This document shows, piece by piece, positions 1-64,000 of a stretch of DNA of 64,000 nucleotides. Position 1 is the first letter of the stretch. Every line of letters begins with the position of its first letter. Origin of the DNA: a bacterium (GTDB lineage Bacteria; UBA10199; 2-02-FULL-50-16; JAJFLM01). The notes beneath the pieces are model-generated. The model worked only from the letters and a program-made list of their open reading frames with translations. It searched no databases and was not told the origin of the DNA. The DNA lies in the NCBI GenBank assembly GCA_965216315.1, contig CBDCFN010000016.1, positions 736,001 through 800,000 on the forward strand. The letters run 5' to 3'. Made by a program: the position numbers and the translations under genes.

Positions 1-44
1 ATGGATTATCTTATCGGGTCATTGCCGAGACGCCGGAATCATTT

Positions 45-2360
45 ATGACGACCGCGACCTTGCCGAAGGAGAAAAATGCGAATCGCTTCGATCGGATTGC
101 CACGGATGATCTTATACGTGTCGAGGTCCAGGCGAGTAACGAAGCGGCTATTGAAACGTTTAAACAAAATCTGACTGAGGCGGGGATATCCTATTCTGAA
201 CTGACGATAGGTGATCAGGGAGCTCTGCTCTTATCATTTCAAGGTAAAGAGAAGGGCGAGATGGTCAACTTGGAGGTAATGTTCGTCGAATCTTTATCGA
301 TTGACCATATCGCTGATCCCGTCGTTTATCGTGATATGCTGGTTGATGCCTTAGCTGATCAGAACATCTTTTCAACTTTTGACCTGACGGCACCATTGTC
401 CAAAAGTGAGGCCCGGACACTGGCCCACTTTTTGGTCAAAGAACATGGCATCACGACGGAACAGTTGCATCGACTGGCCGGGGATGAGTGGGTACAGCTT
501 GCACGCGAAGATCTTGGCACCTCAGGCTCCAGCCATCAGGCAGGCGGGAATGAAACTTTGGCGACTGAGTCAGTCATTGTCGGGGCGGAAGTGCTCGTCA
601 ATCAAGGAAATTTCCATGAAGCGTCAACGGTTGAGTTGAGCGGTCAAAAGGTCTTTGTCGCGGAAGCCTTGAGTCCTGAGCTTCGGCCTACGACCGAAGT
701 GACGGTAAACGTCTTTGGGCAAGTGTCTCTGTTTACTCCGCGCCCTCTGGTAGAGTATTTACCACTTCGTATCGTCGAAGATCCAATGACGGTTTTCACT
801 CGCAATGTCGAATCGGCGGAATCTCTTGTGGCTTTAAGAGAGGTAATCGCCACCTCGCCTATCGAGCAGATTGGAAATTTATCGAGAGAGAGACTGGTTT
901 TAAAGCTTGATCGGGTGATTGCCGGTGAAGATCTGTCATTGCTGAAGCTTCCAGTCGAAGGGGGGGTGCTTCAGGCGGTGCGCTCGCTATATGAGCAGAA
1001 TCTTTATTCCGGCTACACTGGATATGAATCCTCGCAGAATTGGGTCGTACCTTCGGAAGCGGTAGCCACCCGTTTGGCGGAAACAGCGCAACGAACCAAC
1101 GGAAGTACGATTGATCCTATTGCCTTGTACGAGCAAATTGGCACGCTTAGAACGAAATTAATAGAGCGCTTGAGCAGTGATGAAATGATTGATGCGGTAT
1201 CGGATTACTACACCCGTGATGAATTTCTCGCCATCATTCACCAGGTCGTGGATCAGGGTCGTCCCTTGGCTCTGTTGACGCGTACTGGTGATGCGCGACG
1301 TCTCGTGAAAGAATATCAGAATGAAATTTTAAATATCACCGCCTTTGAGCTGTTTCCCATGGAAATGCAGTTGAGCAATGATCGTGTCATTAACTTTTTT
1401 TCAGGTGAACGGGTTTCATCAGCCGAAGCGGCGTATCGGATGGCCTTGGATTTGCTGTATCTCAATGCGGGTTCCAAGAGCCTGAGCATGCCAACGACCC
1501 GTGATGTTCAAGCGTTGACGACCCTGCTGCAAACTCACATTGATCCAACGCTTGAGGCCGGTGACTACGCGGCCTGTCAGCAGGCGTTAAGAACCGCTAT
1601 GGAATCTCAAGACCCGAAAGTGTGGACACTTTTTGGGGAGGCCAGTGCCAGTGAGCGGGCTTTGCTGCAGGAAGCTTATTTCGGGGCATTTACACGCCGC
1701 GAAGTCGATTTTGAGGCGGCGATTTTTATTCAGCGCGTCTTTGGTGAAGTGGGGATGTTTCGCGAAGTCGGCATGGTGCTGGTTGAAGGAGCTGACGGCC
1801 TGAAGGTAGAACTTGTCTTTGGTCGCATGAATAGCGTCTCGGACATCTCAGGGCGGGAAGCGCTGATGCTCCATACTCATCCAATAAAGTTTCTAGAGCA
1901 TGATGGCATTGACTGGGCGGCACATGAGCCTGATGGCGAACTCGGGATGGGAACCGTTGTACTCGAATCGAATCGTCAGGATGCGTCTAATTATAACGCG
2001 ATTTTTTCAGAGAGTGACATGTCTGCTTTCATGGAGCTCGGACCCACTTACCTGCGGAATATTGATACAAGCGTTTCAACACCGCTTTGGGATGCGAGCA
2101 CACGCAGTTACTACAATTGGGTGCTGAGTCCGCGAGGGGGCTCGGAGATTCAGATTCGTTTTAACGAGCAGCTCCAAGCCGAGAATGTTATTATCCGCTA
2201 TTCTCCGGACGATCCCTCTTCATTTGATTATGTCATGCGCATTCAGACGCTGACGGAGTATGCTGCGAAGGAATTCCCCGGGCTCCCGATCCAATTTGAG
2301 CCGATTTCTCACCAGGTCTTGACCTCACGCATTGGTCACTGGGAACGGCCGCTGCAGTAA
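45..2360 (+). CDS. Large orphan protein with candidate C-terminal JAB/MPN-like metalloenzyme motif
   Basis: 771 aa ORF; motifs REVGMVL...MLHTHP...IFSESD resemble E...HxH...SxxD; no signal peptide. Confidence 0.6.
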   Translation: MTTATLPKEKNANRFDRIATDDLIRVEVQASNEAAIETFKQNLTEAGISYSELTIGDQGALLLSFQGKEKGEMVNLEVMFVESLSIDHIADPVVYRDMLVDALADQNIFSTFDLTAPLSKSEARTLAHFLVKEHGITTEQLHRLAGDEWVQLAREDLGTSGSSHQAGGNETLATESVIVGAEVLVNQGNFHEASTVELSGQKVFVAEALSPELRPTTEVTVNVFGQVSLFTPRPLVEYLPLRIVEDPMTVFTRNVESAESLVALREVIATSPIEQIGNLSRERLVLKLDRVIAGEDLSLLKLPVEGGVLQAVRSLYEQNLYSGYTGYESSQNWVVPSEAVATRLAETAQRTNGSTIDPIALYEQIGTLRTKLIERLSSDEMIDAVSDYYTRDEFLAIIHQVVDQGRPLALLTRTGDARRLVKEYQNEILNITAFELFPMEMQLSNDRVINFFSGERVSSAEAAYRMALDLLYLNAGSKSLSMPTTRDVQALTTLLQTHIDPTLEAGDYAACQQALRTAMESQDPKVWTLFGEASASERALLQEAYFGAFTRREVDFEAAIFIQRVFGEVGMFREVGMVLVEGADGLKVELVFGRMNSVSDISGREALMLHTHPIKFLEHDGIDWAAHEPDGELGMGTVVLESNRQDASNYNAIFSESDMSAFMELGPTYLRNIDTSVSTPLWDASTRSYYNWVLSPRGGSEIQIRFNEQLQAENVIIRYSPDDPSSFDYVMRIQTLTEYAAKEFPGLPIQFEPISHQVLTSRIGHWERPLQ

Positions 2361-2381
2361 GCGGACTCGCAAGTATTCGTC

Positions 2382-2409
2382 AAAACTTTCTCGTCAAATG
2401 AACCGATAA
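2382..2409 (+). promoter_or_regulatory. Possible sigma28-like promoter (variant spacing)
   Basis: AAAAC-N16-CCGATAA; spacer is one base longer than in the six other copies. Confidence 0.4.
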
Positions 2410-2471
2410 GATTGTCAGGTGCGGTCCATTAAAAAGACCTGAAATTTAGCAAACGATCCTGGAGGTGCGTA

Positions 2472-3308
2472 GTGGGTGACTTGAACCGGATTCGTATCGG
2501 TATCAGTGCGGATAGTCTCGTTGTATCTGGAGATGAGCAGACCGATATGGGGGGTGCCGTCGGTGCCAATCTGCAATTCGAAGTCGACGACGTGTTGATT
2601 GATATGACGGTCGCAGCGGAACTCTTAATGCCGCTGGCGGGTGGAAGTGGGACTTCCAATCTATCCTTTCATTTGGCCTTGTTGGGTGAGGTTGATCCCG
2701 ACATTTGGATTGGAGGTCAATCGGGCGTTACGTTTGATATGGAAGGTCTGGAGGATCTCGATGTCATTCCCACCGGCGAGATGGGGGCCCTCATGCTGGC
2801 CAATGTTGCGGATAACGTGGCGCTCAGTGTTTACGCGGGAGTTGCGACGAGTGATTTTCAGGAGGTGTCGTTTAAAGGCGCGGCCGGCATTCGTTTGTCG
2901 TGGGACCTTTATGATTCGAGTGACTTGCCCGTCGGTGCTGTAGCCGACCCCAATGAGCCGCGAGCGGAGCCGGCCAAGATTATCGGCTTTGATCTCATCG
3001 AGCCCGATCAGACGAACATGTTCGTGCTCGATCCGTTGACGCTGCAGATTGAAACGAGTGGTCCGGCCGACGTGGAAATCTACATCATCGATGATAATGG
3101 CGATCGCGTTTATGATCTCGGGACGCACAAAATCGATGGGGTGGAGGAACTCTCCTTTTTGCGGGGCAAGTTTTCTTTGTCACGGCGAGACCGAGAACTC
3201 AAAGGTGACGGCTATCGCGTCGTCGTTCGTGTCAAGGATGGGGATGGCCTGCAGTATGGGACTCAGCCGATTCGGATCTATAAGACCTATCGCAATAGAA
3301 GGCCTTAA
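2472..3308 (+). CDS. Hypothetical protein; beta-strand-rich N-half (barrel-like) and Ig-like C-half
   Basis: 278 aa ORF, GTG start with GGAGG RBS; alternating hydrophobic strands ending AGIRLSW. Confidence 0.6.
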   Translation: MGDLNRIRIGISADSLVVSGDEQTDMGGAVGANLQFEVDDVLIDMTVAAELLMPLAGGSGTSNLSFHLALLGEVDPDIWIGGQSGVTFDMEGLEDLDVIPTGEMGALMLANVADNVALSVYAGVATSDFQEVSFKGAAGIRLSWDLYDSSDLPVGAVADPNEPRAEPAKIIGFDLIEPDQTNMFVLDPLTLQIETSGPADVEIYIIDDNGDRVYDLGTHKIDGVEELSFLRGKFSLSRRDRELKGDGYRVVVRVKDGDGLQYGTQPIRIYKTYRNRRP

Positions 3309-3340
3309 TCGTTGTTGGATGGATTTCTTAGGTAAACGAT

Positions 3341-4597
3341 TTACCGGTATCTATGGATGGTTTTAGGTTTAATGACCTTCCTCGGCAGTTCTTTTAACGT
3401 GCCATAGGGGCGATGATCGCAGGTGACCCGCCGGATGACGTGATTGGCGGTATCGGCAATGTAGAGAGTTCCATCACCGGCGACCGCAACATCGCTCGGT
3501 CCATTTAACGTCGCTAAACTCGAGTAACCACCATCTCCCGAATAGCCTGGCTCGCCGGTGCCGGCAAGTGGACACATTTCGCTGCCATCTCGCTGGACCA
3601 CGAAAATTCGATTATTCTTGTAATCGGCAATATAAACGACTCCTCCGGTGTCGATCGCAATGCCTATAGGATAGTGCAATCGTTCATGTGTCGCCGGACC
3701 CCCATACGCCGAGGAACCTCGCACGCTGCCGGCGAAGATACTGGCAATGCCAGCTGTGCTGACCCTGTGGATCAAGCCATTATCAGCGCTGGCGATGAAG
3801 ACATTTCCCTCCCTATCAACGGCTACATCATTCCAACTGCTTGCTAGCCCCGTTGTGCCAGCTACTGTGCTCATGTAACCGTTATTGTTGACCTTCCGAA
3901 TTCCCCTCTCAGCCATAAAGAGTGTCCCACCATCATTGATGGCTAGACCATCTGCGCCGTACAAAGGGACCTCTGTAGCCGGGCCATCAGTTGACGGCAG
4001 GGTTGAAACGCTAGGTTTGCCGGCAAAAGTACTTGCGATGCCCTCCGTGTCGACCTTAATAATTCTGCATTCACGGCTTTCCGCGTAATGACAGTTATCA
4101 GTGAAGTAAATATTACCGGCTCCATCGACCGTTACGGCCGTAGGATTAACCACGCGTGTCTCCGTGGCTTGAAGCCCATTCTGCCCATAGGAATCTAGCC
4201 TGGGATTGCCGGCCACGGTGGAAATAGTGCCAGCCAAGTCGACCTTTCGAACGCGTTTATTTCCAGAGTCAGCGATATATAGTTCTCCGGCAGGGCCGAT
4301 GCCCACGCCGCTAGGTACGTATAATTGGGCCTGGATTGCTGGCACTCCGTCTCTGAAAAAGCCGGGCTCACCGCTACCTGCAACCGTACTGATCCGGCAA
4401 CCCCACTGTTCGACGAGTGCTTGGCACTTGGGCGTGATGAATCGCTTATCGATTGAAAGACTCGTCTCAATCTTTGAGTCAGGTGCGTAGAATTTTTCTG
4501 CAGCTGAGACAGGAGTGAGGAAGGTATTGCCTGTAGAGAGAGCTAATAAAAGAACAAAAAGGAGAATAAGCGACTTCCGTTTGCCGTCAATGCTCAT
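3341..4597 (-). CDS. Secreted NHL-repeat (beta-propeller) protein
   Basis: Repeated P-x-G-(V/I)-A-x-D-x-x-G-x-(L/V)YIAD and ISTVAG motifs; signal peptide after the ATG at 4597 (start reassigned from ORF track). Confidence 0.85.
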   Translation of the reverse strand: MSIDGKRKSLILLFVLLLALSTGNTFLTPVSAAEKFYAPDSKIETSLSIDKRFITPKCQALVEQWGCRISTVAGSGEPGFFRDGVPAIQAQLYVPSGVGIGPAGELYIADSGNKRVRKVDLAGTISTVAGNPRLDSYGQNGLQATETRVVNPTAVTVDGAGNIYFTDNCHYAESRECRIIKVDTEGIASTFAGKPSVSTLPSTDGPATEVPLYGADGLAINDGGTLFMAERGIRKVNNNGYMSTVAGTTGLASSWNDVAVDREGNVFIASADNGLIHRVSTAGIASIFAGSVRGSSAYGGPATHERLHYPIGIAIDTGGVVYIADYKNNRIFVVQRDGSEMCPLAGTGEPGYSGDGGYSSLATLNGPSDVAVAGDGTLYIADTANHVIRRVTCDHRPYGTLKELPRKVIKPKTIHRYR

Positions 4598-4694
4598 AGT
4601 TGAATGATAACTTAAGGCAGGGCTAAACTGTAGCAATAATAGACCTACCGAAAATTCCTTTGCATTTCAGTCGCTTAAACCATTATTATTTAAC

Positions 4695-4721
4695 GCAACC
4701 CTCCCGCATAGGGATCGATAA
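4695..4721 (+). promoter_or_regulatory. Sigma28-like promoter motif
   Basis: GCAAC-N15-TCGATAA, 35 nt before ATG 4757. Confidence 0.65.
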
Positions 4722-4756
4722 GGGGGGCGTGTTGAGGTGAGAGGGAGCCCTCTATT

Positions 4757-7700
4757 ATGCCTGCTACGCCCGTGCGTCGATTGACCATTGCGCATCCGGA
4801 CCTTTCGAGTTCGGTGAGCGTTTCCTTGCCCTGGGATTCCTTCCCGGCGGCCATGCAGAATGAACTCGATGCCCTAGATGTCGATGATGATGGTGCAATA
4901 ACTTATACGCCGCGCGTTGGCGGAAATACCTCCTCGTTGTCAGTCGAAAGCCACCATGCCAATCGGACATCAGAGCGCTTGCAGCGGGTGCTGTGGGGTT
5001 ACGCCTGGTCCTATCCGAGTAATCGCTACGTTCAAGATGATGCGCGTCTGCCGGATCGCATGACGAATATCCAAACAGTTCAGCAGCGCCTTTATAATGA
5101 TGTCGTGCTCGCACTCTTGGGGAATGGGAATGATTTAACGAAGTGGGAGCCGGCGCAACGCGTGCTGGAGATGAGTGGGGACTATACACATCTCTATCGC
5201 CTCGCTGAACAGGCCATTGGTAAATATAATCGGGGTCGCAACATCGAATATTTACGCCGTGCGGAGAGTCTCTTGCTCGCGGCGCGGCGTTATGCGGCTC
5301 GGGTGCGGAGTGGTCGGCGCAACACGGCGGCCAATAGCGTCGACCTCGCCGATATCGACCAATCACTCGGGCGGATTACGGGACCACTGGATCGTTATGA
5401 AACGGCGGCCTTTCGTCGTGATGTTCAGCGCCCCTATCTGATGGCAACGATGGGATCACCGATGACCGCTAATGTCAGTGGCGGCGAAGTCTACTACGCG
5501 GTGGCCGTGCCTCAATCTTTTATCGATGCGAACAGTGGCGATGTTGAAACAGCGATCAAAAACTATTTTAATAATACCGAGCAAGTCTCCATCCGTGCGT
5601 CACGTTTTCAGGATAGTTCAGGGAGTCAAGCGCATCGACTCAGTGCCATTCGCGTGGAGCGGGATGCTCCGGGTCCGCATGATGATCGCATCAATTCGCA
5701 ATCGTCATTCCATCTGTATCAGCCGCGTCTTAACCGTACGGTGTTTCGCGGTCACGATGTCGTCTACTATCGTGTTGGTTTTCAACTGGCCGATAAGTCA
5801 GAGGCCCTCGATGGACAACATATCCGCCGCTTTGATCTCGAACTGCAACACGATGGAAATACCCGACGGATTCCAGGGGGCTTTGTGCTGCAAAACATGG
5901 CCGGGCGCAGCAGTCACGATGTCTTTGCGTCCGACCTCCATGTCAATGACCGAGATTACACGGTTGTTCGCGATATGATGCGAAACATCAATCTGACGGT
6001 TGCGCGCTGGAACGCTCAAGGGCTGACGCACACAAGAAAATATCGCGAGCTCTTAACGGCTGCCGCGCAAGTTGAGCGCTTTTACGAGCCGATTAACGAG
6101 CAAATTGAGGCTGCGGTGGATGAATGGAACGCGGCCTATCGCAGTGGCGAAATTCATCACGTCTTTTTACTGGGGGACTTGGCAGACTTTGTGAATGTCG
6201 CCGTGACACTCGATCGAGTCGGTTATCGAAGCAGCAATATCCGCACCCTCAAGGCGATATTGTCACGCTTGGAGGCGCCGCTCTATGTCGTCTCCGGCAA
6301 TCATGATCACCATGGGGCGCCGTTCCCTTACAGCTTGCATCGGCGCAATTTTGTTTTCAACGGTCACCTTCAAGATCTCTATGAAGATCATTACGATGAC
6401 CAGCACTTTGAAGGGCTTTTATATTTACGGGGCGTCGAGGCCCTTTTCCCCGGCACCAATGGTGCGGGTGGCAGCCTTATTCAGATTTTGCGGCGGCTGA
6501 CGGCTTCCGATCCGTTTGGCGTGGCGAATGATGACAATATGGGACATCACCTCCGCGAGTTGGGAATGTATGAAACCTATGCGAGTAGTCTTGGTAATGG
6601 CTTTCGCGTCTTCTTATGGCCCACCGAATCCGAACACTTTAATTATTCACGTTTCTTACTCGAAGAAGTGCATGAACCGGTCGGCCCTAACATGTTGCGT
6701 GCGGTGAAGACTTATGTCGGCGATCAACACCCGAGTGGGAAGGGGCCGCGCCCGGAGAATTTCATTTCTTTTATTCGTGAATTAGAGGCGGCGAAGCGCG
6801 CCGGTGAGCGCATGATTTTAGGTGGGCACTATCCGCCGTTTTCGGTGGGAATGGGTCCGGATCAGACGCCTGACTCCGCGGACGCGATGCGAGGCGATGC
6901 GACCTGGGCGATCCGGATGGCGTCTTGGTATTATCGCATGCCGGGCGGACATCCCGTGCTGGCGTTAGCGATGTCAGGGCATGTGCATCGTTACGAAGAA
7001 TCAGATTTTACCTTCGACTTCGGTAAGCTTGTCGATCACGCCCACGCGGGCGAAGACTTAAGCGACACGCGGCGCGCGGAATTAATTCGAAACACCGAGT
7101 CAGAATTTAGGCGGCGCCTCGGAGCGATATTCCGGAGTCGCAATACGAATACGATTTTTGATCAACTGCATACTTTGCGCCATGAATTTCACTTAGATGA
7201 TATCAGTCGCATTCGTCGCGTGTACGAACCAGGTTCGGATGGTGTTCCCGGTCCTATTGTCGGCCGTTTGAATGCCGCATGTTTGGCTTATGGGCGGGAA
7301 AATGGAACGGCTTTTGTTAATATCCCGTCTATCGGGGTCCCGGCCGATAGCCGCACGGGGTATACCGTCGTGACGACACACCCGGATAGCACCGTTGATG
7401 TGAATACGCGCTTTATGCGGGTGCGTTACGACAATCGTATTGTGTCGGCGGATGGAAGACGCTTGGAAAACTATCGACGTACCTGGTGGCGCGAATCACG
7501 TGACTGGGATCCGACGCGTTCAGTTGGAACTATCCCCGCGCGCACCCGGCGTACGCGTTATCAAGTCTATGGTCCGCATACGGTTAACGAAGACAGTCGG
7601 TGGGACCTTTTTCCCTTAGTGTACCAATACCCGCGTCGTAAAATCGGTCTCGCCTTGGATGCCGGGATGAGTTGGAATTTCCGCAACGGCGAAGTCGGTG

Positions 7701-8119
7701 CTTTACTCGGGGGGCAGCTCCTTTTTCCGCTGTCGCATCATGCCAATGCGACCTTGGGTGGACCTAATTATATTACGATTGGAGGCTATTGGAATAGCGC
7801 GACGGATGACCTGATGGTCAATGCCGGGATTAACTTCGGACTGATTACGCCGCTCTTTTTTGTCGATGAAGCGACCAGTGGCAATCCTTTTTTTGGAGGA
7901 GAGGCACGCTTTACCAGCGTATTGCCATTGCCGCCGCAAATAGGGATTTGGGGTGGTTCCGATATTCAAGGTAATTGGGGCGTTGGTCTCAACCTTATCT
8001 TTTCCATTCCTTCGCTCACTTATCGATTGGGAGATGGTCACAGCCACAGCTATACGCAAGGTAGTCTCTCACCGACGAGTCAGGCGATCCCATCTGGTCA
8101 TCCGATGGGATGCTTCTAG
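4757..8119 (+). CDS. Large protein with calcineurin-like metallophosphoesterase domain and C-terminal beta-barrel-like region
   Basis: Motifs SDLH, GDLAD, GNHD, GHYP, SGHVH in order; C-terminal amphipathic beta strands. Confidence 0.75.
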   Translation: MPATPVRRLTIAHPDLSSSVSVSLPWDSFPAAMQNELDALDVDDDGAITYTPRVGGNTSSLSVESHHANRTSERLQRVLWGYAWSYPSNRYVQDDARLPDRMTNIQTVQQRLYNDVVLALLGNGNDLTKWEPAQRVLEMSGDYTHLYRLAEQAIGKYNRGRNIEYLRRAESLLLAARRYAARVRSGRRNTAANSVDLADIDQSLGRITGPLDRYETAAFRRDVQRPYLMATMGSPMTANVSGGEVYYAVAVPQSFIDANSGDVETAIKNYFNNTEQVSIRASRFQDSSGSQAHRLSAIRVERDAPGPHDDRINSQSSFHLYQPRLNRTVFRGHDVVYYRVGFQLADKSEALDGQHIRRFDLELQHDGNTRRIPGGFVLQNMAGRSSHDVFASDLHVNDRDYTVVRDMMRNINLTVARWNAQGLTHTRKYRELLTAAAQVERFYEPINEQIEAAVDEWNAAYRSGEIHHVFLLGDLADFVNVAVTLDRVGYRSSNIRTLKAILSRLEAPLYVVSGNHDHHGAPFPYSLHRRNFVFNGHLQDLYEDHYDDQHFEGLLYLRGVEALFPGTNGAGGSLIQILRRLTASDPFGVANDDNMGHHLRELGMYETYASSLGNGFRVFLWPTESEHFNYSRFLLEEVHEPVGPNMLRAVKTYVGDQHPSGKGPRPENFISFIRELEAAKRAGERMILGGHYPPFSVGMGPDQTPDSADAMRGDATWAIRMASWYYRMPGGHPVLALAMSGHVHRYEESDFTFDFGKLVDHAHAGEDLSDTRRAELIRNTESEFRRRLGAIFRSRNTNTIFDQLHTLRHEFHLDDISRIRRVYEPGSDGVPGPIVGRLNAACLAYGRENGTAFVNIPSIGVPADSRTGYTVVTTHPDSTVDVNTRFMRVRYDNRIVSADGRRLENYRRTWWRESRDWDPTRSVGTIPARTRRTRYQVYGPHTVNEDSRWDLFPLVYQYPRRKIGLALDAGMSWNFRNGEVGALLGGQLLFPLSHHANATLGGPNYITIGGYWNSATDDLMVNAGINFGLITPLFFVDEATSGNPFFGGEARFTSVLPLPPQIGIWGGSDIQGNWGVGLNLIFSIPSLTYRLGDGHSHSYTQGSLSPTSQAIPSGHPMGCF

Positions 8120-8162
8120 TAGACTTGCCTTTCTGTACGGCATCCATTAGACGCTTCAGATA

Positions 8163-8540
8163 GTGGAACCGTTTGATTACCGCATCTTCGTTTGCATCCG
8201 GGAACGTCCGGCCGGCAAAGATTCCTGTGTAGGCAATGGTTCTTTAGAAACCGTTCGTTTGCTTAAATCAGAAATCGCCAAACGAGGTCTGCTCGCCCAA
8301 GTCAAAGTGAACACCTCGAGCTGTTTGGATCTATGTAGCGGCGGGCCTCATCTCATCGTCTATCCCGAAGGGATTTGGTATTCAGGATTGACTACAGAGC
8401 ATGTAATGCCTTTTATTGAGAGTCAGCTGCTGAGAGGCGAGGCCTATGCACCTTGCCTTCGGGACGAAGCGGAACTGGCGGGATTTTTTGAAGGGGTCAA
8501 AGCTAAGAAAACACGTGTGGCAGGAGGTGCCAACCCATGA
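8163..8540 (+). CDS. Thioredoxin-like [2Fe-2S] ferredoxin
   Basis: IFVC...SC...SSCLDLCSGGP..IVYPEGIWY. Confidence 0.9.
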   Translation: MEPFDYRIFVCIRERPAGKDSCVGNGSLETVRLLKSEIAKRGLLAQVKVNTSSCLDLCSGGPHLIVYPEGIWYSGLTTEHVMPFIESQLLRGEAYAPCLRDEAELAGFFEGVKAKKTRVAGGANP

Positions 8541-8941
8541 AACGAATTTTTCATTTAGCAATAATCTTCACCGTACTTTTTCAACTATCGGCATGCGGGG
8601 GAACCTTTGCCGACCCGACCGTTATATCCATTACCCCTGCCGATGAAGCGACGGATGTAGGGTTGAATACGCTTATCATCGTCATCTTTTCCAAAATCAT
8701 TGCCGCACCCACGGTTGATAATGAAGCATTCGTTGTAACGGCCGGGCCGGCCGGCGAAGTTGGGACCGAGGTTGCGGGGTCATTCGCGGTCAATGGGACG
8801 ACGGTGACATTTACTCCCGATGCGGAGTTGGACCCTAACACGCGCTACCAAGTTGACCTCAACAGTGACATCAAGGACCTTGATGGGAATGGTCTCGATA
8901 ATGATGTCACGACTAGTTTCACGACTGGGGACGGTACTTGA
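8537..8941 (+). CDS. Lipoprotein with bacterial Ig-like (Big_5-type) domain
   Basis: LSAC lipobox; VISITPAD.ATDV.LNT.I.V.FS, VTFTP...L.PNTRY, IKDLDGN.L. Confidence 0.8.
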   Translation: MKRIFHLAIIFTVLFQLSACGGTFADPTVISITPADEATDVGLNTLIIVIFSKIIAAPTVDNEAFVVTAGPAGEVGTEVAGSFAVNGTTVTFTPDAELDPNTRYQVDLNSDIKDLDGNGLDNDVTTSFTTGDGT

Positions 8942-9885
8942 GGCCTCAACGCATCGCGAGTATCGATATCGGAACCAATTCGGTTCTCCTCACGATTGCA
9001 GAGCAAGCAACGGACGGTTCGCTGGAAACCGTCTTAGAAGACGCGCGGATCACGCGCATTGGGGAAGGTCTCGGCAAACAACAGGTTTTTTTACCCCATG
9101 CGATGGAGCGGACGCTGCAAGTCTTGCGTGACTATGCGGATATGTGTCAGCAACATCGGGTCGATCAAATTATCGCCGTAGGAACTGCGGCCTTTCGACG
9201 GGCGCTCAACGCCAAAGACTTTGTGCGTGATGTCGAAAATGAACTGGGCTTGGGTATCGAAATTATCTCAGGGGAGCGTGAAGCCCAGCTTTCTTATGCG
9301 GCGGCCCAGCGTGATTTCGGTGATGATATCTTGGTGATTGATATTGGGGGAGGGTCCACTGAATTTATCTGGAACGATAGTGGAAGCGATGGGCGTGTAC
9401 AGGCCATATCTCTTCCTATTGGCAGCGTTGTGATCCATGAACGCTATGTACATTCTGACCCTATTAATGATGAGGACTTTGCGCAGGTCCAGACTTATAT
9501 AATGACTGAGCTCTTGAATCTCCAGGGGAGCCGCTGGGGTGGCGGTGCGGCCGCAATGAAGCAAGAGCCCCCGCAAAAACTAGTCGCCTTGGCTGGAAGT
9601 GCCACGACGCTGGCGGCGATGGACCTCCAGTTACAGACCTATTCGCACGCCCAAGTTCATGGGCATGTCCTTAAAGAGGCGACGGTTGCTGCCATTGTTG
9701 CCCAACTACGCACCGCAACCGTGGAAGAGCGCAAACAAATTGCGGGTATCGAACCCGCGCGGGCCGACGTCATCCTCGAAGGGGCTATCCTCTTGCATGA
9801 AACGATGAAGCTGTTCGGCTACGATGAGGTTCATATCAGCGATAGGGGAGTTCGGTGGGGCCTCATCTATGAGTTGTGTGCCTAA
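8938..9885 (+). CDS. ppx: Ppx/GppA family exopolyphosphatase
   Basis: IDIGTNS, ISGEREA, DIGGGSTE, RADVI, GVRWG motifs. Confidence 0.9.
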   Translation: MRPQRIASIDIGTNSVLLTIAEQATDGSLETVLEDARITRIGEGLGKQQVFLPHAMERTLQVLRDYADMCQQHRVDQIIAVGTAAFRRALNAKDFVRDVENELGLGIEIISGEREAQLSYAAAQRDFGDDILVIDIGGGSTEFIWNDSGSDGRVQAISLPIGSVVIHERYVHSDPINDEDFAQVQTYIMTELLNLQGSRWGGGAAAMKQEPPQKLVALAGSATTLAAMDLQLQTYSHAQVHGHVLKEATVAAIVAQLRTATVEERKQIAGIEPARADVILEGAILLHETMKLFGYDEVHISDRGVRWGLIYELCA

Positions 9886-9980
9886 AGTGTGAACTCGTTT
9901 CCTGAGTGAGTACTATTCAGTACACAGTACACACATTTCAGCCCTTCATTTTCAGTCAAAAATCAAAATATATTTAATAA

Positions 9981-9993
9981 TATCAGTTAGTTA
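9981..9993 (+). promoter_or_regulatory. Putative IHF site
   Basis: TATCAGTTAGTTA matches WATCAR-N4-TTR, just upstream of a sigma54 site. Confidence 0.5.
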
Positions 9994-10010
9994 CCTAATT
10001 TTGACCGTCC

Positions 10011-10026
10011 TGGCACGCCACTTGCT
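10011..10026 (+). promoter_or_regulatory. Sigma54 (-24/-12) promoter
   Basis: TGGCAC-GCCAC-TTGCT. Confidence 0.8.
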
Positions 10027-10068
10027 CTACTAGGGGGTTCATCGGTCACAAAACATAGGAGTCAGGTC

Positions 10069-11463
10069 ATGAATACATGGGTAACGAAACTATCAGGAAT
10101 TTTAATACTCACCATCGCTATCAGCGTCTCGGCATGTAGTAACACCACTCAGCCGGCGGAAGAACCCGCTGTGGGCGGCATTGGCATCATTGATGTCATT
10201 GATCCGATCGTCAGTGAGCCGACGGTCAGCGAACCGACTGTCATCGAAGAAGTTGAAGCCCCTTCGGCTGAAGAAGATGCGTTAAGAGATCGCGTTGCCG
10301 AATTGGAAGCGGAATTGGAACGTGCCCGCAGCGAAGCCGCGACGGAAGACGCACGTGATGCGGAAGCCGCAGCAGAACTGGAGCGTCGTATTGCGGAACT
10401 CGAAGCGGCTGCGGAGAGAGCGCGTCGTGAAGCAGAAGCTGAACGAGCTCGTATAGAAGCAGAAGAAGCTTTGGCGGACCGGTTTGGTACTGAACTGGAA
10501 GTTGAAGTTGGTGCAGTTCGAACCATTCCCGTTATTCCTTATCAATTCGCATTTGTGTCCAAGCGCGGCGAATCCGGCGCGACGAATGTCTATACGCGGA
10601 ATACACGTAGCGACAGCGAAGTGAATCAGTTGACAGCAAACGACAAGAAAGCCGTGATTTATATGGATCCGTCGCTCAATCATGATGGATCACAGATTGC
10701 CTATACGATAGGAATCAACCTTGGCTTATTAGGGTTTACCTACGTCTCTTATGGTTCCATTAATGATGTCAGTGCTCACCAAGTTATCAAGCGTGATGGC
10801 AAAGAGCTGTTTAGTATGAACGCGGAATGGGCGCCTGCCAGCGATGAAATCGTGTTTATTGAGAAGGCGAATAGACGCGTTGATGGTAGAAACCAGTTAA
10901 CTAGCGTTGCTAATGTCATCAATACAGAGAGCGGACTTGTGACACCATTGGGATTTTGGGGCGAAATGGAAGCAATTAATTGGAATACGAGCGATGATTC
11001 CGAGATTGCTTATTTTACGACACAGAAAGTTTCCGCCAACGGGAAAGAAACCTTAGAAATTATGCAGAGTGAGTTCAATGTAATGAGTGGTACCTATGAA
11101 CAACTTGATATGATTCCGACGAATGGTACGGACCATTATGATCTAGCGATTTCGCCTGACGGTAAGATGCTGGCCTATGTTCAGAAAATGGGTGAGGACA
11201 CGGCAATCTTTACCTGTAAGGTCCGTTATGAAGAAAACGGTCAGGCTTCTTGCAAGAGCTTAGCTGATTATAATTTGTTGACGCTCGAAGCGGGACGTCA
11301 CGAATCACCTTGTTTTACCCGGGATAGCCAATTCATTCTTTTTGCCTCAGATCGTGATGGGGATGATTTGGATATCTACATGCAGCGGGCCGATGGCTCC
11401 GAACCTGCGCTGCGTCTCACGGATGATCCGGCCGACGATTACGAACCGGCTTGTGGAAAATAA
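10069..11463 (+). CDS. Lipoprotein with coiled-coil stalk and TolB-like (PD40) beta-propeller
   Basis: VSAC lipobox; E/A/R coiled coil; ISPDGKMLAY, FASDRDG, RLTDDPADDYEP. Confidence 0.8.
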   Translation: MNTWVTKLSGILILTIAISVSACSNTTQPAEEPAVGGIGIIDVIDPIVSEPTVSEPTVIEEVEAPSAEEDALRDRVAELEAELERARSEAATEDARDAEAAAELERRIAELEAAAERARREAEAERARIEAEEALADRFGTELEVEVGAVRTIPVIPYQFAFVSKRGESGATNVYTRNTRSDSEVNQLTANDKKAVIYMDPSLNHDGSQIAYTIGINLGLLGFTYVSYGSINDVSAHQVIKRDGKELFSMNAEWAPASDEIVFIEKANRRVDGRNQLTSVANVINTESGLVTPLGFWGEMEAINWNTSDDSEIAYFTTQKVSANGKETLEIMQSEFNVMSGTYEQLDMIPTNGTDHYDLAISPDGKMLAYVQKMGEDTAIFTCKVRYEENGQASCKSLADYNLLTLEAGRHESPCFTRDSQFILFASDRDGDDLDIYMQRADGSEPALRLTDDPADDYEPACGK

Positions 11464-11492
11464 GACCCTATCATTCACCTAGACACGCTTTT

Positions 11493-11528
11493 AAAAAGGC
11501 CGGTGGTCATAAGACCACCGGCTTTTTT
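11493..11528. terminator. Bidirectional intrinsic terminator
   Basis: AAAAAG-GCCGGTGGTC-ATAA-GACCACCGGC-TTTTTT between convergent genes. Confidence 0.85.
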
Positions 11529-11535
11529 CTAAGTT

Positions 11536-11694
11536 TTAAACCGCTTCACGAAGTTCCGCTTTCGGTTCCATATCGACATCAATGATGTCGCGGAGGGTGT
11601 CGGATCCGAATATGCGCATAAATTCCAGGACCATCTTGGTGTAGGGTTGGTTTTCTTCCTGAACGGATTCAGGGGATGTTGGGTGTAGCATCAT
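11536..11694 (-). CDS. Small 52-aa protein missing from the ORF track (MMLHPTSPESVQEENQPYTKMVLEFMRIFGSDTLRDIIDVDMEPKAELREAV)
   Basis: ATG preceded by AAGAGG, upstream sigma54-like site, ends at the bidirectional terminator. Confidence 0.6.
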   Translation of the reverse strand: MMLHPTSPESVQEENQPYTKMVLEFMRIFGSDTLRDIIDVDMEPKAELREAV

Positions 11695-11750
11695 AACCTC
11701 TTAAATAGCTGTTTGGAGCCTCCCTGTGAGGCTCTCTACCCTCGAGGTAT

Positions 11751-11766
11751 TGCAAATTATATTCCA
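11751..11766 (-). promoter_or_regulatory. Sigma54-like promoter for the small ORF
   Basis: TGGAAT-ATAAT-TTGCA on the minus strand (GG-N10-GC). Confidence 0.55.
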
Positions 11767-11930
11767 AAAATATGTAAACACATTAAAATTATATAACTAT
11801 ATGTAATTACTTATATAAATTACATTTATGTCTTCTTGTATAGCGGGGGAAAATCTATAATTTGTCAACAGTGGGCCGCTAATTGCGGACACCAGGCCCC
11901 AGAACTTGACTTCCCCTGAAATATTGACAT

Positions 11931-11972
11931 ATATGACCAGGAAGGTCATATTGGACTATAGAGGTCCGATAT
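11931..11972. promoter_or_regulatory. Two tandem GAC-N7-GTC palindromes, putative Rrf2/IscR-type operators
   Basis: ATATGAC-CAGGAAG-GTCATAT and ATATTGGAC-TATAGAG-GTCCGATAT, overlapping TTGACA-N17-CATATT (11924-11952). Confidence 0.6.
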
Positions 11973-12071
11973 AGGACGTAAAACAGGAGCTGTTCTTTCT
12001 AACTATCTGTAATTAAATAGTTAATTGGCGGAATTGCCACGGTGACTAACGAGACCGAAACGATCTGAGTT

Positions 12072-12542
12072 ATGATAAAACTGAACCGCAAAACCGAATA
12101 TGCCCTCCTGGCCATCCAGTATATTTGCCATCGGGAGCAGGAGACGGGGGAGGTGACCAAGGCCCGTGAGATCGCCGACGCCTGTCACATTCCCTATTCG
12201 TTACTGGCCAAGGTCATGCAGAGCTTAGCAGGCCGCGGCATCATCAAGTCGACTCATGGGACCAAGGGGGGCTACACCCTCGCGAAACGTCCCGAGGATA
12301 TCGCGGTTTCGGAAGTCGTCGAGGTCTTTGACGGTCGGGTCGCGGTTGCAGACTGTTTTAAGGACGCGAAGATTACCTGCCCGCAGTGGAGTGATTGTTC
12401 CATTAAGGATCCACTCGCGGAGCTCAATCATAAAATTTATTCACTGTTAGCGCACACGACACTCAAAGACTTACTGGGCGAAGGCGATAGTAAGTTATGG
12501 GAGACAGGTGCAGAGGACCTGCCTGTTTATCAAGTCACTTAA
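12072..12542 (+). CDS. Rrf2 family (IscR/SufR-like) transcriptional regulator
   Basis: TEYAL, STHGTKGGYTLA, three Cys (C-x7-C-x5-C); first gene of the suf operon. Confidence 0.9.
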   Translation: MIKLNRKTEYALLAIQYICHREQETGEVTKAREIADACHIPYSLLAKVMQSLAGRGIIKSTHGTKGGYTLAKRPEDIAVSEVVEVFDGRVAVADCFKDAKITCPQWSDCSIKDPLAELNHKIYSLLAHTTLKDLLGEGDSKLWETGAEDLPVYQVT

Positions 12543-12551
12543 GGAAGGCCT

Positions 12552-13997
12552 ATGTCAGATACAAACACCCTCGAAGAACTCGAAAATAGAGAATACCGTT
12601 ACGGTTTTGTAACCGACATTGCTCAGGAAGAATTTCCTAAGGGGCTCAATGAAGATATCGTGCGGATGATATCGGCGAAGAAGAACGAGCCTGAGTTTAT
12701 GTTGGAGTGGCGCCTGAAGGCCTATCGTCATTGGCTGACGATGAAGGAACCGGACTGGCAATATGTGAAGTATCCGCCGATTGATTATCAGGATGCTTAT
12801 TATTATGCCGCGCCGAAAAAGAAAGAGGATGGGCCGAAGAGCCTTGATGAAGTCGACCCTGAACTGATCGATACCTACGAAAAGCTAGGCATTCCCCTTG
12901 ATGAGCAAAAACGCCTGAGCGGGATCGCCGTCGATGCGGTCTTTGATAGCGTTTCCGTGGCGACGACTTTTAAGGACAAGCTTGCGGAGATGGGGATCAT
13001 CTTTTGTTCTTTTTCTGAAGCGGTTCAGGAACATCCGGATCTCGTCCAGAAATATCTCGGTTCCGTCGTTCCCTATACGGACAATTATTTTGCAGCGCTT
13101 AACTCCGCCGTTTTTAGTGACGGGTCGTTTGCCTATATCCCGAAGGGGGTGCGTTGCCCGATGGAATTATCGACTTACTTCCGGATCAATGCGGCGAACA
13201 CGGGACAATTTGAACGGACTCTTCTGATAGCCGATGACGACGCCTATGTCAGCTACTTGGAAGGGTGTACGGCTCCGATGCGCGATGAAAATCAGTTGCA
13301 TGCCGCGGTCGTTGAGTTGGTAGCTCTCGATAATGCGCAGATTAAATATTCCACGGTTCAAAACTGGTATCCCGGTGATGAAAATGGGAAGGGTGGCATT
13401 TATAATTTCGTGACCAAGCGAGGCAAATGTCAGGGGCATCACTCTAAAATTTCTTGGACTCAGGTTGAGACCGGTTCAGCGATTACTTGGAAATATCCGA
13501 GTTGTTTGTTGATTGGGGATCATTCCGTCGGTGAGTTCTATTCCGTCGCGACAACAATGAACCATCAGGCGGCGGATACCGGAACCAAGATGATTCATAT
13601 TGGTAAGAACACGAAAAGCACGATTATTTCCAAGGGGATCTCCGCAGGACACGGACAGAATGTCTATCGTGGTCTCGTTAAGATTCAAAAGACCGCTGAA
13701 GGGGCGCGTAATTATACCCAGTGTGACTCGTTGTTGATGGGGGATAAGTGCGGGGCTCATACCTTTCCTTATATAGAGGTCAAAAATAAGTCGGCGCAGA
13801 TGGAGCACGAGGCAACGACCTCGAAGATCAGCGAAGATCAGCTTTTTTATTGCCGGCAACGTGGTTTGTCGGAGGAAGACGCGGTCAACATGATCGTAAA
13901 TGGATTTTGCAAGGAAGTCCTCAACGAACTGCCGATGGAGTTTGCCGTTGAGGCTCAGAACCTATTGAATTTGAAATTAGAAGGAGCGGTTGGCTAA
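12552..13997 (+). CDS. sufB: Fe-S cluster assembly protein SufB
   Basis: [40 protein letters not shown]. Confidence 0.97.
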
Positions 13998-14764
13998 TGC
14001 TCGAAATAAAAGATCTACATGTCAGTATCGAAGGTAAGGAAATCCTCAGGGGGCTCAATTTGACCCTGCCTGATGGAGAGGTTCATGCGATTATGGGCCC
14101 GAATGGCTCCGGTAAGAGTACTTTGTCTTATGTGCTAACAGGGCGCGAAGGTTATGAGGTGACCCAAGGCTCTATTTTATATAACGGCCGCGATCTCATC
14201 GAGATGGAACCGGAAGAGCGTGCTCGCGAGGGTGTCTTTCTGGCTTTTCAGTATCCCGTTGAAGTGCCCGGTGTCAGTAATATCAATTTCTTGAAGACAG
14301 CGGTGAATTCGATTCGCAAGCATCGTGGCGAAGGCGAGATGGATGCGATTGATTTTCTCGAATATCTCAAGGGAAAAATGGGTATTGTCGGCATGACGGA
14401 TGAGTTGCTGAAGCGTTCCGTCAATCAAGGGTTTTCCGGCGGTGAAAAGAAACGTAACGAAATTTTTCAGATGGCCGTGTTGGATCCCAAACTGGCCATC
14501 CTCGACGAGACGGATTCGGGCCTCGATATCGATGCCCTTAAGGTCGTGGCCGGAGGAGTGAATGCCTTACGCGGTGAAGATCGTTCGGCGCTCGTTATCA
14601 CCCATTACCAGCGTTTACTTGAGTATATTGTTCCGGATGTCGTGCATGTCTTGGCCGACGGTCAGATTGTTAAGTCCGGCGGCAAAGAGCTGGCATTGGA
14701 GCTTGAAGAAAAGGGTTATGGCTGGGTGAGTCCTGATGAGATGACAGCTGAAGGAGTGGCTTAA
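13997..14764 (+). CDS. sufC: Fe-S cluster assembly ATPase SufC
   Basis: GPNGSGKST, FSGGEKKRNE, LDETDSGLDID, ITHYQRLL. Confidence 0.97.
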   Translation: MLEIKDLHVSIEGKEILRGLNLTLPDGEVHAIMGPNGSGKSTLSYVLTGREGYEVTQGSILYNGRDLIEMEPEERAREGVFLAFQYPVEVPGVSNINFLKTAVNSIRKHRGEGEMDAIDFLEYLKGKMGIVGMTDELLKRSVNQGFSGGEKKRNEIFQMAVLDPKLAILDETDSGLDIDALKVVAGGVNALRGEDRSALVITHYQRLLEYIVPDVVHVLADGQIVKSGGKELALELEEKGYGWVSPDEMTAEGVA

Positions 14765-14768
14765 TACT

Positions 14769-16100
14769 ATGGGATTGGCTCAACAAAAAGAAAAAGTTTC
14801 GCTGCCGGCATGGGTTCCACTGGATCGAGGTGTTCCTAAAGAGGGGCCGCTGTGGTTGCAGGCGCGTCGAGAGGCGGCTCTGACGGCGTTGTCGGAGCGA
14901 GGGTTGCCGACCGCACAAGATGAAGAATGGCGGTATACTTCGATCGCGCCACTTCATAAGTTTGATTTTCGCCCTGATGATTCGGGCCTTTCGGTATTGC
15001 CACACGCGGATACGGATGAGTTGGGCATATCATTGGGAACGGGACCGGAATGTGTTTTTGTGAATGGCCGCTTTCGACCGAAGTTGAGCCGTCGTCTTGA
15101 GTTGCCTGCCGGAGTGCGTATTATTTCACTGAGTGAGGCTTTGAAGACAAGTGACAGTGAACTGGAAGCGCACCTTGCTCGCGCTATTGATTTAAACCAA
15201 CATCCCTTTGCAGCGCTTAACACTTGGCAGTTGGTTGATGGCGCGGTCATTGTTCTCGATAAGGGCGTCGTACTGGATGCACCGATTCATCTTCATTTTA
15301 TTGCGAATGCTCCGGAAGGAGAGATTCTTGCACAACCACGCACGATCATTGTTGCTGGAGAGAACAGTCGGGCGACCATACTCGAATCTTTCGTAGGGGC
15401 GGCGGGTCAGGTTTATTTGACGAATGCCGTTATGGAAGTTTGTTTGAAGCCGGCGTCAAAAATTAACTATTACAAACTGCAGAATGAATCGGAGCGGGCC
15501 TTTCATGTGGCGACTTTGCATGTTGAGCAGGGGACCAACAGTTGCTTCAATGCTTGCACCATTTCCATGGGGGCCGGGATCAGCCGTTATGATACCGATG
15601 TGAAGCAATCAGCCGAGGGGGCGGAATGTATCATCAACGGCTTATATCTCGCGATGGATAAGCAGCATGTGGATCACCATCTGCGCCTTGATCATCTGCA
15701 ACCTCATGGCAGTAGCCAGTTATTGTTTAAGGGCGTGCTCGATCAGCAAGGGCGCGCTGTTTATAATGGTAAGGTTGTCGTCCACGAAGGGGCCTCCGGA
15801 ACTTCGGCCGACCAGACGAATAACAACCTACTATTGTCCTCCGAGGCAGAGGCGGATCCAAAGCCGGAATTGGAAATCTATCACAATGATGTCAAATGTT
15901 CTCATGGTGCCACCGTCGGTCAGCTTGACGAAAAGGCCTTATTCTATCTGCGATCCCGCGGGATCGGTCTGGCTGAAGCGCGTCAGATATTGACCTTAGG
16001 CTTTGCGAAGCAAGTCATGGAGTCAATTGAACTTCCGCGCCTCGAAGCCTACTGCGAATGCCAATTTCTACAACGTTTGGGAGGAATGAGGCATGAATAG
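14769..16100 (+). CDS. sufD: Fe-S cluster assembly protein SufD
   Basis: EEWRYT, NNLLLS, KPELEIY.NDVKCSHGATVG, LFYLRSRGI. Confidence 0.95.
   Translation: MGLAQQKEKVSLPAWVPLDRGVPKEGPLWLQARREAALTALSERGLPTAQDEEWRYTSIAPLHKFDFRPDDSGLSVLPHADTDELGISLGTGPECVFVNGRFRPKLSRRLELPAGVRIISLSEALKTSDSELEAHLARAIDLNQHPFAALNTWQLVDGAVIVLDKGVVLDAPIHLHFIANAPEGEILAQPRTIIVAGENSRATILESFVGAAGQVYLTNAVMEVCLKPASKINYYKLQNESERAFHVATLHVEQGTNSCFNACTISMGAGISRYDTDVKQSAEGAECIINGLYLAMDKQHVDHHLRLDHLQPHGSSQLLFKGVLDQQGRAVYNGKVVVHEGASGTSADQTNNNLLLSSEAEADPKPELEIYHNDVKCSHGATVGQLDEKALFYLRSRGIGLAEARQILTLGFAKQVMESIELPRLEAYCECQFLQRLGGMRHE
16059..16099 (+). repeat. 41-bp direct repeat, copy 1 (sufD end/sufS RBS and start)
   Basis: TGCCAATTTCTACAACGTTTGGGAGGAATGAGGCATGAATA, identical to 16177-16217. 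Confidence 0.95.
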
Positions 16101-16176
16101 CGAGCGACGCGAGCGAGAGGGGGAGGCTCCGTCCGGCTTTGCCGGTGGAGGGGGCGACGCGAGCCCCTATTACGCC
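16100..16176 (+). mobile_element. 77-bp structured mini-element, copy A
   Basis: Lies between 41-bp direct repeats; homologous to the reverse complement of 48935-49010. Confidence 0.75.
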
Positions 16177-16217
16177 TGCCAATTTCTACAACGTTTGGGA
16201 GGAATGAGGCATGAATA
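16177..16217 (+). repeat. 41-bp direct repeat, copy 2
   Basis: Identical to 16059-16099; supplies the sufS RBS and ATG. Confidence 0.95.
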
Positions 16218-17461
16218 ACGCTGTGCCCTCAACGGAAAAAAAATCCTTTGATGTAGCGAGCATTCGTGAGGACTTCCCGATCTTGCAAGACCAAATGAAT
16301 GGCAAGCCACTCGTTTTTCTCGATAATGCGGCCTCTACTCAAAAGCCACAGGTCATGATCGATGCGGAGCAGGAGTTCTATGCGCATCAGTACGCTAACA
16401 TTCACCGTGGTGTTTACAAGTTAAGTGAAGCGGCAACGATAGCGTTTGAGGGGGCACGCAAAAAAGTTCAAAACTTTATCAATGCTCAAGATGCGCGCGA
16501 GATTATTTTTACAAGGTCGACGACGGAGTCGATTAACTTAGTCGCTCATTCGTATGGCCGGTCGAACATCCAGGCCGGTGATGAAGTCTTGATTACCGAA
16601 ATGGAACATCATTCTAACATCGTTCCCTGGCAACTTGTTTGTGAAGAGCAGGGAGCGACCTTAAGGGTGGTCCCGATCAATGATGCCGGTGAGGTGGCCT
16701 TAGCGGACTTTGAGCGCATGCTCACTGACAAGACCCGCATCGTAGCCATCACGCATATCTCCAATGCCTTGGGGACGATCAATCCGGTGAAAGATATCAT
16801 TGAACTAGCCCATAGCCGCAATGTTCCCGTCCTCGTCGATGGAGCCCAGGCGGCTCCCCATCTGGCCCTCGATATGCAAGCCCTGGACTGCGATTTTTAC
16901 GCGTTTTCCGGACACAAGGTTTTTGGGCCGACCGGCATCGGGGTCTTATACGGAAAATATGCGCACCTGGATGCGATGAAACCTTATCAAGGGGGTGGCG
17001 ATATGATCCAGACCGTCACCTTTGATAAGACGACTTTTAAAGAACCGCCGTATAAATTCGAAGCGGGAACGCCGAATATTGCCGGGGCGATTGCACTCGG
17101 GGTTTCACTTGATTACGTGAGCGCCATCGGCCTCGATGTGATTGCTAGTTACGAACAAGATTTACATGATTTTGCGGTGGAGAGTTTGCAACAGGTTCAA
17201 GGTCTCCGTTTGATTGGGACGGCCGCGCGGAAGACGGGACTGGTTTCTTTCGTATTAGCAGGGGCGCATCCTCATGATATCGGCACGATACTTGATAGGG
17301 AAGGAATTGCAATTCGCGCGGGGCATCACTGTGCCCAGCCTGTTATGGATCATTATAAGGTGCCTGCGACCGTGCGGGCTTCTTTTGCTTTTTATAATAC
17401 GCATGATGAAGTGACTGCCCTCGTCAAGGGGCTCGATAAAGTTCGGGAGATACTGGGATAA
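16211..17461 (+). CDS. sufS: Cysteine desulfurase SufS
   Basis: FLDNAASTQKP, EHHSNIVPWQ, FSGHKVFGPTGIG, RAGHHCAQP. Confidence 0.97.
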   Translation: MNNAVPSTEKKSFDVASIREDFPILQDQMNGKPLVFLDNAASTQKPQVMIDAEQEFYAHQYANIHRGVYKLSEAATIAFEGARKKVQNFINAQDAREIIFTRSTTESINLVAHSYGRSNIQAGDEVLITEMEHHSNIVPWQLVCEEQGATLRVVPINDAGEVALADFERMLTDKTRIVAITHISNALGTINPVKDIIELAHSRNVPVLVDGAQAAPHLALDMQALDCDFYAFSGHKVFGPTGIGVLYGKYAHLDAMKPYQGGGDMIQTVTFDKTTFKEPPYKFEAGTPNIAGAIALGVSLDYVSAIGLDVIASYEQDLHDFAVESLQQVQGLRLIGTAARKTGLVSFVLAGAHPHDIGTILDREGIAIRAGHHCAQPVMDHYKVPATVRASFAFYNTHDEVTALVKGLDKVREILG

Positions 17462-17907
17462 TGTCGGACTTAAGAGATCTCTATCAAGAAGTAATATTGG
17501 ATCACAGTAAAGCACCACGCAATTTTGGTGAACTGCAGGGTTCCAATCGAAAAGCTGAGGGTTACAATCCATTGTGTGGTGATCGCTTAACGCTCTTTCT
17601 GAGTGTCGAAGGTGAAACCGTATCGGATGTTCATTTCCAGGGCTCGGGTTGTGCGATTTCAACGGCCTCCGCCTCGATGATGACGGAAGCGATTAAGGGT
17701 AAGACGATCACGGAGGCTGGAGCCCTGTTTGAAGACTTCCATAATTTGGTGACCGGTGAGGGTGGGGTTAAGGATGGGGAATTAGGCAAATTGAAGATTT
17801 TTTCGGGGGTTCGGGATTATCCCACCCGGGTCAAATGCGCGACCCTCGCCTGGCATACCTTGAAGGCCGCGTGCGATAATAAGGACGAAGCGGTTTCGAC
17901 GGAGTGA
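17461..17907 (+). CDS. sufU: SufU (NifU-like) sulfur-transfer protein
   Basis: LYQEVILDH, NPLCGD, GSGCAIS.AS.S, RVKCATL.W. Confidence 0.95.
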   Translation: MSDLRDLYQEVILDHSKAPRNFGELQGSNRKAEGYNPLCGDRLTLFLSVEGETVSDVHFQGSGCAISTASASMMTEAIKGKTITEAGALFEDFHNLVTGEGGVKDGELGKLKIFSGVRDYPTRVKCATLAWHTLKAACDNKDEAVSTE

Positions 17908-17910
17908 ACG

Positions 17911-18294
17911 ATGGATGATCACGCCAGTAACGAAGTGCCCAACAATCCCTTGCAGCCGCCCCAGGAAGCCAAGCCCCAGGGTGAGGGCGGAGGCTCGCTG
18001 CGCGCTGAAGCGATCGATGTGCTTCAAAGTGTTTATGACCCAGAAATACCCGTTAATATCTGGGAGTTAGGGCTTATTTATAAAGTAGAAATTGAAAATG
18101 AAAAAGACCTTAAAGTTCAGATGACACTGACGACGCCGGCGTGCCCGGTGGCCGGATCGTTGCCCGGAGAGGTGGAGATGCGGCTCAAAACCATCGAAGG
18201 GATCGGGGACGTTCAGGTCGAGCTGGTCTGGGATCCGCCGTGGGATAAGGATATGATGAGTGAGGCGGCTAAGCTTCAATTGGGCTTTTTGTAA
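17911..18294 (+). CDS. sufT: SufT/DUF59 Fe-S assembly protein
   Basis: VYDPEIPVNIWELGLIY, MTLTTPACP, VWDPPW. Confidence 0.9.
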   Translation: MDDHASNEVPNNPLQPPQEAKPQGEGGGSLRAEAIDVLQSVYDPEIPVNIWELGLIYKVEIENEKDLKVQMTLTTPACPVAGSLPGEVEMRLKTIEGIGDVQVELVWDPPWDKDMMSEAAKLQLGFL

Positions 18295-18338
18295 AAATTC
18301 TTGCAATTCGATGCCTTGAGGGGATATCTACAAGCGCC

Positions 18339-18632
18339 ATGTCACGAGTATGTCAAATAACCAAGAAGCGGCCTATGCGGGGGAATAACGTCTCCCATGC
18401 CAATAATAAGACGCATAAGATTCAGGATATCAACCTGACTTCTAAGCGCTTTTTCTTGCCGGAGCTCGGCCAATGGGTCCGGATCCGCGTTTCAACCAAG
18501 GGGATCAAGACTCTGACCAAGCTGGGGGGGCTGTCACCCTTTCTCTTGAAGACGCCGCTCGCTGAGCTTGATCCTGACCTCAGGCAGTGGAAACGCGCCT
18601 TGGCCAATCGTCTCAAGGTCGCGACGCGTTAA
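18339..18632 (+). CDS. rpmB: 50S ribosomal protein L28
   Basis: MSRVCQITKKRP..GNNVSHANNKT. Confidence 0.95.
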   Translation: MSRVCQITKKRPMRGNNVSHANNKTHKIQDINLTSKRFFLPELGQWVRIRVSTKGIKTLTKLGGLSPFLLKTPLAELDPDLRQWKRALANRLKVATR

Positions 18633-18638
18633 TTGACT

Positions 18639-19115
18639 ATGTCTGATAAAGAAGCCATCGGAAGTGCCCTTGGTAAGATTCCCTCGGGAGTTGGAGTCTT
18701 AACGACTAAGAGTGGTGATCAAGAATCGGCCATGCTCGCCTCTTGGTTTCAACAGGCTGCGTTTGATCCGCCAATGGTGACGGTCGCAGTTAATAAGTCA
18801 CGTCCGATCGCGTCGCTGATCGATGATTCCAAGAAATTTTGCCTTAGTCTTTTTCATACTAATCAAAAAAATCTGTTCGGACATTTTGCCCGCGGTTTTG
18901 AACCCGGTGTGGATCCCTTTGAAGGTATCAATGTGAAGCGGGAAGAATGTGGTTGCGCCATTCTTGCCGACTCAATGGCTTATCTGCGCTGCGAATTAGT
19001 CAGCGTTACGGATGCCGGGGATCATAAGCTTTATCTTGGCAAGATTATCGACGGCAATATTCTCGACGACGGGAATACGATGGTTCATACCCGCAAGAAC
19101 GGCTTCAAATACTGA
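18639..19115 (+). CDS. Flavin reductase-like protein
   Basis: ALGKIPSGV.VLT, ASWFQQAAFDPP, AGDH, HTRKNG. Confidence 0.9.
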   Translation: MSDKEAIGSALGKIPSGVGVLTTKSGDQESAMLASWFQQAAFDPPMVTVAVNKSRPIASLIDDSKKFCLSLFHTNQKNLFGHFARGFEPGVDPFEGINVKREECGCAILADSMAYLRCELVSVTDAGDHKLYLGKIIDGNILDDGNTMVHTRKNGFKY

Positions 19116-19132
19116 CCGCCCTCTTGAGTCTC

Positions 19133-19678
19133 TTAATGCATGCCTCCGCCGAGGACGAGTTGGGCGGGATCGATTCCCATATCGCCGAGCACAGCGTGCC
19201 ATATCTTATCGGTCGGGGTCTCGAAGATGTGGGTTGGATTAACCTCCGTAGTTAGCCAGGCACCTTGGGTCATCTCCTGATCGAGCTGTCCCTCGCCCCA
19301 GCCGGCATAGCCGAGTAAAAAACGCATTTCTTTATAGCCAGTTTCGAGCAATTCTTTGAGCGAATCTTGACTGCCGCTCAGAAATAAACCGGGCATGATT
19401 TCCTGCTTTTCACCGAGTTTTCCGTTTTGATGAATGATCCAACCGCCCGCAGGTTCGACCGGTCCTCCCTTGAAGACGGGGGCGGCCGCAATCCTCTCAT
19501 TGCAGATGAGGTCATGATTCTCGGCAAAACTGCCTAAATCGAGTGCAGTCGGGTCGTTAATGACGAGTCCCAGTGCGCCGTCGGGGCTGTGTTCGAGGAT
19601 GAGGACGATGCGATGTGAGAAATTAGGGTCCCCGAGCTGGGGGACGGCGATGAGAAAACTAGGATTAAAGCGCGCCAC
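19133..19678 (-). CDS. YqgE/AlgH (DUF179) family protein
   Basis: LIAVPQLGDPNF, GALGLVIN, GGPV, LGYAGWGEGQL; start reassigned to GTG 19678. Confidence 0.9.
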   Translation of the reverse strand: MARFNPSFLIAVPQLGDPNFSHRIVLILEHSPDGALGLVINDPTALDLGSFAENHDLICNERIAAAPVFKGGPVEPAGGWIIHQNGKLGEKQEIMPGLFLSGSQDSLKELLETGYKEMRFLLGYAGWGEGQLDQEMTQGAWLTTEVNPTHIFETPTDKIWHAVLGDMGIDPAQLVLGGGMH

Positions 19679-19745
19679 CTCCTCATCATAAAGTATACGC
19701 CCCCCTTTGACAATTTTCAGCCTGTGGTGTCTGGTGGCGATCTCT

Positions 19746-21140
19746 ATGGGTACGGATTCCGCCATCCAATTTTTTGAACAGCATCAAGCCGAGTATCTGG
19801 AAGATCTCAAGTCATTGGTAAAAATTCCGAGTGTTTCCTTTAGTGGATTTCCGTCGGATGAGGTGCGACGCAGTGCTGAGGCGACGGCGCAATTGCTGAG
19901 CGAGCGCGGTTTTGAAAAGGTCGAGCTGTTGGAAATAGAGGGCGCGCACCCGGCGGTTTACGGCGAAGTTTGTCCTCATCCCGATGCGCCTACCTTGTTG
20001 CTTTATGCCCACCACGATGTCCAGCCTGCCGGGGATCGAACGCTGTGGAGCAGCGATCCGTTCGAACCGGTTGAACGTAACGGACGTCTCTATGCGCGTG
20101 GTGCCGCGGATGATAAGGCGGGAATTATTGTTCATACTTCGGCGGTGCACGCTTGGTTGCAGAGTAACGGTGCGTTACCGATCAACGTCAAAATTATCGT
20201 CGAAGGTGAGGAAGAGACGGGCAGCGATCATCTCCAGGATTTTCTCAAGACTTACAAGGATCAATTGAAAGCCGATGCGATTGTCTTAACGGATACGTCT
20301 AATTTTGATGCCGGAGTACCTTCTATTACGACGCTGTTGCGCGGGCTCGTTGCGGTGGATATTGAAGTCAGAGCCCTGAAGAATTCGCTTCATTCGGGGA
20401 TGTGGGGCGGTGCCGTGCCGGATGCGGCGACGGCATTGACTAAACTGTTGGGCCAACTCGTTGATGACGTCGGTCGTATTCAGATTCCCGGTATTTACGA
20501 TGACGTCAGGGTGCTAACACCGCATGAACGTGAGATGTTGGAGAAGTTGCCGGTAACGAAAGACGAGTTTCGGCAACAAGCCGGCGTATTGGATGGCGTC
20601 GACTTGTGGGGTGACGGGGCGCATCCGTATGAATTGAATTGGCATCACCCATCTCTTGCCGTCAATGCGGTGCAGGCGAGTAGTCGCGAGGATGCCCGAA
20701 ATGTTCTTTGCGGTACGGCGTGGGCGCGTGTCGGGATTCGCATTGTTCCAGACATGGATCCTCACAAGACCTTGCAACAGGTGACAGCCTTTCTTAAGGA
20801 AAATATCCCATGGGGGCTGAATATTAACATTCGACCGGAAACGGTTGCAGGTTGGTGGGAGACGGCGACCGATCATCCGGCTTTTGAGGCGGCCTTTCGG
20901 GCCCTCGAAAAAGGTTATGGCCGCGAGGCTTTGCCCATTGGTTGCGGCGGGTCGATTCCCTTTGTTGAACCTTTTTCACGCGAACTCGGTGATGTGCCCG
21001 CACTGTTAATCGGCATTGAAGATCCTTACACCAATGCTCACGCCGAGAATGAAAGCTTGAATCTGGATGACTGGGGGAAGTCGATAAGGTCGGCTATTTA
21101 TTTATACGAGGAACTAGCAAAGGTGTTGAACGGAGCATGA
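19746..21140 (+). CDS. M20 family dipeptidase
   Basis: [42 protein letters not shown]. Confidence 0.92.
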
Positions 21141-21508
21141 ATTCAGACGAACTGAAAGTTTTTTGTGACGAGTGGCTCAAGGCCTGGACGGGCAATCGCC
21201 CGGAACATCTCCTCTCGTTTTATAAGGAAGATGCGTATTACCAGGACCCGGCCCATCCGGAAGGACTCAAGGGGCATGCCGCGATAAAATCTTATTTTGA
21301 AAAGTTACTCGCGGCCAACCCGGATTGGGTGTGGACCCTGGTCGAGTTGATTCCGAATGAAAAAGGCTTTGTCTTGAAATGGCAGGCCGATATTCCCATT
21401 TTGGATGCGGCTATATTAACTTGTGGTGTCGACATCGTTGAGCTGCAAGATGGAAAAATAAGCCGCAACGAAGTTTACTTTGATCCCAGTCTCCTGAGAA
21501 AAAAGTAA
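21137..21508 (+). CDS. SnoaL-like/NTF2 family protein
   Basis: W.KAW, FY.EDA.YQDP, GVDIVEL.DGKI.RNEVYFD. Confidence 0.85.
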
Positions 21509-22746
21509 TGGAAAGACTGATTAGCGCATTGGGTTTGCTTGGACTCATTGGCTTGGCATGGCTGCTCTCGACGCAACGGCGGAAACTTCCCGTCCGCACG
21601 ATCTTAGCGGGCTTGGTCATTCAACTGCTCTTTGCCGTCTTTATCTTCTTAGTTCCCGCAGGCGAAAAGTTATTTCAGGCGCTCAATAATATCGTTGTGG
21701 TGATTATCGATGCAGGCATGGAAGGGGGGCGCTTTGTCTTTGGGTCGCTCGCGATGGGATCGGGAGAAAAAGGTTCGGTTGGCTTGATACTTGCTTTTCA
21801 AGCCTTTCCGACGATTATCTTTTTTGCGGCGTTGATGCAGGTCCTGTATTTTTTCAAGCTATTGCCGTGGCTCATTCGTTTGTTTGCCATGGTATTTCGC
21901 AAGGCAATGGGTTTATCAGGTGTCGAATCTCTGTGCGCCGCTTGCAATATCTTTGTTGGCATTGAGTCGTTGACGACTATTCGGCCTTATTTGCGACAGG
22001 CGAGTTTGTCGGAATTATGCGCGATTCTGACCGCGGGGATGGCGACAATCGCTTCGAGTATACTGGGTTTTTATGTCATTGTTTTGCGAGAGCAATTTCC
22101 ACAAATTGCGGGTCATCTGATTGCCGCTTCCGTCCTTTCGGCTCCCGCCGCCTTGGTAATGGCCAAAGTCCTCGTACCCGAACCTGACGAAGATGAAGTC
22201 GACCGAAGTGAGGCAACATTGACAATTGAGCGGGATGACGGCGTCTTTGCGGCGATCGTTAATGGGGCGATGGCAGGGGGCAAACTGGTCTTTGGTATCG
22301 TCGTGGTTTTAATCGCGATGTTGGGCCTTGTTGCCGTCCTCAATCTTGGCATTGAAGGGGTTACGGGTTGCACGCTGCAAGATCTTCTCGCATATGTCTT
22401 TTATCCCTTTGCTCTCTTGATAGGAGTTGTGCCTGCCGATGCGATGACCGTGGCGCGCTTGTTAGGGGAACGCTTGATCATGACAGAAGTAACAGCCTAT
22501 CAGAGCTTGGCGACGCTGATTCAAGACAATGGTTTTCAGTCGGTACGAAGTGTTGTGCTCGCCTCGTATGCGCTCTGCGGCTTCGCTCACGTGGCGAGCA
22601 TGGCAATCTTTACGGGCGGTTTGGCGGCCCTTGTTCCCGAGAGAACAGGGGCTATTACAAAGATAGCCCCACGGGCATTGTTGGCGGCGACGCTTGCTTG
22701 TCTGATGACCGCGGCGGTGGCGGGGCTGTTTATTCAGTCCCCATAG
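21508..22746 (+). CDS. Concentrative nucleoside transporter (NupC/CNT)
   Basis: FVFG, FQAFPTIIFF, NIFVG, GMATIA, SAPAAL, YALCGFA. Confidence 0.92.
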   Translation: MERLISALGLLGLIGLAWLLSTQRRKLPVRTILAGLVIQLLFAVFIFLVPAGEKLFQALNNIVVVIIDAGMEGGRFVFGSLAMGSGEKGSVGLILAFQAFPTIIFFAALMQVLYFFKLLPWLIRLFAMVFRKAMGLSGVESLCAACNIFVGIESLTTIRPYLRQASLSELCAILTAGMATIASSILGFYVIVLREQFPQIAGHLIAASVLSAPAALVMAKVLVPEPDEDEVDRSEATLTIERDDGVFAAIVNGAMAGGKLVFGIVVVLIAMLGLVAVLNLGIEGVTGCTLQDLLAYVFYPFALLIGVVPADAMTVARLLGERLIMTEVTAYQSLATLIQDNGFQSVRSVVLASYALCGFAHVASMAIFTGGLAALVPERTGAITKIAPRALLAATLACLMTAAVAGLFIQSP

Positions 22747-23159
22747 ACGTCGACGATCTCTCCGACGCCGCCCCCAGCGCAGTAGTCTCTATTCGTATAG
22801 CATCCGCAATCATAATACTCGGTCCCGCCGCCTCCCGTTTTACAAGTGCAAGTTTTCTGGCACTTTGGGTCGCTACAGGTCTCTGATTCAACATTCTTGC
22901 ACTTATTGGGATCTTTCTTGAATATTTTCCCGAACAGAGCGGTCGATTGAGTCCCAGTGATCACTCTTTTGTTTTGACTGATCACATCAGCGACTTCTTT
23001 AACGATTCCCGAATCGAACTGACTGAGGGTCTTTACAACTCTTGCCTTCTCTGCGGCCCTGGCGTCTTCATCTACCAGGTCTTCGGCAGCGAGTAAGGGG
23101 CTGTTGGTAAAGAGAATGATCACAGTTATCACTAGTCCGTAGCCTATAAGTCGACTCAT
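22734..23159 (-). CDS. Secreted hypothetical protein with 8-Cys C-terminal domain
   Basis: Signal peptide after ATG 23159 (GGAG RBS); Cys-rich tail. Confidence 0.6.
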   Translation of the reverse strand: MSRLIGYGLVITVIILFTNSPLLAAEDLVDEDARAAEKARVVKTLSQFDSGIVKEVADVISQNKRVITGTQSTALFGKIFKKDPNKCKNVESETCSDPKCQKTCTCKTGGGGTEYYDCGCYTNRDYCAGGGVGEIVDVYGD

Positions 23160-23192
23160 AACGGTTCTCCTTCCCGGAGATGATAACACAGC

Positions 23193-23744
23193 TCACTTCA
23201 GAAGCCATTCACGAAGAATATTTAACGGAAGGCCGATAATACTGTTGAGCTCCCCTTCGATCGCGACGGCGAACTCCTTGGCCCCGCCTTGAATGGCGTA
23301 GGCGCCTGCCTTGTCGAGGGGTTCACCGGAAGCGACATAGGTGTCGATTTCTTCTGTACTTAAAGTTCGAAAAGTCACCTTGGCTTGCTCGACATGTGAT
23401 TGGGCTGTGTTGTCGCGCGTATTGAGGAGGACGACGGCGGTGAAGATGGAATGGGTTTGGCCGGATAAAGTGCTTAACATGGCACGTGCATGCTCTGCGT
23501 CGCGCGGTTTGCCCAGCTTTGCTTGGTTAAAAGCGACAATGGTGTCACTCGCGATAATAAAGCTACCAGGGCAGGCCGCGGCAACTGATTCCGCCTTTTT
23601 TTGAGCAAAGAGGCGGGCCTCCTGCTCCGGGCTAAGGTCAGTGGGCGCTTCTTCGAAGCGAGGGGTGATGATTTCGAAAGGAATCTCAAGCTGTTGGAGC
23701 AATTCCCGGCGGCGGGGTGAGGTGGAGGCGAGGTAGAGCTTCAT
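23193..23744 (-). CDS. maf: Maf nucleoside triphosphate pyrophosphatase
   Basis: LASTSPRRRELL, SDTIV, LGKP, DKAGAYAIQG, IGLP. Confidence 0.95.
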   Translation of the reverse strand: MKLYLASTSPRRRELLQQLEIPFEIITPRFEEAPTDLSPEQEARLFAQKKAESVAAACPGSFIIASDTIVAFNQAKLGKPRDAEHARAMLSTLSGQTHSIFTAVVLLNTRDNTAQSHVEQAKVTFRTLSTEEIDTYVASGEPLDKAGAYAIQGGAKEFAVAIEGELNSIIGLPLNILREWLLK

Positions 23745-23782
23745 GCTTGAGGTGTATAAGATGTCCGTTTATAAGATCAAGT

Positions 23783-24916
23783 ATGGATGCTCCCTTTCTT
23801 GGCTTTTGGAATGACCTTCCTCGGCCCATTGTCGGTTTAGCGCCGATGGATGGGGTGACGGATAGTGTTTGTCGCGCGATCAACGTGCGCCATGGTCGCC
23901 CTGATGTCGTGTTTACCGAGTTTACCCACGCGGAAGGCCTGATTAGGGCTCCGCAACGCCTACTGCGTGATCTCGATTATGACGAAGGTCAACGTCCTAT
24001 CGTGGCGCAAATCTATGGTCATCGGCCGGAAGATTTTTATAATGCCACGCATGTCGTTTGTGAACTCGGATTTGACGGCATTGATATCAATATGGGTTGT
24101 CCGGCCCGCAAAGTAGTGAGTCGCAAGTGCGGTGCCGGGATGATTCAAGAGCCGGAACTGGCCCGCGCCGTGATTCGCGCGACGCGACAGGCGATCTTGG
24201 ATTGGCAGGGTGGGCAAACGCTATCCGATATTCACTTGCCGAATCGTTTAATTGAACAGGTGTCGAAGGCGAATGAAGTGCGCGGCACGATCAAGTCTAA
24301 GCGAAAACGTATTCCTTATTCCGTAAAGACGCGCATTGGTTATAACTCGGATATCATTGAGTCATGGGTGGAAACTCTGTTGGCCGAGCAACCGGCGGTT
24401 ATTTCGATTCACGGGCGCACGCTTAAGCAAATGTACAAAGGCGAAGCCGATTGGGATGCGATCGCGCGGGCCGCAAAAATAATTCGACCGACGGGGACGC
24501 TGGTGCTCGGCAATGGGGACATTAATACACTTGGCGAAGCAGCACGGCGAATCAGTGCCAGTCGTGTTGATGGGGTGCTATTGGGGCGAGGGACGCTGGG
24601 AAATCCATGGATCTTTAAACATGTCGAAGCCTTGAGACAGGCGCTAGAGACGGGCTTATTAAGCAATTTAGAAGAACCAATCATCTCATGTTTAGAACGT
24701 TTTCAAGTCGCGTTAGAACATACCCGTCTCCTCGAAAAACAGCGCGGCGAGCGCGCCTTTCCGGGAATCAAGCGTCATCTGAAAGGTTATCTCAATGGTT
24801 TTCGGGGGGCAGCCATCTTGCGACGCCAGGCCATGCTGTCGCGCTCTTTTGCAGAACTCGAAGCCCAGCTGGCGCCTTTTGCCGATAATCAAACTAATGT
24901 GTATCGAGCCAGTTGA
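23783..24916 (+). CDS. tRNA-dihydrouridine synthase (Dus family)
   Basis: LAPMDGVTD, GIDINMGCP, SVKTRIG, IHGRT, GNGDI, GRG.LGNPW. Confidence 0.92.
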   Translation: MDAPFLGFWNDLPRPIVGLAPMDGVTDSVCRAINVRHGRPDVVFTEFTHAEGLIRAPQRLLRDLDYDEGQRPIVAQIYGHRPEDFYNATHVVCELGFDGIDINMGCPARKVVSRKCGAGMIQEPELARAVIRATRQAILDWQGGQTLSDIHLPNRLIEQVSKANEVRGTIKSKRKRIPYSVKTRIGYNSDIIESWVETLLAEQPAVISIHGRTLKQMYKGEADWDAIARAAKIIRPTGTLVLGNGDINTLGEAARRISASRVDGVLLGRGTLGNPWIFKHVEALRQALETGLLSNLEEPIISCLERFQVALEHTRLLEKQRGERAFPGIKRHLKGYLNGFRGAAILRRQAMLSRSFAELEAQLAPFADNQTNVYRAS

Positions 24917-25376
24917 GGATGGGTTCGAGGTCTTTTTCTTCTATAGAAGTATCTAAGCCGATCAGTCTAGCCCCTTCAAGTGTTGCCAAGCAGGACATCA
25001 TCGTTTGCAAAGACTCCATTTTTTTGGCTTCCTCGGTGTAAAGGTGATCGAGGTGGGCCTTGAAGCGATAGTAATCCTGCATGCAGACGACGGCCGGGAG
25101 TCGGACGGCATCACCGATGCTCACATAGGAAGGCGCGAAGGCAAAACCGGCATGGCAAAGCACGAGTTCACGTTCGTCTTCGAAAACCAGGTTGATGTAA
25201 TCTGCTTCGCCGGTGGGGTTTGTCTTGCGTCGCCACTGGGCGACTTCGCCAAAGAGAATGATTCGATCCTTGCCCGTAGCGACTTCCTGGAGATGGACGC
25301 CGTGGGGGATTTCTTTTGATATGAAGATGCCGGAATAGTCCTGGAGCCATTGTTTGAGGGTCTGATCGAGGGTCAT
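24894..25376 (-). CDS. Hypothetical protein
   Basis: 160 aa ORF with globular composition. Confidence 0.6.
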   Translation of the reverse strand: MTLDQTLKQWLQDYSGIFISKEIPHGVHLQEVATGKDRIILFGEVAQWRRKTNPTGEADYINLVFEDERELVLCHAGFAFAPSYVSIGDAVRLPAVVCMQDYYRFKAHLDHLYTEEAKKMESLQTMMSCLATLEGARLIGLDTSIEEKDLEPILNWLDTH

Positions 25377-25574
25377 GCTCAGGCTCTATAACCCAAAATT
25401 TTGAGGTGACGCAAATCAGCTTTAATGACCCGGTAGGGGCGTCAAGAAATCCGACACTTGCCCCAATCAAAATGATAATTTGACACGGTGCACGGCAGAG
25501 GCTCGGATCCGTTTATCAAAAAAATATCGTTATAGATAAGCAGGTTATAGAGTTTTTTAGATTCCCATCAAATC

Positions 25575-25590
25575 TGGCACATTGCTTGCT
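25575..25590 (+). promoter_or_regulatory. Sigma54 promoter
   Basis: TGGCAC-ATTGC-TTGCT. Confidence 0.8.
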
Positions 25591-25668
25591 CATCTTAGGC
25601 CCGTTACGCCTCAAGGCGAAGGGTTAAAGTGAGAATCAATAATGCAACATCCCCGGGGGGACATCACA

Positions 25669-28257
25669 ATGGGAATTAAGCAATCACGTGTCAGTGCGGG
25701 TGTACGTGCACGCCGCCAATCAATTGTTAACTTATTAGGCCTTTTCTTGGTCGCCTTCTCACTTTCCATGGTGAGTCTGGGTCACCCGTCATATGCAGCA
25801 GAAGATGGCTGCAACGTTTATCTGAGCGAAACAGTGCCTGAACCTGGTGAGGATCCCATTATAAATCAGTGTATTTGTCATGGAACGGCGGGCGAGACCT
25901 GTCCGAGTGAGAGTGGTATCGAAGGCGGACATGATTGCCATCTGGCGGCATATTGTTGTGATGAGTTGAACTTTATTCCCAATACTTTCTTTCCTATTCC
26001 CGTATTCTGTAATTTTGAGGGCCAAGATGGCGCGTCTCCGCCCTATCTCGTTTGTGAAGATGCTAATCTACCGGGGGTTCAGGATACCTTCGGCCAATGT
26101 GATGGTTGTGGTGATGGGATTAAGGAAAATGAGGCGGATTGTTGTGACCCTGATGTCGATCCCGAGTGTGATGCGAGTGATTCATCGACCAACGTCTGTG
26201 AGGAATGTGATGACGGCAATAATGAAAGTGGAGACGGTTGTAGCGCCGATTGTCAATTAGAGGCCTGCCCTGATGGCAACTTAGATCCCGGCGAAGAGTG
26301 TGATGACAACAATATGACCAATGGAGATGGCTGTGATGACAGCTGCCAGACGGAATTTTGTGGCGACGGTATCGTTAACAACGTTACGGAAGACTGTGAT
26401 AACGGCCGTCAATGTGATGATGGCACTGATTGCACATTGAACGCCGATATCTGTACGATTATTGGGCAAGGAACATGTTCGACCTTCGCCGATGAGGACT
26501 GTGATGAAAACTGTTCAAGCGATCAATGTCCTGATGATCCGGACAAGACCGAGCCCGGTGAATGTGGCTGCGGCGTTGCTGAGACGGGTGATTCGGATGG
26601 CGATGGAGTCCACGATTGCAACGAGGACTGTGACGACGATCCGAACAAGACCGAGCCTGGTGAATGTGGCTGCGGCGTTGCTGAGACAGGTGATTCGGAT
26701 GGCGATGGAGTCCACGATTGCAACGAGGACTGTGACGACGATCCGAACAAGACCGAGCCTGGTGAATGTGGCTGCGGCGTTGCTGAGACGGGTGATTCGG
26801 ATGGCGATGGAGTCCACGATTGCAACGAGGACTGTGACGACGATCCGAACAAGACCGAGCCTGGTGAATGTGGCTGCGGCGTTGCTGAGACGGGTGATTC
26901 GGATGGCGATGGAGTCCACGATTGCAACGAGGACTGTGACGACGATCCGAACAAGACCGAGCCCGGAGAATGTGGCTGCGGCGTTGCTGAGACGGGTGAT
27001 TCGGATGGCGATGGAGTCCACGATTGCAACGAGGACTGTGACGACGATCCAAACAAGGTTGAACCGGGGATCTGTGGTTGCGGTGTCTCGGATGTCGACA
27101 GCGATGAAGACGGCACAGCGGACTGTAACGACGATTGTCCAGATGATCCTAATAAGGCCGAGCCCCTTGAATGTGGTTGCGGCGTAGCCGAGACCGGCGA
27201 CACCGACGGCGACGGTGTCCACGATTGCAACGAGGACTGTGACGACGACCCGAACAAGACCGAGCCCGGAGAATGTGGCTGTGGAACGGCTGACACGGAT
27301 TCAGACGAAGACGGTATTCCCGACTGCGATGACAACTGTATTGATACGCCGAACGAAGGGCAAGAGGACTTCGATCAGGATGGCGTCGGTGATGCCTGTG
27401 ATAACTGTGCTCCGGCTGTCCCGCAGGAAGAACCGGAATTTCCTCAGCAGGACGGGCCAACGTTGGCGATCACTATAGAAACGGATCCCAACTACAACCC
27501 CGATCAATTAGATGGGGACGAAGATGGCGTTGGTGATGTCTGCGACAATTGTTCGGAAGAGCCGAACGCGGAGCAGACAGACAGTGATGAAGACACAATA
27601 GGCGATGCCTGTGACAATTGCCCGAATGATACCAATCCTGAACAAGAGGACGGTGATGGTGACGGAACAGGGGATGCCTGTGACGCCTGTGTCGATGATC
27701 CGAACAAGACCGCGCCGGGAGTTTGCGGCTGTGGTGTTTCTGACGAAGACGATGCCGATGGCGACGGCGTGCCCGATTGCCGTGACCTGTGCCCCAATGA
27801 CGAAGTGAAGTCAGAGGCTGAGGGTCAATGCGGCTGTAATCGTCCCGAGTCGGATGATGACGGCGACGGCGTGCCGGACTGCGTCGACAACTGTCCTCCT
27901 TTGAGCAAATTGGACGAGTTCATCGACCTGGATCAGCACCCTGAGCTGAAAGAGGCCTTTGAGGCTGGAAAGTTAAACGATGTTGATACGAGCAATGCCG
28001 ATCAGTTGGATTCCAATGGAGACGGAATAGGTGATGCGTGTGAACCTCCGGAGGAGATAGAGATTGCTGACACCGACGAAGAGGAAGAGGAAGCGCCGGG
28101 TCAGCATGTGGGTGGCGGTTTAACCTGTCAATTAGTAGCGGATCAAGGGCCGGCGCCGCTAGGTGGGTATGGCTGGCTCCTGTTTATGCTGATTCCGCTC
28201 TTGGCATTGAGAACGCTGCGGCGGCCACTCATGGTGCGTGTCCCGCAGCGCCGCTAG
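25669..28257 (+). CDS. Cys-rich surface protein: myxobacterial Cys-rich repeats, thrombospondin type-3 repeats, MYXO-CTERM-like tail
   Basis: EECDDGN..SGDGCS.DC; D.DGDG.GDACDNC; C-terminal GGGLTCQL-TM-RR; start uncertain (25642 or 25669). Confidence 0.85.
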   Translation: MGIKQSRVSAGVRARRQSIVNLLGLFLVAFSLSMVSLGHPSYAAEDGCNVYLSETVPEPGEDPIINQCICHGTAGETCPSESGIEGGHDCHLAAYCCDELNFIPNTFFPIPVFCNFEGQDGASPPYLVCEDANLPGVQDTFGQCDGCGDGIKENEADCCDPDVDPECDASDSSTNVCEECDDGNNESGDGCSADCQLEACPDGNLDPGEECDDNNMTNGDGCDDSCQTEFCGDGIVNNVTEDCDNGRQCDDGTDCTLNADICTIIGQGTCSTFADEDCDENCSSDQCPDDPDKTEPGECGCGVAETGDSDGDGVHDCNEDCDDDPNKTEPGECGCGVAETGDSDGDGVHDCNEDCDDDPNKTEPGECGCGVAETGDSDGDGVHDCNEDCDDDPNKTEPGECGCGVAETGDSDGDGVHDCNEDCDDDPNKTEPGECGCGVAETGDSDGDGVHDCNEDCDDDPNKVEPGICGCGVSDVDSDEDGTADCNDDCPDDPNKAEPLECGCGVAETGDTDGDGVHDCNEDCDDDPNKTEPGECGCGTADTDSDEDGIPDCDDNCIDTPNEGQEDFDQDGVGDACDNCAPAVPQEEPEFPQQDGPTLAITIETDPNYNPDQLDGDEDGVGDVCDNCSEEPNAEQTDSDEDTIGDACDNCPNDTNPEQEDGDGDGTGDACDACVDDPNKTAPGVCGCGVSDEDDADGDGVPDCRDLCPNDEVKSEAEGQCGCNRPESDDDGDGVPDCVDNCPPLSKLDEFIDLDQHPELKEAFEAGKLNDVDTSNADQLDSNGDGIGDACEPPEEIEIADTDEEEEEAPGQHVGGGLTCQLVADQGPAPLGGYGWLLFMLIPLLALRTLRRPLMVRVPQRR
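26536..27045 (+). repeat. Five near-identical 102-bp (34-aa) tandem repeats
   Basis: Units start at 26536, 26638, 26740, 26842, 26944; unit DP(N/D)KTEPGECGCGVAETGDSDGDGVHDCNEDCDD. Confidence 0.95.
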
Positions 28258-28286
28258 AGGTTGTAATGAAGTAAAGTAGTTCCATG

Positions 28287-28321
28287 ACGGTCCCTCGGGT
28301 CAGTAAGTACCGAGGGACCGT
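28287..28321. terminator. Hairpin, possible terminator
   Basis: ACGGTCCCTCGG / CCGAGGGACCGT 12-bp stem; weak U-tract. Confidence 0.5.
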
Positions 28322-28496
28322 TGTGCTTTGCAGGCTGAAAGGGTGATATCGCGATGAGAACGGAGTGCCCTAAAAAAAGCCAAAATAATTATCAAAATGA
28401 TAATAATATCGTTTTGATAAAAAGCTCCTCCCTGGGGAACGTTAAAAAAATCTTTAAAATTCAATGTATTAGAGAAATTTTTTCCGCCCGCATATT

Positions 28497-28512
28497 TGGC
28501 ACACCTTTTGCT
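28497..28512 (+). promoter_or_regulatory. Sigma54 promoter
   Basis: TGGCAC-ACCTT-TTGCT; IHF-like ATTCAATGTATTA at 28459-28471. Confidence 0.8.
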
Positions 28513-28634
28513 TATTCTCTGGGAGGTATTGGGCAGAGATTCAGAGTGAGTCAGGCAAAGAGTCAACTTGGGGATCATGTCCGAAATGGGAAGAACAAAG
28601 ATTGAAGGCAAATTCTAAGGGAGGAATTGGGGTT

Positions 28635-30080
28635 ATGGACCATTCAAAATATATCAAAGGATTTATTAAGGGCGGCTCGGGCGTTGTAATAGGCCTGCTG
28701 CTGACGCTTTGTTTATCAAGTCAGGCCTTCGCGCAGACTGATGAAGTGCGCGAGGACTGTGGTTTCATTGAGATAGGCGATTTTTGTACCTACACCCAGG
28801 GGGGTTGGGGAACGGCTTGCGAGGGTGAAAATCCTGGTTGTCTACGTGACAGTGGTTTCTCAACCATGTTTGGCACGGGGGGACTTACGGTCGGTGGAAC
28901 GCACACGATCAATTTCAGTTCGTCTGCGGCCGTTCAAAACTTTCTTCCGCAGGGTGGGACAGCGGCGATGTTGACGCAGTCACATAATGATCCGAGTAGT
29001 ACTGAAGCCGGAGTTTTGGCGGGCCAGGTGACGGCATTGAAACTCAACGTCAATGCTTCGGATGCGCAAATCACGCAGCAAAATTCTACGGGAAGATTGG
29101 GAGGCTTACATATCGTAACGGGGCCTTTTGAAAATCTTTCGGTTGATGAATTGCTCGCCTTGGCAGAAGCGGTGCTTGGCGGTGATAGCTCAGCGTTGGA
29201 TAACTTCAATGCAAGTATCTCGGATCTGAATGATGCCGTGACGTCGGTGAATGAGAACTTTGTCGACTGTGAAGAAAATGGTGAGTATCTCGCTCAAAGT
29301 GATCGCGACCAGGATGGCATTTCCGATGAATGCGATAATTGTCCGGATGTTGCCAATGAAGGGCAAGCGGACAGTGATGAGGATGGAGTGGGTGATGCCT
29401 GTGATGAATGTCCGGAAGATCCTAATAAGGTATTAGAAGGATTTTGCGGTTGTGGCGAAGACGAAACGGACGAAGATGATGATGGGGCACCCGATTGCAT
29501 CGATCAATGCCCCGGTAATCCGGTCAAGCAAGTACCCGAAGTCTGTGGCTGTGATGCCGAAGATACGGATAATGAAAACGATGGCCAAGGGGACGGCGTC
29601 GCCGACTGCATCGATAACTGTCCTGATGTCGTGAATAGCGATCAAGCAGATAGTGACGAAGATAGCGTCGGTGATGCCTGTGACAATTGTCCTGATCGTG
29701 CCAACCCTGACCAGGCGGATAGTGACGAGGATGGTGTTGGTGATGCCTGCGATAACTGCCCCGCAGTCTCCAACGGAGACCAGCAGGATAGTGACGGCGA
29801 TGGGGTCGGTGATGCCTGCGACAACTGCCCGGATATCCACAATCCGAGTCAGGATATTGAGGCCTGCGAAGGCGACGAGACCGACGTGGCCGGCGGAAGC
29901 GATAATGGCAACGGTAACAAAAAAGAGGACGCCCAGGGTCAACATGTAGGTGGTGGCTTTACCTGTCAATTAGTCGCGGGCCAGGCGCCTTCACCACTCG
30001 GTGGTTATGGCTGGTTGCTCTTCATGACCGTGCCGCTGTTAGCGCTAAGAATGATGCGCCGTTCAGCGCGGGTTTCCTAG
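28635..30080 (+). CDS. Surface protein with TYTQGGWG domain, TSP3 repeats and MYXO-CTERM-like tail
   Basis: Signal peptide ending AFA; Q.DSD.DGVGDACDNCP repeats; GGGFTCQL-TM-RR; start reassigned to ATG 28635. Confidence 0.85.
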   Translation: MDHSKYIKGFIKGGSGVVIGLLLTLCLSSQAFAQTDEVREDCGFIEIGDFCTYTQGGWGTACEGENPGCLRDSGFSTMFGTGGLTVGGTHTINFSSSAAVQNFLPQGGTAAMLTQSHNDPSSTEAGVLAGQVTALKLNVNASDAQITQQNSTGRLGGLHIVTGPFENLSVDELLALAEAVLGGDSSALDNFNASISDLNDAVTSVNENFVDCEENGEYLAQSDRDQDGISDECDNCPDVANEGQADSDEDGVGDACDECPEDPNKVLEGFCGCGEDETDEDDDGAPDCIDQCPGNPVKQVPEVCGCDAEDTDNENDGQGDGVADCIDNCPDVVNSDQADSDEDSVGDACDNCPDRANPDQADSDEDGVGDACDNCPAVSNGDQQDSDGDGVGDACDNCPDIHNPSQDIEACEGDETDVAGGSDNGNGNKKEDAQGQHVGGGFTCQLVAGQAPSPLGGYGWLLFMTVPLLALRMMRRSARVS

Positions 30081-30097
30081 GAGAGTCAAGCTTGGTG

Positions 30098-30140
30098 GGG
30101 CTTCCAGGGATCAAAGCAATCCGATGATACCTGGAGGCCC
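30098..30140. terminator. Hairpin after gene, possible terminator or stabiliser
   Basis: GGGCTTCCAGG / CCTGGAGGCCC stem, no U-tract. Confidence 0.4.
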
Positions 30141-30286
30141 TCTTACCTAAGCGCAATACAAACCCGAAATTTTGAAAAAATTGCGAAATATCAAAAAACA
30201 TTTGTATCTTGTGATGAAATCTAGTTAAATGGGCAAAATTTTCAATTAATTCAGTTAATTACGCAGAAGGGGTCTTGAGGGGTGTC

Positions 30287-31576
30287 ATGAAAAAACAAGC
30301 CAAAAAACTAATTTTCAAGGCAGTTGCTGCCTTCATTTTTTGCATCGTCGCGTCACCTTCGGCGCAGGCGTTAAATGTCCAATTGTTCAGGCCGGGCACG
30401 GGCGCTCTCAAAGGGTACCATCTATTTACATCTGAAACGCTCAAGCAAAAGCAGTTTGCGATCGGCATGAGCGTCAACTGGGCCCATCATCTATTTGAGC
30501 TGCGTTTTCCTAATCGAACTCCGTCCGATCAGCCGGTGGTCGATGATTTCTTGACGGTCGATTTTCTTGCTGAGATCGGTATTTTTGACTGGTGGACGGC
30601 GCGTCTCGGTGTCCCCATGAATGCGTTTCATAATATCGGCGATGATCCCTTTCTGGTTCCGGTACGACGGCGCGGTGGTCCTGATATGGGTGACATTCAG
30701 CTGACGATGATTTTCAAGATTTTCGATGCGGAAAAAACATCTTCAGGACTTGGTCTTGCTTTTGTCCCTCAAGTAACCTTTCCAACGGGGGATGCGGATG
30801 ATTTTTTTGGCGATGCTAACTTTACGGGTGGAGCCACTTTGGTTGGTGATGCGCAGTGGAAGGCGAATCGTTTTTATGCCAACATCGGTTTTAGGGCGCG
30901 TGAGCATGAGCAGTTAGCGGATCTCTTTGTGAATGAGGAAATTACCTATGGTCTGGGTTGGCAACGACCCATCCGTAAGAAATGGCGCCTCGACATGATC
31001 TTGGAGGCCTTCGGTGCTCACGTGACGGACGATCAGGGCGATGAGTTGTCCATTCCCATCGAGATCTTAGCGGCGGCCCGCAAACGCTTTCTCAAAGATG
31101 ATAGCCTCATTCTTAACTTCGGAGCAGGATTTGGGGTGACCGAGGGGTATGGAACGCCGTCCATCCGTTCAATATTAGGTTTGACCTATGCGCCGCCGGT
31201 GGCGGAACAGCGGGCTCCGGTACGTGAAAAGATTGAGATCACCGAAAAGATTCACTTTGAATTTGATAAGGCGGTTATTAGGAAGCGTTCTTATCCTGTG
31301 CTGGACCAAGTCGTTCGCGTCATCAAGGGCGACAATGGAATCCGTCTCGTTCACGTCGAAGGGCATACCGATTCGATTGGTTCCGACCCTTACAACTTAA
31401 GGCTTTCGGAGCGCCGTTCGCGGTCGGTTGTCAACTATCTCGTTGCACATGGGGTTGAACGCGATCGCCTCAAGCCGATCGGTTTTGGGGAGACGCGCCC
31501 GATCGCGACGAATGCGACGCGACAAGGCCGCGCGATGAATCGTCGGACCGAGTTCATTATCACTGAACGGCGTTAG
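30287..31576 (+). CDS. Outer-membrane beta-barrel plus OmpA C-terminal peptidoglycan-binding domain
   Basis: Signal peptide; beta strands; IHFEFDKA, VEGHTDSIG...YN..LSERR, NRRTEF. Confidence 0.9.
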   Translation: MKKQAKKLIFKAVAAFIFCIVASPSAQALNVQLFRPGTGALKGYHLFTSETLKQKQFAIGMSVNWAHHLFELRFPNRTPSDQPVVDDFLTVDFLAEIGIFDWWTARLGVPMNAFHNIGDDPFLVPVRRRGGPDMGDIQLTMIFKIFDAEKTSSGLGLAFVPQVTFPTGDADDFFGDANFTGGATLVGDAQWKANRFYANIGFRAREHEQLADLFVNEEITYGLGWQRPIRKKWRLDMILEAFGAHVTDDQGDELSIPIEILAAARKRFLKDDSLILNFGAGFGVTEGYGTPSIRSILGLTYAPPVAEQRAPVREKIEITEKIHFEFDKAVIRKRSYPVLDQVVRVIKGDNGIRLVHVEGHTDSIGSDPYNLRLSERRSRSVVNYLVAHGVERDRLKPIGFGETRPIATNATRQGRAMNRRTEFIITERR

Positions 31577-31625
31577 GACGAGTGGTTGACTTCTGGCTAG
31601 CTCGGGCATAAATCTACCGAGTTAC

Positions 31626-31698
31626 GCGGGTGTAACTCAGTTGGTAGAGTTCTTGCTTCCCAAGCAAGCTGTCGCCGGTTCGAGTCCGGTCGCCCGCT
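31626..31698 (+). tRNA. tRNA-Gly (CCC); CCA not encoded
   Basis: GCGGGTG acceptor stem, CTTGC-TTCCCAA-GCAAG anticodon arm, GGTTCGAGTCC T-arm, U discriminator. Confidence 0.95.
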
Positions 31699-32099
31699 CA
31701 ATTATTAGTTTCCGGTAGAACCGCGACCCCGACTTCGGTAATGCCTATGTCGCGGCATAGGCCTATTACCCGGATAACATATTCATAATGCAACTTCTTG
31801 TCGGCGCGAATGACAACGGATTTGATGTCAGGGCGGCCATGGAGGATGTCTTCAAGTTCTAAAAGAGAGACTTTAACCTCGTTGAAGTAAATCTGCTGTG
31901 TTCGATCGATCGCGATAATTGTCGTTTCCTTCTTTTCTTCGTCATAAGCGCGTGATTCAGGGAGTTGAACCCTCAATTCTTTTTGAAAATCAATAAAAAC
32001 CGTCGATACCATGAAAAAAATGATCAAGAGAAAAACGACATCGATCAACGGCGCAAGAGGGGGGCGCATATCTTCATCGAAAGAGTTAAGGAAGCGCAT
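31698..32099 (-). CDS. exbD: Biopolymer transport protein ExbD/TolR
   Basis: LAPLIDVVFLLIIFFMVST, V.LP, VVIRADK. Confidence 0.9.
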   Translation of the reverse strand: MRFLNSFDEDMRPPLAPLIDVVFLLIIFFMVSTVFIDFQKELRVQLPESRAYDEEKKETTIIAIDRTQQIYFNEVKVSLLELEDILHGRPDIKSVVIRADKKLHYEYVIRVIGLCRDIGITEVGVAVLPETNN

Positions 32100-32820
32100 T
32101 GTTTGATCCGGGATTCCATTGTTCGATTAATTCAAAGACGATTGATTCCATTTCATAAGAGAGGCGCTCTGCACGACCTTTAAAGTAATGATAGGTCGCA
32201 AGGGCAGGGATGCCTACGAGTAAACCGGCAGCCGTTGTAATAAGGGCTTCGGTGATGCCCGCGGCGACAAGACTGGGGTTGCCCGTACCGTACTGAGAAA
32301 TCATGAAGAAGGCCTTGATCATTCCGATAACCGTGCCAAGTAGGCCGAGCATCGGTGCGATTCCGGCTATAGCACCGAGTGCGCGAAGATTGATCGTAAG
32401 GGCAGTACTTTCATGTTGTCCGACTGCCTCAAGGGCACGTTCACGCACCGGGATTCCTTGCTGGGCTTTTCGAAGGCCGGTCGCAAGGATGCCGGCGAGT
32501 GGAGTCTTGAAATGAGCGCATAATTCGAGCGCTTGACCATATTTCTCATTCATAGAAAGAAAACGGATTTGTTCGACCAAGTCAGAGGGAATAATCCGAC
32601 GTCGACGCAAAGAGTAAAAACGCTCCAATGTGATCGCAAGCCCGATGATCGAACAGAGAAAAATAGGGTACATAATCGGTCCGCCTTTGCGGAACCAGCC
32701 CCATGCCTGATTGTTCATAATGGATCGGGCCTCGAAGGCAAACGTGACGTTGGTTTCCCAAGCCAAAGCTCCAGTGAGGAGGAAAATAAAGAGAAGAATC
32801 AGAGTGATCGCTTTCTTCAT
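32086..32820 (-). CDS. exbB: MotA/TolQ/ExbB proton channel protein
   Basis: GG.IM.PI, IAPMLGLLGTV.GMI.AF, GI.EALITTAAGL; start uncertain. Confidence 0.9.
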   Translation of the reverse strand: MKKAITLILLFIFLLTGALAWETNVTFAFEARSIMNNQAWGWFRKGGPIMYPIFLCSIIGLAITLERFYSLRRRRIIPSDLVEQIRFLSMNEKYGQALELCAHFKTPLAGILATGLRKAQQGIPVRERALEAVGQHESTALTINLRALGAIAGIAPMLGLLGTVIGMIKAFFMISQYGTGNPSLVAAGITEALITTAAGLLVGIPALATYHYFKGRAERLSYEMESIVFELIEQWNPGSNNALP

Positions 32821-32889
32821 GATTGCTTGCCGCGCAGTATAGATGTCTTGGCTGGACTTTCCAAATATAATCCGCATCACGGAGACGGT

Positions 32890-34563
32890 TTATTCATTGC
32901 TCGTCTGAGGCGAAGTCACCAAGGCGCTCTCAAACAATGCCTCTTGTTCGGGTTCCAATAAAAACCCTCTCAATGCCGTGACAAAGGCCTTATTCGCGGA
33001 GAACAGGACCCGATTAAAGTTTAAAATGGTAGAGAGGTCAATGTCTATGATTTTTGTCCGTGGACTTTCCGAATAGATTTCATTTAATAATTCATCGTGG
33101 AAGTGCTGGGCGTTTTTCATGAGTTCCAAGAGACTTTCAAAATAAATTTGTTCGTGTTCATCACTTAGCAGTTCTATTGTTTGTTCGTAGAACGATTCGA
33201 TGAAAGAACGCATGCGCTGATAGATTTTTCTCAAGGGTTCTTGTGTCGATTCGCGAAATCGCTTGATGTCATGTTGAATGTCTTTCATGCATTTAGCGGA
33301 ATGAACGGCATTGCGGACAGCTAAATTGATTTGCCGAAGCCTTTTTGATTCATTTTCGTCTATCTCGCAGCTAGCGACTTTTGCCGTATATAAGAGGATA
33401 TCTCCCTCCAGTTCCTTTAATTGCTCATACATATCTAGAATATTTTTTTTGCGCCGATAACAGACTTTTACCGCTATATTGCTTAAATCGAATGAATGAA
33501 GATTGTGAGCCATAACCCGATTCAATAGGCTCGCCTCTTCATTTTTGAGGGCCTCGAGGGCGGCATCGGTCACTTGTGGATCGACTTTCGAGATAAACGG
33601 AGAGATGAAGGCCTCTTCTTTCTTGAAACGCTTTTCCAGCTGAATTGAGAAGGGTCTAGTGAGTGGAAGAAAAATGAATACGCCTATGAGGTTGAAGAGG
33701 CTGTGAAAGAAAACCAGGCTGATCAAGGGGTCTTGAATACTTAGGATGTCAGTCGCTAAATGCAATAAGGGTCGAAGGAGTGCAAAGGCAATGACTGAGC
33801 TGACGAGATTAAAGGTAACGTGTGCTGCGGCCACGCGCTTTTTGTCCGGTTTGCCTTTGAGACTTCCGATCACGACGGTGATAGTCGTGCCTAAATTCGC
33901 CCCAATGACAACGGATGCAGCGGATTCTAAATCGATGATTCCGGCGTAAAGTGCGCTGATAGCGATCATCACCGTAGCGGAACTTGATTGAATGACAGCC
34001 GTCAGAAGAATGCCTCCGACAAGGAATATCAGTAAAGGCTGTTGGGAGAGTGCTTGAATGTCAACTTGTTGTGCCAGCGTTTCCGTGCTGGCTTTCATGT
34101 AGACGAGGCCTAAGAGCAGAAAACCGATTCCGGCGACGAGGCGACTGACCGAGTGAAGGCGGACATGCTTTTGTAAGGTAAGGAGTCCCAAGCATCCAAG
34201 GCCTAGCAGCGGAAAGGCCAGCTGTTTCAGGTTGATCTTGAAGCCGATCGTCGCGACGATCCAGCCGGTAAAGGTCGTCCCCAGATTGGAGCCAAAAATG
34301 ATGCCGAGGGCATTGTATGTCTTCAGAATGCCGGCACCGACGAAGGCGAGAACAATAAGAGAGACTAATGAGCTACTCTGAAAGAGGGCGGTCGAAATCG
34401 TCCCGACAAAGGCTGATTTAATGGGATTTTGCGTGTGATGACGTAGAAATAGTTTAAGGGTGCGACTGCCCAGCTCTTGGAGGGCTGTCTCCATTTGGAG
34501 CATGCTGAACAAGAAAATGCCCAGTCCAGCAAACAACTGCCACAAATCGAAGGCGCCCGGCAC
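32890..34563 (-). CDS. Na+/Pi cotransporter family protein
   Basis: Two QSSS motifs, G(S/A)NLGTT twice, PhoU-like C-terminus. Confidence 0.92.
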   Translation of the reverse strand: MPGAFDLWQLFAGLGIFLFSMLQMETALQELGSRTLKLFLRHHTQNPIKSAFVGTISTALFQSSSLVSLIVLAFVGAGILKTYNALGIIFGSNLGTTFTGWIVATIGFKINLKQLAFPLLGLGCLGLLTLQKHVRLHSVSRLVAGIGFLLLGLVYMKASTETLAQQVDIQALSQQPLLIFLVGGILLTAVIQSSSATVMIAISALYAGIIDLESAASVVIGANLGTTITVVIGSLKGKPDKKRVAAAHVTFNLVSSVIAFALLRPLLHLATDILSIQDPLISLVFFHSLFNLIGVFIFLPLTRPFSIQLEKRFKKEEAFISPFISKVDPQVTDAALEALKNEEASLLNRVMAHNLHSFDLSNIAVKVCYRRKKNILDMYEQLKELEGDILLYTAKVASCEIDENESKRLRQINLAVRNAVHSAKCMKDIQHDIKRFRESTQEPLRKIYQRMRSFIESFYEQTIELLSDEHEQIYFESLLELMKNAQHFHDELLNEIYSESPRTKIIDIDLSTILNFNRVLFSANKAFVTALRGFLLEPEQEALFESALVTSPQTSNE

Positions 34564-34645
34564 AATCGAAATAAACAGGAAGATCAGGTCCTTGTCAAAT
34601 GTCGCCGTCCCGAGCTTGACCCAGGCTTCCTTTGAGGATATTTAG

Positions 34646-35248
34646 TTGTTCATGAATGAAATACTCCCCAACATTTTTACCTGGCCCTACTTCTCCGAAG
34701 AAAAGGGTTTTAATTTCAACGGGCACTATGTCGTTACCGATGCCGGAGCCTTTTTAATCGATCCGGTGTTGCCGACCGATGAAGTATGGCAGGCGATTGA
34801 AAGCCGTGCAGTTCCGAGTGCCATTTATCTCACGAACAAAGACCATACCCGCAAGGCGATGGATTTTAAGGAGCGGTTTAATTGCCCGATATGGATCCAT
34901 GAGGCCGATAAGGATTTAGTGGATCTGCCGATGGATCAAACTTTCGGCGATGGCCAGGTTCTCGCGGGTGGCTTTCGCGTCATTCAATTGGCGGATTCAA
35001 AGTCACCAGGTGAGTCAGCTTTCTTATTAGAGCGCGACGGTGGCATTCTTATTGTCGGCGATGCCATGATAGGCAATCCACCTGGAGAATTAAATCTACT
35101 CCCACCGGCAAAGATTCCGGTGCCCGAAAAGGCGAAAGAGGGGCTTCGTAAGCTATTGGCTTTTGAGTTTGATGCGCTTTTGCTTGGCGATGGCCAGTCC
35201 TTTCCCAAGGGCGGGCGCCAAGCCGTCGAATCCTTTCTTGCTACGTAA
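34646..35248 (+). CDS. Metallo-beta-lactamase-fold protein with degenerate metal motif
   Basis: LIDP, IYLTNKDH.R, SPGE, VGDA, LLLGDG. Confidence 0.75.
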   Translation: MFMNEILPNIFTWPYFSEEKGFNFNGHYVVTDAGAFLIDPVLPTDEVWQAIESRAVPSAIYLTNKDHTRKAMDFKERFNCPIWIHEADKDLVDLPMDQTFGDGQVLAGGFRVIQLADSKSPGESAFLLERDGGILIVGDAMIGNPPGELNLLPPAKIPVPEKAKEGLRKLLAFEFDALLLGDGQSFPKGGRQAVESFLAT

Positions 35249-35263
35249 TCCAGTGAGCAATTT

Positions 35264-36007
35264 TTATTTTGGTTCGTAGGCGCGGAGATCGAGCGAGATC
35301 TCCGCTGTATCCGAAATCTTCAGCCCCACGACACTGAGGGCCTTGGCAAGAAAAGTTCCGGTGGCATCACGTGGTTTGACGTCATGTTCTTTCAGGGACA
35401 CCAGCATAGGAGAAAGGGTGCGAATAAAGGCGAGCCGCTTGGCCTCTTTATATCGCTTGCCGCTTTTATTGACATCGTAGATAACGACGTTGAGTTGGAC
35501 CGTCTTGGGTTTGGTGATTCCATGAACGGTCAGGTCGCCGACCGCCGTGATTTGGAAGCTTTTGGCCGTGCCGATTTCATCCTTATGCGCCGGAGCGGTC
35601 TCAACGCTCTTTGGTGAAACGGCCTCAATGCTTTTGATCTCAAATGTCGCCCATTGAAACTTTTTTCGCGTCTCTTCGCTGACATTAGGTCCGATTTCAA
35701 ACCAGTTTTTCATATGTTCGGTTTGTTTGTTATTTTTACCGGAGTCGCCGAAGGTGAGGGCCTGAATCGCGGAAAGGTCAATCTTGATGGTCCCGCGTGT
35801 CTTGCTGAGATCGGCCAGATCAATCGATAAGTTGCCGGCAATGCGATCATCCTGAAAGCGCGTCGTTTCGATAGGTGCCGGGATCTCACCTCGCATCATA
35901 TTGAGTGCGATGCTGTTATCGAATTTGAAATTAGCTGTCGCGGCAAAGGCACTTGCCGGAACCATTAAAATAAGTGCAACAAGTGCTTTTAATTTCATTC
36001 GAGTCAT
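35264..36007 (-). CDS. YceI-like periplasmic protein
   Basis: Signal peptide ending AFA; G.IKIDL..I, ATFEI..I, GDLTVHGITKP. Confidence 0.75.
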   Translation of the reverse strand: MTRMKLKALVALILMVPASAFAATANFKFDNSIALNMMRGEIPAPIETTRFQDDRIAGNLSIDLADLSKTRGTIKIDLSAIQALTFGDSGKNNKQTEHMKNWFEIGPNVSEETRKKFQWATFEIKSIEAVSPKSVETAPAHKDEIGTAKSFQITAVGDLTVHGITKPKTVQLNVVIYDVNKSGKRYKEAKRLAFIRTLSPMLVSLKEHDVKPRDATGTFLAKALSVVGLKISDTAEISLDLRAYEPK

Positions 36008-36852
36008 GTCGAACTCCTTCCCGACAGGGTCATTCCAATAACGATTCCTTTTTGTAGCAAAGTCTCAATCATTTGAATAGCTTCTTTGAAGAAATTTTGT
36101 TGCTCCTCAGCTGGAATATTATTGTGAGTTGCTAGTTCGCTCAATAGGTCGTGCAAGGTTGATGTTCCCGGAATCACTAGTTTGATGAGCTCTGCTAGTT
36201 GAGGATTTGCTTCTATGCAATGCGCCTGCAAAGTCTTGGGATGGCGGTAAACAATTAATGGATAGTGTCCCTTGGTAAGCTGGTTTAGTTGTGTCTGGTC
36301 GGACCCAATTTGATGAACCGGCCAAGTATATGTCCGTAGTTCCAAGAGTGGATTCAAGACAGGGACTAATGACGCTGCGTCTGCAGACGCAGTCGTTACC
36401 CATTCTTTATCCATTGAGATGTCGGGGGCGAAAATGAGTTTCATGTCGAGTTGTTCGTACTCGCCTAATTCCTGAAGAAAAGGAAATTTGCCGAGGAGGC
36501 TACCCTGATAGTCCTTCAGGTAATCGCCAAAGGCGAAAATTACATCCCGTGAGACGGGGGAGCGATTGTATCCGGCGAGAAAGAACTCATTCATCATCTC
36601 GGCCCATTCTTCTTCAGTCAGGATGGAGCGAAGGACTGGAAAACCTAAGTCCAGCCAGTCGAAAAGGCCGATTGATATGTGGCGCCGATAGGTGGCAAAT
36701 CTCTCATGATTATATCGAGCGAGAAAGTCGCGATCGCTTTGCTTCGCAAAATACCGTGCAAGAATTTCGTCGCGATCTTTGTCCATTTCGGCCAGAGTTT
36801 TAGGATTAGACATCAGATCGAAGAAAAATTTTTGACTCTCAGCTAGCGACAT
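36004..36852 (-). CDS. DUF2063 (HvfC-like) MNIO partner protein
   Basis: RFATYRR, FPVLRSIL..EEW, FG.YL, PFL.EL..YE, Y.WPVH.I; overlaps the DUF692 gene. Confidence 0.85.
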   Translation of the reverse strand: MSLAESQKFFFDLMSNPKTLAEMDKDRDEILARYFAKQSDRDFLARYNHERFATYRRHISIGLFDWLDLGFPVLRSILTEEEWAEMMNEFFLAGYNRSPVSRDVIFAFGDYLKDYQGSLLGKFPFLQELGEYEQLDMKLIFAPDISMDKEWVTTASADAASLVPVLNPLLELRTYTWPVHQIGSDQTQLNQLTKGHYPLIVYRHPKTLQAHCIEANPQLAELIKLVIPGTSTLHDLLSELATHNNIPAEEQQNFFKEAIQMIETLLQKGIVIGMTLSGRSST

Positions 36853-37696
36853 GTTGCTCCTTTATACGCCACTTAGCGACGAGATCATTGAGTCGCCGTA
36901 ATTCCGACACGAGTTCCGGAAGAGGGGGGATATTATAATCCCGCTCGATCATGATTGAATGGATGGGTGCCAATTGCATCAGCGTTTGAGTGAGTTTCCA
37001 TACCGGATCGGCGATGGTTTCGCCATGGGTATCGAGAACGAAATCATCAGCTTTGCGGAAATGGCCGGCCGTATGCACATAGCCAATTTTATCAAGTGGC
37101 AGCGCTTGTAAGTGTGCAACGGGGTCGAATCCATGATTGACTGAATTGACATAGACATTGTTGATATCCAGTAAAAACCACGCGCCAGATTCTTCAATGA
37201 CGGCACGGATAAAATCCGCTTCAGACATTTCGGGGGCTCCGGCTGGGACGTAGTAAGACACGTTTTCTACGCCAAATGGAATTTCTAAGATGTCCTGTAC
37301 TTCTCGAATGCGCTTGGCAATATGTCGAACCGCTTCCTCGGTAAAGGGGAGCGGGACCAAGTCATTGAGGTAAATGTTTTGATAAGAAGAAAAACTTATG
37401 TGGTCACTGGCGAGGGGGATATTGTGTTGCCGAATGAATTTTCTGAGTCGTTTAAGATAGTCTCTATTGAGCGGGTCAAGACTGCCAAGGGAGAGGGCAA
37501 TGCTATGGAGTGTTATGGGCCGGATTTCGCGAAGTGCACAAAAATCCCGATAAACCCAGCCGCCGATATCAATGTAGTTCTCAGGCGCAACTTCAAACCA
37601 CTCAATTTCTTCAGGGACCGACCTAAGAAGGGCGCCAAAGTGCGCCCTCCTTAGACCGAGTCCGGTTCCGAGGCTAGAGATATTCGTAGAACTCAC
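36839..37696 (-). CDS. DUF692 multinuclear non-heme iron oxidase (MNIO, HvfB/MbnB family)
   Basis: GLGLRR.H, WFEVAPENY, H..ALSLG, SDH, DL.PLP, ENVSYY, LLDINNVYVN..NH, HTAGH, DTHG, IERD; start reassigned to GTG 37696. Confidence 0.95.
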   Translation of the reverse strand: MSSTNISSLGTGLGLRRAHFGALLRSVPEEIEWFEVAPENYIDIGGWVYRDFCALREIRPITLHSIALSLGSLDPLNRDYLKRLRKFIRQHNIPLASDHISFSSYQNIYLNDLVPLPFTEEAVRHIAKRIREVQDILEIPFGVENVSYYVPAGAPEMSEADFIRAVIEESGAWFLLDINNVYVNSVNHGFDPVAHLQALPLDKIGYVHTAGHFRKADDFVLDTHGETIADPVWKLTQTLMQLAPIHSIMIERDYNIPPLPELVSELRRLNDLVAKWRIKEQHVAS

Positions 37697-37697
37697 T

Positions 37698-37973
37698 TCA
37701 CTTCTTTTCTTTATCCTTTTTGTCGCCACAGCTACCTTCTCCACAGGAACCCTCACCGCAGGAGCCTTCGCCGCAATTACCTTCTTTATCCTTTTTGTCT
37801 TTGTCGTCAGTTCCACTGAGAGAGAAATGATAACCGGATTGGACATCGTTTAGTTGGAAGTATTTCCCGTTTGCGGTAGAGGCACTCGTGGCGGCTGATG
37901 CCGTTCCACTCATGAGCAGTCCAATAACTGCGCCGCCGATAATAAGACCTGTTTCTTTGGTTGATTTTGCCAT
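37698..37973 (-). CDS. HvfA-like RiPP precursor with four EG[N/S]CG repeats
   Basis: Signal peptide, FQLNDVQSGY, EGNCG-EGSCG-EGSCG-EGSCG; directly upstream of DUF692. Confidence 0.88.
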   Translation of the reverse strand: MAKSTKETGLIIGGAVIGLLMSGTASAATSASTANGKYFQLNDVQSGYHFSLSGTDDKDKKDKEGNCGEGSCGEGSCGEGSCGDKKDKEKK

Positions 37974-38133
37974 TGCCCTCTATCTCCTTGATTTGTGGTT
38001 CTTAGAATGAGGTCGCTTTCTGCAACCGACAGTGTGATAGATGTCCGTATGAGCGAAACGTCTTAACAAAATGAAGAGAATTGGGCTAAATGTGGAAATA
38101 GCCGTAACTAGCTAAAATATAATAGAAAATAGC

Positions 38134-40476
38134 TTAAATTTTAGTGCCAGCGACGGGACGGGGGAGGGATAGTTTAGGGAGCCCCAATACTTTCCTCAGT
38201 CGAGGTATCATGGCTTCGAGCCGGCTACTGGTCCGCTGATGCTTGTCTAAGACGGCGTGGAATTCATAAATAAATTCATCGGTAGAATGGAGTTCTTGCT
38301 GTAACATATTGAGCACATCGGCGATCCAGAATAAGGCCCTATAGTGAATGAAGAGGGTATCGGGATCGAGTTGATGAATCGTTTGCTTGTCAAGATGGCG
38401 GCAGTATCGACTGGCGGCGCTCATCCATTCATTGAGTTGCTTACGTAAAAAGTCCGCATATTGTTTCGGTGTATCCGGTGGCTTGGATAGGCCGTTCGCC
38501 TGAGTGCGAAGTTGGCGTAACGTATTCAGTGAGAGCCCATTCCAGCTCGGAGGATAGGCCCTGGGAATATTGGCCGCCTTATCCACGAAAACTGGATAAC
38601 GAGGCTTGATTGCGTTAAGAGCGCGAACTCCTTCAATTAGATCAGGGAGATGATGACGGGTGACAGTATTGAGGCGTTGCCAAAAAAGGCGCCCTAATTC
38701 GGTGCCCTGATGGTGTTCGTTCATCATGGCGCGCAATATGTCGCACACATAAAAGAGTTCCTCTTCGAGGCTTTCAATGTCTTCACTCGTATAGGAATCA
38801 AGTTGGTTCTTTTTATGTTTTTCTAGGTAGAGCATAATGCCAAAAAGCCAGTTGCCGATTCGGTCTTGAATCCAACGTACGTGTTCTTGGTCGGATAAAA
38901 TGATTTCCGGGAGCAGGTGCTGCTCTCGAAAAAAGTCCAGTAGGACTGATTTTGTTTTAGCGTGAAGTTTGTCCCACTCAGGCGGATAAGAGGCCTTTAG
39001 TAACTTTGTCCAGCCTGGATATTCCGGATGCAGCCAAAAACGCACGCGATACTTCTTCTTCTTTTCTTCGCCGTGATATTTAAGAAAGGCCTCGCCGGCA
39101 TGGAGGCCATTGTCGAGCCGAAAATCAACGAGCTCCCAGGCATACCGGATGCGCCGGATTCGACTCAACTCACCCGGAGATAAACGGTGAGCTTTCTCTT
39201 GTAGATACTCAATAAAACGGATGAGCATAGTGTCCCGCGTGATCGTGTCGGCAAAGTCAAAGCCGAAACGGGGCCATATATGGGCCCCCGTATCACTGGC
39301 GCCAAATTCAAGGATGTCGACACCTAGGTGATAGAACAGCGCCATGAATCGTTGCGTCACTTCACGTCCTATACCTTTACCCTGCAACTCCGGATTGGGA
39401 ATTTGAAATCCGTCACCGTAAGCAATCCACGGCTTTCCGGGTTTAGGTGGTGCCGGCAGACAACGACTGAATATGCCGATTTCCTCTCCCGCAGTATTTT
39501 CTATTCTGCCGGTAAAGCGGAGCCCGTCTTCGGGGTAGGGCGAAAGAGTTAATCGGCTGACACGAAAACCGTCGATATCGATATGGCAGGCAGCGTTTAA
39601 GTCTTGCATGGTGATGGATTGGCCGTAACGTTGGGCTGTAAGGCGCTGTAGTTCATTCGGTTGCAAGACTTGCACGGCATCGCGGGCCTGTGGGATCGGC
39701 CGATAGTCTAATGTGAAAATAGGCTCCGGATCGGGGCTGCGACGGAGTCGCTCGAGGGTTCGGTTGATTTCGTTGGCGCCGGCGCGAGCGACGAGCCATT
39801 GAACAGTATTGTCCGTGACTTCACGTGGGTTGTTTGGCTCGGGCAACGAGGGGACTAAATGCTTTGGAATGGGCCCATATCGGACATAGTAACCCTGGCT
39901 GATTAGCCTGCTTGCAATGCGATCTGTTTCGCTGCGTTGAGGAATAAACTGATGCTGCTCTTCACTTCGGCCTGGCCGATCGAGCTGGAACGACCACTTT
40001 TGGAGGAGTTCATGGGCCTGTGGTCCGCGTTGCCAGAGACTGTGGAGAATAGGTCCGAATTGGGTGATCAGATTAGGAGTTCTTTTTAAGGCGAAAAAAG
40101 TATGGGGCCCGGCATCAACGCGGCGCTGCGGACTGATCGTATTAGAAACTTCGTCGTCAGAGACCAAAAACGACACATTTTCTAGCGCTATTTCAAGTTG
40201 TTCACGGTGCTCATGTAATGACGCAATCATTTCTGGCGCTATGTGACTCAGGCTTTCATCGCTCAGGAGATCTATTTCTGCAGCGATGGCATATTGTAGA
40301 TCACTCAGCCCGGCGGAAGTCGCCGCATCAGCAAGTGACGTGAGAGAGATGTACCGATCCAGTTTATGGATGCTGCCGAGGTCGGCGACCATCAGGTCAA
40401 AATTCATCGCGCCGCTCGCGAGCAGGGAGCTGGTCCCGGTTTGCAAACCCAGGCTGAGAGTGTTGAGAGTGAGCAT
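38134..40476 (-). CDS. Orphan 780-aa protein with GNAT-like domain and two PxxWxxL helical repeats
   Basis: QGKGIG..GAHIWPRFGFDFAD; paralogous to 40573-41865 and 42846-44465. Confidence 0.7.
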   Translation of the reverse strand: MLTLNTLSLGLQTGTSSLLASGAMNFDLMVADLGSIHKLDRYISLTSLADAATSAGLSDLQYAIAAEIDLLSDESLSHIAPEMIASLHEHREQLEIALENVSFLVSDDEVSNTISPQRRVDAGPHTFFALKRTPNLITQFGPILHSLWQRGPQAHELLQKWSFQLDRPGRSEEQHQFIPQRSETDRIASRLISQGYYVRYGPIPKHLVPSLPEPNNPREVTDNTVQWLVARAGANEINRTLERLRRSPDPEPIFTLDYRPIPQARDAVQVLQPNELQRLTAQRYGQSITMQDLNAACHIDIDGFRVSRLTLSPYPEDGLRFTGRIENTAGEEIGIFSRCLPAPPKPGKPWIAYGDGFQIPNPELQGKGIGREVTQRFMALFYHLGVDILEFGASDTGAHIWPRFGFDFADTITRDTMLIRFIEYLQEKAHRLSPGELSRIRRIRYAWELVDFRLDNGLHAGEAFLKYHGEEKKKKYRVRFWLHPEYPGWTKLLKASYPPEWDKLHAKTKSVLLDFFREQHLLPEIILSDQEHVRWIQDRIGNWLFGIMLYLEKHKKNQLDSYTSEDIESLEEELFYVCDILRAMMNEHHQGTELGRLFWQRLNTVTRHHLPDLIEGVRALNAIKPRYPVFVDKAANIPRAYPPSWNGLSLNTLRQLRTQANGLSKPPDTPKQYADFLRKQLNEWMSAASRYCRHLDKQTIHQLDPDTLFIHYRALFWIADVLNMLQQELHSTDEFIYEFHAVLDKHQRTSSRLEAMIPRLRKVLGLPKLSLPRPVAGTKI

Positions 40477-40484
40477 TTCATCCC

Positions 40485-40511
40485 TCTTCGGCAGGGGAGA
40501 GAAAAAGTTGC
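40485..40511 (-). promoter_or_regulatory. Sigma28-like promoter motif
   Basis: GCAAC-N15-CCGAAGA, 8 nt before ATG. Confidence 0.65.
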
Positions 40512-40572
40512 AATTCCGGAATCACCTTTTAGAAATAGCGCATTAAACCCCTGAAACCTAAAGGGATTCGTT

Positions 40573-41865
40573 TTAGGCCGGTGGGGCTGGATTGCGAAAT
40601 AAGGCGCCGAGACGACCACTGTGCGCATAGCGGGCGAGGCTGGCTTCGAGGGCGGTGACCGGGAGTCCTTCCCAGCCCCGAGGGATGAAGAGGTAGTCCC
40701 AGCCCTTAAAACGGCTATCCAGGTGAAAACGCAGATCGTAGGACTCGGCGAGACGTGCGGGGCTGCGGTCGAGCAGGAACTCACGGCCGACCGCGCGATC
40801 GCCGCTCGTGAATTCCGTCAGCTCCCAGGCATGCCGTATGCTAAAGAGTCGCTGCTCGTCGTCCGCTGTCATCGGAATGCCCCGCTCCCGCAAGTGTTCA
40901 GCCAGGCGAATCAACATCACCTCACGCGTCGTCTCATCGGCAAAATCGAAACCCATTCGCGGCCACGCCCAACGCCCGACCTGTTGCGCCGTCAGTGAAA
41001 AATGAGGGTAGTCCAGTTGGTGCAAGAGGCTCAAGTAGCGCTGCGTTGCCCTCCGTCCTATTCCGAGACCGTGATTCTCACTCTTGGTTTGGCGACGGTC
41101 ATCTGCATAATCGAGAGCATAACGGTTGCTGTGGGCGCTACGTGGAAGCTTGTCCGCATCAATGGACATGAAGAAACGATGGAACTCCCCGATGCTTGCT
41201 TCCGTGCTCGAGTCAATGATGCCGGCGAGATCCAGGGAATATTTGCGTAGATAAATACCTAACGATGTCACACTGTATCCGGGGATATCCAGCTGACAGC
41301 CTGCTTGTATTAGATCATAGGGGACGGCGCGACCAAAAAAACGCCAGGCATCTCGTTCGAAACGTGCGGCGTCGAATTTTTCGGGCTTGCCAAGGACTTT
41401 GTATTGGATTGTTTCAATCGGTTCGCAGGTTCGTTGAAGCAAGCTCTGTGTCATCTGTCGCAGGGAAACCTCGGTAAAATGAGATGACGAAGGAGATGCC
41501 GGTTGGGCTTGAGCTTGCCTGAGTCTCGTGGAGACATTTTGATAGCGCTCTAACGGAACACTATCAGTCAAGACAGTTTCCAGTAGAGGGGTCTTGTCTT
41601 CGACAAAGAGGGTGAGTTCTTCGGGATCGGGAAGTCTGGCTTCGACATGGGCGACGATACGGTGGACATGGTCCGCCAAGGCCACGTGGAGGCGACGCAG
41701 ATCGTTGTTGTCATCGATTCCTTCCATCAATGTGATCCCAGCGCGGTACTGATCGATGAGCGAAGCGCTCGCAATCCCATCACGCAGGGGTGTGACGGCC
41801 GAATGAGCAGCGAGGAGGCCCGTGCAATTCAATAGTCCTGTTGAGCTGAGTCCAAAAGTCACCAT
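40573..41865 (-). CDS. Orphan 430-aa protein with GNAT-like domain
   Basis: HGLGIG..GRWAWPRMGFDFAD..AWEL..F. Confidence 0.7.
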   Translation of the reverse strand: MVTFGLSSTGLLNCTGLLAAHSAVTPLRDGIASASLIDQYRAGITLMEGIDDNNDLRRLHVALADHVHRIVAHVEARLPDPEELTLFVEDKTPLLETVLTDSVPLERYQNVSTRLRQAQAQPASPSSSHFTEVSLRQMTQSLLQRTCEPIETIQYKVLGKPEKFDAARFERDAWRFFGRAVPYDLIQAGCQLDIPGYSVTSLGIYLRKYSLDLAGIIDSSTEASIGEFHRFFMSIDADKLPRSAHSNRYALDYADDRRQTKSENHGLGIGRRATQRYLSLLHQLDYPHFSLTAQQVGRWAWPRMGFDFADETTREVMLIRLAEHLRERGIPMTADDEQRLFSIRHAWELTEFTSGDRAVGREFLLDRSPARLAESYDLRFHLDSRFKGWDYLFIPRGWEGLPVTALEASLARYAHSGRLGALFRNPAPPA

Positions 41866-41873
41866 GGAGTGGT

Positions 41874-41900
41874 TTATCGATCATTTATGCGAAAGGTTGT
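41874..41900 (-). promoter_or_regulatory. Sigma28-like promoter motif
   Basis: ACAAC-N15-TCGATAA, 8 nt before ATG. Confidence 0.7.
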
Positions 41901-41923
41901 GGCCTAAACGTGAGATCAAAGTG

Positions 41924-42775
41924 CTATGCATGGATCGAGTCGGATACATCTAAAGGCAATTCGACCAAAGAGAAAGGTGCTGTTGTGAGCATGTGATTTC
42001 CTTCAATTGCATCTATGCCCCAACCATCCAGTGCGGCCCCTTTGGGCGGATGGGGGAAATGCTTGCGGTAACGCGCCAACCATTCCGGCCTGATATCCAT
42101 TAAGATAGAATGTTGAGTTTGCCAATAACCGCGACGTTTCATAAACATCAATCGTGCCAAGGTCAGGACAGGACCGACTCCCTTCAGGCTGGTTTCGCGA
42201 TTACGGTCAAACTTAAGGTCTTTGTCGCACGTCATTGTGTATGTGTCACTCCTGTAGGGTTGCACTGTGCAGCAAGCAATAGCATGAACCGTGCCGTTCC
42301 AGGTCGACAAAGTGAAGACCATCGGTTCAATCATCGTAGGGTTGAGTTGATAGACTTCCATTTTATTTATTTCTTCAACTTCGCTCTCTCCCTGAAAAAA
42401 ATCCCGAGCTTCTTCGTAGGTGTGACGTTCGACAATAATGGGCACGAGGGTGGTCCCGAGCTGCATGATGACCTGCAGCGGCGGAAAGTCGGGCTTAACA
42501 ACAGGATCGTAATCGCGCGATGCGGCTAAAATTTGCGCGATACGAGTATGGAGGCTCGTATCGCTATGAATGTTGCCTGAATGAGGTTTTTCAGCGGATC
42601 GTGTGAGTTGAGCAAGAGAGTTAATGCCATCAGTAGTGATTGCAGCCGGTTCGAGGCCAAGGCGGTTGGAGAGACCAAGCTGTTGCAACTGTAGGAGCTG
42701 AAGGTTCAGTTGTTGGGCGGAAGTCCCTGAACTGGCTGCTAACAGGGATCCCGTCGTGAAAGCGGAGCTATACAT
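41924..42775 (-). CDS. Orphan 283-aa protein, possible divergent GNAT fold
   Basis: LKGVGPVL..ARL.FMKRRGY resembles GNAT motif A. Confidence 0.55.
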   Translation of the reverse strand: MYSSAFTTGSLLAASSGTSAQQLNLQLLQLQQLGLSNRLGLEPAAITTDGINSLAQLTRSAEKPHSGNIHSDTSLHTRIAQILAASRDYDPVVKPDFPPLQVIMQLGTTLVPIIVERHTYEEARDFFQGESEVEEINKMEVYQLNPTMIEPMVFTLSTWNGTVHAIACCTVQPYRSDTYTMTCDKDLKFDRNRETSLKGVGPVLTLARLMFMKRRGYWQTQHSILMDIRPEWLARYRKHFPHPPKGAALDGWGIDAIEGNHMLTTAPFSLVELPLDVSDSIHA

Positions 42776-42785
42776 GGCGGGCTAT

Positions 42786-42812
42786 TTATCGGAGAGGCAT
42801 TTGATATGTTGA
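42786..42812 (-). promoter_or_regulatory. Sigma28-like promoter motif
   Basis: TCAAC-N15-CCGATAA, 10 nt before ATG. Confidence 0.7.
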
Positions 42813-42845
42813 GGTAGAAGCTATGCGAAATTATTCGAATGGGGG

Positions 42846-44465
42846 TTATTGTGACGTTGCGAAAAGATTCATGAGCAGATCCATTTCTCTGTCTGGAATC
42901 TGTTTCCAAAAAGCTGTAACTAAGGACGGATCAGGAAGGGGCGTACCTCTAAAGAGAGGTGAGCCGAAGAATTTCCACAATAGATAGTAGTCTTCAGGAG
43001 AGTTCAGCCAGTTTAGCACATGTTCGACTAGGAAGGCGGCGTGATCCTCAGGTGATTTGTCGAGTTGATGCCATAGGTTGCTTTCAACGGCGAGCCTATA
43101 AAAGATCACGCTGATATAGCCGTCTAAATGTCGCCAGGAAGTTGGAAAGGGGGGGATTAGTTGTCTAAGTGTATTCCTGTGTTTGACGAGTTGACAGAGG
43201 TGTTCGTTTCTACTTACCGCCAAACAGATCTTTTCGTTGATTCCATTGCAGTTCAATGCATCTGAGATGAGATTGATTATGTCTTCTATGTTTGACCAGG
43301 ATGGTGCCAGGTTAGACCAAATGAAGTGAATGAACTCACTGTTGTGTTGATTTTCCCGTAATAGGGCAAGCAAGATTTCGGCGATCTTGATGATAGCAGT
43401 TATGGAGGTTTCCAATATAAACTCGATGCTGCTTGGGTCGCTCGTTCGCCAGTCAGGCCCCATGTTATAGGCGCCGAGCCATTGCATAGTGCGTTCTCGG
43501 ACATGATTAGCATTCCTGGCAGGGGACAGGTAGATCTCAGGTAGCTCTGCTTGAATGGCGAAGTAATCCGTCCATTCTAAGCGGATGTCCGCTGGAAGTT
43601 TCCTCCAATGGGGTGGTGTCAATAGTTTATGCCATGCTGGCCCTTCGTCTTTAAGGTTGAATTGAAATTGATCTCGTCCCGCATCGAACTGGGTAAAGCC
43701 AAGCGCCGTCAGATTAATTTTTCTCTTTGGCCCAATCGAAACAAGATAATTGTCGGCGCCGAGCCAAGAGAGGAAAGATGCCATGCGCTGAAAAGCGCGC
43801 AGGCTTAAACCAACACCGCTAGGTTTTTCTGGTTCGGAGTGTGCCGGCACGAAGTAGCTGTCGAATGGGTCAAACCCCTGGGTTAGAGCCGTCCACTTTT
43901 CTCCGGCATGAGGGCGAGAAGGGATTGAATGTCTAAAAGACGTAACCCTTGTCTCGCTGTCTTGGTTTCTGCGAATGATTTCACCAGAAAATGTGATCAT
44001 TTTATTTTCAATTGCGATGTGAAGCTGAGGGAGGTGATGACCCATCGCTTCAGTTTGGAAGATAGCCTCAATCGTGTCGAAGTTGACCGTCCGTCCCCAT
44101 ATTTTCTCAGTAAGTATGGCAAATTCGTCACTAGTCAGATCATCCTCTTTTCCATTAACAGTGAAAGTAAGCGCTACAGGCTTCGGGTGCTGAGTTAAAA
44201 TCGGATTAGCGGAGAGCAAGTGCTGTTTCAGCAGATTGATAGTGTTAGGGACAGCGGTATTGCTAGAGTTGAGAAGGCTGGTTGCAGATTCCGTTGAAAA
44301 GACCGTTGTCGACTGACTATGTTGCGGCGAGAGGGCAGGAGCTGTTCCATCGCTTAGGTCCTCCGGTGGTTGACTCGGGGGGGGCGTTTGCCCGGAGCTG
44401 GCCAGCATCATCATCGCCTGCATGCCATTGGAAATCAGGTTTGAATGGACAAAAAAGGCTCCCAT
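42846..44465 (-). CDS. Orphan 539-aa paralog with degenerate GNAT-like domain and PxxWxxL repeats
   Basis: SGVGLSLRAFQR..LGF; GPAWHKLLTPPHWRKL aligns with YPGWTKLLKASYPPEWDKL. Confidence 0.65.
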   Translation of the reverse strand: MGAFFVHSNLISNGMQAMMMLASSGQTPPPSQPPEDLSDGTAPALSPQHSQSTTVFSTESATSLLNSSNTAVPNTINLLKQHLLSANPILTQHPKPVALTFTVNGKEDDLTSDEFAILTEKIWGRTVNFDTIEAIFQTEAMGHHLPQLHIAIENKMITFSGEIIRRNQDSETRVTSFRHSIPSRPHAGEKWTALTQGFDPFDSYFVPAHSEPEKPSGVGLSLRAFQRMASFLSWLGADNYLVSIGPKRKINLTALGFTQFDAGRDQFQFNLKDEGPAWHKLLTPPHWRKLPADIRLEWTDYFAIQAELPEIYLSPARNANHVRERTMQWLGAYNMGPDWRTSDPSSIEFILETSITAIIKIAEILLALLRENQHNSEFIHFIWSNLAPSWSNIEDIINLISDALNCNGINEKICLAVSRNEHLCQLVKHRNTLRQLIPPFPTSWRHLDGYISVIFYRLAVESNLWHQLDKSPEDHAAFLVEHVLNWLNSPEDYYLLWKFFGSPLFRGTPLPDPSLVTAFWKQIPDREMDLLMNLFATSQ

Positions 44466-44475
44466 ACTTCGGATC

Positions 44476-44502
44476 TATTCGGTCATAATTCATTGAAGTT
44501 GC
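44476..44502 (-). promoter_or_regulatory. Sigma28-like promoter motif
   Basis: GCAAC-N15-CCGAATA, 10 nt before ATG. Confidence 0.65.
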
Positions 44503-44542
44503 GCTAAATTGGATAAATAAATATCCATTCAGGAGAGCGGGC

Positions 44543-45790
44543 TTACTGATGGGGTTTCTTTGGCGAGTAGAAGCACTGTCCCGCAATCTCGTCAGGGAGA
44601 TAGGTTTGTTTCTTAGCCGCTTCGGGTTCGTCATGAGGGTAGTGGTAGCCCGTACCGTAGCCCAATTTTTTCATCAGCTTGGTGGGGGCGTTACGGATGT
44701 GCATCGGCGTTGGGAGGGCACCACTATTATTGATTTCGGCTTTGGCTTTTTTATAGGCGACGTAGGTTTCGTTACTCTTCGGGGCCTTGGCTAAGTAAAT
44801 GGCCGCCTCGGAAAGTGGAATCCAGCCCTCGGCGCTGCCAACCACGTCATAAGCCTGAAATGCGCTGACTGCTATGGTGAGGGCCTGAGGATCGGCGAGA
44901 CTGATATCTTCACCCGCAAAGATAACCATGCGTCGCGCAATGTAACGCGGGTCTTCACCGGCCTCGTACATGCGCGCCAGATAATAAACGGCGGCATCGG
45001 GATCCGAAGCGCGCATGCTTTTGATGAAAGCGCTGATGATATTGTAATGTTCTTCGCCGGTTTTATCGTAGAGTAAGGTCTTTTTTTGAGCTGCCGCTGC
45101 GGCAGTGGCTAATTCGATGGTTTTGCTATCCGGTTGAAGTCGTGCCGCAATTTCCAGGGCATTAAGAAGGCGCCGAGCATCCCCATCAGCCGATTCAATG
45201 AGAAAGAGGCGTGCTTCGTCACTTAATTGAATGCCTAACGCCTTGATGCCGCGATCAACAACCGTGTTCAGATTTTCAGCGGAGAGTGCGCTGAGAACAA
45301 AGACGCGACAGCGAGAGAGCAGGGGGCCGATGACTTCGAAGGAAGGGTTCTCCGTTGTTGCGCCAATCAACGTTATCGTGCCGGATTCGACGTGAGGTAA
45401 GAGGGCGTCTTGCTGGGCCTTGTTGAAACGATGGATTTCGTCGACGAAGAGAATCGTTTTTTTCTGTTGGTATTTCAGGTCTTGCTTGGCTTGTTCCACC
45501 GCGGCACGCAGGTCTTTGACACCAGAAAGTACCGCGGAGACCGAATGAAAGGCGCACTTGGTATGTGTCGCTATCACATGAGCCAGGGTTGTCTTGCCGC
45601 TTCCTGGCGGGCCCCAGAGAATAAGGGAAGGAACCTGATCCGATTCGATGAGTTGGCGCAGTGGTTTGCCGGCCGCTAAGAGGTCCTCTTGGCCGACGAC
45701 ATCGCTTAAGTTCTCCGGGCGCAGACGCTCGGGGAGTGGTGCCGTCTTATGTTGTTGGTTTGCCGCCGCCTGATCAAAAAGGTCGATCAT
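44543..45790 (-). CDS. rarA: Replication-associated recombination protein A (RarA/MgsA)
   Basis: [47 protein letters not shown]. Confidence 0.95.
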
Positions 45791-45841
45791 GAGGTATAAG
45801 TGCCGCTGGCAGCTACAGAAGTCAATGGACCCTGAAATTTG

Positions 45842-46315
45842 TTAGTAGCTCTTTTTGTCAGGACGAGCGGACCATTCTTGAAGCAACTGGAAGCTTTCAT
45901 CCTCCATAAAGCCACCTTCGACTACAATTTCACTCTTGCCCAGCTGTTTCATGTCTTGCGCGGAAATATTCAATTCATGAAATCCCGCGGCGCGCGCCGC
46001 GGCAATATCAGTCCCATAGACAATTTTATCAAGGCGTGCCCAATGACAGGTGCTAAGACACATGGGGCACGGTTCACAGGTGGTATAAATCATGCTTCCC
46101 GAGAGGTCTATCGTTTGGAGTTTTTGGCAGGCGATACGAATAGCAACGACTTCAGCATGTGCGGAAATATCCGTATTGGCCCAGACTTGGTTGTGTTCGC
46201 AGGCGATGACCTGGCCTTGTTTAACGATGCAGGCACCGAAAGGGCTCTGTCCATTGGTTACGCCGACGCGCGCCTTCTCGATGGCCAATTGCATGAAGTA
46301 TGAATCAGTTTTCAT
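45842..46315 (-). CDS. Zn-dependent nucleoside/guanine deaminase
   Basis: PFGA.IV, AHAEV.AIR, TTCEPCPMC. Confidence 0.9.
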   Translation of the reverse strand: MKTDSYFMQLAIEKARVGVTNGQSPFGACIVKQGQVIACEHNQVWANTDISAHAEVVAIRIACQKLQTIDLSGSMIYTTCEPCPMCLSTCHWARLDKIVYGTDIAAARAAGFHELNISAQDMKQLGKSEIVVEGGFMEDESFQLLQEWSARPDKKSY

Positions 46316-48117
46316 TAAATACCCGCCGAGTCCGAGGCGGATAACTTGAAAATTCCGACGGCTTCTTCATCCGATTTAAAGGTATGTTCATAGCAGATAA
46401 TCGTTGTCGGGGGGATTTTCGCCAAAAATAACGGCCAAAACAGGCCACCATCAATTTCGATGGGACCTGTATATACCGTCCCTTTAGGGACAGTCACTTG
46501 GCGCCAATCGTATTGCCCATGTTCGATGCCACCGTTCAGCTCATCCAGGTAAGGAATCCGCGGAAAGATCGGCTTACCGCCGAGATCTTGTGAAATCGTG
46601 TGGGCTTGTTGACTGAAGTGAGGCATGACTTGGTGTGCCGAATTTTCACCAAACAATCGGTTGCCCAGCTGGCAAACGAGAATGTTGACTTCATCATTGG
46701 GTGTTAAAGTCAGCATCGTTCCAATTCTCTGGATTTGCGTGTTTTCGAGGAAGCCCGTGTCAAGAGCATTACCGTGATAGGCCTCAAAGCCTTCACGGAG
46801 TGCCGCGCGAACATTCCAAAAATTGGTATCTACCAGTTCAACTTCAATTCCGGCTTGTCGCAACCATTGCCCAATGTAACGCCCGAGCGGGTGGGCGCCG
46901 ACAATCAACACGCCGGAGCGTTCCCCTTGCGTTACCCGCAATATTTTTGCCAGCACGCCGGCGGGGAGGCCTTGCAAAATAACCGTCGTAGCGATGACCA
47001 GATAGGCCAAGTTTTCGAGCTGATAGGCATCCGTATGCCCCGTATCAGTAAAGATTAAGGTTGCCAGTGAAGCCGTTGAGGCGGCCACAATGCCTCGTGG
47101 TGCCATTAAGGCAAGAAAGAATTTTTCGCGTTTTCGCATTTGAGTGCCGGCGAGGGAAATGAAGATCGAAACAGGTCGAATAAGCAGGATCATGACGCCT
47201 AAAAAGATCCATTCATTTTTCCCGATAGCAAAGACGGCTTTAATGTCGAGTTGAGCGGCAAGTAAGATAAAGAGAAATCCAACGATCAAAGTTGTTAAGG
47301 TCGCCTTAAACTCCGTAATTTCTTCACGCTGATCCAGTGGCCCGTGAGCCAACACCATGCCGGCCACAACGACAGAGACGAGGCCTGAGTGAGCAACAAT
47401 TATGTGGGCTGACTCAAATGAGAGGAGGGCGCCGCCAAGGATGATAAGATTGATCGTTTCCTTGGAAACGGAACCTCCCCACTTCAAGAAAAAGCGCATG
47501 ATCCATCCACAGGCGAGTCCAATTACAGTGCCGACGCCTAAGATTTTGAAAAACTGGATCAGTGTCAGCCAAAGAGAGCTTTCCTCGGCTAAGACGAATT
47601 CGAGGATCAAGATGGCGGAGACGGCACCGATAGAATCCAAGAGGATGGATTCCCAATGGAGAACGGTGGCGACTCGTTGTACCAAGGGGACACGTTTGAG
47701 GATCGGGCCGATGACCGTCGGTCCCGTAACGATCATGAGGGCCCCAAAGATAAAGCTGTAGCGCCACGGCAAGTCGACGATGGTGGCCGCTGCGACCGTG
47801 GCACCGACAAAAGTGATGATGGCCCCCACCGTTAACAGGCGCCGAATCGGTTTGGTCATGGTCTTGATCTGCGTGGGAATCAGATGGAGTCCGCCCTCAA
47901 AGAGGATGATGGCCACCCCAAGCTCAATCGTTGTCGAGAGCCCAAAGCCAATGGCATCAGGTTGGATAAACCCGCCAAAATGAGGTCCGAGCAGGACACC
48001 TGTGCTCAAGAGGAAGAAAATACTCGGGACCTTGAGCTTTTCAGAAAACAGCTGACAGAGGGCGCCTGCGGCCAGGGCCAAGACGACCGTCTGCATCATT
48101 TGTTCGGAACCGGCCAT
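46315..48117 (-). CDS. CPA1 cation/proton antiporter with C-terminal RCK/TrkA-N domain
   Basis: ILFEGGL, VTGPTVI.P, WESILLD, APRGIVAA. Confidence 0.9.
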   Translation of the reverse strand: MAGSEQMMQTVVLALAAGALCQLFSEKLKVPSIFFLLSTGVLLGPHFGGFIQPDAIGFGLSTTIELGVAIILFEGGLHLIPTQIKTMTKPIRRLLTVGAIITFVGATVAAATIVDLPWRYSFIFGALMIVTGPTVIGPILKRVPLVQRVATVLHWESILLDSIGAVSAILILEFVLAEESSLWLTLIQFFKILGVGTVIGLACGWIMRFFLKWGGSVSKETINLIILGGALLSFESAHIIVAHSGLVSVVVAGMVLAHGPLDQREEITEFKATLTTLIVGFLFILLAAQLDIKAVFAIGKNEWIFLGVMILLIRPVSIFISLAGTQMRKREKFFLALMAPRGIVAASTASLATLIFTDTGHTDAYQLENLAYLVIATTVILQGLPAGVLAKILRVTQGERSGVLIVGAHPLGRYIGQWLRQAGIEVELVDTNFWNVRAALREGFEAYHGNALDTGFLENTQIQRIGTMLTLTPNDEVNILVCQLGNRLFGENSAHQVMPHFSQQAHTISQDLGGKPIFPRIPYLDELNGGIEHGQYDWRQVTVPKGTVYTGPIEIDGGLFWPLFLAKIPPTTIICYEHTFKSDEEAVGIFKLSASDSAGI

Positions 48118-48222
48118 ATTCGCGCCACGTTATCGAAAAAGTTGACCGAAGTCACCCGTTTTCAAGTATTTACGAATGCAAAAAAATGAGTCATTTTAGT
48201 GGCTTATCTGGAAAGCGAATCC

Positions 48223-48249
48223 GCAACAATTAACGGCTCTGACCGATGA
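48223..48249 (+). promoter_or_regulatory. Sigma28-like promoter motif
   Basis: GCAAC-N15-CCGATGA, 30 nt before ATG 48280. Confidence 0.65.
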
Positions 48250-48279
48250 TATAGGTCCCGGGGTGAACAGGAGAATAAC

Positions 48280-48876
48280 ATGATCGTGGCAAATCAGGGT
48301 CTGATGACCGCATCGGCGTTGGCCAGTGCAGCACTTAGCCTCCCTTATATAAAGAATATTCGTTCGGGAACCACGCCTTATGTCGTGGGGGATGTCAGAC
48401 ATACGACGGCAGAGATCGTCTTTCAGGATGAAGGTGATGCTCGCCGCGCCTCGCGGCAGCTCATGATCGATGCGTTGGATCGCATTGCTGAAGGAGAAAC
48501 TGAAGGGGTCGAGGGTTGGAGCTTTACGCGTCACGATCATCGTCCCGTCCGGTTTATTCTGCCAAATGTCAGTGAGCCCCACTCAAACCACAATATTGTG
48601 ACCGAAGCGGTCATTGCACTCGAACGGATACGAGAAGGTATGACAGTCCAGGCCGAGTCGGAATTGCCTGACAAAATGGTGATTCGTGGACCCCAAGGGG
48701 CTGCAAAGAATTTCGTAAAGCCGCGTCACGAGTTGATCATCCAATGGTTTCGGACGCCTGACAGCCGCGAAGTCCGTGCGGATATCACGATTGCGTCGCC
48801 TCTGTCCGCGCCGGAAGAGACCAGCCCGTTTTTTACGCTCGAAAGCTTACTTGTCTATCTCTCAGCAGCAAGTTAG
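48280..48876 (+). CDS. Hypothetical protein
   Basis: 198 aa ORF, AGGAG RBS, uncharged N-terminus. Confidence 0.6.
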   Translation: MIVANQGLMTASALASAALSLPYIKNIRSGTTPYVVGDVRHTTAEIVFQDEGDARRASRQLMIDALDRIAEGETEGVEGWSFTRHDHRPVRFILPNVSEPHSNHNIVTEAVIALERIREGMTVQAESELPDKMVIRGPQGAAKNFVKPRHELIIQWFRTPDSREVRADITIASPLSAPEETSPFFTLESLLVYLSAAS

Positions 48877-48881
48877 ATGGA

Positions 48882-48934
48882 AATATGGAGACGAGGGGGA
48901 TCGAACCCCTGACCTCGTGAATGCCATTCACGCG
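48882..48934 (-). repeat. 53-bp duplicate of the tRNA-Ala 3' portion plus 4 flanking nt
   Basis: Identical to 49128-49180. Confidence 0.95.
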
Positions 48935-49010
48935 AGCATCAAAGGGGCTTGCGTCGCCCCCTCCAGAAGCAAAGCTCCTGGAGCCTCCCCCTCTCGCTCA
49001 CGTTGTTCGC
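48935..49010 (-). mobile_element. 76-bp structured mini-element, copy B
   Basis: Reverse complement aligns end to end with 16100-16176 and abuts the duplicated segment. Confidence 0.75.
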
Positions 49011-49131
49011 TAAAGAGCGCGTGATAATTTAAAAAAAAGTGATGAAACGATGGGGGGATGTAAGGGGGGAGAGAGTTTTTCTCACCCCCTTACTATAGCT
49101 AAACGGAAGCTGTGCTTTCGTTTAGCGAATA

Positions 49132-49204
49132 TGGAGACGAGGGGGATCGAACCCCTGACCTCGTGAATGCCATTCACGCGCTCTCCCAACTGAGCTACGT
49201 CCCC
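49132..49204 (-). tRNA. tRNA-Ala (GGC); CCA not encoded
   Basis: GGGGACGTAGCTCAGTTGGGAGAGCG...GGC anticodon...GGTTCGATCC; G3:U70 pair. Confidence 0.95.
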
Positions 49205-49280
49205 TCAATTTATCTAAGAATTACGGGCAAAATTGAATATTGTCAATATAAGGGGCAATTCTCTATGTTAGGTGGCAGTT

Positions 49281-50348
49281 ATGACGAAGCAAAACATCTA
49301 TGACCTGAGTATGCCAGCCCTTGAGGGATGGGTTCATGCACATGGGTTAAAACCCTATGCCGCGATTCAGTTGATTCAGTGGCTCTACCAAAAGCGCGTT
49401 CATGCTTTTGCCGAGATGACCAATCTTTCCAAGGACGCGCGTGAGCTACTCGAAAATTCATTCGAATTAAGAACAGCCGAGATTGTCGATCGTTCCGTGT
49501 CGACGGATAGCTCGGTTAAGTTTGTACTGCGTCTGCATGATGAAGCCTTGATTGAGAGTGTGCTGATGCCGCAGACCCAACGGATTACTCTCTGTGTTTC
49601 GAGCCAAGTCGGTTGTGCAATGGGCTGTCGTTTTTGCAAAACCGCTGAAATGAAGTTGGTGCGTAATCTCACGCAAGGGGAGATTATTGCCCAAGTCATG
49701 GTGGCCATTCGATTCTTGGAATCCGAGGATCCGGTGGCGGCCGCGTTGTTAGCGGAATCGACCTGCGACCATGTTTCGAATTTGGTTTTTATGGGGATGG
49801 GGGAGCCTCTCCATAATTTGAGGCCGGTAGTTGATAGTATCCATCTGTTGTTGGAGGATCGCGCGTTTAATTTCTCGAGGAGAAAAATTACGGTTTCAAC
49901 TTCCGGTTTAGCGCCGGAAATACGCGAATTCGCCGAGGCCGTGCCGGTTAAGTTGGCCGTGTCATTGAATGCGACGAATGATGCCTTGCGTACGGAAATT
50001 ATGCCGATCAATAAACGGTATGATTTGGCCGAGTTGATGGCGGCCTGTCGTGACTATGCAAAGATACGTGATGGGGTGGTCACCTTTGAGTATGTCATGC
50101 TTAAGGATGTCAATGATACGCCTGAGCATGCCGCCGAGCTCGTGAGATTGATTGCGCACACGCCCTGTAAGATCAATTTGATCCCGTTTAATGACTATCC
50201 CGAGTCTCCTTATCAGCGACCGAGTGAAGCGAGTCTGATTGCCTTTCATCACTATCTCGCGGATCGCGATTTTCAGGTGAATATCCGGTATAGCAAGGGA
50301 TTAGATGTCTTGGCTGCCTGTGGGCAGCTTGCGGTCAAGGCCAGTTAG
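49281..50348 (+). CDS. rlmN: 23S rRNA/tRNA m2A methyltransferase RlmN
   Basis: CVSSQVGCAMGCRFC, MGMGEP, AACGQL; start 49272 or 49281. Confidence 0.95.
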   Translation: MTKQNIYDLSMPALEGWVHAHGLKPYAAIQLIQWLYQKRVHAFAEMTNLSKDARELLENSFELRTAEIVDRSVSTDSSVKFVLRLHDEALIESVLMPQTQRITLCVSSQVGCAMGCRFCKTAEMKLVRNLTQGEIIAQVMVAIRFLESEDPVAAALLAESTCDHVSNLVFMGMGEPLHNLRPVVDSIHLLLEDRAFNFSRRKITVSTSGLAPEIREFAEAVPVKLAVSLNATNDALRTEIMPINKRYDLAELMAACRDYAKIRDGVVTFEYVMLKDVNDTPEHAAELVRLIAHTPCKINLIPFNDYPESPYQRPSEASLIAFHHYLADRDFQVNIRYSKGLDVLAACGQLAVKAS

Positions 50349-50412
50349 CATTCGAGATCTCCTGGCCATTCCCCGAGAAAAGTTATATAAATGACTTCCA
50401 CAGGGGGAGGCC

Positions 50413-50778
50413 ATGAAGATAACAACCACCTTGGGCATATGCCTGTTTGTCATACTCTTTGGAATCTCGTTTCATGTGGAGGCTCAGCCTTTTCAGCCAA
50501 GTCCGGTTGACTGTAGTGCGGCGGAACTCAAGCGAGCCGAGATCAAATATCAGCAAACAATTAAGCCCCTACTGGCAACCTATGCCGATCAATATAGCGG
50601 TAAGGTTGAAGAGCTGCGTCGCAAAGAAAAACAACGGTCTGTTATGTTTCGTGAATGGTTACGTATGCGGTGTACCTGTAAACCTAAAAGTCTGACGCGC
50701 TTCGAAAAGACGCTCTGCAGTGCCGTCAGTGAGAACACTCCCATAAGCGCAACTGGTGCCTGTTTAGTCCAGAATTAA
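50413..50778 (+). CDS. Small secreted hypothetical protein
   Basis: GGAGG RBS, signal peptide ending VEA, several Cys. Confidence 0.6.
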   Translation: MKITTTLGICLFVILFGISFHVEAQPFQPSPVDCSAAELKRAEIKYQQTIKPLLATYADQYSGKVEELRRKEKQRSVMFREWLRMRCTCKPKSLTRFEKTLCSAVSENTPISATGACLVQN

Positions 50779-50829
50779 GGCTCCCACAACCATTGACTTT
50801 TACGCCTTTCGATGCCAGAAGCTACGGCC

Positions 50830-51693
50830 ATGTCGGAAGCACCTATCGGTATCATCGGAGGTAGCGGTCTCTATCAAATAGATGCCGTAAAAATTGAAGA
50901 AGAGATCACCGTTGATACGCCTTTTGGGGCACCATCCGATCAGCTTATGCGCGGGACTCTGTCAGGACGCCAAGTCATTTTTCTTGCCCGTCATGGACGT
51001 GGACATCGCATCGCGCCGTCGCAGCTGAATTACCGTGCGAATATCTATGCCCTCAAGCAGCTGGGGGTGGATTATATTATTTCCGTCGGAGCGGTTGGAA
51101 GTATGCGCGAAGAGATTGTGCCCGGACATGTCGTGGTGATCGATCAATTTTTCGATCGAACCCGTGAGCGACCCTCAACTTTTTTTGATGAGGATGTGGT
51201 CGTGCATGTGACTTTTGCCCATCCTGTTTCCGAAAGTCTGCGTCGCATTCTTATTGAGGCTGCAGAGGCGGCGGGGGCGACAGTTCATAAATCGGGGACT
51301 TATCTCTGTATGGAAGGCCCACAGTTCTCGACTCAGGCGGAATCTCACATTTATCGGCAGTGGGGAGTCGATGTGATTGGGATGACCAATTTGCAAGAAG
51401 CCAAGCTCGCACGCGAGGCAGAGATTGCCTATGCGACGCTTGCCATGTCGACGGATTATGACTGCTGGCATGAGGATCACGATGCCGTGACGGTTGATCA
51501 AGTGATTGCTGTCTTGGAACAAAATGCGCATCTTGCGGCAGAGATTATTAAATTGGCTGTACCGAAGGTGCCATCTGAGCCCGACCCTGTTGCGAGCAAT
51601 GCATTGAAAAATGCAATTATTGGAGATAAGGCACTGGTCTCAAAGGAGACAGTTCAAAAATTAAAGCCTATTCTGGGCAAATATTTTTTATAG
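50830..51693 (+). CDS. mtnP: S-methyl-5'-thioadenosine phosphorylase
   Basis: IGIIGGSGLY, RHG.GH, NYRANI, EGPQFST.AES, TDYDCW. Confidence 0.93.
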   Translation: MSEAPIGIIGGSGLYQIDAVKIEEEITVDTPFGAPSDQLMRGTLSGRQVIFLARHGRGHRIAPSQLNYRANIYALKQLGVDYIISVGAVGSMREEIVPGHVVVIDQFFDRTRERPSTFFDEDVVVHVTFAHPVSESLRRILIEAAEAAGATVHKSGTYLCMEGPQFSTQAESHIYRQWGVDVIGMTNLQEAKLAREAEIAYATLAMSTDYDCWHEDHDAVTVDQVIAVLEQNAHLAAEIIKLAVPKVPSEPDPVASNALKNAIIGDKALVSKETVQKLKPILGKYFL

Positions 51694-51702
51694 GAGACTT
51701 TT

Positions 51703-52623
51703 ATGTCGTTACTTTGTGTTGGGTCGGTGGCACTTGACTCTGTGGAGACGCCTTTTGGCAAACGTGACAATATTCTTGGAGGGTCGGCGACGCATTTTTC
51801 GGTAGCGGCATCTTTTTTTACCGAGGTTAATCTTGTTGCTGTCGTGGGGAGTGATTTCCCTGAAGAGCACTTAGAGTTTTTACGTTCTCGCAATATTGAT
51901 TTGACCGGATTAGAAGTGGCAGACGGGGAAACATTTCGTTGGTCAGGGCGTTATGGCTTCGACCTCAATAATGCGGAAACCCTGGAGACTCAGCTAAATG
52001 TGTTTGCCGAATTTGCTCCGAAAGTGCCTGCTGCGTGGCAACGGCCACAAACGCTTTTTCTGGCGAATATCCATCCAAGCCTGCAAAGTCAGGTGCTGGA
52101 GAGCGTTCAAAGGCCGTCCTTGGTTGCTTTGGATACTATGAACTTTTGGATCGAAGGGGAACTAGAGGCTCTTAAGCAGACAATTAGTATGGTTGATTTG
52201 GTCATTATTAATGAAGCGGAGTGTCGGCAGTTGGCGAAAGAATCAAGTTTATTGAAGGCGACGCGTAAGATTCTTTCCTGGGGACCCAAAACGGTTGTTG
52301 CGAAGCAGGGTGAATATGGGGCCTTGCTCTTTCATGGAGACGGTATCTTTTCAGCTCCCGGATTCCCTCTGGAGCAAGTATTGGACCCCACCGGGGCCGG
52401 CGATAGTTTTGCCGGTGGCATGATTGGCTATCTCTCGCGAAGGGATAATCCGACATTTGAGGACTACAAACAGGCGGTTATATGTGGCAGTGTCATGGCT
52501 TCTTTTAATGTTGAGGATTTCAGTTGTGATCGTTTAAGGCAACTCGATATAAAGGAGATCGGACGGCGCTATGACTCATTTAGAAAACTTGTCAACTTTG
52601 AGTCAACGTCGATGAATTTATAA
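51703..52623 (+). CDS. PfkB family carbohydrate/nucleoside kinase
   Basis: VGSVA.D, LGGSA, DPTGAGDSFAGG. Confidence 0.92.
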   Translation: MSLLCVGSVALDSVETPFGKRDNILGGSATHFSVAASFFTEVNLVAVVGSDFPEEHLEFLRSRNIDLTGLEVADGETFRWSGRYGFDLNNAETLETQLNVFAEFAPKVPAAWQRPQTLFLANIHPSLQSQVLESVQRPSLVALDTMNFWIEGELEALKQTISMVDLVIINEAECRQLAKESSLLKATRKILSWGPKTVVAKQGEYGALLFHGDGIFSAPGFPLEQVLDPTGAGDSFAGGMIGYLSRRDNPTFEDYKQAVICGSVMASFNVEDFSCDRLRQLDIKEIGRRYDSFRKLVNFESTSMNL

Positions 52624-52626
52624 ATC

Positions 52627-52998
52627 ATGACGATGGAAACTTTGGGTGCTTATCTAAGAAGGGAGCGCGAGTTCCGGAAGATATCGATTGAAGATATCGC
52701 GTTAGATACACGCATAAGTATTGCTTGTATCAAGGCACTCGAAAGAGATGCTTTGGATGAATTGCCGGCAGTCGCCTTCGTTCGAGGGTATCTTAAAGCT
52801 TACGCTGAGCATGTGGGCCTTGATGTTGCAGACGTATTGCTTCGCTACGAACAGTGTCTCACCGACAAACGGGAGTCCGCGGCAGCGGACGAAAAAAATA
52901 ATAAGCCGCCATGGCGTTGGAAATGGAAATATTTGTGGATTGCAATGATAATCGGGGCTATCGTTGCCTTGGCGGCCTACCTTAGCCAACTACAATGA
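52627..52998 (+). CDS. RodZ-like HTH membrane protein (short)
   Basis: LG..LRRERE, LP..FVRGYLKAYA, C-terminal TM. Confidence 0.8.
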   Translation: MTMETLGAYLRREREFRKISIEDIALDTRISIACIKALERDALDELPAVAFVRGYLKAYAEHVGLDVADVLLRYEQCLTDKRESAAADEKNNKPPWRWKWKYLWIAMIIGAIVALAAYLSQLQ

Positions 52999-53744
52999 CC
53001 AAGCATACAACCGATGGTATTGTCCTGCGGGTAACTGAATTTAGAGAATCCGATCGGATAGTTCTTTTTTATACACGCGACTTCGGTAAAGTGAGCGCGC
53101 TTGCGAAACATGCGACCAAGAGTCGGAAGCGTTTTGGAACCCAGCTTAATGTTTTTCAGCTGTTACGTCTGCATCTCAAACAAAAGCCAAATCGATCATT
53201 GGCTTTGCTTGAACAGGTGAAACCGGTGACGACCCTTAGCGGCATCTATAAAGATTGGCGGCGTATTGCTGCTGCCTGTGTTGTGGCGGATATGGCGAAT
53301 GAAATGACTCGAGAGGGAAGTGCCAACCCCAAAGTATTTGATGCCTGCCAAGAGGCATTGATCCGTCTCCATGAGGGGCGTGACTGGCAAGCTGCCCTGG
53401 GTTTTTTTGAATACGATCTTTTGAATGCCTCCGGCTATCGTCCGGCTGTGCGCGCTTGCGTTTCATGTCGTCGTGCTTGGGGTGAAGACGAGAGTGCCTA
53501 CTGGGTGCATAGCGCAGGGGGATCGCACTGCCGCGAATGTCTGCCGCATGGGTCAAGCTTTGAGATTCTTCGTCCGGAAGTGCTCAGGCGCCTGACTCAA
53601 ATCGCTTCGGGTGCCGCCGAGGACCAAGCGATGGCTCAATGTGCGACCTTACTCTATGATTTTATTCGCTATCATCTCGGCCGTCCCGTCCGCAGCTGGC
53701 AGTTTTTGCAGGAGATGGGCTTGCTGGATTCCGCCTTGCACTGA
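52995..53744 (+). CDS. recO: DNA repair protein RecO
   Basis: GIVLR...F.ESDRIV..YT...GK; Zn-finger CxxC...CxxC. Confidence 0.92.
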   Translation: MTKHTTDGIVLRVTEFRESDRIVLFYTRDFGKVSALAKHATKSRKRFGTQLNVFQLLRLHLKQKPNRSLALLEQVKPVTTLSGIYKDWRRIAAACVVADMANEMTREGSANPKVFDACQEALIRLHEGRDWQAALGFFEYDLLNASGYRPAVRACVSCRRAWGEDESAYWVHSAGGSHCRECLPHGSSFEILRPEVLRRLTQIASGAAEDQAMAQCATLLYDFIRYHLGRPVRSWQFLQEMGLLDSALH

Positions 53745-53776
53745 TGGCGGGAATACGCTAGTATTTTCGCTTACTT

Positions 53777-55426
53777 ATGCGCCAAATCCCTCGTTTCTTA
53801 AAAGCCTACCGGATGACCTTCAAGGTTTTGGCTTCCTATCTCTGGCTCCTGCTCCTCATTAAATTTTTTGGCAGCGAGCGGACGCGTGAACGCCAGGAGG
53901 CGTGTCATCGTCGGAATGCACAACGGATTGAAAAGACGATTTCAGAATTGAAGGGCCTATTTATCAAGGTGGGGCAGACCCTTTCGATCATGACTAATTT
54001 TTTGCCGGATCCTTTGACGCAAGGGTTGGAAGGGCTTCAGGATAAAGTTCCGCCGCACGCTTATGACGAGATCCAGGCTCGATTTGTTCAAGAGTTTGGC
54101 AAGTTACCCGAAGATATTTTTAAAGATTTTGAGTCGGAGCCGATTGCCTCCGCTTCACTTGGTCAAGTTCATCGAGCGCGTCTTCAAGATGGGACAGTGG
54201 CAGCCGTTAAAGTGCAGTACCCGGAAGTTGATAAGATCGTTGCGATTGACCTAAAAGTGTTGAAGCGCATCTTTTGGCTGCTCCATTTATTTTTTTCCGG
54301 CTATGGCATGAAAGAGGTTTATCTTGAGATAGCCGATATGGTGCAGAAAGAATTGGATTATCAATATGAGGGGAAGAATTTAGAGACACTTAAAGAAAAT
54401 TTTAAAGATGAAAAAGACTTTTTGTTTCCGGATGTTTTTTGGGATTACTCTACGAGTAAAGTGCTGACCCTTCGGTTTATGGAAGGTATCAAGATTACCG
54501 AAGTCAAGACTTTGCAGCAGAAGAATGTTGATTTGCGGGATTTAGCTGAAGTTTTGATTCGCGGGTACTGCAAACAGATCTTTGTGGATGGCGTCTATCA
54601 CGCTGATCCACACCCCGGTAATTTGTTGGTGAGCGTCCAGGCCGATGGCCGGTATCAGATTATACTGGTCGATTTTGGCGCAACAGCGCGCATTAGTGAG
54701 CAGATGCGCGAGGGGATTAGCCTTTTTGCTGAAGGACTGATTAAAAAAGATACGCGCATGATTGCGAATTCGCTGCGCCGGATGGGTTTCGTGGCGCGGG
54801 AAGGCGAAGAAGAAGCCTTCGATATGCTCGTCGAATATTTTTATTCAAAGTTGTCAGGGCTGAAATTAGAAAATTTCAAGAATCTGGATATAAGTCAATT
54901 TCACAATATTGAAGATTTGATCGAGCTCAAGAAGCTCAATATCAGTTTTCGGGATCTAATGAATTCATTTCATGTTCCCCGCGATTGGGTCCTGTTGGAA
55001 AGAACCCTTTTATTGGCCCTGGGTATAACCAGTCACTTAGACCCTAAATTAAATCCGATTGAGATTATTCTGCCGTACGCTGAAAAATTCGTACTTAAAG
55101 ATAAGTCGTTGGCAGATGTTGTCGTCAACATTTCTAAGGAAGTCATACTTTCTTACGTCATGTTGCCCAATGAAATTCAAAAAACTCTTAAGGCCCTTAA
55201 TAAGGGAGAGTTGGAGATTAGAAACCGTGATACGCGGATGCAAACAGAGCGGCTTGCGGCCTTGGGTCGCCAGGGTATTTTTGCCTTTTTAGGTGTGAGT
55301 GCGTTGGCTTTGGGGCATTGGTTGTCCCGAGAAGGGCAGGGTGCTATGAGCACATACCATTATTATGGCGCTGCGGTCTTTGGTGTGGCATTCTTAGTAA
55401 GTTTTCTAAGGAAAAGGAAAAGATAA
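53777..55426 (+). CDS. ABC1/UbiB family kinase
   Basis: FIKVGQ, PIASASLGQVHRA, AVKVQYP, HADPHPGN, DFG. Confidence 0.93.
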   Translation: MRQIPRFLKAYRMTFKVLASYLWLLLLIKFFGSERTRERQEACHRRNAQRIEKTISELKGLFIKVGQTLSIMTNFLPDPLTQGLEGLQDKVPPHAYDEIQARFVQEFGKLPEDIFKDFESEPIASASLGQVHRARLQDGTVAAVKVQYPEVDKIVAIDLKVLKRIFWLLHLFFSGYGMKEVYLEIADMVQKELDYQYEGKNLETLKENFKDEKDFLFPDVFWDYSTSKVLTLRFMEGIKITEVKTLQQKNVDLRDLAEVLIRGYCKQIFVDGVYHADPHPGNLLVSVQADGRYQIILVDFGATARISEQMREGISLFAEGLIKKDTRMIANSLRRMGFVAREGEEEAFDMLVEYFYSKLSGLKLENFKNLDISQFHNIEDLIELKKLNISFRDLMNSFHVPRDWVLLERTLLLALGITSHLDPKLNPIEIILPYAEKFVLKDKSLADVVVNISKEVILSYVMLPNEIQKTLKALNKGELEIRNRDTRMQTERLAALGRQGIFAFLGVSALALGHWLSREGQGAMSTYHYYGAAVFGVAFLVSFLRKRKR

Positions 55427-55920
55427 TGGTTGCTGAAAATGATACAACATCGCGAAATGTAAGTGATTCGTCCGTGGAGGCGACACATCTTGTCTTGCCG
55501 TCGGATGCAAATGCGTTGGGCACGATCTTCGGGGGGAAGTTGATGAGTTGGATTGACCTCGCTGCAGCGATTGCAGCGAGTCGTCATAGCCATAATGTTT
55601 GCGTGACGGCGTCGATGGATCGACTTGATTTCCATCATCCCATTCGGATCGGTGATATTGTTAATTTGAAGGCGAGTGTTAATTTTACCGGCAGGACGTC
55701 GATGGAAGTAGGGGTCCGTGTCGAAGCAGAAGACCCGCATACAGGAAAACGGATAAGGGCAGCGACTTCTTATTTGACCTTTGTTTCTTTGGATGAGGCT
55801 GGGCGACCCGTGCCAGTGCCCAAGGTTATTCCAGATACTCCGGATGAGCAGCGGCGCTATGAAGCGGCCCAAGTGAGACGCGCTCAGCGCTTGGCGGAAG
55901 CGAAAAAGAAAAAGTCATGA
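55426..55920 (+). CDS. Acyl-CoA thioesterase (hotdog fold)
   Basis: DANALGTIFGG.LM.WID, GRTSMEVGV; start reassigned to ATG 55426. Confidence 0.92.
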   Translation: MVAENDTTSRNVSDSSVEATHLVLPSDANALGTIFGGKLMSWIDLAAAIAASRHSHNVCVTASMDRLDFHHPIRIGDIVNLKASVNFTGRTSMEVGVRVEAEDPHTGKRIRAATSYLTFVSLDEAGRPVPVPKVIPDTPDEQRRYEAAQVRRAQRLAEAKKKKS

Positions 55921-58280
55921 GTGATGATCAATCGTTGATTCTGGTTGAGGGGAAGCAACCCCCTAATCTTTTTATTTTACCGCTCCTTAATGTCGTGCCG
56001 CTTCCGGGGATGGTTTTTCCAATTGGTATTCGGACGGAGCGACCCAAGGAGACCATCGAGCGCTCTCTGGGTCAGGACGAACTTCTGGGCCTGTTTTATT
56101 CGGAACAGCGAGATCAAGGCAAAGGCTCAATAGACGTTGCGAAAGTCGATGACTTACATTCTATTGGTGTCAGTGCCCGTATTCTGAGACGAGTGAAATT
56201 GCCGGATGGTAATTGGACCATTTTTGTTCAGTGTTTTCAACGAATTCAACTTGAACGGGTTGTTCGAGAGCAACCGTTTATTCTGGGTCGCGTCGAGTAT
56301 CTTCGCGATGAAGTAAAAGACTCAAAGAAATTGCAGGCGCTCATGCGGAATGTGGGCCAATTGATCGCGCAATACATTAAATTTTCTCCCAATCTCACAG
56401 ATGAAATCAGCATGTCATTGATGAACATACAAGAACCGGGGGCGCTCAGCGATTTTATCGTGGGTCATTTGCCCGTCGGAATAGAAGAACGATTAAAATT
56501 ATTAGATACATTGAATGTGACGAAACGATTGGAGCGGGTTTCGTCGATTCTGCTGAAGGAGATTGAGCTCGCAAAGTTGGGCACTAAAATGAATGAGGAT
56601 CTCTCCGAGAAAATAGAGGAGAGGCAAAAAGAATTTATGCTTCGTGAGCAGATCAAGTTGATCCGTAAAGAACTCGGTGAAGAAAAGGACGAAAGAGAGG
56701 AGCTCCGTGAAAAATATGAAGCGAAGATCAAGGAATTGGAGATACCGGAAAAGGTCGTGGAGAAAATACACTATGAGATGAAACGCATCTCAACGATGAT
56801 TCCGGAGGCGGCCGAATATCATGTGATACGCTCGTATCTGGATTGGCTGACGAGCTTGCCCTGGAATGTCATGACGGAAGATCAACTCGATTTGAAGCGG
56901 GCACAGCAAGTGTTGGACGAAGATCATTACGGCTTGGAGGATGTTAAAGAGCGTATTCTGGAATTTCTCGCCGTTCGCAAGATTAAGCCGGACCGAAAAG
57001 GATCCATTCTGTGTTTTCTCGGACCTCCCGGAGTCGGTAAGACGTCGCTGGGGCGATCCATTGCGCGTGCCCTTGGTCGTAAGTTCTATCGATTTTCGCT
57101 GGGGGGGATGCGCGACGAGGCGGAAATTAAAGGGCATCGTCGGACCTATATTGGCGCCATGCCCGGTAAAATTATCCAAGCCATTAAGTCAGCCGATACA
57201 CGAAATCCCGTCCTCATGCTGGATGAGATTGATAAGGCGGGGTCCGATTGGAGAGGCGATCCTTCTTCGGCACTTCTCGAGGTCTTAGATCATGAACAGA
57301 ATAATGCCTTTGTCGACCACTATCTTGACGTCCCGTTTGATCTTTCCGATGCCTTTTTTATAGCGACGGCTAACGTAGCCGATACGATTCCCCAGCCCTT
57401 GCTTGATCGGATGGAGGTCATCGAAATTCCCAGTTATCTTCCCGAAGAGAAGATTGAGATTGCGAGACGCTATCTGTTGCCGCGCCAATTGGAAAAACAT
57501 GGCCTGAATAAAAAACATCTAGGTATTTTGCGAGCTGCGATGAAGTGCATCGTGACGCAATACACTCGTGAAGCGGGTGTGCGCGGTTTGGATCGAGAAA
57601 TAGCGCGTGTCTGCAGGAAGGTTGCGATGAAAGTCGCCGGCGGGCGCAAAAATACGGTTGTTACGTTGCGCAACGAGAAAGATGTCCAAAAATATTTAGG
57701 TCCGCCGAAGGCAGGCGAAGATTTTGATAACCGCGTGAAACGCCCAGGAGTTGTCCTCGGACTGGCCTACACATCAGTAGGCGGGCAAGTTCTTTGCATT
57801 GAGGTCTCACGTATGAAGGGCAAGGGTCGTCTCCAGTTAACGGGCCAGCTGGGCGATGTGATGAGTGAGTCCGCTCAGCTCGCCGTCTCCTTTATAAGGG
57901 CACACGGTAGGGCTTTTGGGTTGGCTCCTGATGTGCTTGAAGGTTGGGATGTGCATATTCATTTCCCCGCCGGGGCGGTAAAGAAAGATGGCCCGTCAGC
58001 CGGTATCACGATCGTGACAGGACTTATTTCGATGCTGAAGGGGAAACCGGTCAAGGCAAGACTTGCGATGACGGGGGAGGTAACCTTAACGGGTAATGTC
58101 CTGCCGGTCGGAGGCTTGCGCGAAAAGGTCGTTGCGGCACGCCGTTATGGCATGAAAACGGTGATAGCGCCTGCCGCGAATAAAAAGGATATCGCTGAGT
58201 TAAAACCGGACCTTACCAAAGGGCTTAAATTCGTTTATGCTAAGACCTATAAAGATGTCTACAAAGAGGCCTTTCGATGA
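55917..58280 (+). CDS. lon: ATP-dependent Lon protease
   Basis: GPPGVGKTS, GHRRTYIGAMPG, KDGPSAG, GGLREK. Confidence 0.96.
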   Translation: MSDDQSLILVEGKQPPNLFILPLLNVVPLPGMVFPIGIRTERPKETIERSLGQDELLGLFYSEQRDQGKGSIDVAKVDDLHSIGVSARILRRVKLPDGNWTIFVQCFQRIQLERVVREQPFILGRVEYLRDEVKDSKKLQALMRNVGQLIAQYIKFSPNLTDEISMSLMNIQEPGALSDFIVGHLPVGIEERLKLLDTLNVTKRLERVSSILLKEIELAKLGTKMNEDLSEKIEERQKEFMLREQIKLIRKELGEEKDEREELREKYEAKIKELEIPEKVVEKIHYEMKRISTMIPEAAEYHVIRSYLDWLTSLPWNVMTEDQLDLKRAQQVLDEDHYGLEDVKERILEFLAVRKIKPDRKGSILCFLGPPGVGKTSLGRSIARALGRKFYRFSLGGMRDEAEIKGHRRTYIGAMPGKIIQAIKSADTRNPVLMLDEIDKAGSDWRGDPSSALLEVLDHEQNNAFVDHYLDVPFDLSDAFFIATANVADTIPQPLLDRMEVIEIPSYLPEEKIEIARRYLLPRQLEKHGLNKKHLGILRAAMKCIVTQYTREAGVRGLDREIARVCRKVAMKVAGGRKNTVVTLRNEKDVQKYLGPPKAGEDFDNRVKRPGVVLGLAYTSVGGQVLCIEVSRMKGKGRLQLTGQLGDVMSESAQLAVSFIRAHGRAFGLAPDVLEGWDVHIHFPAGAVKKDGPSAGITIVTGLISMLKGKPVKARLAMTGEVTLTGNVLPVGGLREKVVAARRYGMKTVIAPAANKKDIAELKPDLTKGLKFVYAKTYKDVYKEAFR

Positions 58281-59077
58281 ATAAACGTAACAAAAGAAAA
58301 CTTCCCTTATTCCTCCTCTTTTCGCTTCTCTTTCATGCCCTCTTAATCCTTTTTATTGCGACCAAGCCAGCTGAACGTGAAGCGGAAAAGCTAGCCCCAT
58401 TAGACGTTGAGATTCTCCAGCCCAAACAGATTGCCGATATACAAAAGCCGAAAGAGCAAAAACGGCCTCAAAAGGCCAAATTTATTGGGCAGTATGACAG
58501 TACGGTCAAGGAAGAACGGGTAGCGGTGACACCGCCGAAAAAGGGGACTCCCAGGCCCCAGCGGGCAATTGAACGGCCGAAGCAAGTAGAGAAACCCGAG
58601 AAAAAACCGGATAAGTTGGCCGCGCTGTTTGCGAAAAAAAAAGAACAGGCACAGAAGAAGAGTTCGGGTAATCGAAAGGCCGCGAAACGTTTTGGCGAAT
58701 TGCCACAGGATTTTTATCCCGATTATAAGATCGGGCCGCACACTTATTTGAATGTACTGCGCTTCCCCGATGTGCAGTACTTTGTGCGGCTTAAACGCAT
58801 TTTTAAGCTGACCTTCAACCCGGTGCCGGTCCTGCGTCAGTATGTCTATGCCAATCAAGTTTCACGTGGCCATGTAGAGGTCGTGCTTGGTGTCGTTGTC
58901 GCCCCGAGCGGCCGGTTAGCCCGTCTCTTTGTGATTCGCGGTTCCGGGTTTGGTAAATACGACCAGGAGGCGCTCAGAACCGTGCGTGATAGTTCCCCTT
59001 TCACAAAGCCACCCGCCAAGTTATTAGGCCCCGACGGTCAGCTCCGCATGAGTTGGACGTTTACGGTTTATTTGTAA
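58277..59077 (+). CDS. TonB-family protein
   Basis: SLLFH TM motif, K/P-rich linker, SG...YDQEALRTV...SPF..PP. Confidence 0.8.
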   Translation: MNKRNKRKLPLFLLFSLLFHALLILFIATKPAEREAEKLAPLDVEILQPKQIADIQKPKEQKRPQKAKFIGQYDSTVKEERVAVTPPKKGTPRPQRAIERPKQVEKPEKKPDKLAALFAKKKEQAQKKSSGNRKAAKRFGELPQDFYPDYKIGPHTYLNVLRFPDVQYFVRLKRIFKLTFNPVPVLRQYVYANQVSRGHVEVVLGVVVAPSGRLARLFVIRGSGFGKYDQEALRTVRDSSPFTKPPAKLLGPDGQLRMSWTFTVYL

Positions 59078-59081
59078 AAAA

Positions 59082-60566
59082 TTATTTTTCGTAACGGAGC
59101 TTGAGTTCTTTGACGGCCTTGGCTTCGTCTAGTAACCCGATCTGGGTGTTATGAGGTGCAGAATGAACGAGTTCAGGATTACTCGCAGCTTCTTCCGCGA
59201 TCGCGAGCATCGCATCGCAGAAACGATCGATAGCTTTTTTGCTCTCCGTTTCAGTCGGTTCAATCATGAGGGCCCCGGGCACGATTAAGGGGAAGTAGAT
59301 AGTCGGGGGATGAAAGCCATAATCCATCAAACGTTTGGCGATTTGTAAGGTCTTGACGCCATGGGCATTTTGTTTCTTGTCTGAAAAGACGACTTCGTGC
59401 ATCGATTGCTGTTGGTAAGGCAATTCATAGGCATCACTCAAGAGGGCGCGAATATAATTAGCATTCAGTACTGCAAGTTCGGCGACGCGTCTTAGCCCTT
59501 CGGCACCCATTTCAAGGATGTAGGTATAGGCGCGGACGAGGATGCCGAAATTGCCATAGAAAGACTGCAAGCGACCGATGCTCTGTTCGTATCCTTCATT
59601 CCATTTATACTCGTCACCTGCTTTTTCAATGCGAGGAATGGGCAAGAAAGGTTCTAAGACTTTTTTGACGGCGACAGGTCCGGCGCCGGGACCGCCACCC
59701 CCGTGCGGTGTCGTGAAGGTCTTGTGTAGATTCATGTGGAGGACGTCGACGCCCATGTCGCCAATCAATGTTTTGCCAAGGAGTGCGTTGAGGTTGGCGC
59801 CATCACAGTAAACGAGCCCACCGTGTTCGTGGACAATGTCGCAGATTTCCTTGATGTGAGGTTCGAAGATGCCCAAAGTATTCGGGTTGGTCAGCATGAT
59901 CGCTGCGACTTCATCATCGATAACAGCGCGCAGAGCATCTGGGGTCAGAATCCCTTTGGCGCCGGTTTTTATTTCGACAACCTTGTAACCGCTCATGGCG
60001 CAACTGGCTGGGTTCGTGCCGTGCGCGCTATCGGGAATCAATACCTTTTTGCGGGGATTTCCCTGCGTCTCATGGTAGGCGCGTATCATTAAAATGCCCG
60101 CCAATTCGCCTTGGGCGCCGGCAGCCGGTTGGAGCGTGATCGCGTCCATTCCAGTAATGGCGAGGAGGGCTTCTTGTAAGCCGTACATCAGTTCGAGATT
60201 CCCTTGCGCCGTTTCATCGGGTTGTAATGGATGGGCGTGAGCAAAGCCCGTATAAGCGGCAACCTCTTCATTGATCTTCGGGTTATATTTCATCGTGCAG
60301 GAGCCGAGGGGGTAAAAATTAGTATCGATGGAAAAATTCCACTGGGAGAGGCGGGTGTAATGGCGCATGACTTCCGGCTCAGAGACTTCGGGAAGTTTGG
60401 CTTCATCAGTTCGACGCAGTTCTTTGGGAAGAGAGACGTCAATGTCCGCAGAGTTGAAACTGTAGCCGATGCGACCTGGGCGAGAACGTTCAAAAATTAA
60501 GGGCTCGCGCCAACTATGGCCACTCGTTCCCGAAAAGGTGCGCGTCTTAGTCTTGCGCGAGGGCAT
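59082..60566 (-). CDS. gcvPB: Glycine dehydrogenase subunit 2
   Basis: YPLGSCTMKYNP, SAHGTNPAS, NLHKTF.TPHGGGGPG; start approximate. Confidence 0.95.
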   Translation of the reverse strand: MPSRKTKTRTFSGTSGHSWREPLIFERSRPGRIGYSFNSADIDVSLPKELRRTDEAKLPEVSEPEVMRHYTRLSQWNFSIDTNFYPLGSCTMKYNPKINEEVAAYTGFAHAHPLQPDETAQGNLELMYGLQEALLAITGMDAITLQPAAGAQGELAGILMIRAYHETQGNPRKKVLIPDSAHGTNPASCAMSGYKVVEIKTGAKGILTPDALRAVIDDEVAAIMLTNPNTLGIFEPHIKEICDIVHEHGGLVYCDGANLNALLGKTLIGDMGVDVLHMNLHKTFTTPHGGGGPGAGPVAVKKVLEPFLPIPRIEKAGDEYKWNEGYEQSIGRLQSFYGNFGILVRAYTYILEMGAEGLRRVAELAVLNANYIRALLSDAYELPYQQQSMHEVVFSDKKQNAHGVKTLQIAKRLMDYGFHPPTIYFPLIVPGALMIEPTETESKKAIDRFCDAMLAIAEEAASNPELVHSAPHNTQIGLLDEAKAVKELKLRYEK

Positions 60567-61905
60567 TGCCGAGTTTTCTGCTGAAGGTTGCGATTTCTTC
60601 ATCTGTATTCATTTCGGTTACACTTACAAGTAAGTAGTTTTCCAATTGAGGATACCATTGTCTTATGGCGACCCCGCCAAGTATGCCTTCGTTGCGCAGG
60701 GCTTCTAAGAGACTTGCCGGTTCACGGGGGACTTTGATGACAAATTCATTAAAGGTTGCACCGGTGAATGGGAGGCTGATGCCCGGTATCTGCGCGAGCT
60801 GTTGCTTGGCCAGCTCTGATTTCTTGAGATTGTCGGATGCGATATGACGAAAACCGCGGCGGCCGAGGAGCGACAAAGTGATAGTGGCGGCGAGTGCGCA
60901 GAGGCTGACATTTGTGCAGATGTTTGATGTCGCCTTTTCACGCCTTATGTGTTGTTCCCTTGTCGCAAGCGTTAATACGTATCCTCTTTCTCCATTGCAA
61001 TCGACCGTTTCGCCGACGAGACGACCTGGTACTTGCCGCGCGTATTTTTTATGGGTTGCGAATAGACCTAGCGAGGGGCCTCCGTATTGAATGGCATTGC
61101 CGAACGATTGGCCTTCAGCCGTGGCAATATCGGCTCCCATTTCGCCGGGGGACTTGGCGAGCGCTAGGGCCCAAGGTTCAGCTGTACTCGTGATAAGGAG
61201 CGCTCCGGCTTGATGCGTTTGTTCGGCGACATCTTCAAAATTTTCTAAGATGCCAAAAAAGTTAGGGTATCCGACAACGACGCAACTGACATCGTCTGCC
61301 AAGGCCTCACTAAGAGCCTTTCGATCAAGTCGGCCACTTTGACTTTCAAAAGGGACCTCTTCGATCGTGACATCTGAAAAACGTAAGTAGGTGTTAACGA
61401 CTTGGCGATACTCTGGCGGCAAAGTTCGTGCGATGAGAATGCGTCGGCGTTTATTGATACGCATCGCGGTGAGAATGGCTTCGGCGACAGCGCTGGCGCC
61501 ATCGTAATTGGAAGCGTTAGCGATTTCGAGGCCGCAGAGCTCGGAAACCATCGTTTGGAATTCATAGAGGGCCTGAAGGGTTCCTTGGCTCACCTCGGGC
61601 TGATAGGGTGTGTAAGCGGTTGCGAATTCGCTGCGACTTACCAAGGTTTTGACGGCACTCGGGACATAATGTCGATAGGCCCCCGCGCCTAAAAAATTAA
61701 TCCAATCATTTCCGTGCGCATTCCGGCGACTGAGGCGCCTGAGTTCTTCGCGCAATTCCAACTCCGTGTATGGAGGGGGGAGTTGGAGGTTTTCTTTAAG
61801 TTTTAGTTCAGGGGGAATGCAGGTAAAGAGATCATCGATTGATTTGACGCCAATCACCTGCAGCATTTGATCAATGTCATCAGGGGTATGAGGCAGATAG
61901 CGCAT
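60547..61905 (-). CDS. gcvPA: Glycine dehydrogenase subunit 1
   Basis: MRYLPHT, YTPYQPE.SQG.LQ, REQHIRREKATSNICTN. Confidence 0.95.
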   Translation of the reverse strand: MRYLPHTPDDIDQMLQVIGVKSIDDLFTCIPPELKLKENLQLPPPYTELELREELRRLSRRNAHGNDWINFLGAGAYRHYVPSAVKTLVSRSEFATAYTPYQPEVSQGTLQALYEFQTMVSELCGLEIANASNYDGASAVAEAILTAMRINKRRRILIARTLPPEYRQVVNTYLRFSDVTIEEVPFESQSGRLDRKALSEALADDVSCVVVGYPNFFGILENFEDVAEQTHQAGALLITSTAEPWALALAKSPGEMGADIATAEGQSFGNAIQYGGPSLGLFATHKKYARQVPGRLVGETVDCNGERGYVLTLATREQHIRREKATSNICTNVSLCALAATITLSLLGRRGFRHIASDNLKKSELAKQQLAQIPGISLPFTGATFNEFVIKVPREPASLLEALRNEGILGGVAIRQWYPQLENYLLVSVTEMNTDEEIATFSRKLGNALAQD

Positions 61906-61910
61906 TAATT

Positions 61911-62300
61911 TTAGACAGTTTCTTCTTTCACGTAAGCTTCATATTCTTCTGCGGTCATGAGTTGATCGAGTTCGTTTTGGTTGAGGATTTCAGCCCGGAT
62001 CAGCCAGCCTTCTCCATAGGGGTCGTCGTTGAGCGTCTCGGGACTGTCTGTGACGGGATCATTGGCTTCGCGGATGATGCCTGTAAAGGGAAGGAAGACA
62101 TCGCTGACTGATTTTACTGACTCGACGACGCCAAAGGCTTCGCCATTTCCGAATTCCTCGCCTTCTTGAGGGAGCTCAACAAAGACAATTTCGCCCAGTT
62201 GATCTTGCGCGTAATCGGTAATGCCAATCAACGCCGTATCACCATCGATACGCAGCCACTCATGCTCTTTGGTATATTTAAGTTCCTCAGGAATATTCAT
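61911..62300 (-). CDS. gcvH: Glycine cleavage system H protein
   Basis: YTKEHEW, GITDYAQ, VESVKS (lipoyl Lys). Confidence 0.96.
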   Translation of the reverse strand: MNIPEELKYTKEHEWLRIDGDTALIGITDYAQDQLGEIVFVELPQEGEEFGNGEAFGVVESVKSVSDVFLPFTGIIREANDPVTDSPETLNDDPYGEGWLIRAEILNQNELDQLMTAEEYEAYVKEETV

Positions 62301-62319
62301 AACTGCTTCGAACCCTCCC

Positions 62320-63411
62320 TCAAGCCGCTGGAGTTAAATAAAACGGCTGCTTTACGACCGCTGCTATTCTTTTTTTGCCGCGAATGTCAATGGCAATTTT
62401 AGTGCCTATTTCAGTGGCAGTGCCGGGGAGGTAGCCCGTTCCAATCCCTATATCGAGGGAAGGTGAAAGGGTCCCGCTGACGACATGACCGACAGCCTGA
62501 TCGTCCAGGCATATCGGATAGCCTTGGCGTGGAATGCTTCGATCGGTCATGCGAAAGGCGACAAGGTGGCGCTGAATTCCAGCGGCCTTAACCCGTTGGA
62601 GCGTCGCTTTTCCAATAAAATCATCACCATCCAGTTTCACAATCCAGGCGAGGCCAGCCTCGAAGGGGTTGGTTCGGTCATCGATTTCGTGGCCGTAGAG
62701 AGGATAATTGACCTCGAGGCGCAGCGTGTCTCGAGCCCCTAAGCCACAGGGAAGCAAGCCATGTGGGGACCCGGTCTGGATAAGTTGGTGCCATAGATCC
62801 GTTGCCAGTTGTGCCGGTCCATAAATTTCGAATCCATCTTCACCGGTGTAGCCTGTCCTTGAGATGAGCAGGTCCTGGCCTTGGTACCGGTAAGTCGTGA
62901 ATCGGAAGCGTTCCAATTGAGTTGGAGCCTCATCAAACGCAGTTTGCATGGCGGTGCTGGCTAGAGGGCCCTGAAGTGCGAGTTGGCACCAGGTATCAGA
63001 CTCGTTCCTAACGCTGACGGCTCCGTCACTGTGAGATTGAATCCATTCATAATCCTTGTCGATATTGCCGGCATTGACGCAGATAAGAATTTTTTCGGGG
63101 GTGAGCGGATACACGATTACGTCATCAACAAACGTGCCGTCCGAGGTGAGTAAGGCCGAGTATTGACACTGATTGACTTTAAGCCGTTTGAGATCATTGC
63201 AAGTGAGTCGTTGCGCAGCCGCCAGCGCGTCGGGGCCTTCGATAATGATCTCTCCCATGTGGGAGACATCAAAGAGCCCAAGACGTTTGCGGACGGCGTG
63301 GTGTTCCTCCCGTATGCTTGAGTACTGAACGGGCATTTCCCAGCCGCCGAACTCAACGATGCGGGCGCCGAGTTGTTGGTGTGTTTCAAAGAGAGGAGTA
63401 CGGTTAGCCAT
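62320..63411 (-). CDS. gcvT: Glycine cleavage system aminomethyltransferase T
   Basis: [40 protein letters not shown]. Confidence 0.96.
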
Positions 63412-64000
63412 CCACCGTTCTCTTTGCGGCTTCAAGGGTGTTCCACAATAGCATGGCGATTGTCATCGGTCCGACACCCCCGGGGACCGGCGTGATGTAA
63501 GCGGCGCGTTCGGCGCACGACTCAAAATCAACGTCGCCGCAAAGAGTTCCGTCTTCGAGCCGATTGATGCCAACATCTAAGACAACCGCGCCCGCTTTGA
63601 TCCATTCGCCGGGGACCATTTTGGGCCTCCCGACGGCGGCAACAAGTACATCCGCCTGTCTAATCTTGTCGGCCAAGTCTTGGGTGCGGGAATGACATAG
63701 GGTGACAGTTGCGTGACGCTCGAGCAGAAGTAAGGCAGCCGGCTTACCGACAATATTGCTGCGACCCAGAACAACGGCATCCTTGCCGGTCAGATCGTAG
63801 TTAATAGACTCGAGTATGCGAATCAGTCCAAAGGGAGTACAGGGTCGCGGACCGGGGAGTCCTGTCAGTAAACGACCCTGATTGACGGGATGAAAACCAT
63901 CAACATCTTTGTCGGGATCAATAGCCTGAAGAATGCGCTGTTCGTCTAAGTGATCCGGTAAGGGGAGCTGAACGAGAATGCCATGAATCGTACGATCCTT
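63404..64000 (-). CDS. folD: Bifunctional methylenetetrahydrofolate dehydrogenase/cyclohydrolase (5' end outside window)
   Basis: [41 protein letters not shown]. Confidence 0.95.

Follow-up and report, generated by a model that had tools for sequence, protein, structure and literature searches.

An apparently undescribed family of small repeats at gene boundaries, one copy of which lies between long direct repeats at the sufD/sufS junction

Genomic islands in tRNA and tmRNA genes restore the end of the target gene on integration, as do other integrative elements, namely integrase-less CIMEs and, in icd, phage 21 and e14. Known small bacterial repeats comprise MITEs, REP/REPIN with RAYT, Correia, RPE and Chunjie elements; among insertion sequences, IS1634 and IS1549 have much longer target duplications than IS1630. 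Insertion with long target duplication was reportedly treated by Nobusato et al. in 2000. It is known for restriction-modification units, mostly in naturally competent species and with no mechanism given in the available part of that account (Furuta et al. 2010, PMC2853133); the cases in that part are single, kilobase-sized units with 46-420-bp repeats. For short DNAs, the same mode of insertion was 'not yet' recognised in 2012, in the words of an excerpt from Lim et al. (2012, PMC3457768). The accessible sections of PMC2853133 also give target duplications of 19-26 bp for IS1630 and describe a repeat that covers a tRNA gene from its anticodon stem up to its 3' end as characteristic of integrase sites. 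Small bacterial repeats have been reviewed by Delihas (PMC2229807, available in part). A sequence-only reading of the locus described here had taken duplications of about 2-14 bp as typical of DDE insertion sequences and MITEs; long and variable ones were, however, already published for gene-sized inserts and some insertion sequences (PMC2853133, same sections).

The insertion lies at the junction of sufD and sufS in a window of 64,000 nucleotides, by which we mean the whole stretch of DNA analysed. Two identical 41-bp direct repeats (16059-16099 and 16177-16217, neither assigned a strand) enclose 77 bp (16100-16176, plus strand), as seen in the sequence and by a repeat finder, in agreement with the repeat-element-repeat layout of the sequence-only reading. 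The repeat tool stretches the pair to 55 nt at 91%; the additional 11 nt, with four mismatches, are the element's own 3' tail, common to other copies. Each of the two motifs named in the earlier reading occurs twice in the window and was never recovered in 100 shuffles. The sufD reading frame (14769..16100, plus strand), identified from the open reading frame list, the protein text and the orthologous junction of a related genome, has its last 13 codons within the left repeat, which also carries a now redundant sufS ribosome site and ATG. The right repeat contains an orphan sufD end followed by the working sufS ribosome site and ATG, so that the start codon of sufS (16211..17461, plus strand; open reading frame list and protein text) sits within it. 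Both genes are intact, as had been proposed. The final G of the sufD stop, TAG, is indeed the first base past the left repeat, but the triplet, beginning at 16098, is the conserved 5' TAG/CAG of the element and not a product of chance.

Deletion of 118 bp (the insert and one repeat) yields the sufD/sufS overlap ATGAATAA, bearing out the expectation that removal would restore an overlapping junction. The related genome G001 has such an uninterrupted overlap, ATGGCTGA, and its two suf matches are approximately 114 nt closer together than those in the window; it is the sole sampled genome of the same family with matching suf genes and, at ~72% identity, does not represent a strain-level empty site. 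By family alignment, covariation and comparison of genome copies, the insert consists of three hairpins, G-rich boxes and an A/T-rich tail with stop triplets. Its only reading frame is a relay frame of 41 codons (16093..16218, plus strand) that, as translated, opens at the duplicated sufS ATG, traverses the element from end to end and closes with a TAA overlapping the real sufS ATG; no transposase, integrase or other mobile element lies inside. No inverted repeats of at least 12 nt were detected between positions 15500 and 16800 of the window, consistent with the earlier description of a non-coding element lacking terminal inverted repeats.

Public sequencing runs were examined as contigs only. 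In runs X1 and X2, contigs hold both the repeat-to-element (16070-16144) and the element-to-repeat (16145-16206) junction with no mismatches and at a depth equal to that of the flanks. One X3 contig omits exactly 118 nt; since the graphs were built from 31-mers and the repeat measures 41 bp, this is possibly a path artefact and no proof of an empty allele. A head-to-tail joint in the X2 contigs is likewise ambiguous. An exact 24-nt scan of metagenome contigs returned no match to a strain-level empty site. The multiplicity of the element and the X3 contig are what would be expected had the repeat or the insert been misassembled from the many genomic copies. Nevertheless, we consider such an artefact extremely improbable, in view of the mismatch-free junction contigs in two runs and of the same architecture at many other places and in other assemblies.

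A short-word BLAST search with the 77 bp, as had been suggested, produced 40 loci in the 2.96-Mb genome, and the family comprises ~38 copies, including a second one in the window (48935..49012, minus strand; motif hits, sequence and annotated layout). In the family alignment, the element opens with a conserved TAG or CAG triplet and a first hairpin, which is either GCGAGC-loop-GCGAGC, with two G-A mismatches, or a variant that pairs completely. A G-rich box then leads to a long second hairpin that varies at its top, and after it come a third hairpin, with a 5-bp stem and a loop of 7 nt, and an A/T-rich tail of 8-11 nt in which stop triplets are usually present. The third hairpin is invariant, but it was required by the search pattern and its invariance is no evidence. 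The second hairpin covaries: 98 sequence-pair cells changed on both sides, compared with 17.8 in shuffles (none of 500 as high) and far fewer in slid controls. At a variable base pair, G-U occurs 24 times versus two for A-C, which suggests that one of the two strands folds. The folding energy of the sufD/sufS copy is no better than that of shuffles (z = 0.04; z ~0 on both strands), and it is therefore the covariation that carries the structural claim.

In the family consensus, one end does not resemble the other, there are no terminal inverted repeats, and neither the alignment nor the comparison of junctions revealed a short target duplication of fixed length. No longer copies with a reading frame, including 5' and 3' halves split around an open reading frame, were found in this genome, so the proposed search for enzyme-encoding versions came back empty here. 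Relative to genes, copies face either way with about the same frequency; with respect to replication, 26 copies are co-oriented with the leading strand and 12 are not, a weak bias confounded by gene orientation. By crude open reading frame calls, the first triplet of the element is the stop of an upstream frame in 8 of 177 copies, a convergent frame stops inside the 3' tail in 23 of 177, and a downstream start lies 8-10 nt past the last hairpin in 15 of 177; the G-rich boxes resemble Shine-Dalgarno sequences (GGAGG).

Rfam covariance models gave no match over 16098-16176 at E values up to 10; both window copies were searched, and near the second one the sole matches reported were the tRNA itself and, on the orphan tRNA piece, a tmRNA match below threshold. 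Literature searches on the motifs, the coupling, gene-end duplication and Nitrospirota repeats, with subscription journals outside the coverage, recovered no description of the element. The sufD/sufS insert is a copy of a widespread, apparently undescribed family of small folded repeats at gene boundaries; the sequence-only reading had considered a possibly undescribed element. Like the small bacterial repeats introduced above, it is short, folded, present in many copies, located in operon junctions and tolerated in essential operons, and, like some of them, it supplies stops or ribosome sites or is read in frame. Unlike them, it has no terminal inverted repeats, short fixed duplication, GTAG-type palindrome, or linked RAYT or parent insertion sequence, and the family spans phyla at ~85-98% identity.

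Within the class, the element is present in 41 of 93 genomes, clustered by family. An exact-pattern scan with one genome per species found at least 120 places, among those listed mostly in metagenome-assembled genomes (MAGs) labelled Nitrospirota; other MAG labels among the matches listed are Syntrophorhabdus, Syntrophus/Syntrophobacterales, 'delta proteobacterium', Bdellovibrionales, Ignavibacteriales and Patescibacteria. Because MAG labels can be wrong, the firm cross-phylum case is a single match on a 3.2-Mb scaffold of a Syntrophorhabdus isolate. No element matches were detected in viral contigs, plasmids or phages as potential vehicles. The guaB/guaA and nuoC/nuoD junctions are each occupied in this genome only (1 of 30 loci in both cases), and 21 of the 29 other guaA loci belong to genomes with the element elsewhere. 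These two occupancies are therefore lineage-specific insertions that reflect turnover within lineages, rather than old inherited features. Spread via orthologous sites was rejected after a flank-versus-flank comparison, which recovered only few shared places, between close MAGs.

Long repeats also flank other copies. When the left flank was aligned locally with the right one, 9 of the 36 pattern-found copies of this genome scored 25-62, compared with a median of 9 and a 99th percentile of 12 at 400 random places (with one outlier from a genomic repeat). One of the nine was set aside as a neighbouring copy of another repeat rather than a target duplication, and a further copy outside the pattern has a 59-bp repeat, which brings the total to 9 of 37 copies with abutting long repeats. 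In other named genomes, 111 of 124 copies had sufficient flank; 12 of these score at least 20, and in ten the right repeat begins 8-15 nt past the last conserved box. One place had been fetched twice, and the count of 10 of 111 thus corresponds to 9 of 110 distinct copies. The long duplication noticed at sufD/sufS therefore recurs, but it is not an obligatory companion of the element: long repeats were undetected at most copies, including one that is 97% identical to the sufD/sufS copy.

The abutting repeats vary in length from 17 to 85 bp, the right one always begins 8-15 nt past the last conserved box, and the duplicated stretches are always ends of genes, tRNAs or tmRNA, or junctions. They include the sufD/sufS, nuoC/nuoD and hisA/hisF junctions; two gene starts, those of smpB and an M16-peptidase-like gene; one gene end, in a uracil-DNA-glycosylase-like gene; the last 49 nt, at the 3' end, of both tRNA-Ala(GGC) and tRNA-Ala(CGC); and the 5' 58 nt, not the 3' end, of tmRNA. 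The tRNA-Ala repeats span the region from the anticodon stem to the 3' end. At the copy in the second half of the window, the left repeat of 53 bp (49128..49180, minus strand) comprises the last 49 nt of tRNA-Ala(GGC), itself at 49132-49204, and 4 nt more, and the right repeat (48882..48934, minus strand), which follows the element immediately, is an orphaned 3' portion of tRNA-Ala.

These arrangements resemble the cases of long target duplication, as far as the available part of PMC2853133 describes them, in several respects. The repeats are long (over 30 bp at sufD/sufS) and variable, surround an insert without a mobility gene and often overlap gene 3' ends, and a related genome, here G001 at ~72% identity, has one repeat copy and no insert. 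However, instead of single restriction-modification units, the present inserts form a non-coding family of 75-80 nt with tens of copies per genome, most of them without repeats. There is a likeness, too, to the integrative elements of tRNA and tmRNA genes, in that the end of the target is present twice, the repeat at a tRNA gene extends from the anticodon stem as far as the 3' end and the copies differ from each other as orthologues do. Unlike those elements, the inserts are 77-200 bp long, lack an integrase, and place one core at many unrelated targets with variable repeats. IS1630, IS1634 and IS1549 share the variable, unusually long target duplications, but they are autonomous DDE elements with inverted ends, whereas no DDE hits were obtained in this genome.

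At all five element-bearing junctions of protein genes, a reading frame that opens at the duplicated start spans the entire element and has its stop 0-5 nt away from the real start, with the element in either orientation. Its stop overlaps the sufS start as in the original junction, precedes nuoD by a 5-nt gap, forms TGATG with hisF and ATGA with the peptidase gene, and leaves a 1-nt gap before smpB. The chance of a matching frame was estimated at roughly one in four per junction. Judged from the frames themselves, five out of five suggests that only frame-compatible insertions survive. At secA, which is flanked by a member of the second repeat family described below, the corresponding frame stops ~25 nt before the start.

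Where the target is a tRNA or tmRNA gene, gene and element are separated by ~115 nt, denoted module A; in the window this module occupies 49013..49127 (minus strand), between tRNA-Ala and the element. Its core of ~80 nt constitutes a separate small repeat family that is unrelated to the element and has ~25 copies, mostly beside tRNA genes (14 copies are at most 15 nt from a tRNA or tmRNA gene). Abutting repeats also flank two members that do not neighbour a tRNA, with 45 bp at the secA start and 41 bp at another gene. In addition, the 3' end of the single HUH gene of the genome is duplicated around an unrelated insert of ~290 nt. Junction duplication is therefore not peculiar to one element.

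Where the two copies of a repeat differ, the differences are codon-phased. Among 16 diverged pairs, a frame-free periodicity test placed 58 of 80 differences in one codon phase per pair, against a null mean of 43.3 (sd 2.5), and none of 100,000 simulations reached 58. In the gene's own frame, 11 pairs show 45 synonymous versus 7 non-synonymous differences, four of the latter being located 5' to the start codon; frames were taken from flanking long open reading frames for the seven pairs of this genome and, partly circularly, as the stop-free frame ending an open reading frame for the four pairs of other genomes. For five pairs without a clear frame, the best frames give 11 versus 10. Pairs with synonymous differences only include those of nuoC (8:0, synonymous to non-synonymous), hisF (3:0) and locus L005 (5:0). 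Both NuoC tail copies encode the same 16 residues despite eight synonymous differences, and both have a threonine where seven sampled relatives have a proline. Several pairs are mosaics, identical over one part and diverged over the next. A drifting pseudo-copy is expected to show mostly non-synonymous changes and indels. Because the differences are codon-phased, comparison of the copies indicates that the repeats are not simple decaying duplications, and two readings remain: either one copy belonged until recently to a working gene in a closely related lineage, or selection acts on both.

As the sequence-only reading had stated, the window contains no candidate mobilising enzyme, and the genome as a whole has no classical transposase: profiles for RVT_1, IS110 DEDD, TnpB, DDE_Tnp_1, rve and Cas1 gave no hits at an estimated completeness of 98.3%. 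In the absence of RVT_1 hits, a SINE-like target-primed retroelement was rejected. Of the genome's five tyrosine-recombinase hits, two are Xer-like, two are of phage type and one is partial, and none of the element copies is adjoined by an integrase gene. The element is absent from the flanks and the ends of the one Y1/HUH gene. Homologues of that gene occur in 71 of the 93 genomes, with no relation to the presence of the element: they are found in the element-free families f8 (13/13), f4 (12/14) and f15 (5/5), in only one of six genomes of the element-rich family f9, and are missing from several element-rich, nearly complete genomes. This distribution rules out the Y1/HUH gene as a partner and, together with the flanks of the gene, a REP/REPIN system with RAYT. 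A MITE was likewise rejected, given that there are no terminal inverted repeats, no fixed short duplication, no long parent copy and no DDE hits.

The explanation that we favour, and to which we assign about equal chances of being right or wrong, is that the insert is a young copy of a non-autonomous element of ~75-80 nt that lands at gene ends and whose survivors at coupled junctions came with a duplication of the junction. The single strand of the element would fold into three hairpins, with stop triplets at both ends and Shine-Dalgarno-like boxes, and its copies would land flush against gene ends. At overlapping or translationally coupled genes, the insertions that survived would be those that duplicated the whole junction (41 bp here, 17-85 bp elsewhere). 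In this case, sufD would keep its end and stop on the element's TAG, sufS would keep the ribosome site and ATG from the duplicate, and ribosomes that begin at the duplicated start codon would be led along the relay frame, across the element, as far as the real sufS start. The duplication itself would arise within the insertion event, as the host replicates or repairs a single-stranded element copy, and not by a classical transposase, possibly through a staggered break that is filled in or through template switching onto the folded single-stranded copy. This route is favoured because no transposase is visible, the repeat lengths vary and young copies without repeats exist. Ordinary homologous recombination that crosses over within the repeat could later carry filled junctions between related lineages. 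What is now the orphan copy would in that case be the gene end that until recently worked in the recipient, which fits the identical-then-diverged mosaic of several pairs, and such transfer would explain why the differences in diverged pairs are almost only synonymous.

Several observations weaken this explanation. The codon-phased differences contradict plain duplication followed by neutral decay; the analysis turned up neither an enzyme nor an intermediate, nor a close strain in which an empty site is polymorphic; the folding energy of the sufD/sufS copy equals that of shuffles; and the high conservation across phyla goes without a visible partner or vehicle. Since most copies, including the 97%-identical one, have no long repeat, the duplication may also be a separate or occasional event. 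A wider form of the proposal, which we put forward tentatively and regard as rather unlikely, posits a cross-phylum class of small transposase-free elements that conserved replication or repair machinery of the host copies as single strands, in which junction duplication and relay frame would preserve coupling while recombination would renew the orphan ends.

The main rival supposes that the element travels with a copy of the target end, as an attP-like segment or as a small circle that recombination between the repeats has formed, and integrates by site-specific or single-crossover recombination, such that donor and host each contribute one of the two repeat copies. Replacement of this kind explains the codon-phased signal too, in particular the near-only synonymous differences at nuoC, hisF and L005; the extent of the tRNA-Ala repeats is that typical of integrase sites (PMC2853133, in the part available), and two phage-type integrase genes are present in the genome. 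It does not explain one core at many targets: at least ten unrelated ones are occupied in one genome, with repeats of 17-85 bp, whereas a site-specific enzyme should have one. With an integrase beside none of the copies, most copies lacking repeats, and a NuoC residue shared by both tail copies but missing in the sampled relatives, so that only a very close lineage could have served as donor, we hold gene-end replacement to be unlikely, although it deserves to be taken seriously.

Mobilisation in trans of a miniature derivative of an insertion sequence, whether by a transposase with a long, variable stagger (IS1630/IS1634 type) or by an HUH enzyme, appears distinctly unlikely. The ends of the element are defined, long and variable target duplications exist for some insertion sequences (as the accessible text of PMC2853133 has it for IS1630), and a strand-specific fold would suit a single-strand HUH mechanism; against this, there are neither terminal inverted repeats nor DDE_Tnp_1, rve, IS110 or TnpB hits in the genome, the Y1/HUH homologues do not track the element and the gene has no element at its flanks or ends, and longer copies bearing an open reading frame are missing from this genome. 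Another possibility is a useful RNA or DNA module (a portable stop, ribosome site or processing signal) that is not mobile DNA but is kept by selection and spread by recombination, with the duplications being ordinary local tandem ones in which it happens to lie. The extreme conservation of the boxes, their similarity to GGAGG, the positions of starts and stops relative to the element in the crude calls and the relay frames would all agree with it. Yet the element occurs in nearly equal numbers in either orientation relative to genes, the occupied sites differ between genera, no Rfam family matches, and the repeats abut the element ends exactly, which is unexpected of separate tandem duplications; we judge this possibility to be very unlikely.

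If the favoured explanation, that of a non-autonomous element whose survivors at coupled junctions came with a duplication, is true, it would extend insertion with long target duplication from gene-sized DNA to an abundant family of 75-nt elements. With dozens of independent events per genome, such a family would make the mechanism tractable. It would also show how selfish DNA can enter essential, coupled operons and loci (suf, nuo, his, tRNA, tmRNA) without harm, the duplication providing stop codon, start region and relay frame. For genome annotation, the family would account for orphan fragments of gene ends and tRNAs, for which integration scars are the usual interpretation, and the codon-phased differences between repeats may report recombination between lineages at these sites.

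The two small repeat families, the element and the unrelated module A, occur as composite copies at RNA genes. On the minus strand of the window (48882-49204), the order is tRNA-Ala(GGC), module A, the element and an orphan copy of the tRNA 3' end, which consists of the final 49 nt of the tRNA plus 4 nt. The same layout of tRNA, module A, element and orphan 3' copy is found at tRNA-Ala(CGC), and module A with an adjoining element is also present at tRNA-Ala(TGC), tRNA-Ile, tRNA-Leu(TAG) and the tmRNA gene. Thus, alanine-type RNA genes are the site of four of the six composite copies. At the tRNA-Ala(GGC) locus, a sub-threshold Rfam match to tmRNA (window 48883-48961, minus strand; score 29 bits, cut-off 47 bits) covers the final hairpin of the element and the orphan tRNA piece. 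The 5' end of the tmRNA of the source genome, G000, resembles the G-rich box of the element.

The single Y1/HUH transposase-like gene of G000 is a third instance of a gene end duplicated around an insert (L210:1141-2211, corresponding to about 1212847-1213917 of contig C16). Its final ~40 codons are present again downstream of an insert of ~290 nt, which is unrelated and is itself tandemly repeated.

Head-to-tail joints of the element were also observed. G000 itself has no tandem element pair. In the public sequencing run X2, represented by contigs only, one contig (depth 4.9, shorter side 34 nt) links the 3' end of the element back to its own 5' start, 75 nt back (window 16098-16172). This joint may come from a circular form of the element or from a tandem pair belonging to some other organism in the sample. 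In some MAGs (L021, L107, L134, L135, L138 and others), element copies are partial or lie head to tail, 84-92 nt apart; the close MAGs L049 and L134 are distinguished by a 102-nt deletion within one element copy.

Insertions were also seen in reading frames. The guaA genes of two relatives, G089 and G090 (L208:540-720 and L209), contain GC-rich, in-frame insertions of ~95 nt that differ in sequence between the two genomes, and neither is the element. These stop-free insertions add ~32 residues and resemble repeats read as protein loops. In G000, a cytochrome-b-complex subunit ORF (C16:1619143-1620057, minus strand) has an upstream extension that contains one element copy in frame, so that, depending on the true start codon, this protein may include a translated copy of the element.

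Follow-up and report, generated by a model that had tools for sequence, protein, structure and literature searches.

The window analysed here is a 64,000-nucleotide stretch of a metagenome-type assembly (genome G000; 16 contigs, with at least one alternative allele, on contig C2). On its minus strand lies a tRNA-Ala(GGC) gene, the 3' part of which occurs twice. A preliminary description had reported an intact tRNA-Ala gene, a 193-bp insert (48935-49127) and a perfect 53-bp repeat of the tRNA 3' part, and ARAGORN and a repeat search confirm this arrangement (Table 1). Each 53-nt copy consists of 49 nt of tRNA, from position 25 to the 3' end, followed by TATT, and the two copies are spaced 246 nt start to start. 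The stop codon of a convergent open reading frame lies 5 nt from repeat copy 2, and this frame therefore marks the native flank.

Table 1. Features of the tRNA-Ala(GGC) locus and of the suf site, in window coordinates.
Feature	Position	Strand	Basis
Intact tRNA-Ala(GGC)	49132..49204	(-)	ARAGORN; Rfam tRNA model, 64.5 bits
Repeat copy 1 (DR1): tRNA positions 25-73 + TATT, within the intact gene	49128..49180	(-)	Repeat search, 53 nt, 100% identity
M, two-hairpin repeat family distinct from E, 85 nt	49043..49127	(-)	BLAST against the genome
Spacer between M and E, 30 nt (T-run + unique sequence)	49013..49042	(-)	Sequence; BLAST
Element E, 78 nt by our boundaries	48935..49012	(-)	~40 genome copies; covariation; predicted fold
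E tail, 9 nt	48935-48943
Repeat copy 2 (DR2): truncated tRNA 3' part + TATT, directly after the E tail	48882..48934	(-)	Repeat search
Convergent ORF, 198 aa, without Pfam family	48280..48876	(+)	Pfam scan
RlmN-like radical SAM gene, divergent from tRNA-Ala	49272..50348	(+)	Pfam RlmN_N and Radical_SAM
suf repeat copy 1: SUFBD_core gene end overlapping the duplicated sufS start	16059..16099	(+)	41-nt perfect repeat
suf copy of E, including 9-nt tail at 16168-16176	16100..16176	(+)	Genome-copy search
suf repeat copy 2: truncated SUFBD_core end, native ribosome-binding site and sufS start	16177..16217	(+)	41-nt perfect repeat
SUFBD_core gene	14769-16100		Pfam
Class-V aminotransferase (sufS-like) gene	16211-17461		Pfam

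A chance origin of the tRNA-Ala repeat is excluded. At 200 random genome positions the longest word common to the two flanks measured 7-13 nt in 199 instances and 41 nt in one, and a local-alignment scan of 400 random positions gave a 99th percentile score of 13.5, against a score of 53 at the tRNA-Ala locus. The insert had been described as ending in a 76-bp element. The element, here called E, is present, but it measures 78 nt and leaves 115 of the 193 bp to other sequence, making the insert a composite of M (85 nt), a 30-nt spacer and E. M has 17 loci in the genome by BLAST, 11 of them within 100 nt of a tRNA or tmRNA gene, and the M+E composite is seen only beside tRNA-Ala-like genes, tmRNA and tRNA-Leu. 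By BLAST the spacer matches a second site, at tRNA-Ala(CGC), at approximately 90%. There the same structure is built with that gene's own tRNA sequence; repeat copy 1 is perfect with respect to the resident tRNA at each of the two sites, and the M+E parts are approximately 90% alike. An Rfam cmscan of positions 48000-50000 at an E-value of up to 10 returned only the tRNA, together with weak tmRNA- and microRNA-like matches on parts of the tRNA and on M.

Spanning reads, on which the preliminary description had made its reading depend, are available for part of the structure. The public read data take the form of k-mer contigs, which break at repeats. The flanks agree with these contigs, and one of 178 nt runs without a single difference through the 5' part of E, M and repeat copy 1. 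Among the public contigs listed, none covers 48912-48942, such that the point where the E tail meets repeat copy 2 (48934/48935) is given by the assembly alone; no 246-nt skip, as expected of an empty allele, occurs among the pieces listed.

E is a structured family. It comprises hairpin 1, a purine-rich linker, hairpin 2 (variable and covarying), hairpin 3 (invariant) and a tail of approximately 9 nt; the conserved core spans approximately 62 nt, with a variable hairpin on its 5' side in most copies. Approximately 40 copies are present in this genome, and others were found in 28 of 61 relatives and in metagenome-assembled genomes of several phyla. The cultured bacterium Syntrophorhabdus aromaticivorans UI also carries at least one copy. 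The folding energy of E is not significant (z = -1.3); the support for its structure is the covariation: across 124 aligned copies, hairpins 1 and 2 contain 183 double-change cells compared with 50 +/- 5 in shuffles. The stems hold 42 G-T wobble pairs versus 13 A-C pairs, tandem G-A pairs occur in hairpin 1 of 73 of the 124 copies, and the dinucleotide GA precedes the invariant core in all 124. Of 39 copies, 26 fold on the G-rich strand, a weak bias (one-sided binomial, approximately 0.03). No inverted repeat bounding E was detected by repeat search or alignment. No description of E was found in Rfam, a literature search for its core motifs found none, and a word search of the literature for a repeat in Nitrospira or Syntrophorhabdus returned nothing relevant.

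Copies of E also lie in frame within genes for arginyl-tRNA synthetase (ArgS), a MiaB-like enzyme, quinolinate phosphoribosyltransferase and nitrite/sulfite reductase, and E is missing from all four ArgS and all five MiaB orthologs examined. An inverted pair at 1.272-1.275 Mb of contig C16 flanks cytochrome oxidase genes. Among 73 open reading frames adjoining E in relatives, one is Xer-like and none encodes a transposase, the remainder being housekeeping genes or genes without known function.

A long gene-end duplication accompanies 9 of the 39 E copies in this genome, relatives show the same geometry at 4 to 5 of their 29 copies, and other phyla at 11 of 110; most E copies stand without a repeat. 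Our analysis supports a repeat that is tied to E and is not a product of chance. The survey of copies bears out the variable duplication length that had been claimed, with a range of 17-135 nt (41 at suf, 53 at tRNA-Ala), and, again as described, the neighbouring gene is intact at the duplication loci. The geometry is polar. The partial copy begins 7-12 nt past hairpin 3 in 24 of 26 cases (8-12 nt in all nine G000 cases), and the distance from repeat copy 1 to E, ranging from 0 to approximately 135 nt, is not fixed. The statement that the sites share no target sequence proved too strong, since in the intact copy 21 of 26 cases have G at position -3 relative to the repeat start, and C is absent from -1 and -2 throughout, giving a joint motif of G-R-D.

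Genes for tRNA or tmRNA account for 8 of the 26 duplication cases, and five of the seven tRNA repeats begin at tRNA position 25-27 and extend to the 3' end or beyond it. Some repeats are perfect or nearly so even over non-coding sequence, as at loci L008 (approximately 125 nt), L014 (135 nt), L025, L067 and L131 and at the tRNA sites. Where the duplicated part is a gene 5' end, the similarity ends at the ATG in three of three cases and a fresh Shine-Dalgarno sequence lies beside E; at L016 and suf the similarity reaches no further than the stop codon. Each locus has its own sequence between repeat copy 1 and E, and this spacer is unique in G000 and in the relative G008. Fragments of distant genes are absent from all E copies, and gene-end fragments thus occur only beside their own gene, as homology would dictate. 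When the flanks of the 39 copies were compared with distant loci, matches arose only via other repeat families and tRNA paralogs.

The unrelated suf site, for which the same order of element and duplicate had been proposed, does carry a perfect 41-nt repeat around E. The first G of E completes the TAG stop codon of the SUFBD_core gene, and a mini-ORF (16093-16218) runs through E to the native stop codon. In G026, a member of a distant family, E lies directly after the SUFBD_core ORF at the same junction as in G000.

Nine coding pairs comprise 149 codons, of which 37 differ, 36 synonymously and one non-synonymously. Of the 40 nucleotide differences 34 fall at third codon positions, with P of approximately 3e-19 against a synonymous expectation of 28%. 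Hence, the two copies are different alleles, not a duplicate decaying in place, and both have evolved as working gene ends in different lineages. At the nuoC site, within the interval 1841400-1841750 of contig C16, all nine differences are synonymous, the 16 encoded residues are identical in the two copies, and both carry a lineage-specific T that is missing in relatives G001, G031 and G038; the intact copy has five synonymous states in common with G001 and the truncated copy two, both small counts. In the argG, rplL and UDG repeats, the copies are identical over a block of 37-44 nt, after which the terminal codons are recoded. Mini-ORFs, including that at suf, cross E and continue in the native frame into the truncated copy. 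The preliminary description had the element itself make the duplication, by copying its target at insertion, which is at odds with coding pairs in which 36 of 37 differing codons are synonymous. Derivation of both copies from the target fails in these pairs; the tRNA-Ala copies are identical.

Comparison of the tRNA-Ala(GGC) locus among relatives, as the preliminary description had proposed, reveals the site to be empty in 10 of 11. The nuoC-nuoD junction is likewise empty in G001, G031 and G038. At ssrA an empty allele on contig C2 has the AA state of the truncated copy and runs on into the same flank. A metagenome scan for an empty tRNA-Ala site, in the form of the exact 28-nt tRNA end joined to the native flank, gave no matches. 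The preliminary description had also foreseen that an integrase island using this att might be found in relatives. One is present in G034, where a tyrosine-integrase island occupies tRNA-Ala(GGC) with a PF00589 ORF (121 bits) and a 48-nt partial tRNA copy reaching the 3' end, but it carries no E. An att-type origin could thus still apply to the single tRNA-Ala site; it does not explain the geometry of the family as a whole.

The absence of an integrase and the tiny cargo noted at the outset hold up: the 193-bp insert contains no ORF, and a Pfam scan of the ORFs within approximately 5 kb, which include RlmN, a Na/H exchanger, a deaminase, MgsA and a phosphorylase, found no PF00589. Five PF00589 matches exist in G000, none of them near an E repeat locus. 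G008 (98% completeness), with five duplication cases, and G035, with one, have two matches each, of 304-308 aa, the size of XerC and XerD. A Y1 (IS200-like) gene was considered as mobiliser of E and rejected: a search with a single Y1 protein as query did not detect the family in 9 of the 28 E-bearing genomes, including G008, and detected it in 29 of the 33 genomes that lack E. Within the genome E does not lie near the Y1 gene.

Taken together, E and the duplicated gene ends hint at an undescribed, homology-assisted mode of DNA insertion. We tentatively favor, at somewhat less than an even chance, a reading in which E is brought in with the gene end of a donor; the 3' end of E would become attached within the resident gene, and the opposite side would be settled by homology. 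E would be a protein-less mobile mini-element recognised as a folded single strand by machinery acting in trans, and its active, defined end would be the 3' end, with the invariant hairpin 3 and the tail of approximately 9 nt. It would enter a locus together with the end of the gene that it adjoined in the donor DNA, the donor being a relative or sister allele already holding E beside the same gene. The E 3' end would be joined to a recipient strand just past G-R-D, 17-135 nt inside the recipient's gene end. The 5' side, for which no element-specific joint is envisaged, would be settled by in-register homologous pairing of the carried gene end with the resident gene. The product would be an intact gene with donor-derived terminal codons and adjacent untranslated sequence, then E, the truncated resident copy and the native flank. 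At tRNA-Ala the carried piece would comprise the tRNA 3' part, M and E. A donor at a paralogous site would leave a hybrid tRNA, and the donor must therefore be the orthologous locus of another strain; no such donor was seen, and this weighs against the reading.

We count in favor of such an import the fixed polarity and 3' joint, the G at -3, the two alleles, the similarity that stops at ORF borders, the locus-specific spacers, the empty sites, the single-strand structure and the junction in G026. The geometry, the 3' joint, the target motif, the two alleles of the coding repeats and the empty sites are observed; that the reaction uses a single strand, which way the transfer went and in which order the steps followed are inferred. 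Other observations tell against it. The Y1 family does not track E, and searches with one Y1 protein and with PF00589 identified no enzyme; the bias in folding-strand orientation is weak; and the perfect non-coding repeats (L008, L014, the tRNA sites) fit copying of the target equally well. In our reading, the small nuoC counts relative to G001 reverse a simple assignment of donor and resident. For perfect blocks of 37-44 nt to stand beside recoded codons, import also requires that a crossover fell within repeat copy 1 or that a gap was filled with recipient sequence.

The perfect or near-perfect repeats over non-coding DNA (the tRNA sites, L008, L014, L025, L067, L131) and the exact abutment of the truncated copy on the E tail are also what a true target-site duplication, long and variable, would leave. 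Here E and a 5' extension would insert between nicks 17-135 nt apart, the gap would be filled, and later exchange with E-less alleles would overwrite one copy, stopping at the heterology of E; the mosaic repeats, identical in the block on the E-tail side and diverged distally, fit an import from the flank that ends inside repeat copy 2. Duplications of this kind have a precedent in the 46-423 bp repeats described in excerpts of Furuta et al. 2010 (PMC2853133), and the insertion of E would be the small-element counterpart of the long target duplications at restriction-modification genes. We consider this unlikely. It would require a subsequent allele exchange at each of seven of the nine coding pairs, yet neutral decay is almost absent from the truncated copies (1 non-synonymous change in 37 differing codons), and DNA imported from a donor without E would be more likely to remove E entirely. 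The unique spacer would have to belong to the insert, yet it resembles the gene's own untranslated region, Shine-Dalgarno sequence or recoded last codons, and duplication without targeting does not predict the restriction of M+E to tRNA-Ala-like genes, tmRNA and tRNA-Leu. To our knowledge, moreover, a variable stagger of 17-135 nt matches no characterised transposase, which we also count against it. That five of seven tRNA repeats start at position 25-27, the classic anticodon-arm sublocation, and that a genuine integrase island occupies tRNA-Ala(GGC) in G034 would instead suit a miniature integrative element moved in trans by a tyrosine recombinase, with E as the bound arm, the repeat as the attL/attR identity block and a surrogate gene end supplied by attP. 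Surrogate ends with synonymous differences, and identity near the crossover, are typical of integrative elements and count for the same scheme. It is nevertheless quite improbable: no integrase lies in the insert or within approximately 5 kb, G008 and G035 have duplication cases with only two Xer-sized PF00589 matches each, the recombinase would have to accept at least nine unrelated cores in this genome sharing only the G-R-D preference, and most E copies lack a repeat, some standing in frame inside genes.

Two-allele repeats would also arise, with no special enzyme, by unequal homologous crossover within E. Two alleles with independent E insertions a few dozen nucleotides apart at one border would recombine; the viable product would duplicate the interval, one copy from each allele, and the reciprocal deletion would be lost. 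The recurrence of E at the same border in distant families (the SUFBD_core ORF in G000 and G026), the tolerance of E within coding sequence and, in our reading, the resemblance of the nuoC spacer to a diverged nuoD start are all in keeping with it. We hold it to be very doubtful, since it needs an allele with E inside the tRNA at position 25, which would not be viable, and predicts a spacer homologous to the flank past repeat copy 2, a prediction that fails at L008, L014, L016 and tRNA-Ala. As a general explanation, crossover between E copies was rejected where repeats are perfect. Events could also have proceeded in two steps: E would insert in frame in the terminal codons, the truncated copy would long remain the real gene end, and the intact end would later be patched upstream of E from an E-less allele. 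This would explain purifying selection on the truncated copy and accords with the mini-ORFs that run through E in the native frame and with E in frame in four enzyme genes but missing from the four ArgS and five MiaB orthologs examined. Such a course is highly improbable, being inapplicable to the 8 of 26 cases at tRNA or tmRNA genes, requiring two rare events per locus and leaving unexplained both the fresh Shine-Dalgarno sequences and a patch that always ends at the E 5' side. An assembly artefact, through a strain switch or repeat collapse at E, might be suspected from the metagenome-type assembly of 16 contigs, the alternative allele on C2 and the want of a listed public contig across the joint of the E tail and repeat copy 2. 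It is scarcely credible given that the geometry recurs at 26 loci from many independent assemblies, that the 178-nt public contig spans E, M and repeat copy 1 without differences, that the structure recurs at tRNA-Ala(CGC), built there from the tRNA sequence of that site, and that a perfect repeat of part of a tRNA cannot come from strain switching.

Among known systems, insertion with long target duplication comes close. Furuta, Abe and Kobayashi 2010 (PMC2853133) describe, in excerpts of their paper, 46-423 bp repeats around inserts without mobility genes, some overlapping gene 3' ends; the same excerpts trace such insertions to Nobusato et al. 2000 and cite duplications of 19-26 bp for IS1630. 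As there portrayed (PMC2853133), these insertions resemble E in their long and variable repeats, the lack of a transposase or integrase, a target that is single-copy in strains without the insert, the position of some at gene 3' ends and a mechanism left unexplained. Correspondingly, the tRNA-Ala repeats exceed 30 bp, their insert has no mobility gene and the target is single-copy in genomes without it. The inserts in those excerpts are kilobase sets of restriction-modification genes, whereas those described here are gene-less and 75-260 nt long, and repeats there are near-identical to the target, whereas the coding repeats of E are two alleles (PMC2853133). E further differs in being one structured element at a fixed distance from one copy, with a G-R-D motif.

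Tyrosine-integrase islands share with the tRNA-Ala site a repeat from the anticodon arm to the tRNA 3' end, and the island in G034 is a true example. Phage 21 and e14 in icd restore the interrupted gene with an attP-borne surrogate end whose differences are mostly synonymous. Unlike such islands, E brings neither an integrase nor cargo, and a single element has many unrelated targets. It also differs from DDE transposons and MITEs, which have terminal inverted repeats and duplicate a short target of constant length, in contrast to the 17-135 nt seen here. A further group is formed by IS200/IS605-type single-strand elements and their gene-less derivatives, REP/RAYT sequences and the 3' ends of rolling-circle elements (compare PMC3201880, PMC5027513 and PMC6006769). 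Like E, they have conserved imperfect hairpins on one strand, no terminal inverted repeats, an end approximately 10 nt past a subterminal hairpin, a short target motif and a folding strand that is somewhat more often the lagging-strand template. They insert without duplication, whereas E has long repeats at 9 of 39 copies, a 5' boundary that is not fixed and no distribution in step with the one Y1 family used as query.

The Rickettsia palindromic elements are short repeats found in frame inside conserved protein genes. E resembles them in this respect, with a predicted surface insert of approximately 25 residues, and differs in belonging to another sequence family, judging by their descriptions, and in a host range of several phyla; we know of no gene-end duplications described for them. 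In homology-facilitated illegitimate recombination during natural transformation, one side is anchored by homology and the other is joined without it. With E, by contrast, the joint made without homology is invariably found at one end of the element, where it favors a particular motif, and the outcome is a duplication, never a deletion.

It is tempting to speculate, with some doubt, that E may be the first protein-less element found across phyla to spread between genomes by using the end of a conserved gene, be it half a tRNA or the first or last codons of a housekeeping gene, as a built-in homology arm. An element-specific single-strand joint would be made at G-R-D and host recombination would finish the other end, so that the target gene would never be lost; E could hop between distant lineages at orthologous borders, and would also reside in frame inside essential proteins. 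If true, this would be a mode of insertion needing neither transposase-style target duplication nor an integrase, and would offer a mechanism for the long-unexplained class of insertions with long target duplication. Short repeats inside protein genes, as in Rickettsia, would then not be confined to Rickettsia. For annotation, it would explain partial tRNA, tmRNA and gene-end pseudo-copies otherwise taken for remnants of lost islands, and E would be a compact marker of recombination joints between lineages of uncultured bacteria.

At tRNA-Ala(GGC), the proposed duplication of the tRNA 3' end is confirmed, with a 193-bp insert separating the intact gene from an exact 53-nt repeat. The repeat attains a local-alignment score of 53, against a 99th percentile of 13.5 for 400 random positions, and the flanks of random genome positions shared words of at most 13 nt in 199 of 200 cases; it is far beyond chance. 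The cargo, which had been called tiny, holds no genes and is mostly a second repeat family, not the element alone. Since it comprises the three-hairpin, protein-less mini-element E and a member of a separate, tRNA-flanking repeat family, M, the cargo is two nested repeats and not a gene remnant. In the genome under study (G000; window 49204-49272 compared) rlmN lies upstream of this tRNA and divergent from it, whereas in relatives G038 and G017 (loci L004 and L011) it lies downstream on the same strand; the tRNA segment is therefore inverted relative to those relatives.

Features of the tRNA-Ala(GGC) site, G000 genes carrying E in frame (L213-L216) and G000 loci with an E-flanking repeat; positions without a contig are those of the window
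Feature	Position	Strand	Remark
tRNA-Ala(GGC)	49204-49132	minus	then four bases, TATT
Insert	49127-48935	minus	193 bp, after TATT
M copy	49127-49043	minus	first 85 nt of insert
E copy	49012-48935	minus	last 78 nt of insert
Second tRNA copy	48934-48882	minus	exact; last 49 nt of tRNA plus TATT
Convergent ORF			198 aa; stop codon five bases beyond second tRNA copy
Arginyl-tRNA synthetase	G000:C16:1397105-1398871		in-frame E
MiaB-like radical SAM enzyme	G000:C16:1355407-1356879		in-frame E
Quinolinate phosphoribosyltransferase	G000:C15:440842-441777		in-frame E, reverse orientation
Nitrite/sulfite reductase	G000:C15:424491-426602		in-frame E
Repeat loci 1-2			tRNA-Ala(GGC), tRNA-Ala(CGC)
Repeat locus 3			ssrA, 5' end
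Repeat locus 4			sufD/sufS border
Repeat loci 5-6			3' ends of nuoC and a uracil-DNA glycosylase-like gene (the latter named from sequence)
Repeat loci 7-9			5' ends of hisF (named from N-terminal sequence), a peptidase-like gene and a further gene

Direct repeats that score clearly beyond the null (29-63) flank nine of the 39 G000 copies of E. Twenty-eight of the other 30 score at most 11.5 and two (43 and 15) reflect repeated M at C16:1708 kb; no decayed intermediate class was present among the 39. Relatives have the repeat at 4 to 5 of 29 E copies (tRNA-Val, tRNA-Pro, tRNA-Arg, argG and one other gene), the cross-phylum set at 11 of 110, and an E-flanking repeat is also present at tRNA-Ala(GGC) in relative G008. 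Every case examined closely shares one layout. The intact gene, which includes the first repeat copy, is separated from E by a spacer of 0 to ~135 nt; beyond E come a short tail, the truncated second copy and native flank. The preliminary description had tied the repeat to the element, and in 24 of 26 cases the truncated copy does begin 7-12 nt past hairpin 3; the variable repeat length and the absence of an integrase were likewise borne out. Its view that no target sequence is shared goes too far, as a weak motif exists: in the intact copy, 21 of 26 cases have G three bases ahead of the point where the repeat begins, and C occupies neither of the two following positions in any case. Repeats in tRNA genes begin directly past AGAG of the D arm in five of seven. 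At L097, in a nested or tandem arrangement, the truncated copy is itself succeeded by a third, again partial, copy of the rplL end. At L020 (G008:C4) E is followed by a truncated copy of tRNA-Arg(CCT) whose T-arm region contains a further insertion of ~60 nt.

BLAST places E at 41 loci in the 2.96-Mb genome, the conserved 3' part being kept in 39. In an alignment of 124 different copies, drawn from relatives and other phyla, the purine-rich linker and the third hairpin are invariant and the stems of the other two hairpins vary; GA precedes the invariant core in all aligned copies. The three-hairpin structure gave 183 cells changed on both sides of a pair, compared with 50 +/- 5 after shuffling and at most 51 with partners slid. 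Because G-T pairs outnumber A-C pairs (42 vs 13) and tandem G-A pairs occur in hairpin 1 (73/124 copies), the fold is a property of one strand, whether RNA or single-stranded DNA; the folding strand is the G-rich strand of the replichore in 26 of 39 G000 copies. Folding energy on its own is unremarkable (z = -1.3). Of 61 genomes in the class, 28 contain exact matches to the core pattern, at most 33 in any one genome, and a cross-species scan with one genome per species placed E at at least 118 loci. The matches listed, by their MAG labels, include Nitrospirota, Syntrophorhabdus, Syntrophus, Deltaproteobacteria, Bdellovibrionales, Acidobacteria, Ignavibacteriales and a Patescibacteria-group bin; E is also present in the isolate Syntrophorhabdus aromaticivorans UI. 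A pair of E copies separated by 146-166 nt occurs both in L079 and in G049 (G049:C26:20044-20229).

M forms two hairpins and has no Rfam family match. At 11 of its 17 G000 loci a tRNA or tmRNA gene lies no more than 100 nt away, to one side or the other, and at the loci inspected the 5' end of M points toward the tRNA end. It is followed by E ~47 nt later beside tRNA-Ala(GGC), tRNA-Ala(CGC), tRNA-Ala(TGC), ssrA and tRNA-Leu. The tRNA-Ala trailer of relative G001 has a similar two-hairpin layout. A third family of ~40 nt (C15:87003-87038, C16:391694-391729 and more than 20 other G000 loci) was found in the flanks of two E copies. Other repetition includes the single IS200-like Y1 gene (247 aa; L175, G000:C16:1212400-1213950), which has no E nearby and behind which its last ~40 codons, with the sequence downstream of them, occur a second time in near tandem (unit ~330 nt). 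At window 26418-29828 lie long tandem coding arrays of 102-nt and 69-78-nt units, rich in Asp, Gly and Cys, which we take to resemble thrombospondin type 3 calcium-binding repeats.

The same geometry at the suf site is corroborated by a 41-nt exact repeat (16059-16099 and 16177-16217) enclosing a 77-nt E copy, with a SUFBD_core gene on one side and a class-V aminotransferase gene on the other; similarity ends at the stop codon, as it does at L016. Mini-ORFs at window 16093-16218 (suf) and G000:C16 ~1841560-1841650 (nuoC-nuoD) start at or over the upstream gene's stop codon, cross E, continue through the truncated gene end in the frame native to it, and finish at the native stop codon immediately ahead of sufS or nuoD. 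These mini-ORFs may preserve translational coupling. The upstream gene often stops at a TAG on the 5' edge of E, as at suf, and at eight G000 copies (for example C15:86904, C16:505684, C16:564319 and C16:1941112) a convergent opposite-strand ORF ends within the E tail, 0-3 nt from hairpin 3, so that its stop codon comes from E. Where E lies in frame it adds ~25 residues; the insert is absent from all four ArgS and all five MiaB orthologs in relatives.

Codon-by-codon alignment of nine coding repeat pairs (149 codons) bears directly on the claim that the element makes the duplication. In coding cases the second copy is not a copy of the target: 37 codons differ, 36 of them synonymously, and 34 of 40 nucleotide differences are at third positions. 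A duplicate that arose in place and fell out of use would accumulate changes at every position; ~40% synonymous changes are expected from one, allowing for those of the working copy, against the 97% observed. The two copies of coding repeats thus usually appear, from their codons, to be different alleles. At nuoC, nine of 17 codons differ (stop codon included) while the encoded peptide is identical, and a threonine common to both copies is absent in G001, G031 and G038, whose nuoC-nuoD border lacks E. In argG, rplL and the uracil-DNA glycosylase-like gene a perfect 37-44-nt block precedes heavily recoded last codons; in the three 5'-end cases recognisable similarity stops at the ATG, and a new Shine-Dalgarno sequence adjoins E. 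Spacers between the first copy and E are unique within their genomes, and E copies held no pieces of distant genes.

Relatives were checked for empty tRNA-Ala(GGC) sites, as had been suggested; ten of 11 have no E, M or second tRNA piece within 300 nt downstream, and G008 is filled, its repeat (~125 nt) including its own M-like trailer. A 2222-nt G000 contig, C2, carries an ssrA allele without M, E or repeat, 96% identical to the main contig over ssrA and 77% over the flank. In C2 the ssrA 5' end leads directly into the sequence found beyond the truncated copy in the main contig; C2 also has AA in common with that truncated copy, where GG stands in the working copy. As C2 is an alternative allele, more than one strain is represented in the bin at this locus. 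An integrase island at tRNA-Ala in relatives, which the preliminary description had set against its own reading, does occur once, in G034, but without E. There a tyrosine integrase gene directly follows the tRNA (L227, G034:C13:1851-2993) and 48 nt of the tRNA are repeated on a different contig (L226, G034:C241:10671-10718); this is a true, classic integrase island.

We tentatively prefer, over target duplication, a reading in which E would enter together with the donor's gene end, element-specific joining being limited to the 3' end of E. It is preferred because one event would explain both the presence of E and the foreign gene end, and because gene-end fragments occur solely beside their own gene. 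The rival, a true long target duplication followed by allele exchange, seems to us rather improbable, since imports from E-less donors should erase E and not recode one repeat copy. Against donor import count repeats that are perfect in non-coding sequence, the absence of a candidate enzyme for E and the two tRNA-Ala sites, each matching its own tRNA perfectly; the copies at tRNA-Ala(GGC) being identical, that site cannot discriminate between the models.

Other candidates were rejected. A classical transposon is at odds with the absence of inverted ends and with a repeat that is long and variable in length. A lost integrase island with E present by chance fails as a general answer on the near-constant distance from E to the truncated copy; G008 and G035, moreover, each have just two Xer-sized recombinase matches. 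The one Y1 gene family of G000 does not track E and was dismissed as its mobiliser.

The logic of a surrogate gene end is common to E and to integrative elements in tRNA genes; surrogate gene ends are also found in phage 21 and e14 in icd. E resembles IS200/IS605-type elements in its one-strand hairpins and an end ~10 nt past a hairpin, and Rickettsia palindromic elements in having copies in frame inside genes. Among described phenomena, its repeats come closest to one reported for restriction-modification genes, insertion with long target duplication (PMC2853133). E does not have the full defining features of any of the families it was compared with. It has no Rfam family match, its core motifs were not found printed in the literature searched, and within both, E and its gene-end repeats appear undescribed. 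The E family and its gene-end repeats merit dedicated study.
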